A stretch of 64,000 bases of DNA from Spirochaetia bacterium. GTDB taxonomy: Bacteria > Spirochaetota > Spirochaetia > CAKZLE01. Positions 1-64,000 of the stretch are shown here, in pieces. The position numbers and the translations under genes are program-made. The notes beneath the pieces were generated by a model. The model ran no database searches. It was not told the DNA's origin and saw only the letters and a program-made list of their open reading frames with translations. The first letter of the stretch is position 1; the number at the start of each line of letters is the position of its first letter. The stretch covers positions 2,848,001 to 2,912,000 of the forward strand of contig OY782041.1 of NCBI GenBank assembly GCA_963677595.1, given 5' to 3'.

Positions 1-229
1 GGGGGCAGTCCCCGGTGCAGAGGTTGGTCCCTTCCGCATCGACATGGACGAGGATGTTGTCAGAGCAGGACCTGCCGACGACCTCAGCGCTGCGGTAGCC
101 GGTGATCCGTTCTGCCCCCTTGTTCCAGTAGATGATCCGCCTGTCGGCGTCGGTGATATAGATCCCGTCCTGGATCAGGTTCAGTACGGTAGCGAATCTT
201 CCCTGATGAGTCTGTCTATGAGTTTCCAT
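1..229 (-). CDS. PAS-domain sensor protein, N-terminal part (runs off the window edge)
   Basis: My translation of the minus strand from ATG at 229 gives METHRQTHQGRFATVLNLIQDGIYITDADRRIIYWNKGAERITGYRSAEVVGRSCSDNILVHVDAEGTNLCTGDCP, a typical PAS signature. Not in the ORF track. Confidence 0.8.
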   Translation of the reverse strand, partial: METHRQTHQGRFATVLNLIQDGIYITDADRRIIYWNKGAERITGYRSAEVVGRSCSDNILVHVDAEGTNLCTGDCP

Positions 230-371
230 ACGGTAAGTATACCATAGAGATAGGCTATGATGCACGATATATCACATAGGAGTGAAGGTGTTTTATCAAT
301 CACGACGCCGTTGATTTTTCAGCAAATATGCCCGATAATCAATCAAGACAAACCATGCAAACGGAGGCCCT

Positions 372-794
372 ATGGGAGAGACGATCCGCTTCGGCGTATC
401 CATGGACAGTGACCTCGTGGAACTGCTGGACCGGCTTACCCGTGAGGGGAACCATGACAACCGGTCGGAGACCCTGCGCACCCTCGTGCGCAATGAGATC
501 ATCGCCAAGGGGATCGAGGATGATGACCGTGAGGTCATCGGCACGATGACGCTCCTCTACCACCACAAGACCCGCCTCCCGAGGGTCTCGATCGCCCCGT
601 ACCCGTCAGTGAGCATCAAGGCGAACTTCCTCTTCCACGTGGAGGGCGAGATCTGCGCGAAGATCCTCATCATCAAGGGGACAGGCCGTGAGGTCCAGGC
701 CTGGGCGAGGAAGCTGCTAAACAGCACGAACATCATCGGGAAGCTCAGTTTCACCGCCACGGATGAACTCTATCGGGAACTGGTCAAGTCCTGA
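372..794 (+). CDS. nikR: NikR-family ribbon-helix-helix regulator (divergent metal site)
   Basis: N-terminal RFGVSMD...NRSETLRTLVR RHH motif followed by a NikR_C-like ACT domain. Lies upstream of a metal ABC importer. Confidence 0.75.
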   Translation: MGETIRFGVSMDSDLVELLDRLTREGNHDNRSETLRTLVRNEIIAKGIEDDDREVIGTMTLLYHHKTRLPRVSIAPYPSVSIKANFLFHVEGEICAKILIIKGTGREVQAWARKLLNSTNIIGKLSFTATDELYRELVKS

Positions 795-870
795 AACTGT
801 ACAGGTAATTCCGACTGTTTCTCTCAGGCAGGGGATTGACCCGCTGTTTTGGATCAGTGTATCCTGACAG

Positions 871-900
871 AGTAACACGTAAAAATATAATCGTGTTACT
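871..900 (+). promoter_or_regulatory. Putative NikR operator
   Basis: Perfect inverted repeat AGTAACACG-N12-CGTGTTACT, i.e. GTAACA-N16-TGTTAC, the same geometry as the E. coli NikR site GTATGA-N16-TCATAC. Just downstream of TTGACC (836-841) and TATCCT (860-865). Confidence 0.75.
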
Positions 901-903
901 CAT

Positions 904-2076
904 ATGGATCACAGATTGGAGAGAGTAATGAGTTATCACCATGCACACAGACATTCTTTCAGGATCCCCCTGACGGGTATCCTCATCATCCTGGCACTCG
1001 TAGTCGGTACCGCGGGGCTCTTCGCGGCCCCGCAGCAGGAGGAGCTGGTACGGCAGGATTCAGTCACCGTGACTGACATGCGCGGACGGAGCGTGACGGT
1101 CCCCGGGACCGTTGACCGTATCATCGCCCTCGGGGCGGGATCGCTCAGACTGGTGAGCTACCTCGGTGCGGTCGACAAGGTCATCGCCGTCGAGGATGCC
1201 GGACACGGCAGGGAGATCACCGACTACAGCTTCTTCCCCCTGGCTACCTACCGGCTGGCAGAGCCGGGACTGCGGGACCTGCCCTCGATCGGCAGTGGTG
1301 AGAACCATGAGGGGATCATCGCAGCCGCTCCTGAGCTCATCATCTCCTCAGTCGTGGATGTCGCACAGCTCGATGCGCTGCAGGAGGTGCTCGGTATCCC
1401 GGTGTTCGCCGTTGATGTCGATGTGGAACTCTATGATACCGACCTCTTCTTCGGGCAGCTGGAGAGCTTGGGGAGCATCCTGGGTGCCGAAGAGCGGGCA
1501 GGGGAGCTGGTCTCGGGTATCAGTGCCGCCCTTGGTGATATAGCCTCCAGGGCTGCCGAGGTGGAGAGCCCGGTCCGTGCCTATGCAGGCGGGATGATGT
1601 TCTACGGGCCAGCTGACCTCCTCCGCACGACCGGGGACTATATCCCCTTCGACCTCACCGGGACTGCCAACGTGATGCCGACCAACCCCACGGGGAACCG
1701 GCAGCCCTACATGACTTCCCTCGAGGACCTCATCGCCGCTGCCCCGGAGTATGTCTTCATTGATGCGGCGAACCTCTTCCTGTCGAAGCAGGGGTTCTCT
1801 GACAATCGGGCCCTGCTCGAGGAGCAGGTCCCGGCCTTCAGGGACCGGGAGGTCTATGCTACCTTCGTCTACAAGTACTACGGGACCAACTGGGAGAACC
1901 AGCTGATCAACGTCTATGCAGCAGGGAAGGTCCTCTACCCCGATCTCTATGCTGATATCTCCATCCGCGACAAGGCAGAGGAGATCTGGGAACTCTTCTT
2001 CGGTACTCCCCTGGAGTATGAGACGGTCGTCGCCGGGCAGAAGGCCGGCTTCGGGCAGGTCGACTGGTTCAACTAG
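904..2076 (+). CDS. ABC transporter substrate-binding protein (BtuF/FecB-like); start may be ATG 928
   Basis: Signal peptide, VTVTDMRGRSVTVP..VDRIIAL motif of Peripla_BP_2 proteins, first gene of a FecCD operon. Confidence 0.85.
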   Translation: MDHRLERVMSYHHAHRHSFRIPLTGILIILALVVGTAGLFAAPQQEELVRQDSVTVTDMRGRSVTVPGTVDRIIALGAGSLRLVSYLGAVDKVIAVEDAGHGREITDYSFFPLATYRLAEPGLRDLPSIGSGENHEGIIAAAPELIISSVVDVAQLDALQEVLGIPVFAVDVDVELYDTDLFFGQLESLGSILGAEERAGELVSGISAALGDIASRAAEVESPVRAYAGGMMFYGPADLLRTTGDYIPFDLTGTANVMPTNPTGNRQPYMTSLEDLIAAAPEYVFIDAANLFLSKQGFSDNRALLEEQVPAFRDREVYATFVYKYYGTNWENQLINVYAAGKVLYPDLYADISIRDKAEEIWELFFGTPLEYETVVAGQKAGFGQVDWFN

Positions 2077-3153
2077 ATGCGCGACGGTAACGTCACGGAC
2101 GTGAAGCTGGCTCCCGTCAGTTCGCTCTACCGGGGGTATGTCAGGAAGAAGACCCTCTTCCTTGCCGGCACGGCTGTGCTGCTCGGTATCCTGGTCATCG
2201 CCGCGACCTGTGCGGGGTCGATCAGGATCCCCTTCTCAGAGGTAGTCTCCTTTATCGTCCGGCTTGACCGGGTGGGGACGGGCAGGATCATCTGGGATGT
2301 GAGGATGCCGCGCATCATCGCAGCCCTCCTGGTAGGGGCGGGTCTCTCCCTGTCGGGGACCGTCATGCAGTCAGTACTCCGCAATCCGCTCGCGTCTCCC
2401 TATACCCTCGGTCTCTCGAGTGCCGCTGCCTTCGGGGCCTCGGTCGCCATCATCTTCTTCGGGGCAGGGACGAGCACGACCTCGACGATCATCATCAGCG
2501 ATTCGGTCACGGTCGCCTTCTCGGCGTTCTTCTTCGCTGCGGTGTCGACCGCAGCGATCCTGCTGCTCACTGTGCTCACGAAGATCTCGGCGGAGAGCAT
2601 GGTGCTCGCCGGTATCGCGATCGGGTCGATCTTCTCGGCAGGCCTCACGCTCATGCAGTACTTAGCCGACTCGATCCAACTTGCGAGTATCGTCTCCTGG
2701 ACCTTCGGTGACCTCGGCAGGGCGAACTGGCGTGTCATTCCGATCATCGCGCTGGCCCTGCTCCCTATCTTCCTCATCTGTTTCTACTACCGCTGGGATC
2801 TCAATGCCATGGATACCGGTGAAGACTCGGCGAGGGGGCTCGGGGTACGGACCGGAGCAGTCCGGATCATCGGGATGGTGGCCTCATCGATCCTCGCGGC
2901 GGTCATCGTCTCGTTCTTCGGCACGATCGCCTTCATCGGACTGCTCGGGCCCCATATAGCGAGGAGGCTCCTCGGGAGCGACCACCGCTTCCTCCTTACA
3001 GCCTCCCCGCTGATCGGGGCATTCATCCTCCTGGCGGCAGACACGGCCGCACGGACGATCCTCTCCCCGATGGTCCTCCCCGTCGGCATCCTGACCTCTC
3101 TGCTCGGGGGACCATTGTTCATCTACCTCCTCGCAGCCGGGAGGAGACGATGA
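2077..3153 (+). CDS. FecCD/BtuC-family ABC permease
   Basis: RMPRIIAALLVGAGLSLSG, RNPLASPYTLG and GTIAFIGLLGPHIARR motifs. Confidence 0.92.
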   Translation: MRDGNVTDVKLAPVSSLYRGYVRKKTLFLAGTAVLLGILVIAATCAGSIRIPFSEVVSFIVRLDRVGTGRIIWDVRMPRIIAALLVGAGLSLSGTVMQSVLRNPLASPYTLGLSSAAAFGASVAIIFFGAGTSTTSTIIISDSVTVAFSAFFFAAVSTAAILLLTVLTKISAESMVLAGIAIGSIFSAGLTLMQYLADSIQLASIVSWTFGDLGRANWRVIPIIALALLPIFLICFYYRWDLNAMDTGEDSARGLGVRTGAVRIIGMVASSILAAVIVSFFGTIAFIGLLGPHIARRLLGSDHRFLLTASPLIGAFILLAADTAARTILSPMVLPVGILTSLLGGPLFIYLLAAGRRR

Positions 3154-3902
3154 TCCTTGAAGTCAAGGGGCTCGAGTTCGCCTACCGGAGCACGCCAGTG
3201 ATCGGTGATATAACCTTCAGCGTGGGGGAAGGGGAGATCCTTGCCATCCTCGGGCGTAACGGGGCCGGGAAGTCCACCCTCCTGAAGTGCCTCAACCATG
3301 TCCTTTCCCCGAAGGGAGGGACTGTTTCTGTGGACGGGTCCGATACTCGTTCCATGCGGCCGGCAGAGATCGCCCGGAAGATCGGCTGGGTCCCGCAGCA
3401 GGGTGAGGTGACGAGGATGAAGGTCTTTGACCTGATCCTGCTCGGCAGGAAACCCTATTTCCGCTGGGAGCCCTCACCGGAGGATTTCAGGAAGGTCGAG
3501 GAGGCTATTGGCCTGCTGGGGATCGAGGAGATAGCCCTGCGGTACGCAGATGAGCTCAGCGGCGGGGAGTTCCAGCTGGTCCAGATAGCCCGGGCCCTGG
3601 CCCAGGACCCGAGTGTGGTCCTCTTCGATGAACCGACGAGCAGCCTCGATATAAGGAACCAGCACCGGCTCATGGGGAGGCTGAAGGAGATCATCCACGG
3701 CACTCCCCGGGCAGCCGTCATGACGATGCATGACATCAATCTTGCCCTGCGGTATGCCGACAAGCTTCTCCTGCTCTCCGGCGGTACGGTATGTGCGGCC
3801 GGTACGGGGGATGCTATCACCGCTGACCACATCCGGGAGGTCTATGACATGGATGTCTCCCTCCTGGAGGCCGGGGGGTATCCTCTGGTGGTCCCCGTAT
3901 GA
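3150..3902 (+). CDS. ABC transporter ATP-binding protein (FecE/BtuD-like)
   Basis: Walker A GRNGAGKST, LSGGE signature, Walker B VLFDEPT. Confidence 0.93.
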   Translation: MILEVKGLEFAYRSTPVIGDITFSVGEGEILAILGRNGAGKSTLLKCLNHVLSPKGGTVSVDGSDTRSMRPAEIARKIGWVPQQGEVTRMKVFDLILLGRKPYFRWEPSPEDFRKVEEAIGLLGIEEIALRYADELSGGEFQLVQIARALAQDPSVVLFDEPTSSLDIRNQHRLMGRLKEIIHGTPRAAVMTMHDINLALRYADKLLLLSGGTVCAAGTGDAITADHIREVYDMDVSLLEAGGYPLVVPV

Positions 3903-4456
3903 TGCAGGGCCCTCTCAGGGATGCCGTGCTCAAGATCGTCGGCAGCATACTGGAGCGCTACCCCCTCTCAAGGCTCCCCGATATCTACAAGAGCTTCTTC
4001 CAGGACGAATTCGGCCCCGGGCACCTTCTCTCAGATCCCGGGAGGGCACGAGCGTATCTGGCAGAGGAACTGGGCAGCATGGTAAGCCGCGGCAGGAGGG
4101 CCGCAGAACCCTGCGGACTGGGGCTGCGCTTCTGCCGGCTGCCGCTTGACCTGGTGGCAGACGGGATCATACCCGAGGAGGCCTACTTCTCTGCCTTCGC
4201 AGCCTCCGCTGCCGCGTTCGGAATGCCTGATCCGGAGACCTGGAGAGAACGTTGGATGCTCATCGAGTCGGTCATCGCTGAGGAGTACCGTGGTCTGGAG
4301 GGGTTCGCTTGGGATTCGATGCGTATCAGGGAATCCCTCGGGAACGGGGTCAGCGCGATGGGCCACAGTGAAGTATACCGGAGGGCGTATGAGCCGCACT
4401 ACCGGGTATTCACCATCGAAGGGCAGCAGCTCTTCTCTAGCCAATGGGGTGTATGA
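3899..4456 (+). CDS. Hypothetical protein, translationally coupled to the ABC operon
   Basis: 185-aa ORF overlapping the upstream stop (ATGA). DIYKSFFQDEFGPGHL and HSEVYRRAYEPHYRV look like conserved motifs. Confidence 0.65.
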   Translation: MMQGPLRDAVLKIVGSILERYPLSRLPDIYKSFFQDEFGPGHLLSDPGRARAYLAEELGSMVSRGRRAAEPCGLGLRFCRLPLDLVADGIIPEEAYFSAFAASAAAFGMPDPETWRERWMLIESVIAEEYRGLEGFAWDSMRIRESLGNGVSAMGHSEVYRRAYEPHYRVFTIEGQQLFSSQWGV

Positions 4457-4498
4457 GATGGTACACTGCCTGCAATCTTTACTTGAACGGGGAATACT

Positions 4499-5086
4499 AT
4501 GCTGATACTGATAAGCGGCGGGAGCTGCGCAGGAAAGACCACCTTCTCAGCCGCGCTGCATGAAGCACTGAACCAGCACGGAGTACACTCCCTGGCTCTC
4601 TCCACCGACCTCTTCTACACCGACATCCCGGCAGGAGAGCCCCTTCGTGAACATGATTTCGATGCTGAACAGAGCGTGGATGCAGGACTCATGCACCGGA
4701 TCTGCTCCTCATATGAGAGTGGGATTTCTTCCTTCCCGGTCTTCGAGTTCCGGACCCATGCACGCAGCGGCATGCTGGAGGTCCCGCCGGTCCCGGTCCT
4801 GCTCCTCGAGGGGATCTTCGCCCTCTCGTTCCCTTCTATCACCGCCCTGCCGTCGCTGAAGATCTGTATCCGCACGGAGGCAGCCGAACGCTACCGGAGG
4901 CGGCATGAGTTCTACTCGCATACGCTCGGCCACACGGATGAGTTCATCGACTTCAAGTTCTACGAACAGGCAGAACCCTACTACCAGGCAAGCATCGCTC
5001 CCTGGGAGCACCGGGCTGACATCGTGCTCTCCGGGGAAGATGACTTCGGCCCCGGTATCGAGGATATCCTGCGGCGGTACTTCTGA
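4499..5086 (+). CDS. Uridine kinase-like P-loop kinase
   Basis: ISGGSCAGKTT Walker A, HDFD and LLLEGIFAL motifs. Confidence 0.75.
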   Translation: MLILISGGSCAGKTTFSAALHEALNQHGVHSLALSTDLFYTDIPAGEPLREHDFDAEQSVDAGLMHRICSSYESGISSFPVFEFRTHARSGMLEVPPVPVLLLEGIFALSFPSITALPSLKICIRTEAAERYRRRHEFYSHTLGHTDEFIDFKFYEQAEPYYQASIAPWEHRADIVLSGEDDFGPGIEDILRRYF

Positions 5087-5303
5087 CCGGGGCAGCACCG
5101 AAAGGTCTCGTAAGTTTTTAGAAAGCTTTGTCTGGAAATTTTATCGTATTCAGGTAATAATGCTCTATGAGGGACAGGTCTCATCCTGTGATGGGGCCGC
5201 CTGCCCTCAGATAGGTGTCGTGATATGGATCACGCGTGATCCCCATCACGGAATCAGCAGGTACAGCGTAGTACTCTTCTTCTAAGAAGGATCAGGGCAG
5301 CGT

Positions 5304-5621
5304 ATGAAGCAGGTGATTGGTAAGATCGTAGAGACAGAGAAAGAGGCAGACCGGATTCTCTCCGAGGCACGCGAGCAGGTTGCTGCGAAGCTGGCTGCTG
5401 CTGATGAGGAGGTAAGCCGGGATGTGCGCGCTGCCAGGGAGGAGGGCCGCAAACGGATCGCCGAGGAGATGCACCGCATCGACGAGGAGGAATCCGCCCG
5501 GGTGGAGAAGAGCCTCTCCTCGATCCCCGGTGCCGATACCGAAGATACGGAGCTCATCGAGACGCTCGCCCGTTCGGTCGTGGAACGCATCACCACGACC
5601 ATATTCGATACAGGCCTATGA
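5304..5621 (+). CDS. V/A-type ATP synthase subunit H/G
   Basis: Short coiled-coil protein (ETEKEADRILSEAREQ), first gene of the ATPase operon. Confidence 0.75.
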   Translation: MKQVIGKIVETEKEADRILSEAREQVAAKLAAADEEVSRDVRAAREEGRKRIAEEMHRIDEEESARVEKSLSSIPGADTEDTELIETLARSVVERITTTIFDTGL

Positions 5622-6745
5622 ACTCATCCCCCGTCAGCCGCTATGGCTTCATCAACGCGAAACTGCGGGCAAAGATCAGCTCGATCCTGCCCGACGAATT
5701 CCGGGACGGTCTCCTGCGGGCTCCGACCCTTGAGGACGTGTTCGCATTTCTGAACGAGAACGGGTTCTCCCGTCTTACGGAGGTCTATACGCGGACCGGG
5801 GACCTGCAATCAGTGGAGGCCGAGCTCTTCATCGGGCAGATCGAGCAGTACCGCGAAGTGGTCCGCAATACCGAAGGGTCCGTCCGGGACTTTAGCTCAG
5901 CCCTGACGGTGAAACTTGAGATCGAGAACCTCAAGAACCTGCTGCGGCTCTGGTACGGCAGCCGTATCAAGAAGCGGCCGATGGACCATCGCGTGGGCTA
6001 TATCTACAAGGAGAGGATCCTCCATGCCATCCCCTGGGATGCCCTGATCAATGCCGCCTCCCTTTCTGATATCGCGGAGGCTCTGGGAGACAGTCCCTAT
6101 CAGGCGGTCGTACAGCCGTATGTCGGGACTCCTGTGGAACAGGAAGGGATCTTCTTCCTTGAGACCTCCCTCGACCGGTTCTACTACCGCTTCCTCCTCG
6201 ATGAGGCCGCGAAGCTCCCGACGGCTGACCGCCGCACCGTGAAGAAGATCCTGACTGCCGAGATCGACCTGCAGAACCTGAGCTGGATCATCCGGTTCAG
6301 CCGGTTCTATGCCCTGACCCCGGAGGAGCTCACAGCCATCCTCCTGCCGGGAGGGTATCCCTTCAGCCGGGAAGAGATAGCCTCCATCCTCGCACGGGAG
6401 GGAGAACGGCCCGGGCAGGGTCCGGGGCCGGGGATCCCCCGTGAGGAGGGGAGCCATATCACACGGGCTGCCGGGCTCCTCTCCCGCCGCTACCCTGCAC
6501 TGCAGGCAGTGGCCGGTGGGGAGCGGGGAGGAAGTGCATCTGCCCGGGCGGCGATGTTCGAGCAGCTCCTCGACCAGGTACGGAGGAAGGAGTTCGTGAA
6601 GATCATCACCGGCTATCCTTTTACCATAGGGATCGTCCTGGTGTACTTCTTCCTCAGGAGCCGGGAGAGCCGGTTCCTGACTACTGTCTTCAATGGTAAA
6701 TTCTACGGTTGGGAGGGCAGCCGGATGAGGGAGTTCGCAGAATGA
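5618..6745 (+). CDS. atpC: V/A-type ATP synthase subunit C
   Basis: YGFINAKLRA, EIENLKNLLR and LDRFYY motifs; operon position. Confidence 0.85.
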   Translation: MNSSPVSRYGFINAKLRAKISSILPDEFRDGLLRAPTLEDVFAFLNENGFSRLTEVYTRTGDLQSVEAELFIGQIEQYREVVRNTEGSVRDFSSALTVKLEIENLKNLLRLWYGSRIKKRPMDHRVGYIYKERILHAIPWDALINAASLSDIAEALGDSPYQAVVQPYVGTPVEQEGIFFLETSLDRFYYRFLLDEAAKLPTADRRTVKKILTAEIDLQNLSWIIRFSRFYALTPEELTAILLPGGYPFSREEIASILAREGERPGQGPGPGIPREEGSHITRAAGLLSRRYPALQAVAGGERGGSASARAAMFEQLLDQVRRKEFVKIITGYPFTIGIVLVYFFLRSRESRFLTTVFNGKFYGWEGSRMREFAE

Positions 6746-8718
6746 GAATGTTCACTTCGAAGATGAGAATGCTGACTGCCGTGGTCCTCGAGGAAGATGC
6801 GGACCGGGTCACCCGTGAACTGCTGAAGCAGGGGGTGCTCGATTTCGTACAGATCAGCAGCCTCTCCGATGTCGATACCGAGTATATAAGGCCGCATCAG
6901 GCTGACGGACTGAGGAACCGGCTCTCCGAGCTGCGCCGTCGTATCGAGGGCTACTACCAGCAGGGCGGCCTGCCCCTGCCGGTGACGGATCGACTCGATG
7001 TCTCACAGCTCAAACACGCTACGATGGAGTCGTATGAGCGGGAGCTCTCCCGTATGGATGAGAAGATCCATGAGATCAGGGAGCGACAGCGGAGGACGAA
7101 CCAGGAGATCCTGAAACTGCAGGAGCTCGAACGCTACCTCGGCGGCTCGTCCCAGAAGGGCGGCGGTGAGTTCCTGGCTGTCTATACCGGTGAGGTCGGC
7201 CGGGGGACCCTGGCCGATCTCGAGAGGCGTATGGAGGGGATGCCCTGCTTCCTGACCGAGACCGGAGACGGGACTGCAGTACTGGTGACCCTGAAGCGGG
7301 ACCAGGGGACCGTTGCGGAACTCCTGGAGAAGTTCCAGTGGGTCGAGCACCAGGGGAAGGTCAACGGGAGCGGTGCTGCTGATCTCCTGAAGGAACTCGG
7401 GCAGAAGATCGCAAGCCTGAAGGACCTCCAGCACTCCGGCAGCGATGACATGAGACGGGAGGTCTCAGGGCAGAAGGATGCCCTCGATGCCCTCTGGGCC
7501 AACCTGCGGATGCATGAGCTCTATACCGTGATACAGGAGTACTTCTCCCATACCCAGCGGACCACGCTCTTCTCTGGATGGATCCCGGCCTCTGCGGCTG
7601 GTTCCCTGGAGACGGGCATTCGCACTGCTGCCAACTCACGCTGCGTGGTGGAGTTCTCGGAAGCGGAGGAGTTCCCCCGGGAGAAGGTCCCGGTCCAGGT
7701 GGAGACGCCGAAGGTCATGGAACCCTTCAGGATGCTCGTCGATAACTATGCCACCCCTGAATACGGCTCGGTGAACCCGACCCCCTTCGTGGCTGCAGCC
7801 TACCTGATCATGTTCGGCCTGATGTTCGGTGATGCAGGGCAGGGGCTGGTGATCGCCCTTATCGGCCTGCTCGGCAGGCGGTTCTGGAAAGGCGCGAGCG
7901 CGGGTGTGCGTAAGCTCCTGCAGCTCTTCATCTACTGCGGGGCGGCCTCGGTCGTGACCGGGGTGCTCTTCGGCTCCTACTTCGGCTTCCAGCTATTCCC
8001 CCCGCTCTGGTTCGACTATCATGGGATCATCCTCGGGCATGAGGGCGGGGGCATGATCACCGATGTCTATGACATCCTGAGGATCACCATCATCTTCGGC
8101 ATCAGCGTCATCGCCCTAGGGCTTGTCCTGAACTGGGTCAACCTGATCCGCAAGAGGCAGTGGTTCCTGCTCCTGCTCGACAAGGCAGGGCTGCTTGGCG
8201 GCTGGTTCTATGGCTGCGGCGTCTATACCGCCTTCTATTTCGTGGGGCATGCCTACAAGAGCCTGCCCCCGGGACTGTTCATCCCCCTTGCCTTCGGCAT
8301 CCCCGTGGTACTGCTGCTCTTCAAGGGGCCGCTGCACCACTACCTGCAGCACGGGAAGCAGGGAGGTTTCTCCCTCTTCACCCTGATCGACTTCTTCATG
8401 GAGTGGGTCGTGGAGCTGCTGGAGATCTTCTCCGGCTACCTTGCAAACACCCTCTCATTCATGCGGGTCGCGGGACTCGGGATCGCCCATGTGAGCCTCA
8501 TGGCAGCGTTCGCATCCATCGCCGCCATGACAGGGAATGACGGCAGGACGATCGGCGGGATCATCATCCTCATACTGGGGAATGTCCTGGTCATCGCACT
8601 TGAGGGTCTCTCTGCCGGGATACAGGCGCTGAGGCTCAATTACTATGAGTTCTTTTCCAAGTACTTCACCGGTGTCGGGGTGGCTTACAACCCCGTATCG
8701 CTGAGGCCGAAGGAATAG
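6742..8718 (+). CDS. atpI: V/A-type ATP synthase subunit I
   Basis: FGLMFGDAGQG, NTLSFMRV and IQALRLNYYEFFSKYF motifs. Confidence 0.93.
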   Translation: MRMFTSKMRMLTAVVLEEDADRVTRELLKQGVLDFVQISSLSDVDTEYIRPHQADGLRNRLSELRRRIEGYYQQGGLPLPVTDRLDVSQLKHATMESYERELSRMDEKIHEIRERQRRTNQEILKLQELERYLGGSSQKGGGEFLAVYTGEVGRGTLADLERRMEGMPCFLTETGDGTAVLVTLKRDQGTVAELLEKFQWVEHQGKVNGSGAADLLKELGQKIASLKDLQHSGSDDMRREVSGQKDALDALWANLRMHELYTVIQEYFSHTQRTTLFSGWIPASAAGSLETGIRTAANSRCVVEFSEAEEFPREKVPVQVETPKVMEPFRMLVDNYATPEYGSVNPTPFVAAAYLIMFGLMFGDAGQGLVIALIGLLGRRFWKGASAGVRKLLQLFIYCGAASVVTGVLFGSYFGFQLFPPLWFDYHGIILGHEGGGMITDVYDILRITIIFGISVIALGLVLNWVNLIRKRQWFLLLLDKAGLLGGWFYGCGVYTAFYFVGHAYKSLPPGLFIPLAFGIPVVLLLFKGPLHHYLQHGKQGGFSLFTLIDFFMEWVVELLEIFSGYLANTLSFMRVAGLGIAHVSLMAAFASIAAMTGNDGRTIGGIIILILGNVLVIALEGLSAGIQALRLNYYEFFSKYFTGVGVAYNPVSLRPKE

Positions 8719-8754
8719 AGATAGATAATCGTACACCATCAGGAGGATGAGTAT

Positions 8755-9111
8755 ATGACAGCAAGAATGTTTAGTCGAAGAGTCGTTATGAGCCTGGTCG
8801 TGACCCTGCTGCTGCTGGTGGTCATCGGCGGGGCATCTCCCTTGTTCGCTGCCTCGGCTGATACCACAACCACGGCAGTGACCACCGCTGCCAATGACAG
8901 CCTGAAATGGGGTCTCATCGCCGCGGCAGTAGCCTTCGGCCTGGGTGCCATCGGGGCGGGGATCGCCATCGCCAATGTCGGTGCGGCAGCCATGGGAGCC
9001 ATCGGAGAGAAGCCGGAGATCGCCTCCCAGGCACTGATCTTCATCGCGCTTGCGGAAGGTCTCGTGGTCTTCGGTTTCATCACGGCACTGATGATCCTCG
9101 GCAAGGTGTGA
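8755..9111 (+). CDS. atpK: V/A-type ATP synthase proteolipid subunit K/c (single hairpin plus signal-like N-terminus)
   Basis: GLGAIGAGIAIANVG...ALAEG with the conserved Glu. Confidence 0.9.
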   Translation: MTARMFSRRVVMSLVVTLLLLVVIGGASPLFAASADTTTTAVTTAANDSLKWGLIAAAVAFGLGAIGAGIAIANVGAAAMGAIGEKPEIASQALIFIALAEGLVVFGFITALMILGKV

Positions 9112-9114
9112 GGC

Positions 9115-9423
9115 ATGACCTACTTCGTCATCGGTGATGAGGATACTGTGCTCGGCTTCGAGCTGGTCGGTATACCCGGTGCACGGGCTGCCGATCCTGA
9201 AGAGGCGCAGGCAGCATTCGGGAAGGCACTGGCTGCCGGTACGACCGGCATCATCGTCATCACCGAGACGGCGGCGGACATGATCCGCCCCCTCGTGGAC
9301 CGGTATCTCTTTACCGCCACATTCCCCCTGATCGTCGAGATCCCTGGTCCCGATGCCTCAGGGAAGAAGAAACGGGACCTGCGCGCCCTGGTGAACCAGG
9401 CGATCGGGATCAAATTGGGATGA
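9115..9423 (+). CDS. atpF: V/A-type ATP synthase subunit F
   Basis: VIGDEDTVLGFELVG and PLIVEIP motifs. Confidence 0.92.
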   Translation: MTYFVIGDEDTVLGFELVGIPGARAADPEEAQAAFGKALAAGTTGIIVITETAADMIRPLVDRYLFTATFPLIVEIPGPDASGKKKRDLRALVNQAIGIKLG

Positions 9424-9430
9424 GTGTTTG

Positions 9431-10039
9431 ATGGAAGATAACAGACTGCTGACTGGAATAATCGAGGATGCACGGAACGAAGCAGAGAAGCTCCTGGCAC
9501 AGGCTGAGGAGCAGGTGAAGCAGCGTCTTCAGGCAGGGAAGGGCCGTATCGCCTCCCTCCAGGATGAGGACGAGCGCAAGATCGCGGCACACCGGGAGGC
9601 CGTCAGGCGGAGGAGTGATTCACTGATCTCCTCCCAGCGGCGCCGAATGGCACTGGAGCGGCGGGAAGTGCTCACCCGCAGGGTGCTCTCCCGGGCGGCA
9701 GAGCTGCTCCGGGAGGAGATGGACGGGCCTGGGTACCCGGAGTTCCTCTCCAGATGCATCGCAGAGGGGATCATCGGCGTGGACCGGGACGAGGTGGCAG
9801 TCAGCTGCTCTCACCGGGAGGAACTCACCCCGGGGATCCTCTCCGCGGCAGTCGAGCTGGTGCGTGAGGAGACCGGCAGGGAGGTCAGCGTGAAGGCATC
9901 AGGCATTGTGCTGGCAGACCAGGGTGTGGTCGTCTCATCAGCGGACGGGAGGGTCTCGTTCAACAACCAGGCAGCTGCCAGGTTCAGGCGGTACGACCAG
10001 GAGATCAAGGAGATCATCGCAAAGGCGGGACTAGTATGA
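9431..10039 (+). CDS. atpE: V/A-type ATP synthase subunit E
   Basis: N-terminal coiled coil and C-terminal GVVVSSADGRVSFNN. Confidence 0.85.
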   Translation: MEDNRLLTGIIEDARNEAEKLLAQAEEQVKQRLQAGKGRIASLQDEDERKIAAHREAVRRRSDSLISSQRRRMALERREVLTRRVLSRAAELLREEMDGPGYPEFLSRCIAEGIIGVDRDEVAVSCSHREELTPGILSAAVELVREETGREVSVKASGIVLADQGVVVSSADGRVSFNNQAAARFRRYDQEIKEIIAKAGLV

Positions 10040-11817
10040 TAGGGCAGGAACTGAATACCGTGATCGGCACGATCAAGCGGGTGAACGGTCCGGTGATCGA
10101 AGTGAAGGGGATCACCGGGGCCATGATGATGGAACTCGTCAGGATCGGGGAAGGCCGGCTTGTCGGTGAGCTGATCAAACTGGAGGGCAGCCAGGCTGTC
10201 GTCCAGGTCTATGAGGATACCACCGGCATCGCCCCGGGAGACAACGTCTACGGGAGTGGTATGCCCCTTTCGGTGGAACTCGGCCCGGGACTGATCGGGA
10301 CCATCTATGACGGCATTCAGCGGCCGCTCGAGGAGCTGCTTGCCGCAAGCGGTGAGTTCATCGAGAAGGGGATCACCCGGCCGGGACTCAACCGTGAGAA
10401 GAAGTGGGCCTTCACCCCGACAGTCGATGCGGGAACAGAGGTCTCCGGAGGAGCGTTCCTCGGGACCGTCCAGGAGACCGAGCGGGTCGAGCATCGGATC
10501 ATGGTTCCCCCTGAGACCAGCGGGAAGGTCAGCTTCATCGCCGGGAAGGGAGAGTACACCGTCAACGACGTGATCGCCCGGATCGATGGGAGCAGGGGGG
10601 AGGTCCCCCTGACCATGATGCAGCGCTGGTCGATCAGGAAGCCGAGGCCGGTGAAGGAGCGCAAGCCCCTGCGCATCCCCCTGGTCACCGGACAGCGGGT
10701 GATCGATACGCTCTTTCCCCTCGCAAAGGGGGGGACGGTCGCCATACCAGGAGGGTTCGGCACCGGGAAGACCATGACCCAGCATGCCATCGCGAAGTGG
10801 TGCGATGCTGATATCATCGTCTATATCGGCTGCGGCGAGCGGGGCAACGAGATGACTGACGTCCTGCAGGAGTTTCCCCACCTCATCGACCCCCGTACCG
10901 GGGCATCGCTGATGGAGCGGACCATCCTCATCGCCAACACCTCCAATATGCCGGTCTCGGCAAGGGAGGCCTCCATCTACACCGGGGTCACCCTCGCGGA
11001 GTACTACCGCGACCAGGGTTATCATGTGGCGGTCATGGCCGATTCGACCAGCCGCTGGGCTGAGGCCCTGCGGGAGCTCTCCGGACGGATGGAGGAGATG
11101 CCGGCCGAGGAGGGGTTCCCGGCCTATCTCCCGACGAGAGTGGCCGAGTTCTACGAACGTGCCGGCTATATGCAGACCCTTGCCGGTGATGAGGGATCGG
11201 TGACGATCATCGGGGCGGTATCGCCCCCGGGCGGTGACTTCTCCGAACCGGTGACCCAGCATACCAAGCGGTTCGTCCGCTGTTTCTGGGGGCTTGACAG
11301 GCAGCTTGCCAATGCCAGGCACTACCCCGCGATCAGCTGGCTCGAATCCTACAGCGAGTACCTCGGCGACATCACTCCGTGGTGGACCGGTGAGGTCGGG
11401 GATGACTGGCCAGAGCTCCGCTCCGAGATGATGGAGCTGCTCCAGAAGGAGGTGCGGCTGCAGCAGGTGGTGAAGCTCGTCGGGCCGGATGCCCTGCCTG
11501 ACAGCCAGCGATTCATCATCGAGGTATGTACCCTCTTCAAGAACGCCTTCCTCCAGCAGAATGCCTTCGACGACATCGACCGGTATTCGACCAGCCAGAA
11601 ACAGGCGAGGATGCTCCAGATCATCATGACCTACTGGACCCGCGGGGCTGAAGCCATCAAGCGGGGGGCCACCGTGCTGAAGCTGAGACACCTCAAGGTG
11701 GTGCAGGATATCACGAAGATGAAGTTCAACATCTCGAACGATGACCTGAAGGGCCTCGATAAGCTGCAGGCACGTCTGGAGCGGTCCATGGACCAGCTGG
11801 GAGAGATCTATGAGTGA
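10036..11817 (+). CDS. atpA: V/A-type ATP synthase subunit A
   Basis: PGGFGTGKT Walker [22 protein letters not shown]. Confidence 0.97.
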
Positions 11818-13234
11818 ACAGAGACCCATGGGGAGTTTGGAGAAGAAGCTGCTGTCCGGCAGGGAGTATGTCGGGCTGAACAAGATCGAGGGCCCGCTCA
11901 TCTTCGTGCGGAACACCCACCCGGTGGGCTATCGCGAACTGGTGGAGTGCGAGGACCGGGACGGTCGTCTCCGGATGGGGATGGTGCTCGACACCTCGGA
12001 CGACACGGTCGTGGTGCAGATCTTCGACGGGACCTCGGGGCTCACCATGCCGGAGACGAAGACCCGGTTCATGGGCGAGCCGCTGACCCTCGGGGTATCG
12101 GAAGCGATGCTCGGGCGGGTCTTCAACGGGCTGGGCAAGCCGATCGACGGTGGGGGCGATGTCCCTTCAGAGGAGCGGATGGACGTGAACGGCCGTCCCA
12201 TCAACCCCACCGCACGGGAATACCCGCGGGATTTCATCCAGACCGGCATCTCGATCATCGACGGCATGACTACCCTGATCAGGGGCCAGAAGCTCCCGAT
12301 CTTCTCCGGGAACGGGCTGCCGCATAACGAGCTGGCTGCTCAGATCGCCCGGCAGGCGAAGATCAAGGGAGCCGGGGAGGATGGGGGCGACTTCTGCGTC
12401 GTCTTCGCGGCAATGGGCGTCAAGCATGACGTGGCCCGCTTCTTCATCGACAGCTTCGAGGAGACCGGGGTGCTGAATAACGTGGCGCTCTTCCTCTCCC
12501 TTGCTGATGATCCCTCCATCGAGAGGATCATCACGCCCCGTACCGCCTTGACGCTGGCGGAACACCTTGCCTTCAACAAGGGCAAGCACGTGCTGGTGAT
12601 CCTGACCGACCTGACCAACTACTGCGAGTCCCTTCGCGAGATCAGTACCCTCAGGGGGGAGATCCCCAGCAGGAAGGGGTACCCGGGCTACCTCTACTCA
12701 GACTTAGCCGAGCTCTATGAGCGCTCGGGCATGCTCAAGGGGTTCAAGGGCTCGATCACGCAGCTCCCGATCCTTACCATGCCAAATGATGACATCAGCC
12801 ACCCGATCCCCGACCTGACCGGGTATATCACGGAGGGGCAGATCGTCTTCGAACGGGAGATGTACGGGCGCGGGATCTATCCCCCTGTCGCGGGACTCCC
12901 CAGCCTGAGCCGCCTCATGAAGGACGGCATCGGGGAGGGCATGACCCGGGAGGATCATCCGCACCTGTCCAACCAGCTCTTTGCCTGCTACAGCTATGTG
13001 AAGGATGTGCGGAACCTGGCATCTGTCATCGGCGAGGAGGAGCTCACCCCCCTCGACCACCAGTACCTGGAGTTCGGGGAGTTCTTCGAACGGAACTTCG
13101 TCACCCAGGGATCGCATGACGACAGGACCATCGAGGAGACCCTGGACCTTGGCTGGAAAGCCCTCAGCCTGCTGCCGCAGGAGGAGCTCCACCGGGTGAC
13201 CGAGGACGAACTCGATGAGTACTACGGAAGGTAG
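11810..13234 (+). CDS. atpB: V/A-type ATP synthase subunit B
   Basis: [35 protein letters not shown]. Confidence 0.97.
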
Positions 13235-13240
13235 GGACCG

Positions 13241-13888
13241 ATGCGGAAGAACGTAGCGCCGACCAGGTCGAACCTCCTGAAGCTCAAGGATGAGCTGAAG
13301 TTCGCGAAGCTCGGGTATGAGCTCCTCGACCAGAAGCGGAACATCCTGATCATCGAGCTGCTGACCCTCGTCGACCAGGCAGTGGACTACCAGAGCCGGG
13401 TGGAGGAGACCCTCGCAGGAGCCTACGGCAGCCTCCAGGGTGCCGTCATGGCGATGGGGAAGCTCAAGGTGGGGAACCTCTCAGGGGCGGTTAACATCGA
13501 CACGTCCATCGTCCTGAAGGAACGGCGCGTCATGGGCGTCAGGCTGCCGAAGGTAGAGACTGCCTTCGAGGAGCGTGGTCCCTACTTCAGCCCCCTCGAT
13601 ACCAGCTTCCAGGTGGAGGATGCACTCGAGAACTTCAAGGAGGCGCTGAAGATGATGGGACGCCTTGCGGAACTGAAGGTCTCCATCATGCGACTGGCCC
13701 AGGAGGCGAAGAAGACCATCAGGAAGGTGAACGCCCTGGAGAAGATCGCCATCCCGGACCTGGAAGAGACCCTTACCTACACGACCGGGCGTCTTGAGGA
13801 GGCTGAACGGGAGAGTTTCCTGCTGATGAAACAGGTGAAGAATCGTCTTGATAAGAAGAAGGAGAGAGTTCATGAACAGTCCTTTTAA
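13241..13888 (+). CDS. atpD: V/A-type ATP synthase subunit D
   Basis: APTRSNLLKLK...GYELLDQKR and KKTIRKVNALEKIAIP. Confidence 0.95.
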   Translation: MRKNVAPTRSNLLKLKDELKFAKLGYELLDQKRNILIIELLTLVDQAVDYQSRVEETLAGAYGSLQGAVMAMGKLKVGNLSGAVNIDTSIVLKERRVMGVRLPKVETAFEERGPYFSPLDTSFQVEDALENFKEALKMMGRLAELKVSIMRLAQEAKKTIRKVNALEKIAIPDLEETLTYTTGRLEEAERESFLLMKQVKNRLDKKKERVHEQSF

Positions 13889-14357
13889 GAAGATCATCGT
13901 CTATGTGGACGGCTCGGAGGCTTCCATCACTGCCGCCATGTATGCGATAGTACTTGCGAAAACCACGGGGGCATCCCTGACGGCTCTCTATGTCGTCAAC
14001 ACGAGGGCCCTGCAGGACCTGGTCGCTGCCAGGATCTTCCTGGAGATCGAGCAGGATGAGTACAAGCAGGATATGGAGGCAGATGCCTTCCGGTACCTGA
14101 ACCATGTGAGGAAGCTCGCCGAGAAGAAGGGACTTGCGATCGAGACGGTCACGGCGAGCGGGAGCATCAACCGGGAGATAAAGACGCAGGTCAGGGACCT
14201 GGATGCGGACCTCCTGGTGATAGGCGGGATCTCCCAGATCCGGAGCCGGCGGGACGAGATCATCAACGAGACGGAACGGGCTATGCGCTCAGTCCCCTGC
14301 TCAGTGCTGATCGTTCGGGATGATGATAGAACATGGGATCTCTATGAGGCCCTGTAA
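13872..14357 (+). CDS. Universal stress protein (UspA family)
   Basis: FKKIIVYVDGSEAS, DADLLVIG and VPCSVLIV motifs. Confidence 0.9.
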   Translation: MNSPFKKIIVYVDGSEASITAAMYAIVLAKTTGASLTALYVVNTRALQDLVAARIFLEIEQDEYKQDMEADAFRYLNHVRKLAEKKGLAIETVTASGSINREIKTQVRDLDADLLVIGGISQIRSRRDEIINETERAMRSVPCSVLIVRDDDRTWDLYEAL

Positions 14358-14372
14358 GCAGAGGATGATACT

Positions 14373-14822
14373 ATGGCATTGATAGACCTGATCCGTAAAG
14401 AACATATTGCAGTACCGATGAGAGCCTCGACCAAAGCGGCTGTATTGGAAGAGCTGGTGGACACGCTCATAACGGCGGGGTCCCTGTCCGACCGGGACGG
14501 GGTGCTCTCAGCCCTGAGGCAGCGGGAAGCCCTGTGCAGTACCGGCTTGGAGAACGGCATCGCCATCCCCCACGCCAAGACCGATGCGGTGGACTCCCTC
14601 GTCCTGGCATTGGGCATCAGCCCCGGAGGGATCGATTACGAGGCGCTGGACGGGAAGCCGTCCACCATCTTCTTCTGCATCCTCGCTCCGCCGAACCAGG
14701 CGGGCGCCCACATCGAGGCGCTCTCTGAGATCGCACGGGCGACGAAGTCCGCAGCCTTCCTGAGGCTCCTCCTCGCTGCCGAGAATGCTGATGAGGTGAT
14801 CGAGCTGTTCCACGAGGACTAG
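14373..14822 (+). CDS. PTS IIA domain protein (Fru/Ntr type)
   Basis: REALCSTGLENGIAIPHAK with the phospho-His, plus DGKP. Confidence 0.9.
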   Translation: MALIDLIRKEHIAVPMRASTKAAVLEELVDTLITAGSLSDRDGVLSALRQREALCSTGLENGIAIPHAKTDAVDSLVLALGISPGGIDYEALDGKPSTIFFCILAPPNQAGAHIEALSEIARATKSAAFLRLLLAAENADEVIELFHED

Positions 14823-14835
14823 GTAGTCCTCCTCG

Positions 14836-15453
14836 CTACACTACCGTTACCTCGAGCACGGTCTCGCCCTCGAGCTTGGCGACGAGCACATCACCCCTGC
14901 CCACCGGGCCGACCCCCTCGGGAGTTCCCGTCATGAGGATGTCCCCCTCATTGAGCGAGACGTAGCGGGAGACATGGGAGATCAGCCTGGCGACGGGGAA
15001 GATCATGTCTGCCGTGTTGCCGGCCTGTCGGGTCTCCCCGTTGATCTCGAGGGTGAAGCTGATCCCCTGTACAGGCTTACCCAGCTCCCCAAGCTTCTTC
15101 CATACCCCTGTGGGGGCAGACTCCTCGAAGGCCTTGCAGATCTCCCAGGGAAAGCCGAGCTGCTGCTGGCGCCGCTGCAGGTCCCGGGCGGTGAAGTCTA
15201 TGCCGAGGGTCACCTCAGAGTAGTAGTCCCCTGCTTCCTCGACGGGGATGTTCCTCCCGTCGAGGTCGATGCGTACTGCCAGCTCCACCTCGAAGTGGAG
15301 GTCTTCGGAGAAGTCGGGGAGGGGGAATACCCCCGGGACTTTCGGGATGGCGTTCTCCGTCTTGAAGAAGTACATCGGTTCCTCAGGGACCTTCCCGTTC
15401 CCCAATTCCTTCACATGGTTGTAGTAGTTCTTGCCGATACAGATATATTTCAT
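14836..15453 (-). CDS. Fumarylacetoacetate hydrolase family protein
   Basis: CIGKNY, HFEVELAV, DFTARDLQ and GDILMTGTPEGVG. Confidence 0.93.
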   Translation of the reverse strand: MKYICIGKNYYNHVKELGNGKVPEEPMYFFKTENAIPKVPGVFPLPDFSEDLHFEVELAVRIDLDGRNIPVEEAGDYYSEVTLGIDFTARDLQRRQQQLGFPWEICKAFEESAPTGVWKKLGELGKPVQGISFTLEINGETRQAGNTADMIFPVARLISHVSRYVSLNEGDILMTGTPEGVGPVGRGDVLVAKLEGETVLEVTVV

Positions 15454-15541
15454 ACCCTCTCTCGCTCCTTGTCTGTTGTTCCCATAATCATATCGCAGGA
15501 ATGGATGAACTGCTACGGGGAAATGTGCTGTTCAGGGGTAT

Positions 15542-16939
15542 TCAGTCTCCTGCGGAGGATCTGAGTATCGCGGATAGCTCCCGGTGGTAGGGGACATAGA
15601 GTGTGACCGCGACGGTGAACGAGAGGAGTATCCCTGCTGACATGGAGCCCATGAGCCCAGGCACCCCGAAGATGGAGGAGAGTCCCCAGATGCACAGGAG
15701 TGTGAGCAGCTGCCGTGCAGCGGTGAGCGTGATCGCGGGTCGCGGCCGCCCGAGGGCCTGGAAAAGGACGAGGGTGACGAAGAAGAACCCCGATACCGGC
15801 CAGGACGCCGCGAGGAACCGGATGCCGGTCACGGCGGGCCCGATGACTGCCTGGTCTGATGAGAACCAGCGGGCTAACTGTTCGGGGAAGATGAGCGATA
15901 TCCCCGACAATACGATCCCGAACAGTCCCGTCACGAGGAAGGCGAAGGTTATTGCCTGCCGTACCCGGGGATACTGCCGTGCCCCGTAGTTGTAGCCGAT
16001 GACTGGCTGCAGTCCCTGCCCGAACCCCATCATGATCGTGTAGCCGAGCATCGAGAGCCGGTTGATCACCCCCGCTGCCGCGACCAGGGAGTCCCCAGCC
16101 GCAGCCCCGCCGAGTCTCACTGCTGCCTGGTTGGTGAAGGCCATGGTGACGGTGACGAGCACCTGCTGGATGAATGCGGCGCCCCCCACAATGAGGATCT
16201 CACGGTACATGAGGGCATCCGGGGTGAACTGCCTGGGATGGAAGGGGACCAGGGTCTTTCTGCGGAAGTAGAAGCTGAAGAGGATCAACGTCCCCACTGC
16301 CTGCGAGATGACCGTGGCGAGTGCGGCTCCCATGACCCCGAGATCGAAGGTGAACATCAGGATCGGGTCGAGGATGATGTTGAGGACCGAGCTCAGCCCC
16401 ATGCCGAGGAGGCTGTGCACGGCACTCCCCTCTGCCCGCAGGAGGTTGTTCGCGCACATGGAGAGGATGGGGAAGACTGCCCCGATCGAGAGCACCCGTA
16501 TATAGAGGGTCGAGGGTTCGAGCAGCTGGTCGTTGGCCCCGAAGAGCACGGCGATCGTGCTTGAGAGGGGGGTGGTGACCAGGGTGGTGACCACCCCGAG
16601 GATGGCCCCGCTGACGAAGACAGTTGAGACGGCCTTCTCGGCCCGGTCCCGATTCCGCTCACCGAGCAGGCGTGACTGGTAGGAGGCACCGCCCATCCCG
16701 AACATGAGGCCGATGGCCGTGAGGATGATGAAGTAGGGGTACCCCACCGTTGCGGCCCCAAGTGCTTCGGTCCCGAGCATCCCCATGAAGATGGCATCGG
16801 CGAGGTTGTAGAGCGACATCACGACCATGGCCATGATGGCCGGTGCTGACATCCTCATGACGAGCTTCGGGATGGCTTCCTCCCGCAGGGCGACCTCTCT
16901 CCTGTCTGATGCTTCATGCGCCATGCTGTGTCCCTCCAT
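15542..16939 (-). CDS. MATE efflux transporter (MepA-like)
   Basis: About 12 TM segments; YNLADAIF, NIILDPIL and GYNYGA motifs. Confidence 0.92.
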   Translation of the reverse strand: MEGHSMAHEASDRREVALREEAIPKLVMRMSAPAIMAMVVMSLYNLADAIFMGMLGTEALGAATVGYPYFIILTAIGLMFGMGGASYQSRLLGERNRDRAEKAVSTVFVSGAILGVVTTLVTTPLSSTIAVLFGANDQLLEPSTLYIRVLSIGAVFPILSMCANNLLRAEGSAVHSLLGMGLSSVLNIILDPILMFTFDLGVMGAALATVISQAVGTLILFSFYFRRKTLVPFHPRQFTPDALMYREILIVGGAAFIQQVLVTVTMAFTNQAAVRLGGAAAGDSLVAAAGVINRLSMLGYTIMMGFGQGLQPVIGYNYGARQYPRVRQAITFAFLVTGLFGIVLSGISLIFPEQLARWFSSDQAVIGPAVTGIRFLAASWPVSGFFFVTLVLFQALGRPRPAITLTAARQLLTLLCIWGLSSIFGVPGLMGSMSAGILLSFTVAVTLYVPYHRELSAILRSSAGD

Positions 16940-17522
16940 GTTCTGTGGTGTGTACTACGATCCCTTGCGTGAAGAGTTCCACGATCTCGGCGGTATCGAC
17001 TACTCCTGGGAGCTCCCTGAAGATCAGGGAGCGCTGGAATGAGCCGTGGACCAGGCTCAGGAAGTAGAAGGCTGCCCGATCGGGACTCATGCAGAGTGTG
17101 ACTGTCGTGGAGGATTCGAATCTCCTGAAGAGGTCTGCCAGGTACCGGTAGGCTCCAGGTCCCATCCCTTCCGCATAATAAGCACGTTCTTCCGGGTTGA
17201 CCACGCTGCGGTAGAAGATCTTCATGAGGTAGGGGTTGTCCCGGTAGAGGTCCCCGTAGAGGTCCGCGATCTCCTTCAGCAGAACTGAGATCCCCTGTCC
17301 CAGGTCACTGCCCTCGATCACCCTGATGATGTTCCCCAGGCCGTCGCTGAGGGAGAGGATCTCCCTGAAGAGGGTATCCTTGCTCTCGAAGGTCCTGAAG
17401 AGGGTCGACTCATTCACCCCTGCGGCTTCGGCGATCTTCCTCGTCGTGGTACCGCGGTATCCCTCTTCCGAGAAGAGCCGTACCGCGGCCTGCATGATCT
17501 TCTCCCGTGTCTCCTGCGACAT
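16914..17522 (-). CDS. TetR/AcrR-family regulator
   Basis: TREKIMQAAVRLFSEEGYRGTTTRKIAEAAGVNESTLFRTF HTH; RBS GGAGG before ATG 17522. Confidence 0.92.
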   Translation of the reverse strand: MSQETREKIMQAAVRLFSEEGYRGTTTRKIAEAAGVNESTLFRTFESKDTLFREILSLSDGLGNIIRVIEGSDLGQGISVLLKEIADLYGDLYRDNPYLMKIFYRSVVNPEERAYYAEGMGPGAYRYLADLFRRFESSTTVTLCMSPDRAAFYFLSLVHGSFQRSLIFRELPGVVDTAEIVELFTQGIVVHTTEHGGTQHGA

Positions 17523-17544
17523 GAAGCTGCCTCCTACCATATGC

Positions 17545-17564
17545 ATGCAAGTACTTGCTTGCAT
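17545..17564. promoter_or_regulatory. Putative TetR operator
   Basis: Inverted repeat ATGCAAG-N6-CTTGCAT directly downstream of a minus-strand promoter (TTGACT 17596-17591, TATACT 17574-17569). Confidence 0.65.
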
Positions 17565-17611
17565 ACCCAGTATACTGAAATACAGGGAGGAGTCAATACG
17601 GGAGAAAGCCG

Positions 17612-18820
17612 TCAGCTGTGGTCTGCGGTAAGGTGATCGGCGAGCAGACTCTCACGGAAGAAGATGAGCATCACGACCCCGCCTGCGAGTCCGGTCGCGG
17701 CGATGAGCGGGGGTGCCGCTGAGAGGGCGATAGAATCCGAGATGAGCCCGACGACGAAGGGCCCGACAGCTGTCCCGGTCTCGGTGATGATGCGCCAGAT
17801 CCCGATGAACAACCCGGTGGAGGTGGATGGGGCAAGGTCGGTGCTGAAGATCATGTTGATGCCACTCCCGATCCCGTTGCCGAGGCTGATCAGGAGCGAG
17901 ACAGCCAACAGCCCGGTGAAGGACCCGGCAAGGGGGATCAGCGACAGGCCGACGGCACTGATGAAGATGGTGATGAAGAGGGTGGGCTTGCGGCCGAGCT
18001 TGTCGACAGAGAAACCCGCGGGTATGACCAGGGTGATCTCGAGCAGTGCGGAGATGCTGATGATCAGCCCGAGCTGTGCGATGCCCACCCCGATATGGGC
18101 AGCCCACAGGGGGACGATGAGCAGGCGTGCCGCCCGCAGGAGGGTGAGGGCGAAGATCCCTGTCATCGCCGAGGAGATGTTCCGCCTGTTCCCCGCGATA
18201 TGGTCCCTGACGGCTGTGAAGGACTCCTTAGAGCCCCGGGGCTGGTGGAAGGATGCGGGGAGCCTGAAGCCGGTGATGAGCAGGAGCAGGGCGGCGAAGA
18301 GCAGGAGCGCCTCCCCGAGGAATATGGAGCTGTAACCGGCTGCTGCGATGAGTGCGCTCCCGATGAGCGGGCCGATGACCCGGGCAGTGCGCAAGATGCC
18401 GCCGAAGCCGGAGAGGACACGGCCGCGTACCTGGAGCGGGACATCCTTCCTGATGTAGGTAAGGCGGCTGAGGATCCATAACGACTGCCCCGCACCGAGG
18501 GCGAGCCCTGCCGCGAGCAGGGTCCCGACCGTGGGGAAGAGCGACCTCAGCAGTGCCGCAGCCCCCATGAGGAGGAAACAGCCGGTGAAGATCCTCAATG
18601 CCGGGTACCGTTCGGTGAGGAACCCGCCGGGCAGGTTGACTGCCATGCTCCCGAGACTCGCTGCCGTGGCGATGAGGCCGACCATGGTCAGCCCCGCCCC
18701 GAGCTCCTGGGCATAGAGCGGGACATAGGAGACCGTCATGGCCGTACCTGTCTGTACGAAGAGGCTGGCGAGGTAGAGGATTATGAGGTTCTTCGAGGAG
18801 CCGCTGATTGTCTGTATCAT
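17612..18820 (-). CDS. MFS transporter
   Basis: About 12 TM segments, GFSVDKLGRK motif A. Confidence 0.88.
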   Translation of the reverse strand: MIQTISGSSKNLIILYLASLFVQTGTAMTVSYVPLYAQELGAGLTMVGLIATAASLGSMAVNLPGGFLTERYPALRIFTGCFLLMGAAALLRSLFPTVGTLLAAGLALGAGQSLWILSRLTYIRKDVPLQVRGRVLSGFGGILRTARVIGPLIGSALIAAAGYSSIFLGEALLLFAALLLLITGFRLPASFHQPRGSKESFTAVRDHIAGNRRNISSAMTGIFALTLLRAARLLIVPLWAAHIGVGIAQLGLIISISALLEITLVIPAGFSVDKLGRKPTLFITIFISAVGLSLIPLAGSFTGLLAVSLLISLGNGIGSGINMIFSTDLAPSTSTGLFIGIWRIITETGTAVGPFVVGLISDSIALSAAPPLIAATGLAGGVVMLIFFRESLLADHLTADHS

Positions 18821-18981
18821 GATCAGGGAGGATGATAGAGCGGCACAGGGGAAAAGTCAATATAGGAGGGTACAGGGCCCGGAGTACCGGGCGCCCGGAG
18901 TACTGGGCTTTCGATAAATCGGTTCATATTCATGCACATCCTCATCTATCCTGTGGTATACTTGACAGAAGGTAAAAAAGT

Positions 18982-21018
18982 ATGACATCACCACCGAAGT
19001 ACCTGCAGAATATCCTGATCGCCGTGATCCTGCTGCTCCTGGTAGCGGGGCTCTGGTATGCGGAATACACCAGCTACCTCTTCTTCCATAACCTGGTTGA
19101 ATTATTCAGCATCATCATCTCCTTCAGCATCTTCATCCTTGTGCTGAATGCGAGGAAGTGGCTGCAGACCGGTTTCTTCCTCATCCTCGGCTTCTCGATG
19201 CTCCCCGTCTCCGTCCTGGACCTGATCCATATGCTCTCCTACCGCGGGATGCCCTTCTTCCAGGACTTCCCCATCGACCTCACGCTGCAAGTCTGGATAG
19301 CCGCACGCTTCCTCCAGAGCATCTCCCTGCTCGCAGCGATCCTCTTCATGGAGAGATCCGTCAAGCCGGGTCTCCTCCTGTCCTCCTATGCTGCGGTCAC
19401 CCTGGTGTTCCTGCTTGTCATCTTCTCAGGCCTCTTCCCTCCCTGTTTCAACGAGTCTTCCGGCCTTACCGGGTTCAAGGTCATCAGCGAGTACGTGGTG
19501 ATCGCCATCGCGGCGGCTTCCCTGGTGCTGATCTTCAGCCACCGGGAGTACCTCTCCCGGTACGGCTTCTGGCTGATCTTCGCCGCGATCGGGGGCAACA
19601 TCCTCTCCGAGTTCGCCTTCACCCGCTATGCCGACCTCTATGACTTCATGAACAAGGTCGGGCATATCCTCAAGGTCGTCAGTTTCTACTGTTTCTACCT
19701 TGCCATCATCGCACGGGGGCTCATGCACCCCTATGAGGTCCTCTTCGGTGACCTCAAGCGGAAGGAGGCCCAGCTCGAGGAGATGAAGCGGGCCCTCGAA
19801 GTGGACGTGCAGAACAAGTCCAAGGACCTCGATACCACGCTCAGCCGGCTCGTCGATGAGGAGAGCAGGCACCAGAGCACGCAGGATGCGTTCCAGACCC
19901 AGACCGGCCGGCTCTCCCAGCTCCTCTCGATCGGGGCGGTCATGTCCAGTAGCGATGATATAGCGGTGATCAGCCGGTCCATCCTCGCATTCCTCCAGCA
20001 GGGCATGAAGGTGGAAGCCGGTGCCCTCTACCTGATCAACCCCGATACCCCCCGTCCGGTCTTCGTCGCACAGACGGAATCGGGGTATATCCACAATGAC
20101 CGGGAGAACATGGAGATCGACATCACCACAGGCTCCTGGAAGGAAGCCCTCACGAGCGGGGAGCTCATCATCCTTGATGAACTCCAGGATAACCGTGAAC
20201 AGGTGGTCCCTGAGGTCGTCAGGGATGAGGGCTTCGTCAAGTTCATCGGTGTGCCCCTCATCGTCAAGGAGGGGGTGGTAGGACTGCTCAAGACCTTCTA
20301 CCGGACAGACCTGCAGCCTGATGAACGGTGGCTCATGGTCCTGCGTTCTGTCGCGATGCAGGCTGCGATCGCGATCCATACCTCGGAGACCGTGCAGGCC
20401 CTGGAAGATTCCAACAAGGCCCTTGTGGGCACCTATGAGGAGACCCTCAATGCACTGGTCAACGCCCTCGATATTCGGGACAGCATGACCAACGAGCATA
20501 CGAAGCGGGTCGTCGAGAAGACGCTCTGCTTCGCGAAGAGGATGGGGATCACCGCCGATGATCTGGTGAACATCAGGAGGGGGGCCCTCCTCCATGATAT
20601 CGGGAAGATTGCGGTCCCCGACCATATCCTGCGGAAGCCCGGCCCGCTGACCGATGAGGAGTGGGTCATCATGAAGACCCATCCGGCCGTCGCCTACCAG
20701 ATGATCAACCCCGTCTCCTTCCTCCGCCCCGCGATCGACATCCCCTATAGCCACCATGAGAAGTGGGACGGCACCGGCTACCCGCAGGGTTTGCAGGGGG
20801 AGGAGATCCCGATCGCTGCCCGGATGTTCGCCATCATCGATATCTGGGATGCCCTCACCTCGGACCGTCCCTATCGGGAGGCATGGTCCCATGAGCGGAC
20901 GATCGATCACATCAGGGGGCTCTCCGGCACGCACCTCGATCCAGCGCTCACGGACGTCTTCCTCAAGGAGATCGTCGCAGGCTGCATGACCCCCGATCCC
21001 TCCTGTTTCCAGCCCTGA
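18982..21018 (+). CDS. MASE3-like membrane sensor / GAF / HD-GYP c-di-GMP phosphodiesterase
   Basis: YLFFHNLVELFSI membrane domain, GAF-like central region, LLHDIGK and HHEKWDGTGYP. Confidence 0.9.
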   Translation: MTSPPKYLQNILIAVILLLLVAGLWYAEYTSYLFFHNLVELFSIIISFSIFILVLNARKWLQTGFFLILGFSMLPVSVLDLIHMLSYRGMPFFQDFPIDLTLQVWIAARFLQSISLLAAILFMERSVKPGLLLSSYAAVTLVFLLVIFSGLFPPCFNESSGLTGFKVISEYVVIAIAAASLVLIFSHREYLSRYGFWLIFAAIGGNILSEFAFTRYADLYDFMNKVGHILKVVSFYCFYLAIIARGLMHPYEVLFGDLKRKEAQLEEMKRALEVDVQNKSKDLDTTLSRLVDEESRHQSTQDAFQTQTGRLSQLLSIGAVMSSSDDIAVISRSILAFLQQGMKVEAGALYLINPDTPRPVFVAQTESGYIHNDRENMEIDITTGSWKEALTSGELIILDELQDNREQVVPEVVRDEGFVKFIGVPLIVKEGVVGLLKTFYRTDLQPDERWLMVLRSVAMQAAIAIHTSETVQALEDSNKALVGTYEETLNALVNALDIRDSMTNEHTKRVVEKTLCFAKRMGITADDLVNIRRGALLHDIGKIAVPDHILRKPGPLTDEEWVIMKTHPAVAYQMINPVSFLRPAIDIPYSHHEKWDGTGYPQGLQGEEIPIAARMFAIIDIWDALTSDRPYREAWSHERTIDHIRGLSGTHLDPALTDVFLKEIVAGCMTPDPSCFQP

Positions 21019-21082
21019 AAGGCCTGATGAGAGCCTTCTGCTTCTTGGCGCAGGCAGGTTAGTGATGCTATACTTCACAGCT

Positions 21083-21565
21083 ATGAATGCACTACTTTAT
21101 ATCGTGACAGCACTGCTGCTTACCCTCTCCTTCATCAAGGACCGGGGTAAGACGAAGAAAGCCCTGAAGAAGGCCTGGAAGTCGTTCGAGAACATCCTGC
21201 CGCAGATCCTCGTGGTGATCATCCTCGTGGGCGTCATGCTCACCCTCCTGGATGAGGAGACGATCCTCAGGGTCATCGGTTCCGATTCCGGGTGGATCGG
21301 TGTCGTCCTTGCCGCGATCGTCGGGGCGATCACCCTGATCCCGGGGTTCGTGGCCTTCCCGACAGCTGCCATGCTCCTCTCCGGCGGTGCGGGCTATATG
21401 CAGATCGCGGCCTTCGTCTCCACCCTCATGATGGTGGGGGTCATGACACTGCCGGTGGAGATCCAGTATTTCGGCAGGCGCCTGTCGGTCTACCGTAACC
21501 TCATGGCCTTCGCCTTCTCCTTCCTGGTCGCCTACGTGATCGGGTTCGTGGAGGCCCTTGTATGA
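21083..21565 (+). CDS. Predicted permease, half 1 (DUF318-like)
   Basis: Hydrophobic; ITLIPGFVAFP motif; coupled to the next gene. Confidence 0.75.
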   Translation: MNALLYIVTALLLTLSFIKDRGKTKKALKKAWKSFENILPQILVVIILVGVMLTLLDEETILRVIGSDSGWIGVVLAAIVGAITLIPGFVAFPTAAMLLSGGAGYMQIAAFVSTLMMVGVMTLPVEIQYFGRRLSVYRNLMAFAFSFLVAYVIGFVEALV

Positions 21566-22095
21566 AGACGATCGTGAAGAAATACCGGAACCTGCTCATT
21601 GCCCTCGTGGTATTGGCTGGTATCTCAGTCTTCAACCTGGCTTTCGGCAAGTCGGTGGTGAACCTCGCCGCGGCCCAGTTGAAGGAGATGCTGCTGATCA
21701 TCCCCCCGATCTTCATCCTGCTCGGACTGCTCGATGTATGGGTGCCCCGTGAGACCATGACCAGGTACATGGGAGAGCACTCCGGGCTGAAGGGCGTCGT
21801 GCTCTCGTTCCTGATCGGCTCAGCGGCTGCGGGTCCCCTCTACGGGGCCTTCCCCGTGGCGGCGGTCTTTATGAGGAAGGGAGTCAAGTTCACGAACATC
21901 CTCATCTTCATCGGTGCATGGTCGACCACGAAGGTCCCGATGTTCCTCTTCGAACTCTCCTCGCTCGGGGCGCGCTTTGCCCTGACGAGGCTGCTAATCG
22001 ACATCCCGGGGATCATCATCATCGCGCACCTGCTTTCCCGGATCGTCTCGAAGGAAGAGATCAGCCGTCTCTATGAGAAGGCAGAGAAGCTCTAG
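21562..22095 (+). CDS. Predicted permease, half 2 (DUF318-like)
   Basis: GLLDVWVP, AAAGPLYGAFPVA and GAWSTTKVPM motifs. Confidence 0.8.
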   Translation: MKTIVKKYRNLLIALVVLAGISVFNLAFGKSVVNLAAAQLKEMLLIIPPIFILLGLLDVWVPRETMTRYMGEHSGLKGVVLSFLIGSAAAGPLYGAFPVAAVFMRKGVKFTNILIFIGAWSTTKVPMFLFELSSLGARFALTRLLIDIPGIIIIAHLLSRIVSKEEISRLYEKAEKL

Positions 22096-22219
22096 CAATC
22101 ATACCTGCCCGATTGTTACCAGTTCGCACAGCTGTATGGTCATCAGTGCCGGGGGGGAGCTGAAGCATCTGTCCTGTCGTGGGGATGCAGTTGGAATAGT
22201 CCAGCATCATCCTGCGATC

Positions 22220-23941
22220 CTACCCGACAGACAGGCCATGCCCTTGCCTCCGCCCTTTGAGCTCGTCCCTCACCAGCTTCGGGACGTCATCCCGCAGTTG
22301 TGAAGGCTTGACCACCTCAAAGATGTAGAACAGTTTCTGTACTTCAAGAGGCAGGTCGTCCCAGGAGCCTTCTGCGGGTACCTTCCCTGCCGGCTTTTTC
22401 AGCTTCGCATCGAAGACCTCATCTCGAAGGTCCTGAAACGTATACTGGTCATACAGGAGATATTCGTGCATGATTCGTCTGATGTGCAGCTCGAGTATCG
22501 TGGTCAGGAATGCAAGAAAGACCTTCCCTTCAAGATGCTCGTCGAGACTGTGGTTCGGTCTGTGCATCCTCGCCCTGTACCCCTCGTAAGCCTTCTCGAT
22601 GCGGTCCCTGCCGCGGGTCAGCTTCAGTACCTGCTCAGGTGAGAGCCCTGCAGGCCCGAGGTATCCTGAGAACCCACATGCGGTCATCCGTCTCCGCTGT
22701 GCCTCGTTGTTATGGGAGACAGAGATGATGTTCCCCTCACTGTCCTGTTCCACCGTATAATAGGTCCCATAGAATCCTGTCCCACTGTACAGACTCCCGT
22801 GCTCTTCCAGGTCAGCCTTGCCTCGGGCGAACCTCTCAGCTAACTGCTGCTGCTCTTCTGCCTGTCTGTCGGGGTGCAGGAACAGGTAGACAGAAAGGTC
22901 CCGGGAACCTGTTCCACGTACACTCGGAGTCTCGTTGGTGACCATCCTGGTATAGCAGTACATCCTGATCGCTGCATGGTAGTTCTCGGTATCAAAGATC
23001 ACCCCATGTGCTTCTTGAACGGCATCTTTGAACATCTTGGCAGCAGGCGGCAAGCCGGCCAGGAACCGGAGGTCCCCATCCTTTAGCAGCTGAATGGTAT
23101 CAAGGGAGTGGAACTCCCTGTCCAGTATCAGCGTGGTCCCCGCCTTGAACTCTTTCACATAGGGTCCGTTCAAGACGTTCCTGACTGAACAGTTCTCTAA
23201 CAGCGGCTGGTAATAGAGGGGAATACCGGTTAGCTTGTCGCAGATCATCAGGAGGTCGATCTGCGCATGGTCTGATCCCTCGTTATTCCTGCCATATTTC
23301 GCAGCTTCGAGCAGGGCTGAATACGTCGAGATCCTCCTCGTATCCAGGGGGTACACTACGATCTCCCCGGCAGTGCTCGCCCCCTGACGTGCATACAACC
23401 GCTCCTGATAATAACCGAAGAACCGTTCGATGGAAGCGGAGTCCACTGCGTCAAGGGCTTTCGCGATCCCATCCTCTGCAGGCGGGTCGACTAACGTATG
23501 CAGACAGACGTCATGGAAGTGTTTGGGACGGTACAGGTCACGGTCAGGGTAACTCATCATCGCTTCTACACAGGTGAGCAATTGTTTCCAGTCATTGGGG
23601 AAGACCCGCTTCAGAGCATCCCAGACGCCTGTCTTCTTTGCGGTGGTCTCGAGGAGTGCGACGAAACCATACATCTTGTATTCATGGGCATCGGTATCTC
23701 CCCGGGTGAAGAGCGCATAGCAGGGATCATCGACGAGACCGGTCTCCAGCTGCTCCTCAGGGGGAAGGGCGAGAAAGTTCTTGTTCGGTTCGAACGCTCC
23801 TGCTGCATTGATCCTGCCTATGCCTATCTTCGATACGACGGGATAGGGCTTGCCGGGGACATAGGTCGAGTGTCCCCAATAGAGGTATGTAATGCCGGAT
23901 TTCTTGTTCTTCTGCTTGATTACAACGTTTTTCCTATTCAT
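22220..23941 (-). CDS. Divergent IS1634/IS4-like DDE transposase homologue
   Basis: Similar architecture to the IS1634 transposase at 53808: YPLDTRRISTYS, ILDREFH, RDRIEKAY and LEGKVFLAFL. No convincing terminal repeats found. Confidence 0.7.
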   Translation of the reverse strand: MNRKNVVIKQKNKKSGITYLYWGHSTYVPGKPYPVVSKIGIGRINAAGAFEPNKNFLALPPEEQLETGLVDDPCYALFTRGDTDAHEYKMYGFVALLETTAKKTGVWDALKRVFPNDWKQLLTCVEAMMSYPDRDLYRPKHFHDVCLHTLVDPPAEDGIAKALDAVDSASIERFFGYYQERLYARQGASTAGEIVVYPLDTRRISTYSALLEAAKYGRNNEGSDHAQIDLLMICDKLTGIPLYYQPLLENCSVRNVLNGPYVKEFKAGTTLILDREFHSLDTIQLLKDGDLRFLAGLPPAAKMFKDAVQEAHGVIFDTENYHAAIRMYCYTRMVTNETPSVRGTGSRDLSVYLFLHPDRQAEEQQQLAERFARGKADLEEHGSLYSGTGFYGTYYTVEQDSEGNIISVSHNNEAQRRRMTACGFSGYLGPAGLSPEQVLKLTRGRDRIEKAYEGYRARMHRPNHSLDEHLEGKVFLAFLTTILELHIRRIMHEYLLYDQYTFQDLRDEVFDAKLKKPAGKVPAEGSWDDLPLEVQKLFYIFEVVKPSQLRDDVPKLVRDELKGRRQGHGLSVG

Positions 23942-24148
23942 ATATGCATGGAAATTATGCCTATACCTTCACGGGTCTGTCAAGCCGGCATCTGCCGTGA
24001 ACCGGTCTGCCTTCCCTGTTTGTACGACCCATGAGCGGTTGAGTTGAAATAGGAGCGCCCTCCGGAAACATTCCTGTTGATACCATACCCCAGGTGCGTT
24101 ATCATAGAGGAATTAAAACATATTCATACACGGTAACTGGAGAATACG

Positions 24149-25297
24149 ATGTCTGTGCTCAACGACCTTCTCTATATGCACATCTACAACCAGGCGATAG
24201 TCGCCGTCGTCATGGTCGCCCTCTACCTGAACCGCAACACCCGCGTCCAGGGTGCAGGATACTGGGTAGCCAACCTCCTCCTCTACAGTGTGAGCCTCGT
24301 GTTCAACCTCCGGTACCAGCAGACGGGCGTGCTGTCCATGGCGCTCCTCTATTATGCCAGTCAGGTCGTCCAGATGATGCTCTTCATCCTCGGGTTCAGG
24401 GCCTTCCTCCGCCTGCGGATCAGGTGGGCTTGGGTCCTCGGGGTCATTGCGGCGATGCTCCTCCTGCTGTGCATCGTCTTCTTCATCGACCACCGCAAGC
24501 TGCAGCTCCTCTTCGCCGTCTACTGCCTCGGGATGGGTCTCTGGTACCTCCTGGTCTTCTCGAAGGGTATTCGCCAATCCCTGTGGGTGAACCATCTCTT
24601 CAAGCTGCTCTTCTTCCTCTACTGCCTGCTCGACGGGGTATTCCTGTTCAATATCATCACCTTCATCACGGGGGTGCATGTGCTCCTGAACCATATGGTG
24701 CGCGGCTCTGCCATCGCCATCCTCACGGTGGTGAACTATGTCCTCATCCTCCTGGTCAATAACGAGCTGCTCTTTCGGAGGATCAACGAAGGCCTCAGGC
24801 GGGAGAGGGAGATGAAGGTCCTGAAGGTGCTCTCCGAGACCGACAGCCTGACCGGCCTCTTTAACCGGAGGTCGATGGAGGAGCACCTGGCGATACTGCT
24901 CGATGAGGCGGAGAGGGGCGGGGAGCCCCTTGCGCTCTTCATCCTCGATATCGATGAGTTCAAGAAGATCAACGATACCTATGGCCATGATGCCGGGGAC
25001 AGGGTCCTCAAGGCGTACGCAGCCTCGCTGAGGAATTGCATGCGTGAGGATGATACTGCAGCACGCTGGGGTGGTGATGAGTTCATGGTGATCAGCAGGG
25101 GGACTGACAGCCGTTCCGCTGGTTCGATCCATGAGCGTCTCATCCAGCCTGTGCAGGTGGAAGGGATCGTGGAAGCTCCCCTGCAGGTGAGCCTCAGCTG
25201 CGGGTACGCGCTATTCGTGACCGGTGATACCGTCACTACCATCACGAAACGTGCCGACCTCATGCTGTATGAGCAGAAGGGGGGAGGAAGGGGTTGA
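24149..25297 (+). CDS. Membrane-anchored diguanylate cyclase
   Basis: N-terminal TM helices; DSLTGLFNRR, REDD I-site, RWGGDEF. Confidence 0.92.
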   Translation: MSVLNDLLYMHIYNQAIVAVVMVALYLNRNTRVQGAGYWVANLLLYSVSLVFNLRYQQTGVLSMALLYYASQVVQMMLFILGFRAFLRLRIRWAWVLGVIAAMLLLLCIVFFIDHRKLQLLFAVYCLGMGLWYLLVFSKGIRQSLWVNHLFKLLFFLYCLLDGVFLFNIITFITGVHVLLNHMVRGSAIAILTVVNYVLILLVNNELLFRRINEGLRREREMKVLKVLSETDSLTGLFNRRSMEEHLAILLDEAERGGEPLALFILDIDEFKKINDTYGHDAGDRVLKAYAASLRNCMREDDTAARWGGDEFMVISRGTDSRSAGSIHERLIQPVQVEGIVEAPLQVSLSCGYALFVTGDTVTTITKRADLMLYEQKGGGRG

Positions 25298-25318
25298 GCC
25301 TCCCTGTATAAAGAAGGA

Positions 25319-25346
25319 CCGCTCCCCGCGGGAAGCGGGGGAGCGG
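25319..25346. terminator. GC-rich hairpin between convergent genes
   Basis: CCGCTCCCCGC-GGGAA-GCGGGGGAGCGG (one bulge). Confidence 0.5.
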
Positions 25347-25377
25347 CCAGGTTCGGAGGCTGCCGGGGCTTACCCTG

Positions 25378-26670
25378 TCAGTGGACGAGTACCGTACACA
25401 TCTCGGGGAACATGAGCACGAGGATCAGGACCGCATAGTTGATGAGCAGGAAGGGGACCGTCTCCTTCATGATCTGCCCGAAACTGACATTGCAGAGTTT
25501 AGCCGCCATGAATATTGCCACGCAGAACGGGGGGGTTACCGCGCCGAACTCCAGGACCAGCAGTACGACTGCCGCGAAGAAGATGGGGTCGATCCCATAG
25601 GTCTGCAGCATGGGGGTGAGCAGCGGGATGAACAGCAGTGTCGCCACCGTCGCATCCACGATCATCCCGCAGATAGTGAACAGTATGACGACAGCCAGCT
25701 TGAACTGCCAGGGTTCCGTGAGGTTCGTCAGGAAGAAGTTCTGTACCATACCGGAGATCTGTGCGAAGGAGAGTGCCCGTCCTGCCGCTATGGCGAAGGC
25801 CATGATCAGCATGATGCTGCCGACGACCCCGACTGCGGAGGAGGCGATCTTCATGAACGAGCCCTGCACGGATTCGGGGTTCTTCTTCTTCTTGATGAAG
25901 TAGTAGACTGCCCCGTAGATCGCTGCGATAGCACCGGCCTCGGTCGGGGTGAAGACCCCGCCGTAGATCCCGCCGAAGATGATCACGGGCATCAGCAGGG
26001 CCCATACGGCATTCTTCGTGCTCTTCCCGATCTCTTTGGCATAGGGGACGAACTGGAACTTCTCGGCGATCTTCGTCTCGACCTTGCGTCGTACGAGGTA
26101 GTTGTAGACGCTGTAGCAGAAGACGATGATGATCGCGGGGATGACTGTCGAGAGCCATACATCCGAGATACTCAGCCCTGTCACCATCGCATAGATGATA
26201 CCTACCGAACTCGGCGGGATGAGCTGCCCGAGCATGCCTGAGTTTGCGACCAGGGCACCAGAATAGGCTCGCGAGTACCCCCGCTTCTCCATCTCCGGGA
26301 ATACGATCTGCCCGATCGCTGCGACGGTCGCCACGAGGGATCCGGTCAGCGTGCCGAAGAGCGCACAGGTCGCGACTCCGACTGCCCCGGTACTTGCCCG
26401 GAACCGGCCGACGAAGGCATTGATAAAGTTGAACAGCTTCTCTGACAGGTTCGAGTACTGCATGATGAAGCCGGCGAACACGAAGAAGGGCATGGCCAGC
26501 AGGTCGAACACATCGAGGCTGGCATAGGCGCTGGAAGCCAGGTTGGTCAGCGCGAACCCGTGGGTGACGAAGGTGACGGTCGCCGCTATGCCGAGTGAGT
26601 ATGCCAACGGGAATTCAAGGAGGATCGCGAGCCCCAGAAAGATAATCATAAACAGTAAGAAAGCATTCAT
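25378..26670 (-). CDS. dctM: TRAP transporter large permease
   Basis: LLAMPFF, LGQLIPPS, GGIYGGVFTPTEAG and VTPPF. Confidence 0.93.
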   Translation of the reverse strand: MNAFLLFMIIFLGLAILLEFPLAYSLGIAATVTFVTHGFALTNLASSAYASLDVFDLLAMPFFVFAGFIMQYSNLSEKLFNFINAFVGRFRASTGAVGVATCALFGTLTGSLVATVAAIGQIVFPEMEKRGYSRAYSGALVANSGMLGQLIPPSSVGIIYAMVTGLSISDVWLSTVIPAIIIVFCYSVYNYLVRRKVETKIAEKFQFVPYAKEIGKSTKNAVWALLMPVIIFGGIYGGVFTPTEAGAIAAIYGAVYYFIKKKKNPESVQGSFMKIASSAVGVVGSIMLIMAFAIAAGRALSFAQISGMVQNFFLTNLTEPWQFKLAVVILFTICGMIVDATVATLLFIPLLTPMLQTYGIDPIFFAAVVLLVLEFGAVTPPFCVAIFMAAKLCNVSFGQIMKETVPFLLINYAVLILVLMFPEMCTVLVH

Positions 26671-26672
26671 CG

Positions 26673-27239
26673 TTACATCTCCTCGACTTCTGAAGCAGGG
26701 TTGCTCTTGTATTCTTTATGGATGATCTGCCCGATCATGATGAAGACCTTCAGGAATGAATGGATGACCATCAAGACGCTTGCTATGACGATCGAAACCA
26801 TGGGGATCCAGTTCGGCACCTGCAGTGCCGGGGATACGTCATGCATCGGTATGACCAGTTTTGTCAGGTAGGTGAGGAAGTTCCTCAGGAAGAACAGCAT
26901 GAACAGGCCGATGATCAGCTGTGTGGTCAGTTCCACCAGGGTCAGGATGAGTTCCGAGTGCTTCGAGAATCTCTTCACCAGGCCGCTGACGGCATTGATC
27001 CTCAGGTGGTCATTATGGTAGGTGCAGTATGAGGCGCCGATCCAGCCGAGTGCCACCAGGACGAATCTCGCGATCTCATCCGACCACGGCACAGAGATGT
27101 GGATCACGTACCGGCAGGAGATGAAGATCATCGTGGTGATCACCAGTGCGAGCATGACGATCACGCTGAAGAGGCGCTCGATGTTCCCAAGGGAATCGTT
27201 GACCGTTTCAGCGAAAAGAAAAGCTTTGTTTTTTTTCAT
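26673..27239 (-). CDS. dctQ: TRAP transporter small permease
   Basis: RYV...PWSDEIARF and HLRI motifs; 4 TM segments. Confidence 0.9.
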   Translation of the reverse strand: MKKNKAFLFAETVNDSLGNIERLFSVIVMLALVITTMIFISCRYVIHISVPWSDEIARFVLVALGWIGASYCTYHNDHLRINAVSGLVKRFSKHSELILTLVELTTQLIIGLFMLFFLRNFLTYLTKLVIPMHDVSPALQVPNWIPMVSIVIASVLMVIHSFLKVFIMIGQIIHKEYKSNPASEVEEM

Positions 27240-27355
27240 AGATTAATCCCTTCGTCCGCTTTATAAGAAGATCAGCCAGACAGGGCATACGGGGCTATGC
27301 CCCGCAGCCTGTCCGGCTAGTATCCTCAATCAGTGGAGTCCAAACAGTAAGGTGT

Positions 27356-28417
27356 CTACAGGACGTCTGCGAAGTTCACTTCGTAGTAGTCTTTCCTGAG
27401 TCTCTCCATCAGGTCCGCATCGTACTGACCGCTAGCGAATGCCCGCTCCCATACAGGGATCACGGCCTTCTTCATTGCGTTCTTCCATGCCCTGTCAGGA
27501 TAGACGACTTCGACGTTGTTCGCAGGGAGGGTCTTGTTGACATAGTCTGAGATAGCGTTCTTAGACAGGACGTTGTACTCATAGGAGATCTCGTTGACCA
27601 TGTCATCGAGGATGGTCTGCAGTGACGGGTCAAGGCCCTTGAACCAGTTCTCGTTGCTGACATAGAAGACTGACCCGTAGGTGTCGTGGATCAGGACCAG
27701 TTCCTTGATCACTTCTTCCAGGTTGAAGACCTCATGTCCTTCCTCTCCCTGGAGTACGGAGTCGACCGTCCCGTTCTGCAGTGAGGTGTACATGTTGATA
27801 CCGGCAACCGTCTGCATCCCGTATGCACCGCAGAGTTCATGGAACATGGGGTTGTTGGGGACTCGGACCTTCAGGTTCTGCCAGTCATCATAGGAATGGA
27901 CATCCTTGGTGAAGCTCAGGCACTTGAACCCTGAATAGACATAGTCATACACGTGGATACCGCCTTCAGCAGCGAACTCCTTGATCTTGTCCAGCATCCA
28001 GCCGCCTTCTTCATAGTCAGAAGCTGCCTGCTCGTCAGAGTCGAAGAGGAAAGGAAGGGAGATCCAGTCTCCGGCACCGGGGATCATCGTCGACATCTGG
28101 TCTACGGTATAGACTACGACCTGGATGTCTCCGTTCATCATCATCTGTGCTGATTCGACCTGGTTCCCGGCAGTACCTGCCTCGATCAGGTTACCGACCA
28201 TCTTGCCGCCTGATTTCGCTTCCAGTGTCTTAGCCATCTTGGCTACAGCCTGGCTGGCAAAGTTTCCGGTGTTCGGTGAGTAGAAGGTCACCCTGATAGG
28301 TTTGTCAGCTGCGGCAGCACTGTCTTTCTCCTGTGCTCCACCGGCAGTGACCAGCGAGGTTGCCATAACCAATACGAGTACCAACGCGATGAAAAGCTTC
28401 GTCCTAAACGATTTCAT
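27356..28417 (-). CDS. dctP: TRAP transporter solute-binding protein
   Basis: Signal peptide, LKVRVP (conserved Arg), YTSLQNGTVD. Confidence 0.88.
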   Translation of the reverse strand: MKSFRTKLFIALVLVLVMATSLVTAGGAQEKDSAAAADKPIRVTFYSPNTGNFASQAVAKMAKTLEAKSGGKMVGNLIEAGTAGNQVESAQMMMNGDIQVVVYTVDQMSTMIPGAGDWISLPFLFDSDEQAASDYEEGGWMLDKIKEFAAEGGIHVYDYVYSGFKCLSFTKDVHSYDDWQNLKVRVPNNPMFHELCGAYGMQTVAGINMYTSLQNGTVDSVLQGEEGHEVFNLEEVIKELVLIHDTYGSVFYVSNENWFKGLDPSLQTILDDMVNEISYEYNVLSKNAISDYVNKTLPANNVEVVYPDRAWKNAMKKAVIPVWERAFASGQYDADLMERLRKDYYEVNFADVL

Positions 28418-29088
28418 ACAAAACCCCTCTTTGTTTTTATTATAAATCCCCTACGGGATCTATTTCCTTGGTATACCACTCAGGCAGCTGAGCTTGGGAA
28501 GGTCCCTTCCGCACTGGGACGGCCTTGGTCTGCATCATGCAGGCAGCTCCCGTATCTCTTGGATCAGTCCTTGGTGATAGGTGCAAAACAGGTATCATGT
28601 GCATCAGGTCACGATCATGAAAGTGCTATATCCTGGTCATTATCACTTTAGTATATGCTTGCACTAAGAATCTTTAATGCACAGTAATACAGGTATTGTA
28701 ATCCTAAGAGTGATTGATTGTCAAATAAAAAATGTAAATAAGTAATCATTGTAGGAGAATAAATAATCATAAGACAGCAATAAGTGATATTGATAAGATA
28801 ATAGTTGTGTATTGTATACAGTATAATTATATAGGGTTATACTGTGCTAGTACAGCTGGATGTGGTTTTGCCTATTACAGTATATGGTAATACAGGCTTG
28901 TATATGTATCATATTGTTGTTGTTACTGATCGAAACGAATGCACAGTATGTATGAGTCTGGTGGTGCCGACTTCCCGGCGGGAGCATGCCGATGCGGCCT
29001 GTGTATCGTAGAGGGCAGCCGGTATGGTGAAATATCATCACGCAGCAATTCGTAGTATGCTATAATCATCACAAGAGGAGGGGGATCT

Positions 29089-30123
29089 GTGGGAATGAAG
29101 AGGGGACGTACGATATCAAGGGGACTCATCGTGTTCCTGCTGATCATCGTTCTGCTCTCTGCCGGGACTGCCGGCTATATGCTCATCGCGGACCTCTCCC
29201 TCATCGATGCCCTCTACATGACGATCATCACCATCTCGACGGTAGGCTTTCGGGAGGTGACTGACTTGGATGCAGGGGGGAAGATCTTCACCATCCTCAT
29301 CATCCTCAGCGGTCTCGGTCTTGTATCCTATGCCGTGGTCCAGCTGGCATCGTTCCTGATCGAGGGCGGGGTGAAACAGATATTCAGGAGGCGGGCCATG
29401 AAGAACCGGATAGCCGAATTGCAGGAGCATATCATCATCTGCGGGGCAGGGCAGACCGGGGCGAGCGTCATCGAGCAGTTCAGGCTCGCCGGTACTCCGC
29501 ATGTGGTGGTCGAGCAGGATGAGGAGCGGATCAGGGAACTCGATGACGGCAGCCTCCTTGTCGTGAACGGGGATGCCACGAACGAGGATGTGCTCGAGGA
29601 AGCGGGGATCCTGCGTGCGAAGGGGGTGGTCTGCTGCCTGGATTCAGACGTCGACAACGTCTATGCGGTACTGACCGCAAGGGGTATGAACCCCAAGCTC
29701 CATATCGTCTCGCGTGCCATTGAGAAGGGGGCTGCAGAGAAGCTCAAGCGGGCCGGTGCAGACAAGACGATATCGCCGAACGAGCTCGGCGGGGCCAGGA
29801 TGGCCTATATGATGCTCCGTCCCCATGTCGTCTCCTTCCTCGATATCGTGACGAGGTTCGACGACGAGGTGCTCGACCTTGGTGAGGTCACCGTCGAGGC
29901 GGGGTCCCAGCTTGCCGAGACGATGCTGAAGGATTCGAAGCTTCCTGAGAAGACCGGCCTGATCATCATCGCCATGCGAAAACCACGGGGGAAGCTCCGG
30001 TTCAACCCCGGCCCACGAGAGGTCATGGTCCCCGGCTGCAGCGTGCTCGCGCTCGGCAAGTACGACCAGCTCGAGAAGCTGAAGCAGATGGCAAAGGGAC
30101 CGGAGGTGGAGGAACCCGCCTGA
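29089..30123 (+). CDS. Potassium channel with TrkA-N/TrkA-C (RCK) domains
   Basis: Pore motif TISTVGF, HIIICGAGQTG Rossmann motif, GDAT. Confidence 0.93.
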   Translation: MGMKRGRTISRGLIVFLLIIVLLSAGTAGYMLIADLSLIDALYMTIITISTVGFREVTDLDAGGKIFTILIILSGLGLVSYAVVQLASFLIEGGVKQIFRRRAMKNRIAELQEHIIICGAGQTGASVIEQFRLAGTPHVVVEQDEERIRELDDGSLLVVNGDATNEDVLEEAGILRAKGVVCCLDSDVDNVYAVLTARGMNPKLHIVSRAIEKGAAEKLKRAGADKTISPNELGGARMAYMMLRPHVVSFLDIVTRFDDEVLDLGEVTVEAGSQLAETMLKDSKLPEKTGLIIIAMRKPRGKLRFNPGPREVMVPGCSVLALGKYDQLEKLKQMAKGPEVEEPA

Positions 30124-30126
30124 GGA

Positions 30127-30877
30127 TCAGGAGGTAATGGTGATACCCAGCTCTTCGCAGTAATCGATCAGGGACCGGTACTCACGCTCCGCGATGGCCT
30201 TCAAGATCTTTCTGTCGAGCTTCTGATACTCATGAATAGCGCTTCCGGAAGCCTGTCATCCCCATCATCGCCTTCGCTGTCTTGTGGGATATGACGCTAG
30301 CGTTCTCGAGAACAAGGAATGCGGCTGCACTGTTCTCCGGCATGCCGAGCCGCTGCACTGCCACAATATGCTGGGCAAGGTCAATGGCAGCCTGGCATGC
30401 ACGCTCGATGTTCAGGATCATAGCATCGATATGGGTATAGTTGTCTAACGAGGGATTCGCTGCATACGCTTCGAGTATTCGCCGTATTGATCGCTCTATC
30501 ACAGCTGCCTTGCTGATGCTGATATTATCGTTGTCAGTAGCTATCTTCAGGATCGCTGCACGTATACATGCCATGCGATCCTCGTCTTTCACATAGACAG
30601 CCATGCCTTTCAGCAGGGCCTCACGGGAATAGGCCAGGCTCGTGCTGATGATATCTCCCAGGTCAACTGTTCGTGCTAGATCAAACGAGAGGTCCCCGAT
30701 CCATCGCATCTTCTCTGTTGCCGGAATACTGATACCTTGCTCTGCCATCACAGCTAGATCTATATCACTGTCGGGTCGGAGATTCCCCGTGACTGCACTT
30801 CCGAGCACGAAGACCGCGAGTATATGCTCCTTTCCTGCAACATACCGGGATACGACTTCCCTGATCCTTTCTACCAT
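30127..30877 (-). pseudogene. MntA nucleotidyltransferase joined in frame to a HepT/DUF86 toxin that is frameshifted in its RX4H motif
   Basis: GSAVTG..RPDSDIDLA, then LNIERACQAAIDLA. After MTGFR the frame shifts near 30240 and continues AIHEYQKLDRKIL...TITS* to 30127. Confidence 0.75.
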
Positions 30878-31022
30878 AAGGAGAGTATATCATGAAGGAG
30901 TGAATTAATGGAGCAAATGTGGGTGCATGGATTCTATCCAACTGAGCCTGGGCAGATGGTCTGTATGCTTCATGATCTTATGAGATCACCTAAATAGCAT
31001 TGTATCTCTCGGATCCTTGAAT

Positions 31023-31283
31023 CTATACACGCTGACTGGCGAGTGTTTTTCCCAATTCCCAGATATCATATCTATCTATATCAATCTCTTCATTCCAGGC
31101 AACGGCAAACCCGCTATCAATTACACGTACAGTGTTAAAGAACGTAACATTCTTGATAGGGCGAAACATCTCAAAGTCCTGAATATATGGGTGTACATCA
31201 AACTCTTTAATAGTACCATCCAGAAATTCTGTCTCAAGGTGAAAATCTGGTAGTGGAATAACTCGTTTAATTCTTGGAACCAT
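31023..31283 (-). CDS. DUF2442-family antitoxin-like protein
   Basis: IKRVIPLPDFHLETEFLDG..KEFDV and AVAWNEEIDID; RBS GGAGG. Confidence 0.8.
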   Translation of the reverse strand: MVPRIKRVIPLPDFHLETEFLDGTIKEFDVHPYIQDFEMFRPIKNVTFFNTVRVIDSGFAVAWNEEIDIDRYDIWELGKTLASQRV

Positions 31284-31293
31284 GTACTCCCTC

Positions 31294-31547
31294 CTACTGA
31301 TGAGGTGCGATCTTATTGAATATCTGGTCTTCCCAGATAGCCAGAAGTTCGGTTTTATGAAGATTCGCCCACTCTTTCACGAGAGTGAGAGCTCGAACAG
31401 GTAGATCACCGACGATTACGTCTAGTGACTGTATATCTATTTCAGCTATATATTCACCGTACAGCGCATGAAAGTGCGGAGGTGGTGTTCACTTTTCCGG
31501 AAATACATCTTTATGATGATTCCATAAAATCTGGATATTTCTGGCAT
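31294..31547 (-). pseudogene. DUF4160-family protein, frameshifted
   Basis: My translation: MPEISRFYGIIIKMYFRKSEH / 1-nt shift / PPHFHALYGEY...GDLPVRALTLVKEWANLHKTELLAIW. Confidence 0.8.
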
Positions 31548-31627
31548 TCCAACTTCTTTCGTATGGATGAATCATACCACATCATGGCAGTATTTCCAAA
31601 TACCCACCCGACAGAATCAAGGTAGTG

Positions 31628-31903
31628 AGCCTTCCCCACATTGCTCGATCAACTTCTGGAATTGCTCCCTTCCGGTGGTTCGTATTCCAGAGATCCCATG
31701 ATCAACAAACACACCGGCGAACACCCAACCGGGATGCTGCTAAAATGAACTGCGTGTAATACTGATCTGGTTTACAAGCGAATGCTCATAATCTCTCGAG
31801 ACACGGGCATAGGCGTGGAGTAGGGTGCACGTGTGGTAGGAAGTTCCACGATAGATGAGCCCCTTCCTGGACGTTTATGCGTCTTTTTACCTCTTTGTTT
31901 CAA
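31628..31903 (-). pseudogene. Remnant of a serine recombinase catalytic domain (older element)
   Basis: Fragments in shifting frames: AYARVSRDYEHSLVNQIS, QHPGWVFAGVFVDHGISG, QFQKLIEQC. Confidence 0.75.
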
Positions 31904-32019
31904 CTGTCATGACAATTCCCCAAAATTCTTGAATCAAATCCACCCAAATCATGTTTATAACTTATAGATAGATACAAGGAGGCATAAGCCATGAACAATC
32001 TGAATTCCATCATTCTCGA
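31816..32019 (+). repeat. 204-bp direct repeat, copy 1 (recombinase 5' end, intergenic region and first ~10 ssb codons)
   Basis: Matches 43647-43850 with 12 mismatches by my count; both copies end in ATGAACAATCTGAATTCCATCATTCTCGA. Confidence 0.95.
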
Positions 32020-32071
32020 CGTAAGAACAAGTAAATATTTACCAAATAACGAGTTAACTAGGTGTGGCTAA
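31991..32071 (+). pseudogene. Displaced ssb 5' fragment (MNNLNSIIL, then island sequence)
   Basis: First 29 nt identical to the start of ssb at 43822, then divergent up to a stop at 32071. Confidence 0.85.
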
Positions 32072-32454
32072 GCAAATTTTGGTGGTGGCTAGTAGGATTA
32101 TCTGATGCAACCTTTTGCCACAAACTCATGCTTTGCTTAGAGATAATAGGGTATAGGAAAATAACAGAAAAGGGTAGCGGCTAAGAAGTTTATGGGGATT
32201 TGCCACATCAAAACTCATACATCATTTATGAATGATATTGAATCTTGAGAATAAACTCTTTTGTAAGGCTAAATATAATGGGTAGTGGCTGAAACGAAGG
32301 AGTTATTGATATTGAGAGTACTGACAGGTTTGTTGGTGGATAACGAGTTTCTTGGATTGATTTCTTCATGAGGTTGTTATACTCTATCTGTAAATGAGTA
32401 AATAGTTCTATAACGTAACTCTTTATAAAGTGTATGGGATAAAGTGGGGGAACT

Positions 32455-35400
32455 ATGCTCAAAAGAACTCAAGTCGTATTTATCATACTGGTATTAGCTT
32501 ACATATTCAGCTCAATCAGTTGTGATCTACTAAACGGAATCTTAGATTCTACAGGAACAATAACTGGAAAGGTTACCTTTTCTAATAGTTCAGACCATGC
32601 AGGCATAGTTATCTCGTTAGAAAGTAAAGAAGGTGAGATCACAAAAAGTGTATCTCATGCTCTGCAGGGTGATACTAGATCCTTAACATCTCGATCTTTA
32701 TCCGATCAGACAACCACCAATTCAAATGGTGAATACCAATTTATCGATGTACCTGAAGGGGATTATACCCTGTATGCATCTTCCCAGGATTCATCAGAGA
32801 AAGCCGTCTATACCTCAATCCATATTGATAAAGGTAAAACAGTCACTGCCCCTGATCTGCAACTTACTTCTGTAGGGAGTATTCATGGAAGAATCGTGTT
32901 GGATGGAACAGCGACTGGGAATATTGGTTTTATAATTTTTATTGCTGATACTTCCTATATGGCAATTACAGGAAATGAAGGGAATTTTACCATATCTGAA
33001 GTTCCCTCTGGAAATGATTATGATCTTGTTATTATGCGAGGTACAGATACTTATAGTTGGGATAATGTATCCGTATCTGCGGGCTCCATAACAGAACTGG
33101 GAACAAAATACTTATTATCAGAAGATTTTCCTGGAAGTATTACTATCGCATGGCAGGGTTCACTGGATGCTCCCCCGGTTAACCCTGAACTCTATTGGGC
33201 ATACTACAATATGACTGATGGTGTCTCATATCTCTATACGGGAAATGGTGAGTGGCAAGTCCTCGCGCAAAATGGTGAAGACGGATCTGCTGGTGAGACA
33301 GGAGCTGCCGGAGCAGACGGGATCTCGATTATCTGGAAAGGTGGATATGCTAATGTGGCAGATATGTTGGCCGCATTAGGGGTAACCAAGCCAGAAGAGA
33401 ATTGGGCATACTACAACAGCACAGATGGGATTTCGTATATCTATGATGGATCAGACTGGAACATCCTTGCCCAGGATGGATCAGATGGAGCAGATGCTAT
33501 ATCGATCATATGGCTGGGAGAGTACAGTAGTGCACCGAGTGGAGCAAGCCTGAACAATGCCTACTATAACACCTCAAATGGTAATTCTTACATCTACAAC
33601 GGTAGTTACTGGGATCTGTTGGCACAGGCAGGATCAGATGGTGCTGATGGAGAGACAGGGGCAACGGGGGCAGCAGGAGCTGACGGTATCTCGATCATCT
33701 GGAAGGGAGAGTTGACTGAAGCGCCGAGCAGTCCTGAGGTTAACTGGGCATACTACAACAGCACAGATGGGATTTCGTATATCTATAATGGATCAGATTG
33801 GAATATCCTGGCGCAGGATGGAGCCGATGGAAGTGATGGAGTTGATGGTGCAGATGGTGCAGATGGTGTATCAATCGTCTGGCTGGGCGAGTATAGCAGT
33901 GCGCCAAGTGGAGCAAGCCTGAACAATGCCTACTACAACACCAGTGATGGGAACTCATATATCTATAATGGCAGTAGCTGGGACTTGCTGGCAGCGGCAG
34001 GTGCAGATGGAGTTGATGGTGCTACAGGTGCAGATGGGGCGGACGGGATCTCGATTATCTGGAAGGGCGAGCTTACGGAAGCGCCGATCAGTCCTGAGGT
34101 TAACTGGGCATACTACAACAGTACCGTCGGAATCTCCTATACCTACGATGGAAGTCAGTGGAATATCCTGGCCCAGGACGGATCAGACGGAGCGGATGCG
34201 ATATCGATCGTATGGTTGGGAGAGTTTAGCAGTGAGCCGAGCGGGGCAAGCCTGAACAATACCTACTACAACACGAGTGATGGAAATTCCTATATCTATA
34301 ACGGAAGCAGCTGGGACCTGTTGGCAGCGGCAGGGGCAGACGGAGCTGACGGTGAGACAGGGGCAGCCGGTGCGGACGGGATCTCGATCATCTGGAAGGG
34401 AGAGTTGTCTGATGCACCGAGTGACCCTACAAATAATTGGGCATATTATAATATAGTTGATGGTATTTCTTATATTTATGATGGATCAGACTGGAACATT
34501 CTGGCCCAGGACGGATCAGACGGAGTGGATGCGATATCGATCGTATGGCTGGGAGAATCCAGTAGTGCACCGAGTGGATCGAGCCTAAATAATGCGTACT
34601 ACAATACGAGTGATGGGAATTCATATATCTACAATGGCAGCGACTGGGACCTGCTGGCAGCGGCAGGGGCAGATGGGGCTGATGGGGAGACTGGAGCAAG
34701 TGGAACCGATGGAATATCAATTATCTGGAAGGGAGAACTTTCTTCAGCACCGAATAGTCCTGGAGTTAATTGGGCTTACTATAATAGTTCTGATAAAAAG
34801 GCTTGGATATGGAGTAATAACTCTTGGAATTTATTAGTTAATGATGGGAATTCATTATTGTATATTTCTTTTTATAATAATAATGCTACTAGTGGATATT
34901 TACCTGAAACTATTTTTGGATATGAAGGAGATCAATATGGAGTACCCCAAAATTCAAGAGGATTAGAAAAAGTGGGGTATTCTTTCTCAGGTTGGAATTC
35001 TAAATCTGATGGATCTGGAGATGATTATATATTAGGATCATACTATATGTTTAGTAATGAGTCATTAAGACTTTATGCACAATGGACTCCAAATAACTAT
35101 AAAATCTATTTAAATGTCCAAGGTGGGGATCTCCTTGAAAATGATTCTTTGGTAGTTACTTATGATTCGTTTTATGGAGACCTACCAACTCCTACAAGAG
35201 CTGGATACAATTTTGATACATGGTGGATTGATACCGAAATTACATCTACAACCATTGTTAAAATACCATATAATCATGTTATTGACGCTCATTGGATACC
35301 TAGAACTGATACAAAGTATCTAGTTGAACATTATCAACAGGATGTGAGTGGGGATGGATATACCTTGGTTGATTCTGACATCCTGACCGGTACGACAGAA

Positions 35401-37035
35401 GCTACAGCAACAGCTGAAGTAAAGGCATACACTGGGTTTCATGAAAATCCAATCCATGAATTGCGAGTGTCTAGTGGGGAAATAAGAGGAAATGGATCTC
35501 TTGTTTTGAAACTTTATTATGATAGAGATAACTTTACCGTAAGTTTTAAAAGTAATTGTAACAGTATTGTTGATGATATTGAAGGTGTGAGATATCAGGC
35601 AACAATAAGTGAACCAGAGTTACTAACAAAAATTGGATATACTTTTAACTATTGGTATAAAGATATTTTTTCTTGGACCCCCTTTAATTTTTCATCAGCT
35701 CAAATAACTAGCGATCTTATATTAACTGCTAATTGGTCCGCAAATACTGATACTCAATATAAAGTAGAACATTACCAACAAGACATTTCTGGACCTGGGT
35801 ATACATTATTTGAGACAGAATATTTAACAGGTACAACCGATAGTGAAGCGCTGGCATACTCGAAATTCTATTATTATTTTAGAAATACTAATGATGATAT
35901 ATCCATCTACCGTAGTAACATTTATGGCGATGGGAGTTTAGTCCTGAAGATATATTATTACCGTAACACTTATACAATTAGTTATAATAGCAATGGTGGT
36001 TCTATTATTGAGGATATGGAAGCACGGTATGATTCCACACTGAATGAACCAATTCCTACAAGAGAAGGGTATACATTTTCTGGTTGGTTTAAAGATGATG
36101 ATCTGACTACAACTTGGGATTTTAGTAGTGAAAAGATAGAAAGAGATATTTCTTTATATGCCAAATGGACTGCAGATGAACATACTTTGTATTTATTACC
36201 AAATGGTGGAATTGGTACAATGGATTCAATTACTATTAAAACTAATGAGAAAATACAGTTGCCAATTTGTAGATATACTCAAGAAGAATTTGGTTTTTAT
36301 GGCTGGTCTGAGACAAGTCAAGGTGAAGTCGATTATAGTGATGAAGGATTCTTTACAATGGGACCTACTGATGCTGAACTATATGCAATTTGGGGACCCT
36401 TTGCAGTAGGTTTTAGAGGTCAAGCTGGCGGATATATTTTCTATGATGATGAAGCCGATGGTGTTGATAATATACCTGGTTATCGTTTTCTGGAATTAGC
36501 TCCTTTTGGGTGGTATGACACCGATGGGGATGGAGAATATTGGGAAGATCCTGACCCTAGACTTTTTCAATGGGGAGTTAATGGGTATTATATAACACCA
36601 AATGGAACAGCACCTGAAATTGGTGCTGGCTTGACTAATACTATAAATATTGTAAATTTTCATAATAATTTAGGGACAGAAGGTTATATTGGATATGATG
36701 AAGGTTGGGGTAGTTTCTACGAAAATCCACAAAACTATTTTAGAATGAATGATGGGAGTGTAATTGCTAAAATATGTACTGATGCCGTAATTAATGGGTA
36801 TGATGATTGGTATTTACCTTCAATAGATGAATTAAAAGAAGTATCAAAACAATTATACTCAAATGGAAAAGATAATTTTGTAGAGCTATGGTATCGATCT
36901 TCAACAGAAAATTCTACCACAACTGTAAAGTCAATATGGATGGAATATGATGTCATAAATGAATATACCGAATTGTCTCATGGCATGTTTAAGTATTTTG
37001 ATCTTTACCCATTTCGACCAATTAGATATTTTTAA
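32455..37035 (+). CDS. 1526-aa surface lipoprotein: carboxypeptidase-regulatory-like N-terminus, 10 Trp/Tyr repeats with collagen-like linkers, InlB-B/Flg_new repeats, DUF1566/C-lectin-like C-terminus
   Basis: Lipobox-like FSSISC; repeats ISIxWxGE...YYNxxDGxSYIYxGSxW; PTREGYTFSGWF..LYAKW; GYDDWYLPSIDEL and a terminal RPIRYF. Confidence 0.85.
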   Translation: MLKRTQVVFIILVLAYIFSSISCDLLNGILDSTGTITGKVTFSNSSDHAGIVISLESKEGEITKSVSHALQGDTRSLTSRSLSDQTTTNSNGEYQFIDVPEGDYTLYASSQDSSEKAVYTSIHIDKGKTVTAPDLQLTSVGSIHGRIVLDGTATGNIGFIIFIADTSYMAITGNEGNFTISEVPSGNDYDLVIMRGTDTYSWDNVSVSAGSITELGTKYLLSEDFPGSITIAWQGSLDAPPVNPELYWAYYNMTDGVSYLYTGNGEWQVLAQNGEDGSAGETGAAGADGISIIWKGGYANVADMLAALGVTKPEENWAYYNSTDGISYIYDGSDWNILAQDGSDGADAISIIWLGEYSSAPSGASLNNAYYNTSNGNSYIYNGSYWDLLAQAGSDGADGETGATGAAGADGISIIWKGELTEAPSSPEVNWAYYNSTDGISYIYNGSDWNILAQDGADGSDGVDGADGADGVSIVWLGEYSSAPSGASLNNAYYNTSDGNSYIYNGSSWDLLAAAGADGVDGATGADGADGISIIWKGELTEAPISPEVNWAYYNSTVGISYTYDGSQWNILAQDGSDGADAISIVWLGEFSSEPSGASLNNTYYNTSDGNSYIYNGSSWDLLAAAGADGADGETGAAGADGISIIWKGELSDAPSDPTNNWAYYNIVDGISYIYDGSDWNILAQDGSDGVDAISIVWLGESSSAPSGSSLNNAYYNTSDGNSYIYNGSDWDLLAAAGADGADGETGASGTDGISIIWKGELSSAPNSPGVNWAYYNSSDKKAWIWSNNSWNLLVNDGNSLLYISFYNNNATSGYLPETIFGYEGDQYGVPQNSRGLEKVGYSFSGWNSKSDGSGDDYILGSYYMFSNESLRLYAQWTPNNYKIYLNVQGGDLLENDSLVVTYDSFYGDLPTPTRAGYNFDTWWIDTEITSTTIVKIPYNHVIDAHWIPRTDTKYLVEHYQQDVSGDGYTLVDSDILTGTTEATATAEVKAYTGFHENPIHELRVSSGEIRGNGSLVLKLYYDRDNFTVSFKSNCNSIVDDIEGVRYQATISEPELLTKIGYTFNYWYKDIFSWTPFNFSSAQITSDLILTANWSANTDTQYKVEHYQQDISGPGYTLFETEYLTGTTDSEALAYSKFYYYFRNTNDDISIYRSNIYGDGSLVLKIYYYRNTYTISYNSNGGSIIEDMEARYDSTLNEPIPTREGYTFSGWFKDDDLTTTWDFSSEKIERDISLYAKWTADEHTLYLLPNGGIGTMDSITIKTNEKIQLPICRYTQEEFGFYGWSETSQGEVDYSDEGFFTMGPTDAELYAIWGPFAVGFRGQAGGYIFYDDEADGVDNIPGYRFLELAPFGWYDTDGDGEYWEDPDPRLFQWGVNGYYITPNGTAPEIGAGLTNTINIVNFHNNLGTEGYIGYDEGWGSFYENPQNYFRMNDGSVIAKICTDAVINGYDDWYLPSIDELKEVSKQLYSNGKDNFVELWYRSSTENSTTTVKSIWMEYDVINEYTELSHGMFKYFDLYPFRPIRYF
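33139..34850 (+). repeat. Intragenic array of 10 alternating A/B units (~150-190 bp each)
   Basis: Alternation of WKGE..NWAYYN and WLGE..LNNAYYN units separated by Gly-X-Y runs of variable length. Confidence 0.9.
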
Positions 37036-37069
37036 CATCAAAAAAAGTTTAGAGTGATAATCATCAGCC

Positions 37070-37228
37070 GAGACTGGAAACTTAACTGTGTAACTGCCTA
37101 TTCCCATCAATCTACAATCCTATCTTCATATTCGGTGAAGAAACCGATTCATCGCTGGACCCCAATCCCTGATTGGCATGGTCCAGCGCCGTGAGGCCTG
37201 CTGAACAGCCAAATACACGATCTTCAAA
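37070..37228 (-). mobile_element. IS256-family remnant (transposase C-terminus and terminal repeat)
   Basis: LKIVYLAVQQASRRWTMPIRDWGPAMNRF is a typical IS256 C-terminus; IS256-like end GAGACTGGAAACTTAACTGTGTAA at 37070. Confidence 0.75.
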
Positions 37229-37237
37229 GTTGGTGTG

Positions 37238-37390
37238 TCATGATCTATTCCACCTACTATCAACATAACACTTACGGCAGCAGTATTTTCGACCTTTCCC
37301 GTAAGCGATGAATGTCTTACCGCAATGCTGGCATACAACGCTATAGGTAGCTCGTTCAACTCCTGATTTCAACTGCCCGAATCGGTTCCA
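37238..37390 (-). pseudogene. Separated C-terminal Zn-finger tail of recombinase B
   Basis: WNRFGQLKSGVERATYSVVCQHCGKTFIAYGKGRKYCCRKCYVDSRWNRS* continues in frame from ...CRQDW once 37396-40883 is removed. Confidence 0.85.
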
Positions 37391-37702
37391 CCAATTATTG
37401 ATCTCCACATTAAATTAAAGCAAAACTGACGAATAGTTTTAGCAAGAAAAAACCGTAACATGGCATGACTGCTTGTGTATGAAATATTGCCTCCAGCTGA
37501 GAAGAAGCGCCCATACCAAGGAATCCACCATGCATCTGCAAAGACTTTCTTAGAATTAATCACACATGAGTTTCATAGAATTATTCTACGTAGACATTTC
37601 AACAATCATGTAGGATGAACAACCGATTCGGCAATTGTTTGAACACAGCTCCCACCGGTAGTAGGAGCTGCTGAAGGGCGAGTAATCGGGTCGTTGTGAG
37701 TA

Positions 37703-38059
37703 TCAGCTGGAGAAGTCGAATTCCTGCTGGATTGGTGAATCAGCGGTGGTTGTATCTGTCAACCACAGATGGGGGACGATCACTTGGCAAATCTGAGTGA
37801 ATAGCCTGCTGAGTGAATCGTCAAGTGTGGAGAAATAGGAACGATACAGCCAATGCAGCCCTTCAGGGATTCCTGTAACATGCAGGAGCTGATCCTCAAG
37901 TTCAAGAAATGCTACGGACAGCTGTTCCAGGGTTTCTATGGTACGGGAAACAGTCCTGTAGGCGGCTCTATCATCCTGTTCAAGCGTAGTAAGGAGCTGC
38001 TCAAGATCAAAGCCCTGTGTAGATGGAACGATCACGGTATTCATCAGCATTGCCACCAC
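37703..38059 (-). CDS. Hypothetical protein (transposon ORF4)
   Basis: 118-aa ORF overlapping the end of the ATPase gene, same strand. Confidence 0.55.
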   Translation of the reverse strand: MVAMLMNTVIVPSTQGFDLEQLLTTLEQDDRAAYRTVSRTIETLEQLSVAFLELEDQLLHVTGIPEGLHWLYRSYFSTLDDSLSRLFTQICQVIVPHLWLTDTTTADSPIQQEFDFSS

Positions 38060-38865
38060 TCCTTTGTCACGATCCGAATTACCTCAGGGGTAATGACCTG
38101 CAATTTCTCATCCATGCCATGTTTCAGGGCTAGTAAGCAGATGGTATTGATGTTTCGCGGGATACCGCCTGAAGCCTGGGTAACGGCAATTACTGCTTGG
38201 GAAGAGAACAAGTCCTCCTGTCCTCCGGCAACTGTGGTCATGTGGTGTTTGACATACTCAATACATTCCTGCTGAGACATGCTCCGAAGATTATATCCAT
38301 TCATGACCCGATTCATCAGTGGCCTGGCATAGGGATTGCGCAGCTTGTCGAACAGGGTATCCTGCCCACACATGACGATGGGCAGGATTCTGCTGTCATT
38401 GGGATTCTGCTGGCAGAGGAGATGGAGTTGCGAGTAGACACTCGGCTTGAATAGGTCGCACTCATCGATGAACAGCACCGGGCTTCGGCCATCGGCACGA
38501 ATCTGAGAAAAAGCCTCATAAAGCTGCTTGAGCATGGTCGTCTGCTGGTTCGTTCGTGCCGAGATCCCGACGGCATGCATGCATTGCCTGAGCATCTCCG
38601 TGAAGCTCCAGGAGCCGCCACAGATGTGGATGACCTGGTACTGCTTCTTTGACAGCTGACTGATGGTATACCGCAGGGCTGTGGACTTTCCAGACCCTAT
38701 CTCACCGATGATCGCGAAGATCATGGCATGAGCGATAGCGAAGACACAGCGCTCACTGATCTCGATCATGGAGGTAACGGTATACAGCTGATCAACCGGC
38801 ATGTGGCTGGCAAAGGGCTGACGCTGGAAACCATAGTAGGTCTTGATGTCATGATTCTTATTCAT
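38044..38865 (-). CDS. ExeA-like AAA+ ATPase (IstB/TnsC/MuB-type transposition helper)
   Basis: YYGFQRQPF, GEIGSGKST, VLFIDE and SGGIPRNIN. Confidence 0.9.
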   Translation of the reverse strand: MNKNHDIKTYYGFQRQPFASHMPVDQLYTVTSMIEISERCVFAIAHAMIFAIIGEIGSGKSTALRYTISQLSKKQYQVIHICGGSWSFTEMLRQCMHAVGISARTNQQTTMLKQLYEAFSQIRADGRSPVLFIDECDLFKPSVYSQLHLLCQQNPNDSRILPIVMCGQDTLFDKLRNPYARPLMNRVMNGYNLRSMSQQECIEYVKHHMTTVAGGQEDLFSSQAVIAVTQASGGIPRNINTICLLALKHGMDEKLQVITPEVIRIVTKEWWQC

Positions 38866-40145
38866 CGCACACCTCCGGTGGTGGCTGCCGGCAGCTCTTG
38901 ACGGTGCGCCTGTGAATTAGCAATCTGATCACAGAGCGGAAGGAATCCAAGAGAGGTATCTTCATAGAAGGCTTCTACATGTGCCGGGTCAGAGAATCGA
39001 AGATCGAGGGTGAGGCCAGCATAGCCGAGGGGAACCTCATACAGATGATTGTTAAGACTAACCGTTCGTGCTAAGGACACTTTCCTCTTCACGTGAGACC
39101 GGAAATAAGGCAGCATCTCTGGTGGAGCAGGTCTCACGGCCTCGATCTCCTGAAGATACACCTGTAAAGGGCTATCCTGGATGCCTGAATGAAATCTTCG
39201 ATTGTACTGCTGCAGGTAGGTCATCCAGGCTTTGTTGAGCTCATAGAGCGAGATAGGGGACGTGCCGATCGTCGGGAGAAACTGCATGCGAACCGTTGAG
39301 AAGAATCGCTCGATTTTTGCCTTCGATGCCGGCGAGTACGGTTTCGCGAAAGATAGCTGAACCTGCAGAGATGCCAATCCAAGTTTCAGTCGGTGGTCTC
39401 TCATGGCCGAACCGTGGTCCGTGAAGATCTTACGGGGTAACCCCCGTGCGGAAAAGGCTTTGATAACGCAGTCGATCAGGCTCTCTGCTTTTTCGTCTGG
39501 ATAGAACTGGGCATAGGTAATGAGCCGGCTCTTGTCGTCAATGAGCGCCCACAGCTTTGCGGAGATCGTTTTCTCCCCTCCGGCGACCATGATGGTGACC
39601 TTTGGACCATTCATCGCATCCAGCATCCAACAGTCGTTGCAGCTGGCCATGCTGAATCGCCGCATGTCTTTCGTCCGTTTTGCCGTTTGATCCCGATCAT
39701 AGGATTTGAACATCCGATAGATCACTGACATCTTCACCGTTTCATGGGGAAGGAAGATCCCTTCTTTGATCGCCATCGCTACCAATGTCGTGAGCTTTAC
39801 CTCGGGATGCTGATCACGGAAATGCCGCAAAGCTACTTCCGTCTCACTGCTTACGCTTCGATGATGCCCCTTGTCTTCGCGAGATGCAGGATACAGATCT
39901 TCGATCTCTTGATGCTGGCTATACCGTCGAAGCCAGTTATACACCGTCGCTTTGCTGATGCGAGTCCTCTCGGAGAAGGGAATCTCATACGATTCTGCAC
40001 AGATCTTCTCGACGATCTGGCTCTTCTCTCCCCATTGCAGACGCTCATCGAGCAAGGGGAAGATAATGCCGAATCGAAACAATGCGATCTTCTCTTGTTT
40101 CATCCTGTCCATGGTTACCTCCTGATAGTTGGTTAGGTATCTCAC
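38862..40145 (-). CDS. DDE integrase-like transposase with HTH and Mu-type C-terminus
   Basis: IALFRFGII, CWMLD, LIDDKSR, FTDHGS, SKAKIERFF, YNRRFHS and RKVSLARTVSL. Confidence 0.92.
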   Translation of the reverse strand: MRYLTNYQEVTMDRMKQEKIALFRFGIIFPLLDERLQWGEKSQIVEKICAESYEIPFSERTRISKATVYNWLRRYSQHQEIEDLYPASREDKGHHRSVSSETEVALRHFRDQHPEVKLTTLVAMAIKEGIFLPHETVKMSVIYRMFKSYDRDQTAKRTKDMRRFSMASCNDCWMLDAMNGPKVTIMVAGGEKTISAKLWALIDDKSRLITYAQFYPDEKAESLIDCVIKAFSARGLPRKIFTDHGSAMRDHRLKLGLASLQVQLSFAKPYSPASKAKIERFFSTVRMQFLPTIGTSPISLYELNKAWMTYLQQYNRRFHSGIQDSPLQVYLQEIEAVRPAPPEMLPYFRSHVKRKVSLARTVSLNNHLYEVPLGYAGLTLDLRFSDPAHVEAFYEDTSLGFLPLCDQIANSQAHRQELPAATTGGVR

Positions 40146-40723
40146 AGCCTATCGTAGTCACCGGAAGATATGCAGAACAGAAACTGGTAGGCAGCCCCCG
40201 GAGGTTTGAAGGTTCGCACCTCCATAACCCCCTGAAGCGGCTTGGTGACCATTCGAATGGAGAGAGGAGCCGTGATACAGGATCTTGGGCAGGAGAGCTC
40301 CTGCAGGTCGAATCCCTTCAGGTGGTACAGGTTCTCCTTAATACTTGCTCGTTTGATCAGGTGATCTCTCCACTGTCGTTGAAGCGTCTTGTTGATGGGG
40401 ATGTGGTTCCCCATATGTCCGGTTTCACACGCTGCAGAGAGTACGGCTAAGATGGTTTCAAGGCTATAATTCTTGAATACATGTACCCAGATGGGCAGTA
40501 ATGTAAAGGTGAGAAAACACTTAGGGCACCGTTTCCTATGGATCCAGAAGCAGTACTCCTGTTTCTCGAGATCAACGAGGAAACGAAGCCTCCAGCCATG
40601 ACCATGCAGGATCGTGCCACAGCAGGGGCAAGTCATACTGGGCATGATACCTACATCTGGAGGATCAGAACAGGGATTCTGGACTTGAACTTTTTCGAAA
40701 TCTACGTCAATCTGGATGAGCAT
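40142..40723 (-). CDS. Zn-finger protein, DUF6431-like (transposon ORF1)
   Basis: CPCC..LHGHGWRLR and RKRCPKC..TFTLLP; coupled to the transposase gene. Confidence 0.7.
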   Translation of the reverse strand: MLIQIDVDFEKVQVQNPCSDPPDVGIMPSMTCPCCGTILHGHGWRLRFLVDLEKQEYCFWIHRKRCPKCFLTFTLLPIWVHVFKNYSLETILAVLSAACETGHMGNHIPINKTLQRQWRDHLIKRASIKENLYHLKGFDLQELSCPRSCITAPLSIRMVTKPLQGVMEVRTFKPPGAAYQFLFCISSGDYDRL

Positions 40724-40878
40724 TTATTGCATGTGAGGAGAAGCGCACATCTTTCCAGGGACGGTGCTTCTCCTCTTTCCTTTTTACGAGAGTTCCTCTA
40801 TTTTACCACAGATTATTCGCTCTAAGAGATTGTGTGATTTTCTAGCTTATTTTTACTAAGATAAGTTACAGGTTAATA

Positions 40879-42744
40879 CCAATCCTGTCGGCACCCATCA
40901 GAGCAGAAGATCTTCTTTCTATAGCCTGGGGTATGCACAAGAGGCTTCCCGCATGTTTTGCAATACCCCGATTCTCCTTGTTGGGAAGTTGTGTTCTGGT
41001 CTGATGTCCTGGATAAACAATACGATCGAACCTGCCCCTGCGTGAGGTTCATGCGGGATGCGATCTTGTTATACGATATGCCTTCTCTGCGGAATTCAGC
41101 GATTTTCTTTTTCTGGCGAACGGTGAGGGCAGGGAGTTTCTTTTCTATTGCAGCCTTATCCACTGTGATAATTGAACCATCACAGAAATGGAATCGCACA
41201 TCATGTGGAGAGTAGACCGTGATAAAATCCAGTAATGCATTCCAAAGATCAGAGTTGAATGTGGTTATGGGTTCCTTAGAATTCTGCAACTCATCATAAA
41301 ACTGGGTGGCTACATGTTTCTTCTCTACCTTATCTGCAATAGCTTTTTCTAACTTTTGAAGTCGTTTGGAATCTTTCTTGAATCGTTGCTGGAGAACCTG
41401 ATACTCTCCCTCAGATGCTGTGGGTGTTTCAGACTCTTCTGATTCTGCTGCTTCTCGGGCCGCCATGGTTTGCATCAACTCTGTTGTGACAGCTAGGTCT
41501 ACTTGCATTTGATCACGTTCTCTTTCAAGAGCAGATGTATCGAATAGCAGTTCATAGGTGAGTTTCTGGGTTTCGAGAATCGTTGGGGCGCTCTTGAGAA
41601 CTCGGTTCACGGCGATCACGAACATGCTCATGATATCCCGTTCAGTTACGTTCCCTGAAGTGCATGGTGCATGGGATGCATCGTACTTGCCATTACATTG
41701 CCAGAGGATCTTCTGACTGCCGGTATGTGGATGCCAGGTTTTCTTCCCAAACCATGAACCGCATTGACCGCATTTTACTTTCCCCGATAGCAGTCGTTCA
41801 CGATTATGTCGTCCTATCAATCCTTTCCGTCGTTCGAGTTCTGATTGGACGAGTTCGTATATGTCCTTGCTGATAATCGGCGTATGATTTTTCTCTACAT
41901 AGTATTGCGGGACTTCCCCTTCGTTATCTTTCAACTTATGGGTGAGAAAATCCACCGTGAACTTCTTCTGCAGCAGTGCATCGCCAATATATTTTTCATT
42001 CTGGAGAATTCGGGTAACACAGCCATCGTTCCAGGTTGTTTTCTTCCCCGGGGTAGGGATTCCCTGTTCGGTGAGTTTCACTGCAATCGAGGAAGGTGCG
42101 ATACCTTGGAGAAACAGGGAGTAGATAAGCCTCACCGTCTCAGCTTGTTCTTCATTGATCACGAACTCTCCGTTCGGTCCTCGATCGTATCCAAGGAATT
42201 GACCATATGCGACACTGACCTTACCGGCTTTTGCAAGTTTCCGCTTACTCCAGGTGACGTTCTCTGAAATCGATCGGCTTTCTTCCTGAGCGATAGAGCT
42301 CATGATCGTGATCAGCAGTTCTCCCTTTCCATCGAATGTCCAAATATTTTCCTTCTCGAAGAAACACTCAACGTGGTTCTTTTTCAGTTTTCGGATGGTG
42401 GTAAGGCTGTCTACCGTGTTTCTAGCAAATCTACTAACTGACTTCGTGACGATCAGGTCAATCTTACCGGCTAGGGCATCCGCTACCATCTGTTTGAAGC
42501 CCTCTCGATGGGTTGTAGTGGTGCCGCTGATCCCTTCATCAGTATAGACCTGTACGAATTCCCAATCTTGACGGCTCTTGATGTAGTGTGTGTAGTAGTC
42601 AATCTGTGCCTTATAACTCGAGAGCTGTTCATCATGATCAGTTGATACCCGGGCGTATCCGGCAACACGTCGTATATGGGTTCTCCTCCCGGTATCCCTC
42701 GCATTGATGTTTTTGGTTGCTGGTATGGTTCTAATGGTTGGCAT
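40879..42744 (-). pseudogene. Large serine recombinase B with C-terminal HTH and Zn fingers, interrupted near its 3' end
   Basis: VAGYARVST, DEGISG, KSVSRFARN, AQEESRSISEN, Zn ribbon CGQC, coiled coil, then HTH (GISYNKIASRMNLTQGQVRSYC) and CKTC...FCSDGC. Confidence 0.9.
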
Positions 42745-43734
42745 GAGGTTTCTCCTTGGCTTGGTGTGTACTTGCGGCTATTCGAGCTCGATGCTTTGCA
42801 TCCCAGAACTGGGTATGAGTTCGTCCATTCGTGAAATGGAAGGTAAAGGTCCCATCACCGCTTCCGGTGATATGATCCACTTCTCTCGTGAAGGCATCTT
42901 CGTTAAACGCTTCATGTTTCATCTCGAAGGCTGAGAGCTGTTTTAATTGCTCTTCGTTGATCCCGATGCTCCTACAGCCCGTTGGTCCATATTTTTTGTT
43001 TGATGCACATCGCCAGTTTGCATTGGTGGGTGTCTTGTAAATCCTGATATACTTCCTGCCGCATTTCTCGCAGCTGATCTTCCCGGTAAAACACCGTTTG
43101 ACCATCTTCGGCATGATGAATACGCCGAGCTCTTTTCGTCTCGTTATCTCTGCAGCTACGGCATCAAAGGTCTCTCGACTGACAATCGCCGTATGGGTAT
43201 CTGATATATAGTGCATTGGGAATTCCCCTGTATTCTTTTTGCGCTTATGCTTCATGAAATCCGCACAGTAGGTTTTCTGGAGTAGGGTATCCCCGATATA
43301 TCGTTCATTGTGGAGGATGGTGTGGATTGCGACATCATTGAAGGGTTTTTCGAAGTGATCTACTTCCCGCTTATTCAGATCATCTGAGATCCTTTTCATC
43401 GATTTCCCTTTCAGGTAGTGCTTGAATATGCTTCGTACTACCCGTGCCGGTTTCGGATCTATGACCAGCTTCTTACCATTCCAGCGATATCCATAGACTC
43501 GATGGTTCAAGCTGATTCCCTGCTCATATTTCTTCCTCACTGCCCATCTGAGGTTCTCAGATATACTCCTGCTTTCCTCTTGGGCGAAGGTCCCGAGTAT
43601 GGTGACCATGAGCTCATGAGACAGGGGCATAGACAGCAACTTGAAATGGAGTAGGGTGCGCGTGTTGTGGGAAGTCCTACGATAGATGAGCCCCTTCCTG
43701 GACGTTTATGCGTCTTTTTGCCTCTTTGTTTCAA
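42731..43734 (-). pseudogene. Large serine recombinase A with the catalytic domain largely deleted
   Basis: 5' part MKQRGK...RAPYSI/QVAVYAPVS* joins directly to ELMVTILGTFAQEESRSISEN; recombinase and Zn-ribbon domains remain. Confidence 0.85.
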
Positions 43735-43850
43735 CTGTCATGACAAATACCTCGGATTCTTGAATCAAATCCACCCAAATCATGTTTATAACTTATAGAT
43801 AGATACAAGGAGGCATAAGCCATGAACAATCTGAATTCCATCATTCTCGA
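43647..43850 (+). repeat. 204-bp direct repeat, copy 2 (provides the ssb upstream region, RBS and first codons)
   Basis: Matches 31816-32019. Confidence 0.95.
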
Positions 43851-44226
43851 GGGGAACCTGGTGCGAGACCCAGAGCTCAAGATGACCCAGAGCGGGACCA
43901 ATGTCTGCAGAATGCAGATCGCCACGAACCGGTACTACCGGAAGGGCGAGGAGCAGGTCAAGGAGGTCATGTATCTCTGTGTCGAAGCCTGGGCGAACAC
44001 GGCCCTAATCTGCCAGGAGTACCTGGGCAAGGGGAGCTGGGTGCGTGCCGTGGGGAGGCTCCGACAGGATCGGTGGAAGAACCAGGAGGGACAGAACCGG
44101 GAACGGTATGTCCTGGTCGCCGAGCATGTGGAGTTCCGCTCTCCCCTGAGGAAGCAGGAGGAGGAGGGGACCCCCGAGAGTGTCGCTGCTGAGGCGCAGA
44201 AGGTCCTCTCCCCTGAGAAGGGCTGA
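43822..44226 (+). CDS. ssb: Single-stranded DNA-binding protein (short, no DDDIPF tip)
   Basis: LNSIILEGNLVRDPEL, KGSWVRAVGRLRQDRW OB-fold motifs; RBS AGGAGG. Confidence 0.93.
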   Translation: MNNLNSIILEGNLVRDPELKMTQSGTNVCRMQIATNRYYRKGEEQVKEVMYLCVEAWANTALICQEYLGKGSWVRAVGRLRQDRWKNQEGQNRERYVLVAEHVEFRSPLRKQEEEGTPESVAAEAQKVLSPEKG

Positions 44227-44231
44227 TGAGT

Positions 44232-44264
44232 ATGAGCCCCGCAGGAAAAGCGGGGCTCATCTTT
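44232..44264 (+). terminator. Rho-independent terminator after ssb
   Basis: ATGAGCCCCGC-AGGAAAA-GCGGGGCTCAT followed by CTTT. Confidence 0.65.
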
Positions 44265-44360
44265 GAATCGGACGTGATAGGCACTCTGTGTTCTTTCCTT
44301 TTTTATCGATTAGCACTATATTGTAGGGGAGTGAAGAACGAACAACCATTTGGAGGTACC

Positions 44361-44684
44361 ATGGGTAAGGAAGTGACCATAACGATGGCAAATTTCGAAC
44401 AGGAAGTCCTCAAGTCAGATAAACCTGTTCTCGTAGATTTCTGGGCTGAATGGTGTATGCCGTGCAAGATGCTCGGGCCGGTAGTCGCAGAGATCGCTGA
44501 AACACACGGCGATAAGATCACTGTGGGGAAGGTCGATGTCGATTCCGCAGGCGAGATCGCCAGCCAGTACGGCATCGTGAGCATCCCGACACTGATCCTG
44601 TTCAAGGACGGCGAGCCGGTGAACCAGAGGATCGGGGCAGGCTCCCTGCAGGCGATCGAAGGGTTCATCAAGGATTATATCTAA
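44361..44684 (+). CDS. trxA: Thioredoxin
   Basis: VLVDFWAEWCMPCK and SIPT; RBS GGAGG before ATG 44361. Confidence 0.95.
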   Translation: MGKEVTITMANFEQEVLKSDKPVLVDFWAEWCMPCKMLGPVVAEIAETHGDKITVGKVDVDSAGEIASQYGIVSIPTLILFKDGEPVNQRIGAGSLQAIEGFIKDYI

Positions 44685-44706
44685 GAGGATGTTCTCCTAA
44701 AGACAG

Positions 44707-44741
44707 AAGGGGTGGGTACCGTATGCGGCCCACCCTTTTTT
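44707..44741 (+). terminator. Terminator between trxA and the convergent gene
   Basis: GGGTGGG..CCG-TATG-CGG-CCCACCC followed by a T6 run. Confidence 0.7.
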
Positions 44742-45700
44742 CATTCATACACTTCATCACTGTTCACCTCCCCGAATGTGGAACCCGAGGTCGGTACCGT
44801 ATGCCAGTCAGCTGCTGAATCCGTGTCCTTCGGTACAGAAGCACGGCAGGCGGACCTCGTGGCCGTGGTCTTCGTGGACCGTACCGCTCCCTCCGGCTTG
44901 AGTGATCCCCAGGCCCCTTCCCCTACCAGATACTTCACCTTCTCAAGCATCAAGGTGCTCCCGAAGCCCTGGTACTTCTCATCAGAGTCGCTGAACCGGT
45001 TGGAGTAGACGACTGCATCCATGAGGTTCCCGCTGCAAGAGGTATAGAGGCTCAGGACCCCGTTGTTCCCGGAGAGCCCGACAGGCTCTTCCATGGAGAA
45101 CTGGCGTTCAGCATCGAATGCCTCCGGGGTATCCGTGCAGTGGATGATGAGGTACTCCCCCTTCGTTACCTCCAGGGCGGGGAGGATGCACTTCTGCCGG
45201 AAGTCACCAGCAGTCCCGTCGAAGAGGCAGACTCCTGCGGTGTTCCCGGCAGAGGTGACGTACAGTTCCACCGCGTCAGGATGCCGCTTCGACCCTTTCG
45301 TGGTGAACTCGTTGATGATCATGCCGGGAGGGGAGGGGTTCCACCCGTAGACTGACAGGTACGCCATCGAGGAGTTCCCGGCAGTGTCGCAGATCCTCCC
45401 GGTAAGTTCATATACCCCTCCCGGGATGAGTTCCTCTGCGGTCGTGAGGCGAATCGTCTCATCTGTGACGATGATCCCCTCCAGGGTGATGTCCTCCCCA
45501 AGTGAGAACGTGTCGGCATCGGCTTCTGCGGCTTCGCTGCAGGTGATCGTGATCTCCCGCACTCCAGTGGCTGAACAGCTCAGGATAAGCGGTGGGGTGG
45601 TATCCTGTGAGGATACAGCCTGGTAGGCCGCGATCGGGGTGCAGCCTGAGCAGGCGGCGAAAAGAAACAGGGATGAGATTAAGATGGCAATGGATTTCAT
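44741..45700 (-). CDS. Lipoprotein with Ig-like and lamin-tail-like domains
   Basis: LFAAC lipobox, DTTPP, DTAGNS and IINEF...DAVELY. Confidence 0.7.
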   Translation of the reverse strand: MKSIAILISSLFLFAACSGCTPIAAYQAVSSQDTTPPLILSCSATGVREITITCSEAAEADADTFSLGEDITLEGIIVTDETIRLTTAEELIPGGVYELTGRICDTAGNSSMAYLSVYGWNPSPPGMIINEFTTKGSKRHPDAVELYVTSAGNTAGVCLFDGTAGDFRQKCILPALEVTKGEYLIIHCTDTPEAFDAERQFSMEEPVGLSGNNGVLSLYTSCSGNLMDAVVYSNRFSDSDEKYQGFGSTLMLEKVKYLVGEGAWGSLKPEGAVRSTKTTATRSACRASVPKDTDSAADWHTVPTSGSTFGEVNSDEVYE

Positions 45701-45838
45701 AGGTTCCTCCTATAGGATTTAACCGCATAAAAGGGCGTTTTGATTCAATACCGTTGCAAAAACCTCCATTCCTTGAAATAATGAGCCTTATACAGTGGAA
45801 AGAGAGTAATGAACTATACAGATTGAGGGGGACAATAT

Positions 45839-47662
45839 ATGTGTGGTATCGTAGGATATTGCGGCCCGAGGGCGGTCAGCGACGTGCTGATCGAGGGGCT
45901 GAGAAGACTTGAGTACCGGGGGTATGACTCAGCCGGGATCAGTGTGACTGACGGGAGTGAGTTCACCACCGTGAAGAAGAAGGGCAAGATCAAGGATCTT
46001 GCTCAAGCCATAGAGGAGCCGATCACCGGCCTTGCAGGTATCGGCCATACCCGCTGGGCTACCCATGGAGAGGTGACCGATACCAATGCCCATCCCCATG
46101 TTGACGATACCGGCAAGGTGGTAATCGTCCATAACGGCATCATCGAGAACTACGAGGTGCTCAAGACCCGACTGATGAGCAAAGGCCATGTGTTCGCCAC
46201 CCAGACCGACTCCGAAGTCATCGCCCACCTGATCGCCGACTACTACGACGGAGACCTTGAGAAGGCGCTGCTCGAGGTCCTGCCGATCCTCAAGGGAACC
46301 TATGGGCTTGCCGTCATGCACCGGGATGAGCCGGGAAAGATCGTCGGCGTGAGAAACGGTTCACCGCTGGTCCTCGGGGTAGGAGAGGGAGAGATGTTCC
46401 TCGCATCCGACGTGACCGCGATCCTGCAGTATACGAGGAATGCGATCTACTTCAACGACGGGGACCTCGTTTCCATCACCAAGGACGGCTACAAGACCTT
46501 TGACTTGAACAACAATGAGGTGTCCAAACATATCGAGGAGATCAACTGGGAGATTAACCAGATCGAGAAGGACGGCTTCAGCCACTTCATGGAGAAGGAG
46601 ATCTTCGAGCAGGTCGAGTCGATCAAGCGGGCCTTCACCGGTCGGCTCAACCGTGACTCGGCTACCGGCCACCTAGGCGGGCTCGATATGGAGCCGCGGG
46701 ACCTGCTGCAGGTCCAGCGGGTGAAGATCATCGCTGCCGGTACCTCCTATTACGCCAGCATGATCGGCGCCTACCTCATCGAACGGATCGCGAGGATCCC
46801 CGCTGCCGCGGAGCTCTCCTCCGAGGTGCGGTACAAGAATCCGATCGTGGAGGCAAACACCCTCTATTTCGCCGTCTCCCAGTCGGGAGAGACTGCGGAC
46901 ACCCTCTATGCCATGCGGGAGCTGCAGCGAAAGGGTGCCCGGGTGCTCGGTATCTGCAACGTCGTCGGGTCGACCATCGCACGGGAGTCGAACGGGGGCG
47001 TCTACCTTCACTCAGGCCCTGAGATCGCCGTCGCATCGACCAAGGCATTCACCTCCCAGCTCACCATCTTCTATATCTTTACCCTGATCCTGGCCCGAAT
47101 GCGCCATATGGGAGTGGAGGACGGACTCGATTTCATCAATGCCCTGGAGCAGGTACCTGCAAAGATCTCGGAGATCCTCACGAAGACAGACGAGCTTCGT
47201 GCCCTGGCGATGAAGTACTACCGGAGTGCGAACTTCCTCTTCCTCGGACGGGGGCTCAACTACGCGGTAGCCATGGAGGGGGCCCTGAAGCTGAAGGAGA
47301 TCTCCTACATCCATGCCGAGGGATTCAGTGCCGCGGAGATCAAGCACGGACCGATCGCCCTGATCAACGAGACCACACCAAGCCTCTTCATCGTGCCGAA
47401 CGATGCGCTGCGTGAGAAGGTCATCTCCAACATGAAGGAAGTGAAGGCCCGAAAGGGCAAGCTCATCGCCTTCGCCGTGGAGGGGGATGATGAGGTCGCC
47501 GGCATCGCCGACGACGTCTTCTTCGTACCGAAGGCCCACGAATTGATGTACCCCTTCCTCATGGTCGTCCCTGCCCAGGTATTCGCCTACTACTGTGCCA
47601 TGGATCTCGGAAGGGATGTGGACCAGCCTCGTAACCTGGCCAAGAGCGTCACGGTGGAATAA
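45839..47662 (+). CDS. glmS: Glutamine-fructose-6-phosphate transaminase
   Basis: MCGIVG, LEYRGYDSAG, GHTRWATHG and PRNLAKSVTVE. Confidence 0.98.
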   Translation: MCGIVGYCGPRAVSDVLIEGLRRLEYRGYDSAGISVTDGSEFTTVKKKGKIKDLAQAIEEPITGLAGIGHTRWATHGEVTDTNAHPHVDDTGKVVIVHNGIIENYEVLKTRLMSKGHVFATQTDSEVIAHLIADYYDGDLEKALLEVLPILKGTYGLAVMHRDEPGKIVGVRNGSPLVLGVGEGEMFLASDVTAILQYTRNAIYFNDGDLVSITKDGYKTFDLNNNEVSKHIEEINWEINQIEKDGFSHFMEKEIFEQVESIKRAFTGRLNRDSATGHLGGLDMEPRDLLQVQRVKIIAAGTSYYASMIGAYLIERIARIPAAAELSSEVRYKNPIVEANTLYFAVSQSGETADTLYAMRELQRKGARVLGICNVVGSTIARESNGGVYLHSGPEIAVASTKAFTSQLTIFYIFTLILARMRHMGVEDGLDFINALEQVPAKISEILTKTDELRALAMKYYRSANFLFLGRGLNYAVAMEGALKLKEISYIHAEGFSAAEIKHGPIALINETTPSLFIVPNDALREKVISNMKEVKARKGKLIAFAVEGDDEVAGIADDVFFVPKAHELMYPFLMVVPAQVFAYYCAMDLGRDVDQPRNLAKSVTVE

Positions 47663-47686
47663 TCTTCCTATACTACATAATTCGGA

Positions 47687-47718
47687 GAAACTGATTCCCT
47701 TGAACAGGAATCAGTTTC
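47687..47718. terminator. Perfect 12-bp hairpin after glmS
   Basis: GAAACTGATTCC-N8-GGAATCAGTTTC. Confidence 0.6.
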
Positions 47719-47881
47719 CTCTGGATGATACGTGGATAGATGTCGTAGTGTTGTTCGATGCTTCTGGTGAATCCGTATGACAGTGCTGGTCGTTTGATCC
47801 AGATACCATCCCAGGATCTTAGCAGCGATGGATCAGTTTTCCTTGCCCAGGAAGCGAAGACAAACCGTTTCTATTCTTTCG

Positions 47882-48199
47882 TCACAGGCGCTTTCCTTCC
47901 GTTTTAATAGTCGATTCCATCGTCATTGGCAGCGTTGCGCGGTCCTCGAAGGTTTCTTTGTCATATACAAGTATATCCAGTGGTTTCTTCAATGCTGGAT
48001 ATATCTCTTTGCGTAGTTTTCGGGAGAGTGATCGTAATCGTTCATCAGGTTTTTCAAAGATAAAGCATAGATCAATATCGCTGTCCTCTGTATCAGTGCC
48101 CTTTGAGGTGGATCCGAATAAGAAGATTTCAACCCCGGAATATTCTTCTTTGATCTTTTGTGAGATGTTAGAGATCTTTCTCGTAAGCGCTGGGCTCAT
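47882..48199 (-). CDS. Minimal nucleotidyltransferase (MNT antitoxin-like)
   Basis: IFLFGSTSKG..EDSDIDL and PLDILV. Confidence 0.85.
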   Translation of the reverse strand: MSPALTRKISNISQKIKEEYSGVEIFLFGSTSKGTDTEDSDIDLCFIFEKPDERLRSLSRKLRKEIYPALKKPLDILVYDKETFEDRATLPMTMESTIKTEGKRL

Positions 48200-48451
48200 A
48201 ATGGGCTCCTTGATAATAAGATATCATATCTGGATGATTTTTTGAAATAGTATCGTGCGTGTTTTCTGACCAGCTGCGAAACTCGGGAAGGTCGCCTTGA
48301 TACGGCGTCCTTCTGAGCATCATGGGCATCCTTGGACTGTGATCTCCACCTTTTCCGTGAAAATGATGGCAAGATGGAGTCGGAGGACGTATAATCGAAG
48401 TACCGACTCGCTTCAGCATCACGGGACGTACGGTATAAGGAGGGGTACGCG

Positions 48452-50332
48452 ATGAGACCTGAGGGGGAGCATCTGCAACGGTCCTTGAGGACGAAAGAGG
48501 TATTCTCTATCGCTGCTGGTGCCATGATCAGCACGGGGCTGTTCGTCCTGCCTGCCGTGGTCTACCTCAAGGCAGGACCCTCGATCCTTACCGCCTACCT
48601 GCTGGCTTCGATCTTCATCGTCCCCGCGATGTTCTCGAAGGCAGAGCTGGCAACGGCTATGCCCAAGTCCGGAGGGGTCTACTTCTTCATCAACCGGAGT
48701 TTCGGGGGGCTCTTCGGGACCTTCACCGGTTTCGCCTCCTGGTTCTCCCTCTCCCTGAAGAGCGCGTTCGCCCTCATCGGGATCGGGGTCTTCCTCGAGC
48801 CCCTCGTCCCGGTCTACTCCCCGGACATGATCAAGTACATCGCCCTTGGGTTCATGGTGGTCTTCACCATCCTCAACCTGCTGAGCGTCGAGGCGAGCGG
48901 CAGGGTCCAGTTCATCATGGTCGCGATCCTGCTGGTCATCCTGACGGCCTTCGTCATCTTCGGCCTTCCCCATGTCGATATGCGCCGTTTCCACCCCTAT
49001 GCTGCAGGAGGCTGGGAACAGATCTTCCTCGTCACCGGGATGATCTTCATCTCCTACGGCGGGCTGACGAAGGTCGCCTCCATCGCGGAGGAGGTCCATG
49101 ACCCGACACGGTCCATCCCGCGAGGGATGTTTAGCGCCTTCGTCGTCGTGTCTGTCCTGTATATCCTGAGCATCATCGTCACCGTCGGGGTTCTCCCCGT
49201 CCAGACGATCTCGACGACCCTGACACCGCTCTCCACTGCTGCCCGTACCTTCCTCGGGGCACCGGGGTATATCATCCTGTCGATCGGTGCCATGATGGCT
49301 TTCGTAACCACGGCAAATGCCGGCCTGATGGCTGCATCCCGCAGCCCCCTAGCCATGTCGCGGGACAATATGCTCCCGCCGGTCTTCCGCCGGGTGAGTT
49401 CCCGCTTCAATACCCCCTATGTCTCCATCCTGCTCACCTCCGTCTTTATGTCGGCCTGCATCGTCTTCCTCGATATCGAGAGCCTGGTGAAGGTCGCATC
49501 CACGATGAAGCTCCTCATGTTCTCCCTGGTCAACATCTCCGTCATCCTCATGCGCCAGAGCAGGATCGTCTCCTACCGGCCGACCTTCCGCTCCCCGCTC
49601 TATCCCTACCTGCAGATAGCCGGCAGCCTCATCTACGTCCTGCTGATCCTGCAGATGGGGAGGCTGCCGCTCATCCTCGCGGGAGTCTTTTTCCTCGTAT
49701 CGGTGAGCTGGTATTATCTCTATGTAAGACCCCGGGTGTCACAGAAGTCGGCGTTCATCCACCTAGTCGAGAACCTCACGAACAAGGAGATCGTCGAGAA
49801 CGAGGTGAAGCTCGAGGAGGAGCTCATCGATATCCTCCGTGAGCGGGACCAGATCATCGAGGATCGGTTCGATACGGTCATCAGCCGTTCCCCCGTCATG
49901 GATATGGACCATACCGTCACCAGGGAAGAGTTCTTCACCGAGGTCGCGAAAGTCATAGGTGAGCGTTGGGATATCGACGCGGCGAAGGTCAAGAAGAAGC
50001 TGCAGGAGCGGGAGGAGCAGGCTTCCACCCTGATCTACCCCGGGGTGGCAGTGCCCCACGCGATCCCCCATATCATCATCGAGGGGAAGCACAGCTTCGA
50101 TATCGTGCTGGTGCGCAACAAGTACGGGATCGTCTGGAACGATGAGGGGGAAGTCGTGTATACCGCCTTCTGCCTCGTCGGGAGCAAGGACGAGAGGAAC
50201 TTCCACCTCAAGGCCCTCATGTCGATCGCCCAGGTCCTGCAGGACCCTGAGTTCCATAAGCAGTGGACCCAGGCAAGAACCCCTGATGAGCTGCGGAGTG
50301 TGATCCTCCTGACGAAAAGACGGAGAAATTGA
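48452..50332 (+). CDS. APC-family amino acid permease fused to a C-terminal PTS IIA domain
   Basis: GAMISTGLF, AELATAMPKSGG, AEEVHDP; C-terminal REEQAST..PGVAVPHA. Confidence 0.88.
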   Translation: MRPEGEHLQRSLRTKEVFSIAAGAMISTGLFVLPAVVYLKAGPSILTAYLLASIFIVPAMFSKAELATAMPKSGGVYFFINRSFGGLFGTFTGFASWFSLSLKSAFALIGIGVFLEPLVPVYSPDMIKYIALGFMVVFTILNLLSVEASGRVQFIMVAILLVILTAFVIFGLPHVDMRRFHPYAAGGWEQIFLVTGMIFISYGGLTKVASIAEEVHDPTRSIPRGMFSAFVVVSVLYILSIIVTVGVLPVQTISTTLTPLSTAARTFLGAPGYIILSIGAMMAFVTTANAGLMAASRSPLAMSRDNMLPPVFRRVSSRFNTPYVSILLTSVFMSACIVFLDIESLVKVASTMKLLMFSLVNISVILMRQSRIVSYRPTFRSPLYPYLQIAGSLIYVLLILQMGRLPLILAGVFFLVSVSWYYLYVRPRVSQKSAFIHLVENLTNKEIVENEVKLEEELIDILRERDQIIEDRFDTVISRSPVMDMDHTVTREEFFTEVAKVIGERWDIDAAKVKKKLQEREEQASTLIYPGVAVPHAIPHIIIEGKHSFDIVLVRNKYGIVWNDEGEVVYTAFCLVGSKDERNFHLKALMSIAQVLQDPEFHKQWTQARTPDELRSVILLTKRRRN

Positions 50333-50404
50333 TCCACATCTTCCCACAAAGCCCGTAGTTTGCCGTATACTTGAACTACCAGCACAGATAGGGGAGGATT
50401 TACA

Positions 50405-51166
50405 TTGAAGACACTGATCTCATGGAACGTCAACGGCATCAGGGCAGCCGGGAAGAAGGGCCTGTTCGACTGGATGCAGGAGAAGGATGCAGATATCGTG
50501 TGCCTGCAGGAGACGAAGGCGCAGGTGGAGCAGCTCGATGAGACCTTCACGGCCCCTGAGGGCTACCGGTCATATTTCGCGTCTGCCGAACGGAAGGGCT
50601 ACAGCGGGGTCGTCACCTATGCGAAGGAAGAACCGCTCTCTGTTTCGACGCTCGGGATCGATGAGTTCGATGCCGAGGGAAGGAGCATCATCCTCGACTA
50701 CCCCGATTACCGATTGATCAACTGCTACTTCCCCAACAGCCAGGAGGCGGGCAAGCGCCTCGACTATAAGCTGCGCTTCTGCGAGGCTGTCCAGGACTAC
50801 TGCGACCAGACTGTAGCGGCAGGGAAGGACATCATCCTCTGCGGCGACTACAATGTCGCGCACAAGCCCATCGACCTGGCGAACCCCAAACGGAATGAGC
50901 AGAACCCCGGCTACCTGCCGGAGGAACGGGCCTGGATGGACCGCTTCACCGATGCCGGGTATATCGACACCTTCCGGAAGTACTGCCCGGACCCCGACCG
51001 GTACAGCTGGTGGTCCTACCGGTTCAAGGCCAGGGAGAAGAACACGGGGTGGAGGATCGACTACTTCTGCGTGAACGCCCGCTTCGAGCAGCGATTGCAG
51101 GCTGCCGATATCCTGGACCAGGTGATGGGCTCCGACCACTGCCCGGTCGAACTGCGCATCAGTTGA
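50405..51166 (+). CDS. xth: Exodeoxyribonuclease III
   Basis: SWNVNGIRA, CLQETK, GDYNVAH, WRIDYF and SDHCPV. Confidence 0.96.
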   Translation: MKTLISWNVNGIRAAGKKGLFDWMQEKDADIVCLQETKAQVEQLDETFTAPEGYRSYFASAERKGYSGVVTYAKEEPLSVSTLGIDEFDAEGRSIILDYPDYRLINCYFPNSQEAGKRLDYKLRFCEAVQDYCDQTVAAGKDIILCGDYNVAHKPIDLANPKRNEQNPGYLPEERAWMDRFTDAGYIDTFRKYCPDPDRYSWWSYRFKAREKNTGWRIDYFCVNARFEQRLQAADILDQVMGSDHCPVELRIS

Positions 51167-51855
51167 CGGTGTCGATCGGCGAACTGAGGGAGTCCTCCCT
51201 CCACGAAGAACTCAAGGAGTTCTACCAGGCCTCGTTCGGCGGGGAGACCGAAGTACCCGTCGACGGGTATATCGTGGACCTCTATACCGGTTCCGAGGTC
51301 ATCGAGATCCAGACGGGGAGCTTCTCGAACATCTCCGGGAAGCTCTCGAAACTACTAGGCTCCCATCCGGTCCGTCTCGTCCATCCCCTGGTTCGGAGGA
51401 AGTCACTGCTGCTCTATGACCAGACGGGGACAGTCCTGCAGAGGCAACGGAGATCCCCGCTGCGGGGCATCCCTGCCCATGCGGCCAGGGAGCTCATCAG
51501 GATCCCTGACGTGGCGATGCAGCCCGGGTTCACTTTCGAGCTGCTGATGGTCTCGGTGGAGGAAACCCGCCGTGACGACGGGAAAGGGAGTTGGAGACGG
51601 AAGGGCGTGAGCATCGCAGACCGGAAGCTGCTCTCGATCGACGACGTCCTGGTCTTCGAGAAGCCGGCCGACTACCTGACGCTCCTTCCCCCTGGCCTCC
51701 CAGACCCCTTCACCAACAAGGATACGGCCAGCCTTGGGGGAATGACCGCCAGCCAGGCCTCGAAGCTCTCCTGGTTTCTTAGGAAGGTGGGGGTGGTGGA
51801 GGCTGTCGGGAAGGAGGGGCGGGCCTACCTGTTCCATGCTGCGGCTGGTGTATGA
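51163..51855 (+). CDS. Hypothetical PD-(D/E)XK-like nuclease with C-terminal winged helix
   Basis: ESSLHEELK, EVPVDGYIVD and IEIQT motifs; overlaps the xth stop. Confidence 0.55.
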   Translation: MTVSIGELRESSLHEELKEFYQASFGGETEVPVDGYIVDLYTGSEVIEIQTGSFSNISGKLSKLLGSHPVRLVHPLVRRKSLLLYDQTGTVLQRQRRSPLRGIPAHAARELIRIPDVAMQPGFTFELLMVSVEETRRDDGKGSWRRKGVSIADRKLLSIDDVLVFEKPADYLTLLPPGLPDPFTNKDTASLGGMTASQASKLSWFLRKVGVVEAVGKEGRAYLFHAAAGV

Positions 51856-51953
51856 TATGTGTGTGAAGATGTATGATGTAAAAAGTAAAAAATTACACAT
51901 ATAACGGGAATATATGATATAATAAGAAATAAATTACTCGTAAGAGGATTTCT

Positions 51954-52292
51954 ATGGATTATACTATGATGTCTGATACCCAGATCATCCGGGACCTCGC
52001 CCAGCGAGTGGACCAGCTTCGAATAGCCCGACGACTCAAGGACTCCGATATCGAGAGAATTTCAGGTCTCTCAAGGAAGACCATCTACAATTTCAGGACC
52101 GGCAAGACCGGGATAAGCCTTCGAAACCTCATCAGGCTGCTTCAGGCCCTCGGGGAGGTCGATCGTCTGCAGCGGATGTTCCCCCCCGAAGAGACGTACA
52201 GTCCGTTGAACGGGACGAAGAAGAAACCCCCGAAACGTGTGCGGGATACTGCAGCCCCTGAGTCGCGATTCCGATGGGGAGATGAACGGTAG
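51954..52292 (+). CDS. Xre-family HTH protein (HipB-like)
   Basis: LRIARRL..SGLSRKTIYNF..ISLRNLIRLLQALG and a SP..KRVR..FRWGDE tail. Confidence 0.8.
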   Translation: MDYTMMSDTQIIRDLAQRVDQLRIARRLKDSDIERISGLSRKTIYNFRTGKTGISLRNLIRLLQALGEVDRLQRMFPPEETYSPLNGTKKKPPKRVRDTAAPESRFRWGDER

Positions 52293-52607
52293 GGAGTATG
52301 GCTGTCCCTTCAAACAGTGGACCCGCTTCCTGCTGCAGGTCATCCATAGGAAAATAAATTCATCATACCGCCAGAACCCCTGCCTGAACCTGGGGGCCGA
52401 AGATACATACCCGCATGCCTGATAGATACCAATCCATGTTCTATTACCGTGGTCATACCCTGGATTAATCTGTCAGGTATGCCGGTTAATCGTACAAGGA
52501 TCATTTTATTGCACGGACGATGCTCTGGGAAGAGTGCGTATTTTCATTCACGACAAACATATATGTGGTATAATCGATTATATGCCAATCATTACGGAGG
52601 TTTGCCC

Positions 52608-53042
52608 ATGAGAATCGAGAAGACGCTCTCGCCGGTATTCAGCAACCTTGCGAAAGCCGCTGAAAAGCAGCAGCGGTACGAGGATGCCGAGCTGTTCCAG
52701 CAGCTCTCGGAACAGATGTATGTCGAGGTCCCCGGACCCGGCGACCTGGATTCGCTCAAAGCCCGGATCGATGAGGATATTACCGCCCATTACCCGGCCG
52801 TGCGGGAGGCCGCAGAGAAGGTCCGCGACCGGGGGGCCCTGCGAGCTGTGACTTGGGGCGAGAAGGTGACGAAGATCCAGAAGAGCCTGATCGCGCGGTA
52901 TGAGACGAAGGGTGATGACCTCCTTGAGGGGAATGACCTCTTCATCTGCGAGGCCTGCGGGTTCATCGCCGTCGCCCCGTCAGTACCGGACCGGTGCCCG
53001 ATATGCAAGGCACCGTCATCACGATTCTCCCTGGTGGGATAG
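52608..53042 (+). CDS. Rubrerythrin-like protein with C-terminal rubredoxin domain
   Basis: FICEACGF...PDRCPICKAP; RBS GGAGG before ATG 52608. Confidence 0.85.
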   Translation: MRIEKTLSPVFSNLAKAAEKQQRYEDAELFQQLSEQMYVEVPGPGDLDSLKARIDEDITAHYPAVREAAEKVRDRGALRAVTWGEKVTKIQKSLIARYETKGDDLLEGNDLFICEACGFIAVAPSVPDRCPICKAPSSRFSLVG

Positions 53043-53054
53043 GAGGTAGGGAAT

Positions 53055-53510
53055 ATGTATGCATCAAGGAACCTGGACTACTGTACGAAAGACTGCGTGT
53101 GCCTCTTCGTCTGCCCGACAGGGGCTACCGATACGGAGAATGGCCAGATCAATATGGACAAGTGCATCGACGGCTGCCGGCTCTGCGTGGATGCCTGCCC
53201 GTCCCATGCGATCTTCCTCGTCCCGGAGACCTTCCCCGAACCCCTGTGCAAGGACAAGGAGGTCAATGCGACGCTCATGAAGCTCTGCGAGCGGAAGTTC
53301 ACTGAGGAGGATACCGCCCTTTCAGTCTCGGAGTACTCCGGGAACAGGACCGAATCCCGCCTGGCCAAGGCCCTGCAGCGCTCGGCACGGATCCTCTCCG
53401 AGGACTGCGCCCGCGAGGCGGGCTACCTGACACCGCAGTGCAGGAAGACGAGGGAACTGTTATCGCAGTTCCCCGACTCCGAGAATGCCCATAAGCTCCT
53501 GAAGCACTGA
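53055..53510 (+). CDS. 4Fe-4S ferredoxin-domain protein
   Basis: CTKDCVCLFVCP and CIDGCRLCVDACP. Confidence 0.88.
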   Translation: MYASRNLDYCTKDCVCLFVCPTGATDTENGQINMDKCIDGCRLCVDACPSHAIFLVPETFPEPLCKDKEVNATLMKLCERKFTEEDTALSVSEYSGNRTESRLAKALQRSARILSEDCAREAGYLTPQCRKTRELLSQFPDSENAHKLLKH

Positions 53511-53807
53511 CGGCCTGTCAGCCCTCGAAGGTCGTGAGCACATCCTTGAGCAGTCGTATGATCGGCAGGTGCTGGGGACAGAGTCCCTCGCACTGGCCGC
53601 ATTCGATGCAGAGGGAGGCGTTCCCGGCTTTCGAGAGCACGAACCGGTAGGAGTTCCTTAACTTCTTGTACTTTTATTACTCAAACCACTTTTTCGCGAC
53701 AAGCCAATACATAAATCTTTAAAATATAAGGAGAAATAAACGGTTTTCAGTTGAATTCCAGGCCCAGGTCTGCTATACTTAAGGTATAAAGTATTACTCA
53801 ATGCGAG

Positions 53808-55544
53808 GTGAATATCATGTACCTAAAGACCCTGGTTGACCTGCCGGATGTCCCCGGTAAAATCGTGATTCAGACGAAGAATAATTCGTCCTACGTGCAC
53901 TTCGAATACGATCGGATCTATGATGCTGACAGGAAGTTCAATGTCCCCAAGCGGGTTGTCATCGGCAAGATTGCTGGCAACGATAAGCACAAAATGTATC
54001 CGAATCCAAATTTCCTGAAGTACTTTCCTGCCGTTGATGTTTCGCCCAGTCGTACGACTGATCCAGACCGAAGCTGCTGCCTAAAGATCGGTTCCTGGTT
54101 GGCGATCCGCAGCATCATCGAGCACTATGGGATCGAGAAGACCCTCAACCCCATCATCGACAAGGATACCGGGTTCTTCCTGGACCTTGCCGCATATTCC
54201 CTGATCAGTGAGAACAATGCCGGTCAGTACTATCCTGACTATGCTTATTGCCATCCGTTGTTTACCAACGCCATGCATATCTACAGCGACTCGAAGGTCT
54301 CAGACTTCCTTACCAACATGCCTGAGCACTGGAGTGTGGAGTTCCTGAATGCGTGGAATGCACGTAGGGATCACCGAGAACGGATCTACATCTCCTACGA
54401 TTCCACGAACAAGAATTGCCAGGCCGGGGACATCGAGATCGTCGAGTTTGGGCATCCAAAGGATGAACAGGGGCTTCCCGTTTTCAATTATTCGATTGCC
54501 TATGACAAGACGAACCAGGTCCCCTTGTTCTATGAGGAGTATCCCGGCAGTATCGTAGATGTCTCACAGCTCCAATTCATGCTGGAGAAAGCACTCAGCT
54601 ATGGATACCGGCATTGCGGGTTCATACTTGACCGAGGATACTTCTCCAAGGCGAACATCCAGTACATGGACGCCTGCGGCTATGAGTTCGTCATCATGGT
54701 CAAGGGCATGAAGGACCTCGTCTCCGGCTTGGTACTGGAGCATCAGGGGAGCTTTGAGACTGACCGGAGATGTTTCATTCGTGGGCACCGGGTGTATGGG
54801 AAGACCATCAAGGCACCGCTGTACGCTGATGATACACGAGAGCGGTATTTCCACATCTTCCATTCCTCAACGCTTGAATGCAGCCAGAGAGGCAAGCTTG
54901 AGGCTAAGCTGGAGCGGATGGAGAAGAGTCTCCTCAAGCATCGGGGACAGGCGATCACGTTCCCGAAATCGTACTCCCAGTATTATGAGCTCTATTTCAA
55001 TGAGCAGGAGGGATCAGCCAAGACCCTGGTCCACTGGCGGGAACGGAACGATGTGATCCAGCGGGAATTATCTCTGTGCGGCTACTTTGCTATCGTCACC
55101 TCAGAGCAGATGACGACTCAGGAGGCGATGGATCTCTATCGGAGCAGAGATGCTTCGGAGAAGCTGTTCAGAAGCGACAAAACCTTTTTGGGCAACAAGA
55201 GCCTGCGTGTCCATTCCGACCAGGCTGCGGATGCCAAGGTGTTCATCGGGTTTGTCGCTCTCATCATACGCAATCGTCTCTACAACCTGCTTAAGGATGC
55301 GATGGCGCGGATGGAAAAGAGGCCAAACTACATGACGGTCCCGGCGGCAATCAAGGAGTTGGACAAGATCGAGATGGTACGCCAGTTTGACGGCATCTAC
55401 CGGCTCGATCATGCCGTAACGAAGACCCAGAAAGTGATCCTGGAGGCCCTAGGCTTAGATCCTGCCTCGGTACAGACTACAGCTCAATCCATTAGTGGGA
55501 TATTGGCTGCAACAGACACATCTGACAAACAGGAGGAATCGTGA
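53808..55544 (+). CDS. IS1634-family transposase
   Basis: ISYDSTN, ILDRGYFS, YRSRDASEKLF and KVFIGFVALIIR. Confidence 0.92.
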   Translation: MNIMYLKTLVDLPDVPGKIVIQTKNNSSYVHFEYDRIYDADRKFNVPKRVVIGKIAGNDKHKMYPNPNFLKYFPAVDVSPSRTTDPDRSCCLKIGSWLAIRSIIEHYGIEKTLNPIIDKDTGFFLDLAAYSLISENNAGQYYPDYAYCHPLFTNAMHIYSDSKVSDFLTNMPEHWSVEFLNAWNARRDHRERIYISYDSTNKNCQAGDIEIVEFGHPKDEQGLPVFNYSIAYDKTNQVPLFYEEYPGSIVDVSQLQFMLEKALSYGYRHCGFILDRGYFSKANIQYMDACGYEFVIMVKGMKDLVSGLVLEHQGSFETDRRCFIRGHRVYGKTIKAPLYADDTRERYFHIFHSSTLECSQRGKLEAKLERMEKSLLKHRGQAITFPKSYSQYYELYFNEQEGSAKTLVHWRERNDVIQRELSLCGYFAIVTSEQMTTQEAMDLYRSRDASEKLFRSDKTFLGNKSLRVHSDQAADAKVFIGFVALIIRNRLYNLLKDAMARMEKRPNYMTVPAAIKELDKIEMVRQFDGIYRLDHAVTKTQKVILEALGLDPASVQTTAQSISGILAATDTSDKQEES

Positions 55545-55765
55545 TGGCACGCACAAGGACGATGGCATCGGTTGATGCAAAGGTCAAGAAGGCCCAAGAT
55601 GCAGTGGAACAAACAAAAGACCGGTATGATGCTGCCGTAACTGAACTGGAACGATGGTACGAAGAGAAGAAGAACCTTCAGCTGCAGGAACTTGCCCAGG
55701 CGCTCAACAAGAGTGATAAGAGTTTTGAAGACGTGATGCGATTCATCAAGGATGGTACCCGCTGA
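55541..55765 (+). CDS. Small coiled-coil passenger protein within the IS
   Basis: RBS GGAGG, overlaps the transposase stop, ends inside the right IR boundary. Confidence 0.75.
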   Translation: MMARTRTMASVDAKVKKAQDAVEQTKDRYDAAVTELERWYEEKKNLQLQELAQALNKSDKSFEDVMRFIKDGTR

Positions 55766-56998
55766 GGCCTCGATGCAGGCCTTGAGTAATAAAAAGTCAG
55801 GAAGTTAAGGGAGTTTCGTGAGTTGGGGTTCCCGTAGACCTTCAGGTCGTTATAGAAGGCGAAGTTCCTCGGTATGTTGACCCCTGAAGGGCAGGGCATG
55901 CAGTAGCCGCAGTTGGTACAGCCGATCTGCCGGCTCTCGCTCAGGGCGGTTATGACCGATTCGGTGAGTTCCTGACGCCGTGCATCGAACGGTTCTTCCA
56001 CCGCCCGTCCTGCGATCAGGACATTCTCCTCCACCTGTTCTGCTGTCGACATGCCGCTCAGCAGGAGGGAGACACCGGGATGGCTCCATACCCACTGCAG
56101 GGCGAGTTCCACCGGCTTCCAGGACGGCTCTGAGGCTGCGAGGAGGGCTGCCGCGGCGTTCGGGAGGCTTGCGAGGTTCCCGCCCCGCAGCGGTTCCATG
56201 ACGACGATGCCCAATCCCTTCTCAGCGGCGTACTCATACCCTTCAGTCCCTGCCTGGAAGGTCTGGTCGATGTAGTTGTACTGGATCTGGCAGAAGTCCC
56301 AGTCGTAGCCATCGACGATCCCCTTGAAGACCTCGAGTTCATCATGGAAGGAGAAGCCCATGTACCGAACCTTCCCTGAAGCCTTGGCTCTTTCCATGAA
56401 ATCGAAGATCCCGAGCTCCTTGAGCTTCGGCCATCTCTCATGATCAAGGGCATGGAGCAGGTAGAAGTCTATACGGTCGGTCTCGAGTCGTTCGATTTGG
56501 GCGTCAAGGTAGGAATCAAGGTCGGCACTGGTCTTCACCATCCAGGTGGGCAGCTTGGTCGCGATGTGCACCTTATCGCGGTACCCGTCTTGCAGGGCCT
56601 TCCCCACCAGCGGTTCACTGGCACCGCCGCCTGCATGACCGAAGCCATGGTAGGGCCATGCCGTGTCGATGTAGTTGACGCCGTTATCGACGGCGTAGCG
56701 GATCATACGGATCGCCTCAGGCTCATCGATGGCATTGAAGTCATCCTGGGCATGCGGCAGGCGCATGGCCCCGAATCCCAGAGCGGAGACCTGTTCCCCG
56801 GTCCTTCCCATGGTCCTGTATCTCATTGTGCACTCCTTCTCTCATTCAGTTTCCTCTACAGTATGCGGGTTACGGTACCCAGATGCAAGGGGCTGAAGAC
56901 CGTCTGCTGGTGAGGGAGGGATACCCGGCAGATGCATATCTGGCAGAAGCACAGCTGCCCTGCTTGTCGCGGGTTTCCCGCTATGATAGTATTCCCCT

Positions 56999-59815
56999 AT
57001 GGATAGAGAGCATTTCACAGTAGGGGAACTCGCGAGACAGAACGAACTGCTCACGCAGGTACTGAGCCTCGCCGGCTTGGGGTTCTACGATCTTGACCTG
57101 ATTGGGAACTCCCTCTACTGGAACGATGCGCTCTACCGTATGTTCGGTGAGGAGCCTGGGAGCTTCGAACCCTCCTATGAACGGTTCCTCGGGTATGTCC
57201 ATCCCGAGGACCGGGAGCGGGTCGATTCGCTGTTCTATGACCTGATGGTGCACAACCGGGATACCGGACTGCAGTACCGGATCATCAAACGTGACGGCAG
57301 TATCGCCGAACTGGATGTCTCCATCCGTATGGAGGCGGACCCTGACGGGAGTCCTTCCCGGATGCTGGGGACGGTCCGTGACATCACGGAGACCGTTACC
57401 TACCGGGATGAGCTCCTGCGGAAGAATCGGCTGCTCGAGGAGACCCAGAGGATCGTGAAGCTCGGCTTCTGGGAATTCGATGTCCCGAAAGACCGGCTCC
57501 TCTGGAGTGATGAGGTGTACCGGATCTTCGGCCTGGAGCCTCAGAGCCTTGCGGCCACCTATGAGAAGTTCTTAACCTTCGTCCACCCAGATGACCGTGA
57601 GATGCTCAACCAGGTGTACCAGGGATCCCTTGAGCAGAAGACCTCGTATGACGTGCGGCACCGGGTAGTGCGGGCAGACGGGTCGGTCATCCATGTCAGG
57701 GAGCAGGCGTACCATGAGTACGATGCAGGGGGGAAGCCTGTTCGGTCGATCGGTACCGTGCTCGATATCACGGATACGGTGGCATACGAGGAGCGGCTCG
57801 ACCAGAAGAGGAAGCAGCTTGAGCATATCCAGCAGGTAGCGAACCTGGGTTCCTATGAGTATGATATCGTCCATGGTGAACTGAGCTGGAGCAGGGAGAT
57901 GTATGAGCTTTTCGGGGTCGACCCCCAGCAGTACACTCCCTCCTACGAGGGATCGTTCAGCAGGGTCCACCCTGAGGACCGGGAACGCGTAGAGGGTGTG
58001 TTGAAGGCGGCGCTCAAGGACGGGAAGCCCGGGATCCAGGGGCAGTACCGGATCCTCAGGGATGACGGGACGGTCATCTATGTGAAAGGGGATGTGAACC
58101 TCCTCTACAACGAGGACGGTGTTCCGGTGAAGGCCATCGGCACCACCCAGGATATCACGGTCCTGGAGGAGTCCCGGCAGGCGCTGAAGGAACGGAACGA
58201 CCTGCTTTCGCTGGCCCAGAGGATGGCGAACCTTGGGTATTGGAGCTTCGACATCGCCAGGAGACATCTCGAGTGGAGCGATGAGCTCTACCGCATCTTC
58301 GGGATGGATCCCGAGACCGATACGGCATCGGTCGAGAAGTTCGTCAGGATGATCCATCCTGAGGACCGGAAGATGGTGATCCGGACCATCCTGGCATCCG
58401 AGCACAAGGAAGAACAGCAGGTGCGCCATCGCCTGCTCAAGCCGGGCGGGTCGGTCCTGCACGTGAATGCCGTCATCCATACGGAGTTCGATGCTGCAGG
58501 GAAGGCGGTCAGGAACGTCGGCTCCTTCCAGGATATCACGGGGATCGTCAAGAACGAGCTGGAGATGCAGCGGTTGAAGGAGCAGCTGGAGTCTGTCGTC
58601 AACAAGATTCCCGATATCCTCTACAGCTTCAGGATCGACGGAGCTATGGAAGTGGTCTATATCAATGACGCGGTGAAGCAGATAACCGGCTACCCCGCCA
58701 GTGATTTCATCGGCAACCGGGTCAGGAATTTCGAGAGCATCATCCATCCTGAGGATACCCCGAGGATAAAACGTATCATAGACTATGCGCTCACACACCA
58801 TGAAGTCTACTTCCTCGAGTACCGGATCATCGCTGCGAACGGGGAGATCATCCATGTCGCCGATACCGGGCAGGTCGTCGCACGGGAGGGGGAGAGCTTC
58901 CTCCTCGAGGGGACCATCTCCGATACCTCGATCCATAAGGACTACAACAAGCGGTTCACGAAGTTCCTCGACCTGCAGGATAACATCATCATCCTGACTG
59001 ACGGAGAGCGGCCGATCTTCCTCAACACCCAGTGCTTCGAGTTTCTCGGCTATGAGAGCCAGAAGGCCTTCATGGAAGAGCATCAGTGCATCACCGAACT
59101 CTTCATCGAGGAGTCACCGTTCTTCTACGTTCCCGATGATAAGAAGTTCGGGAACGAATGGGTGACGACCCTGATCGGGCTCAACGACCGGCAGCGGATC
59201 GTCGCTATGAAGGACAAGTACCGGATCCCCCATGTCTTCGCGATCACGGTCAACTCCTATGACCAGGACTATTATATCCTCAACTTCACCGATGTGAGCG
59301 AGAACTTCTCCGAGAAGCTTCGGCTCGAGCAGATCGCCATCACTGACACCCTCACCGGTGCCTACAACCGTGAGTTCTACCAGATGAACATCGAGCGGCT
59401 CATCGCTGACCATGCGAAGGAGGCTCACCTCACCGGGTTCACCATCTTCGACCTCGATCACTTCAAGCTGGTCAATGACACCTGGGGACATGATGTCGGG
59501 GACAGCGTGCTCCGGAAGGTGATCAAGGTGGTCGGGTCCCACCTGCGGAAGGATGACCGCCTCATCCGCTGGGGAGGGGATGAGTTCCTCATCATCACCC
59601 GGGCCGATACGCTCTCCAGTGTCTATGCACAGGCTGAACTCCTGAGGTCACAACTCGAGCAGACGGCCTTCGATACCATCGGCAGCCAGACCTGCACCTT
59701 CGGCTGTGCGGTACATGCGGCGGGGGAGGCTCCTGAGGCCACCATGAAGGCTGCCGACCGTGCACTCTACCGGGCTAAGGAAGTCGGTCGGAACCGGGTC
59801 GAATCCGCTGGATAG
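56999..59815 (+). CDS. Multi-PAS/PAC diguanylate cyclase
   Basis: Five (V/I)HP(E/D)D PAS_3-type units; DTLTGAYNR, RKDD, RWGGDEF. Confidence 0.93.
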   Translation: MDREHFTVGELARQNELLTQVLSLAGLGFYDLDLIGNSLYWNDALYRMFGEEPGSFEPSYERFLGYVHPEDRERVDSLFYDLMVHNRDTGLQYRIIKRDGSIAELDVSIRMEADPDGSPSRMLGTVRDITETVTYRDELLRKNRLLEETQRIVKLGFWEFDVPKDRLLWSDEVYRIFGLEPQSLAATYEKFLTFVHPDDREMLNQVYQGSLEQKTSYDVRHRVVRADGSVIHVREQAYHEYDAGGKPVRSIGTVLDITDTVAYEERLDQKRKQLEHIQQVANLGSYEYDIVHGELSWSREMYELFGVDPQQYTPSYEGSFSRVHPEDRERVEGVLKAALKDGKPGIQGQYRILRDDGTVIYVKGDVNLLYNEDGVPVKAIGTTQDITVLEESRQALKERNDLLSLAQRMANLGYWSFDIARRHLEWSDELYRIFGMDPETDTASVEKFVRMIHPEDRKMVIRTILASEHKEEQQVRHRLLKPGGSVLHVNAVIHTEFDAAGKAVRNVGSFQDITGIVKNELEMQRLKEQLESVVNKIPDILYSFRIDGAMEVVYINDAVKQITGYPASDFIGNRVRNFESIIHPEDTPRIKRIIDYALTHHEVYFLEYRIIAANGEIIHVADTGQVVAREGESFLLEGTISDTSIHKDYNKRFTKFLDLQDNIIILTDGERPIFLNTQCFEFLGYESQKAFMEEHQCITELFIEESPFFYVPDDKKFGNEWVTTLIGLNDRQRIVAMKDKYRIPHVFAITVNSYDQDYYILNFTDVSENFSEKLRLEQIAITDTLTGAYNREFYQMNIERLIADHAKEAHLTGFTIFDLDHFKLVNDTWGHDVGDSVLRKVIKVVGSHLRKDDRLIRWGGDEFLIITRADTLSSVYAQAELLRSQLEQTAFDTIGSQTCTFGCAVHAAGEAPEATMKAADRALYRAKEVGRNRVESAG

Positions 59816-59833
59816 CACGACTAAAAGGTACTG

Positions 59834-59865
59834 CTTTGCCGAATAGTCCGGACTATTTTGCAAAG
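59834..59865. promoter_or_regulatory. Long palindrome between the GGDEF and ATPase genes
   Basis: CTTTGC-CG-AATAGTCCGGACTATT-TT-GCAAAG with a perfect 16-bp core and no loop. Confidence 0.5.
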
Positions 59866-59914
59866 TGCTGCAAGATGGTCTTGATTATTCCTTGTGTCGT
59901 ACTATACTACCTAT

Positions 59915-61048
59915 ATGGAACGTACGTTGTATCCCCTGATACGGGAAGACCTATCCCGGAAGATGATCCTTCTTACCGGCCCGAGGCAGGTTGGGAAGAC
60001 CTATCTCGCAAAGCAGTTGAGATCGGAATTCAGATTCTCGCTCTACCTGAACTATGATGACCCCCAGCATATGAAGATGATCCAGGAGGGCAGCTGGTCT
60101 CCAGAGACGGATCTTCTCGTGCTCGATGAGCTTCATAAGATGCGCCAATGGAAATCGTTCCTCAAGGGTACCTATGATACAAGACCTGATGGGATGTCCC
60201 TGCTCGTGACAGGCAGTGCACGGATGGAGACGTTCCGGCAGGAGGGAGAATCCCTTGCAGGACGATATTTCCATCACCGTCTGCATCCCCTGACCGTTCG
60301 TGAGTTGTCAGGAGTGATGAGCGGGCCTGACGCCCTGGCTGCATTGAATCAGTTGGGCGGTTTCCCTGAACCATTCCTCTCCGGCAGTGACCGGTTCGCA
60401 CAGCGGTGGAGGAACCAGTACTTCACTGATATCATCAGGGAGGATATCCTGGATTATAGCCGGATTCAGGAGATCCGGGTGATGCACCTGCTGCTGGAAC
60501 TTATCAGGGGCAGGATCGGTTCCCCGATCTCCTACAGCTCCCTTGCCCGGGATCTGCAGATCTCCCCCCATACGGTCAAGAGTTACCTCGATATCCTCGA
60601 GAGCCTGTTCATCATCTTCCGGGTCTACCCCTTCGGTAAGAATATCGCACGGGCGGTGATCAAGGAGCCGAAGGTCTATCTCTATGATACCGGTCATGTG
60701 AAGGGAGGTCCTGGTGTGCGCCTTGAGAACACGGCAGCCTGCTGCCTGCTTCGCCATGTGCAGTACCAGCAGGATGTGAAGGGTGAACAGGTGAAGCTCC
60801 ACTACCTGCGGACAAAGGACAAGCGTGAAGTGGACTTCCTCATCGCTGAATCTGAGCAGCCGGTCGAGATGATCGAGGTGAAGCACTCTGATAAGACGGT
60901 CAGTAAGCATCTCCACTATTTCAAGCAGCGGTATCCCCAGCTGAACGGGGTGCAGATCGTGCAGACCCTGCAGGAGCCTATATACCATCGTGAGGCTGAC
61001 CTGCACATCAGGAACGCCGCGGAGTACCTGGCCGCCCTGGATGGATAG
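59915..61048 (+). CDS. AAA_14 ATPase with DUF4143-like C-terminal domain
   Basis: TGPRQVGKT, VLDELHK, LVTGSA, GGFPE, PKVYLYDTG, EVDF..IEVK. Confidence 0.9.
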   Translation: MERTLYPLIREDLSRKMILLTGPRQVGKTYLAKQLRSEFRFSLYLNYDDPQHMKMIQEGSWSPETDLLVLDELHKMRQWKSFLKGTYDTRPDGMSLLVTGSARMETFRQEGESLAGRYFHHRLHPLTVRELSGVMSGPDALAALNQLGGFPEPFLSGSDRFAQRWRNQYFTDIIREDILDYSRIQEIRVMHLLLELIRGRIGSPISYSSLARDLQISPHTVKSYLDILESLFIIFRVYPFGKNIARAVIKEPKVYLYDTGHVKGGPGVRLENTAACCLLRHVQYQQDVKGEQVKLHYLRTKDKREVDFLIAESEQPVEMIEVKHSDKTVSKHLHYFKQRYPQLNGVQIVQTLQEPIYHREADLHIRNAAEYLAALDG

Positions 61049-61100
61049 TATCCAGAGGTTGCGGCGAGGGCCGGGGTGGGTAAGCGTAGTCTGAGACCTC

Positions 61101-62405
61101 TCAGTACTGGTATTCCCTGACCACCTCGGATGCCATCCGTGCCCACTCGTGCAGCCTGTGCGGTTCCCTCTGTATGGTGGAAATATCCTTCATGACGATC
61201 TCAACTGGGATACCCGCTCCCACGAGGGGGGCGAGGGTCTCGACCAGTTCCCTCCTGGCCAGGTCGATGTCCCACTCCTCATAGGCGAAGATCGCGGGAT
61301 TCGGCTTACAGGAGTAGACGATCGCATCCCCGATCGTCTTCACCGCCTCCATGGGCTTCGACCAGGGGCTGAAGGAGGCCTTCCTCAGGTTGGGGATCCT
61401 CATGACCTGTTCGGTCTTCAGGTGGAGCGGTTCGCAGCAGCCGTAGTAGTTCGCCCCGAACCGGGAGAGCCAGGGGAGGTCATGCTCGATGGCGAACTCC
61501 CAGTGCATCGACGGGGAGACCTCGCTGAAGACCTGGGCGTTCGAGCAGCCCCAGACCTGGGCAGGTGAGCATGCACTGACCTTCCCGTCATCGTCAGGGA
61601 GTGATGCGGTATACCCGTAGCCGCCTGAGCCTACACGGGTATTACCGCTCCCGTCGGAGAGCAGGCCTTCTGCCTCATAGGCGTCGAGGAGCCTGCAGGA
61701 CTGGGAGACATAGCGTGAGAGGGCGTAGTGCACGAGATCAGGGTTGAGGACCAGGTCCATGAGTGCCTGCTCGATCCCCCAGACTTGGATGAGCCGGTCC
61801 CAGGGGGTGAACCAGATGTGCCGGCTGCCGGTGAGTTCCACCGGTATGATGTCGCAGAAGAGGTCCTTCGCAGTCGAGAGGAGTGCTTCAGTCTCCTCCC
61901 TGTGGTAGACCGGCAGCTGGAGGTCGATGACGCGTTCCGCGTCCTCGATGGAGGTGATCTGCTCGGTGTAGTGGTGCGAGTGGATCGCTCCCACCGCCGT
62001 CTCCCCGATGGTCGACTCCTCCACATCAAGGGTGAAGGACCCGTCGGAGTAGAGCTTCTCCACGGCGAAGAAGGGGGAGGGGATGTAGTCGGCGGGGAAG
62101 TGCTCCAGCCGGTAGATCTCCTTACGCAGGGAGAGCTCCCATTCACGGGCGATCGGGTTGGTGATCACTGGCTTGAGTGAATCCTCAGCCCCGATGAGCT
62201 CGTTCCACGGCTCCTCGTTGATGAAGAGCATCGGCCGGTCCGGCTTCCGGTCATTGAGGTCCCTCCACAAGCCTGCCAGCTCATTACTCCGTATCCTTGA
62301 GGCAAGCTCCTGCCTCTGCCCTGCCAATCGCCTGAGCAGTGCTCTCTCGTCCCGGTCCATTCCCTGCAATGCGCTGATCTCTTCGCTCCCGTAGGTCATC
62401 ATCAA
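61101..62405 (-). CDS. Uroporphyrinogen decarboxylase/methyltransferase-fold protein of unknown function
   Basis: WGIEQALMDLVLNPDLVH, VSPSMHWEF and YGCCEPLH motifs. Confidence 0.65.
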   Translation of the reverse strand: MMMTYGSEEISALQGMDRDERALLRRLAGQRQELASRIRSNELAGLWRDLNDRKPDRPMLFINEEPWNELIGAEDSLKPVITNPIAREWELSLRKEIYRLEHFPADYIPSPFFAVEKLYSDGSFTLDVEESTIGETAVGAIHSHHYTEQITSIEDAERVIDLQLPVYHREETEALLSTAKDLFCDIIPVELTGSRHIWFTPWDRLIQVWGIEQALMDLVLNPDLVHYALSRYVSQSCRLLDAYEAEGLLSDGSGNTRVGSGGYGYTASLPDDDGKVSACSPAQVWGCSNAQVFSEVSPSMHWEFAIEHDLPWLSRFGANYYGCCEPLHLKTEQVMRIPNLRKASFSPWSKPMEAVKTIGDAIVYSCKPNPAIFAYEEWDIDLARRELVETLAPLVGAGIPVEIVMKDISTIQREPHRLHEWARMASEVVREYQY

Positions 62406-62516
62406 TCCTCCATGCCATCGATCTTGTTTGCATCATAATTCGAGATATATGCTTTTCATATGGATAGAATCGATATTTCTTTTGTCTGTTCGTGACATTC
62501 GTGGTATATTTGACCT

Positions 62517-63338
62517 ATGTTCGAACAGCTGCAGCTGAAACTGCTTACCGCAGAGCGGAGGGCCCTCGATACCTCCTGGCATTTTGAGGATATGTCAGAT
62601 CCCTTCTCGAGGATCTACTATGTGACCGACGGGGAAGGAGTGCTCCGCATCCATGGTGAGGGTGGGCTGGGGGAGCAGGTGATCCCCCTGCTGCCGGGAT
62701 CCCTCTACCTCATCCCGGCCTATATCCGCTGCTCCTTCTGGACGGATGCTACGGTCACTATCAGCTATGTGCACCTGCAGCTCCTCATCGAGGGGTTTCT
62801 CCCGTTCTTCGATTCGGTACCATTCCGCTTCGAGCGTATCCCTGACACCTCAGAGGAGATCGAAGGGACCTTCGACCTCCTTATATCTACGCTGTCTGCC
62901 CAAGGGCCTTCTCCTGCTCCAGCTTCGCTCCTGCGCTGCCAGGGGAGTCTGTACCTCATAGCCTCCCGATTCTGTGTGGCCGAAGGGAGCGGCCGGACGA
63001 TCTCCAGGAAGGAGATACCCAGCTGGTTGATTGAGGTCGCAGGATACATCAGGGATCACATAGAGACGAAGCTGACGGTACAGGGAGTAGCAGATACCTT
63101 CGGCTATGACCGGTCCTACCTCTCGAGGATGTTCTCCACCTGCCTGCACCAGCCGATCTCCCGGTTTGTCAGGGAGAGACGCATAGAGCGGGCTGTAGAG
63201 CTGCTGCTCTCCGGTGAGCCGCAGAAGTCTGTAGCCCAAGCCCTCGGCTATGCTGATGTCTTCCACTTCTCCAGGCAGTTCAAGCAGGTAACCGGCCTCT
63301 CCCCGGGAACATACATCTCTTCAGTGTCATCAGGATGA
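62517..63338 (+). CDS. AraC-family regulator
   Basis: Cupin-like N-terminus; C-terminal VAQALGYADVFHFSRQFKQVTGLSP. Confidence 0.93.
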   Translation: MFEQLQLKLLTAERRALDTSWHFEDMSDPFSRIYYVTDGEGVLRIHGEGGLGEQVIPLLPGSLYLIPAYIRCSFWTDATVTISYVHLQLLIEGFLPFFDSVPFRFERIPDTSEEIEGTFDLLISTLSAQGPSPAPASLLRCQGSLYLIASRFCVAEGSGRTISRKEIPSWLIEVAGYIRDHIETKLTVQGVADTFGYDRSYLSRMFSTCLHQPISRFVRERRIERAVELLLSGEPQKSVAQALGYADVFHFSRQFKQVTGLSPGTYISSVSSG

Positions 63339-63348
63339 TTGGAATAAG

Positions 63349-63422
63349 TTAGCTAATATAGTACATAATAATTATCTTATATTTATTCTTAAATTAGCTA
63401 AAAGTATGGTATAATTAGCTAA
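63349..63422 (+). promoter_or_regulatory. Three TTAGCTAA palindromes around an extended -10 box
   Basis: TTAGCTAA at 63349, 63394 and 63415; TGGTATAAT at 63407-63415. Confidence 0.7.
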
Positions 63423-63437
63423 GAAGAGGAGGGGCGT

Positions 63438-64000
63438 ATGCGTGTTTCATCTACTGAGTTCCAGAACAACTTCGGGAAGTATCTCGAGAAGTGTAAGCAT
63501 GAGAATATCATCATCACCCGGAACGGGAAGCAGAAGGCGATCCTGCTTCCCCTGCCCGATGAGGATGCGAACTATACCGGGGAGTCGATCCCTAAGTATG
63601 TCACAGTCCGCAAGGATGACCGGTATGTCTCCTATTCGAAGTTTCGTGAGATGTGCGAGGCCAGTGATACCCGCATGGAGCTCATCGACGGGGTCGTCTA
63701 CATGCTGCCCTCGCCGGGGTTCACGCACCAGCACCTGGCTAAGAAGCTCTTGTACCTGTTAGAGGAGTTCTTTTCCACATATGAATCATGTGATGTCTAC
63801 TTTGCTCCCTTCGATATCGAGCTGCGCCGCATGCTCGACCGGGAAGAACGGGACCTGGATGAGGAGGACGTGAATGTGGTGCAGCCGGACCTGATGGTGC
63901 TCTGCGACTATATCGATGATGTCGATGAGAACGACCGGTACCGGGGCACGCCCTCGCTGGTGATCGAGATCCTCTCCCCGTCAAACAGGGGCCACGACAT
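63438..64000 (+). CDS. Phd/YefM-like DNA-binding domain fused to a Uma2-family endonuclease (partial)
   Basis: My translation: MRVSSTEFQNNFGKYLE..IIITRNGK, then MELIDGVVYMLPSP..HQ, VQPDLMVLC and PSLVIEILSPS. Runs off the window. Confidence 0.85.
   Translation, partial: MRVSSTEFQNNFGKYLEKCKHENIIITRNGKQKAILLPLPDEDANYTGESIPKYVTVRKDDRYVSYSKFREMCEASDTRMELIDGVVYMLPSPGFTHQHLAKKLLYLLEEFFSTYESCDVYFAPFDIELRRMLDREERDLDEEDVNVVQPDLMVLCDYIDDVDENDRYRGTPSLVIEILSPSNRGHD

Follow-up and report, generated by a model that had tools for sequence, protein, structure and literature searches.

Serine-recombinase elements at codon 10 of a second ssb gene in a spirochaete, and the origin of a duplicated ssb start

The window analyzed here, a stretch of 64,000 nucleotides from the genome of a Spirochaetia bacterium (contig OY782041.1), raises the question of how an intact ssb gene came to be preceded, beyond some 12 kb of foreign DNA, by a second copy of its own upstream region and first ten codons. 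An initial annotation, made from the sequence alone, attributed this arrangement to a serine-recombinase island that inserts into ssb, supplies the gene with a new start and regenerates its own target site.

Organization of the locus

The features of the locus are collected in Table 1, in which recA and recB are labels assigned in the present analysis.

Table 1. Features of the ssb locus and its left flank (positions within the window)
Position	Strand	Feature	Remark
30230..30877	-	Fused MntA/HepT ORF (type VII toxin-antitoxin) in left accessory DNA	Pfam Polbeta + HepT-like; NCBIfam HepT and MntA above cut-off
31023..31547	-	DUF2442 gene and frameshifted partner	
31545..31915	-	Left recB relic: promoter region and first ~100-120 codons	Stops; 11-nt gap
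31816..32019	+	Left repeat copy	Pairs with 43647-43850
31925..32019	+	Host-type ssb region: putative promoter, RBS (31977-31982), codons 1-10 (B arm)	Predicted attL-type junction; GA core 32018-32019
32020..32090	+	Left end of the element (P' arm)	Other spirochaetes have ends of this family after ssb codon 10
32455..37035	+	Cargo: 1526-aa repeat protein	Listeria-Bacteroides and collagen-like repeats
37238..37395	-	Severed C-terminal zinc-finger tail of recA	Matches end of intact 671-aa relative P0001
37396..40877	-	IS of ~3.5 kb inside recA	DUF6431, DDE transposase, AAA ATPase
40878..42744	-	recA, large serine recombinase	Resolvase, recombinase and zinc-ribbon domains; IS interrupts C-terminal extension
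42731..43746	-	recB pseudogene and its upstream region	~105 catalytic-domain codons deleted at ~43616
43647..43850	+	Right repeat copy	Ends in intact, empty predicted attB (GA 43849-43850)
43822..44226	+	Second ssb paralogue, 134 aa, intact, without acidic tail	Followed by thioredoxin, as in relatives

The 204-bp direct repeat reported in the initial annotation was confirmed, with its 12 mismatches and its end inside ssb codon 10, and a search of the 4.33-Mb single-contig genome returned these two copies only. Leftward of the repeat, about 20 nt of further similarity lie past the 11-nt gap. The mismatches are unevenly spread (Fisher p = 5e-4), with 0/95 in the ssb promoter and codons (31925..32019 is identical to 43756-43850), 6/9 in a patch at 31916-31924 (patch scan p = 24/200000) and 6/100 on the recB side. 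Resemblances of 4 nt faintly suggest that the patch may be host-like on the left copy and element-like on the right. As had been noted earlier, five of the six recB mismatches are synonymous in the minus-strand frame then used, but in neither copy does this frame agree with the register of the catalytic motif, and for one of the five, at 31889, the surrounding sequence aligns with non-coding DNA located upstream of the recB of a congener.

Neither recB copy is intact: the right one is without most of its catalytic domain, while the left one, found by tblastn with residues 23-119 of the intact 427-aa RecB, amounts to a 5' remnant interrupted by stops. RecA and intact RecB homologues contain the full set of resolvase, recombinase and zinc-ribbon domains, of which the RecB of the window retains only the last two. 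The IS within recA is bounded by a 6-bp target duplication (37390-37395 and 40878-40883), and the closest relative of RecA, with 91% identity, is P0001. The cargo has a GC content of 40%, compared to 57-59% in the flanks. Phage replication or head-tail genes were not found between 32020 and 43850, nor a short third recombinase anywhere in the genome, nor a further native left end between pyrH and the left repeat copy; the element of the window is a prophage derivative rather than a prophage. In the accessory DNA to the left, the frameshifted partner of the DUF2442 gene is presumably DUF4160-like; a Pfam search with its first 24 aa returned nothing.

The insertion site and its prophage relatives

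The target gene is a second ssb paralogue, the acidic-tailed ssb of the same genome being the rpsF-ssb-rpsR copy at C1:3723497. By its likeness to SsbB it may play a role in natural transformation. The genome also possesses dprA and comEC homologues, the comEC-family match having no internal stop, and a literature search on such a role returned nothing relevant.

That the codon-10 GA of ssb is the target of the element family is corroborated, in an unbiased test, by ten out of ten close RecA homologues (nine of 201 Sphaerochaetaceae genomes), all of which lie 0.6-2.8 kb from such an ssb junction, and by occupied and empty alleles. Both alleles occur in genome G403, where the 10 kb upstream are 98-99% identical and divergence begins after the GA. 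Insertion splits the gene: at attL the ssb start abuts a conserved end of the element, and at attR the ssb remainder abuts a different arm. When GTDB was searched for an ssb start not followed by Glu-Gly, all 15 spirochaete-titled sequences among 21 matches continued into one of three conserved element ends, and 20 of 28 matches to the same pattern in metagenomes likewise ran into one of the three. The 80 viral loci with more distant RecA relatives (45-61% identity; 80 of 130) included none with ssb or the arms, and the ssb-start pattern itself matched 18 viral sequences, all of them continuous across the GA and lacking a recombinase match. On this comparative evidence the codon-10 GA is a genuine serine-recombinase site, for which att-site activity is predicted. 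The tandem stacking of elements at the ssb locus, proposed in the initial annotation, is equally borne out, as is the observation that both ssb and the target site are once more intact in the genome of the window; relatives usually leave ssb split.

These relatives are Phi1207.3-like prophages, which form a widespread three-recombinase family, and small cassettes. Terminase, portal and capsid genes are located between the element ends, with the recombinase pair close to attL; a third, short recombinase, which lacks a zinc ribbon and is present in G001, G412, G471 and G477, adjoins attR. The possibility of two unrelated families was dropped; since G412, G471 and G477 showed no right end belonging to the recombinase-pair prophage alone, we infer a single three-recombinase system accompanied by small cassettes. 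The recombinases had been expected to be always divergent from ssb, which does not hold: an HTH-zinc-finger gene is situated upstream of recB in nine of the ten close RecA homologues (the tenth locus is cut by a contig end), followed by the prophage body in the genomes that were mapped through. None of the relatives carries its recombinases back-to-back with ssb, and in no other genome examined does recB adjoin the ssb promoter.

The left end of the window element belongs with this family: all five family-I ends tested resemble it (scores reached by 0-12 of 2000 shuffles), which the cassette-type end does not (233 of 2000). A dyad centred on the GA matches the element end to the P arm of the congener at 14 of 25 positions (p = 0.004), compared to only 5 of 25 for the ssb 5' (B) arm. 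Judged by this symmetry, the true attP arm is that of the congener, while the upstream copy in the window is host-type and not a P arm. The Sphaerochaetaceae P arm forms no dyad with any P' arm tested. In gene-restoring integrative elements attP carries the displaced end of the target gene; the Sphaerochaetaceae P arm supplies a TTG in frame with ssb, from which the reading frame is full length in 13 of 17 cases, whereas the congener P arm offers no in-frame start.

Origin of the duplicated ssb start

The initial annotation held that the element supplies ssb with a substitute upstream region, against which an island-free relative with the same upstream sequence was to count. The region in fact resembles the native ssb promoter of both the congener and an island-free relative (a score reached by 0 of 2000 shuffles in each case), and the proposal is not upheld as a trait of the family; the ssb upstream region of G005, a member of the same family, shows no significant similarity to it (317 of 2000 shuffles). 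A sigma-70 consensus scan of the right copy found no site, so that promoter calls rest on conservation, which suggests that 31925..32019 functions as a promoter. Furthermore, a host origin of the right half of the repeat is indicated by the identity of its 95 host-type bases, given that the recB side differs by 6%.

On balance, we consider it probable that the window contains two decayed successive insertions whose right-hand ends were replaced by host ssb promoter and start DNA. A Phi1207.3-like prophage would have inserted at the codon-10 GA of the second ssb, splitting the gene. Recombination with an intact ssb allele, from a sister chromosome or the DNA of a relative, would then have been anchored in the 3' side of ssb, with the other end of the exchange illegitimate or in recB homology. 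Such an exchange would remove the phage body, the third recombinase and the attR arm, restore ssb and an empty target, fix the left-end cargo and leave the recombinase genes to decay. A second element could subsequently enter the restored site and be trimmed likewise, to the same register as the older recB scar, the locus thereby acting as a cargo trap upstream of ssb.

This sequence of events is favoured by the broken state of both recB copies together with the missing short recombinase, by the presence of dprA and comEC homologues, and by the recurrence of comparable fusions elsewhere. Remnants of the short-recombinase end are fused to host promoter DNA at 9 of 132 ssb starts examined, with about six different breakpoints located 115-946 nt from the ssb start. 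In G538, attL is followed by a truncated recombinase, which ~800 nt of other sequence separate from a diverged promoter and an intact ssb. Against it stands the fact that, in both copies in the window, recB and the ssb promoter meet in an identical register, at a join that looks streamlined rather than random because one -35-like box per strand, 12 nt apart, has been kept. Homology-facilitated illegitimate recombination is, moreover, described as rare in the available text of PMC5361080.

Recombinase-free arrays of up to six copies are likewise more simply explained as mobile cassettes. A duplicated host promoter and ssb start flank cargo in at least nine other genomes, with six copies in G402 and two each in G451 and G392. 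The arrays of these three genomes, which belong to another genus, contain no recombinase relic and have modules in common at different ranks: an AAA-ATPase-like module (cargo names in G402 are from ORF reading) ends in the functional ssb start in G392 and is internal in G402 and G451. Four of their ten copies have a variant arm, in which the ssb promoter and six codons are present but the last 11 nt differ. Dyad tests at the junctions of these arrays gave weak results.

These arrays lend weight to a self-regenerating mobile cassette, close to the model of the initial annotation, which is a real possibility although we hold it to be the less probable one. A single aberrant excision would have picked up the host promoter of ssb together with the first ten codons, and a circle of P', cargo, recA, recB, promoter and B would enter an empty site by its recombinases or by RecA, restoring ssb each time and stacking, with recombinase-free versions as integron-like arrays. 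Tentatively, the second ssb of spirochaetes might thus be an integron-like cassette trap, with integration through an attL-type site by prophage-derived serine recombinases, of which the window would be the only autonomous (recombinase-bearing) form seen so far. Besides the modules shared at different ranks and the variant arm, such a cassette would account for the identical junction in both copies, the conserved promoter boxes with a diverged spacer, the synonymous bias in the recB 5' frame, and the second promoter copy found 2.6 kb upstream in the congener and 3.6 kb upstream in G016. However, the B arm is not the dyad partner of the element end, among the genomes examined the join of recB to the ssb promoter occurs in the window only, where both recB copies are dead, and the captured promoter is that of the host lineage in each case. 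In addition, 0/95 differences are hard to obtain from two elements 6% apart, and the variant arm was not seen on a terminal ssb (0/4 genomes).

Local tandem duplication and unequal crossing-over in one lineage, with later gene conversion and decay and no second invasion, appears unlikely: whole-ssb tandem copies do exist in G535, G482 and G338, and the identical 95 nt would fit conversion, but neutral drift is not expected to yield the clustering of mismatches and third-position bias, and the left side holds neither a second copy of the cargo nor a remnant of recA. An assembly artefact is barely credible, since despite a contamination estimate of 6.3% the genome is a single 4.33-Mb contig, the copies carry 12 differences and distinct lesions, and the left junction matches element ends in other genomes.

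Relation to known systems

The initial annotation recognized no described ssb-targeting element. This stands for the spirochaete site, of which no description was found in the literature searched (subscription papers and bioRxiv supplements lay outside the search), but ssbB prophages and an SSB entry among the targets of large serine recombinases (LSRs) have been published. In the available text of PMC12637031 and PMC12378983, prophages of Streptococcus mitis and S. pneumoniae at attB-ssbB disrupt the second, non-essential ssb paralogue, as the spirochaete family does in a different phylum, though that text specifies neither integrase type nor site; the role of SsbB in transformation has been shown there in streptococci, that of the spirochaete paralogue being proposed by analogy. 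In the accessible portion of the LSR survey of Durrant et al. (PMC10083194), Pfam SSB occurs in 7/1069 target clusters as opposed to 0/908 random ones (p = 0.013, FDR 0.065); it is a table row only, 'ssb' being absent from the main text, and the eight supplement files searched contain neither Sphaerochaeta nor Spirochaet terms.

The closest parallel is provided by the streptococcal prophages Phi1207.3 and Phi10394.4 and by Tn1207.1, which carry a tandem serine-recombinase pair at one end and a short recombinase at the other. According to the available text of PMC4260502, this group shares with the spirochaete relatives three recombinases, the short one without zinc ribbon, a GA dinucleotide core inside a coding gene, and a small defective element with a short recombinase at the same site. 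Compared to phi-SsuHCJ31_comEC (MN270268.1), the spirochaete relatives exhibit identities of 65% for terminase, 65% for portal, 54% for capsid, 63% for DNA polymerase, 59% for helicase and 46% for SAM synthetase; RecA of the window matches the distal member of its pair (44%) and intact RecB the proximal one (40%). Nonetheless, the target is ssb codon 10 rather than comEC, and the short recombinase is directed outward to the att arm, whereas that of MN270268.1 faces inward; the spirochaete protein resembles the orf2-like protein (38%) no more than it does the pair (39%). RecA possesses a C-terminal HTH/zinc-finger extension not seen in the Phi1207.3 group, and the window, unlike those prophages, lacks a phage body and a third recombinase. 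The duplication of a host promoter is undescribed for that group in the same text, which also leaves open the division of labour among the three recombinases; in the spirochaetes the short, zinc-ribbon-less recombinase occurs alone on small stacking cassettes.

Tandem accretion at one LSR site, integrase-less modules included, and a two-gene recombinase operon are shared with composite SCC (CcrA/CcrB) and the Dehalococcoides ssrA islands, as far as the available text of PMC12648241 and PMC3146451 extends. The recombinases of the window are not CcrA, CcrB or CcrC, however, with NCBIfam Ccr models scoring 60-130 bits against cut-offs of 700-900. SCC inserts at the 3' end of rlmH as opposed to ssb codon 10, and the repeated unit at ssb is a host promoter with the 5' end of a gene, rather than the 3'-end direct repeat reported for SCC/ssrA stacks.

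The pattern of prophages that hit DNA-uptake and recombination genes is thus extended to a new phylum, and a concrete attB (ssb codon 10, GA) together with intact three-recombinase modules is defined in spirochaetes, a group with few described integrases. If the ends were indeed replaced by host DNA, the locus would exemplify a partial chromosomal curing that keeps phage cargo; if mobile cassettes are responsible, it would represent a serine-recombinase analogue of the integron, built on the start of a host gene.

Anatomy of the array

The 204-nt direct repeat with 12 mismatches, reported in the initial annotation as stopping at the GA of ssb codon 10, was confirmed, with two copies only in the 4.33-Mb single-contig genome. 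The promoter, RBS and codons are identical (0/95), while a 9-nt patch holds six mismatches and the recB side six in 100 nt (recA and recB are our labels for the window's large serine recombinase genes). Five of the latter six are synonymous in the frame originally proposed, as claimed, yet one of the five aligns with the recB upstream region in the congener G001, and that frame stops short of the catalytic motif in both copies. The window recombinases are decayed. The right-hand ssb is a second paralogue; the tailed paralogue, in rpsF-ssb-rpsR order, sits elsewhere in the genome.

Features of the window array, left to right, followed by side observations
Feature	Window position	Remarks
Toxin-antitoxin genes		Left-hand outermost
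recB relic		Right of toxin-antitoxin genes
Left repeat copy	31816-32019	
Left promoter, ssb codons 1-10, GA		Right of recB relic
Element end		Directly past left GA
Low-GC repeat protein		1526 aa; right of element end
Severed recA tail		Between repeat protein and IS
IS		3.5 kb, 6-bp duplication; between recA tail and recA
recA		Right of IS
recB pseudogene		Catalytic domain lacks about 105 codons; right of recA
Right repeat copy	43647-43850	
Right promoter and intact ssb	43822-44226 (ssb)	134 aa, no acidic tail; right-hand end
Host-GC genes	1-30123	32 kb (ABC transporter, V-type ATPase operon, TRAP transporter) separating pyrH from array
ORF, 573 aa	22220-23941	Possible IS1634-type transposase
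Match toward cargo-gene end	36638-36841	204 nt, 67%, to C1:2203676-2203879 elsewhere in the genome
Match at cargo-gene end	37071-37128	58 nt, 97%, to C1:2224926-2224983 elsewhere in the genome
Inverted repeats, 29 nt	53656-55810	2.1 kb apart; likely IS

The stretch from pyrH to the left repeat yielded neither an element end nor a promoter copy. The pyrH-to-ssb gap, about 2 kb in the island-free relative G003 and 11 kb in G001, differs from that of the window genome, and the interval itself is thus variable.

ssb codon 10 as target, and its phage occupants

A scan for ssb starts followed by anything but Glu-Gly matched 21 stretches in GTDB genomes. Six of these come from unrelated taxa; the 15 with spirochaete titles are each followed by one of three conserved ends, as are 20 of 28 metagenome matches. 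Since this pattern favours occupied sites, RecA homologues were searched independently in 201 genomes of the family containing Sphaerochaetaceae. Nine of these genomes yielded nine full-length homologues (62-63%) and a tenth truncated by a contig end (54%). Each of the ten has a codon-10 junction 0.6-2.8 kb away, formed with the ssb start in nine cases and with a P arm (of the kind that precedes the ssb 3' part) in one, which bears out the proposal that the element family targets ssb. Remoter homologues (identity reaching about 56% across the bulk of their length, many at loci with only 1.5 kb of flank) showed no ssb arm, nor did 80 viral loci with RecA relatives. A quick tree places window RecA in a 17-row set (support 100) comprising all 11 ssb-site rows and six database proteins of unknown context.

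An empty site, to be sought in relatives according to the initial annotation, is present in G403 alongside an occupied allele; the 10 kb upstream of the two alleles are 98-99% identical, and their sequences diverge past GA. The G001 arm before the ssb 3' part forms GA-centred inverted repeats with the G001 left end (15/25, uncorrected p = 0.001) and the window left end (14/25, uncorrected p = 0.004; 24 pairs tested), while the window ssb 5' arm forms none with the element end (5/25). Elsewhere, a cassette left end in G412 (L138:6635-7090) joins within a dipeptide-epimerase-like ORF, suggesting secondary site use, and in 18 viral contigs (L258-L275) the ssb-start pattern is uninterrupted at GA, most of these sequences resembling the second-paralogue type.

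The relatives are prophages. In G001, G412, G471 and G477 the recombinase pair sits near attL (ssb start joined to element end); upstream of it come an HTH-zinc-finger gene and a prophage body (terminase, portal, capsid), and a 342-aa recombinase without zinc ribbon is located beside the P arm, near the far end; the ssb halves lie 74-88 kb apart on one contig, except in G001, where they are on different contigs. Short-recombinase cassettes of 3-8 kb form tandem stacks at the same GA in G001, G408, G477 and G492 (L031:742-14084 in G001, L131, L345, L350), each terminating in such a 342-aa recombinase; two G001 cassettes have near-identical recombinases and different cargo. The short recombinase's P arm is present in 17 of the 201 genomes. 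At L426 (G492:C2 794-806 kb), an HTH-recombinase-pair lies about 7 kb upstream of a short recombinase (59%) at a site without ssb arms, and the three-recombinase arrangement therefore serves other targets too.

Proposed return of the host ssb start

In the 91 nt leading up to the ssb start, the window resembles G001 attL and G003 (0/2000 shuffles each) and is not significantly similar to the same-family relative G005 (317/2000). The likeness to island-free G003 speaks against the claim that the island brings a substitute upstream region; judged by sequence, this part of the repeat's right half is host-lineage DNA. In the prophage- and cassette-bearing genomes ssb is split. The Sphaerochaetaceae P arm has an in-frame TTG, and of 17 frames of this kind 13 run to full length, but the congener arm, one base shorter, yields no start, so the arm does not consistently restore ssb.

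Extra promoter-plus-start copies occur in G001 and G016 (one degenerate each), G402 (six), G451 and G392 (two each) and G538, and promoter duplicates with whole ssb in G482, G535 and G338. Of the 132 ssb starts with sufficient flank, a set that also covers non-spirochaete and viral sequences as well as close kin, 9 show remnants of the short-recombinase end joined directly to host promoter DNA, with about six breakpoints. Among the genomes examined, recB adjoins an ssb promoter in the window only. Tandem ssb copies near the site, whole or 3'-half and some broken, were seen at L133, L158, L336-337, L341 and L343-344. Recombinase-free promoter-plus-start arrays (L425/L126/L127 in G402, L428 in G451, L430 in G392) carry toxin-antitoxin, defence-like and efflux cargo; 4 of their 10 copies have a variant arm in place of the final 11 nt ahead of the junction.

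The comparisons establish the insertion site and its core, the element ends, that the relatives are prophages, that the promoter is of host type, and that the window's recombinases have decayed. As to how the host ssb start returned, we infer, with a modest preference, recombinational repair from an intact ssb allele, which would strip the phage body and attR arm and bring back that start. Such repair would account for the variable breakpoints and host-DNA lengths in relatives, for the dead recombinases, and for 95 nt without a difference next to recB ends that have diverged. A homology-anchored illegitimate join is the established model for displacement arrays of this kind (PMC5361080), and prophage curing through transformation has been described (PMC12637031). 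A mobile cassette carrying a captured ssb start, which we hold possible and rank second, better fits the common register of the window's two joins and the recombinase-free arrays, whose modules shift rank between genomes. Local duplication is improbable and an assembly artefact very improbable, both fitting more poorly than repair or cassette. Under either leading model the outcome would be a whole ssb, a free target and cargo piling up upstream. The initial annotation thus recognized a real feature and the correct target, while its mechanism was wrong in part.

Comparison with known systems

Our literature search found no account of this spirochaete ssb site or of promoter-duplicating accretion. 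Streptococci have ssbB-disrupting prophages (PMC12637031, PMC12378983), SSB appears as a row among large serine recombinase targets (PMC10083194), SCC and Dehalococcoides provide examples of tandem stacks (PMC12648241, PMC3146451), and serine integrase triplets are known from streptococcal ICEs (PMC4701971). According to PMC4260502, Phi1207.3 has three serine recombinases, a 370-aa one lacking a zinc ribbon at one end and a 412 and 521 aa tandem at the other, with a GA in comEC as its site, which the small Tn1207.1 also uses. Compared with MN270268.1 (phi-SsuHCJ31_comEC, an annotated relative of Phi1207.3), the prophage proteins of the spirochaetes show 46-65% identity and the recombinase pair 40-44%, which identifies the relatives as Phi1207.3-like phages with another target. 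The window element, which differs from such phages in having neither phage body nor third recombinase, is a derivative.
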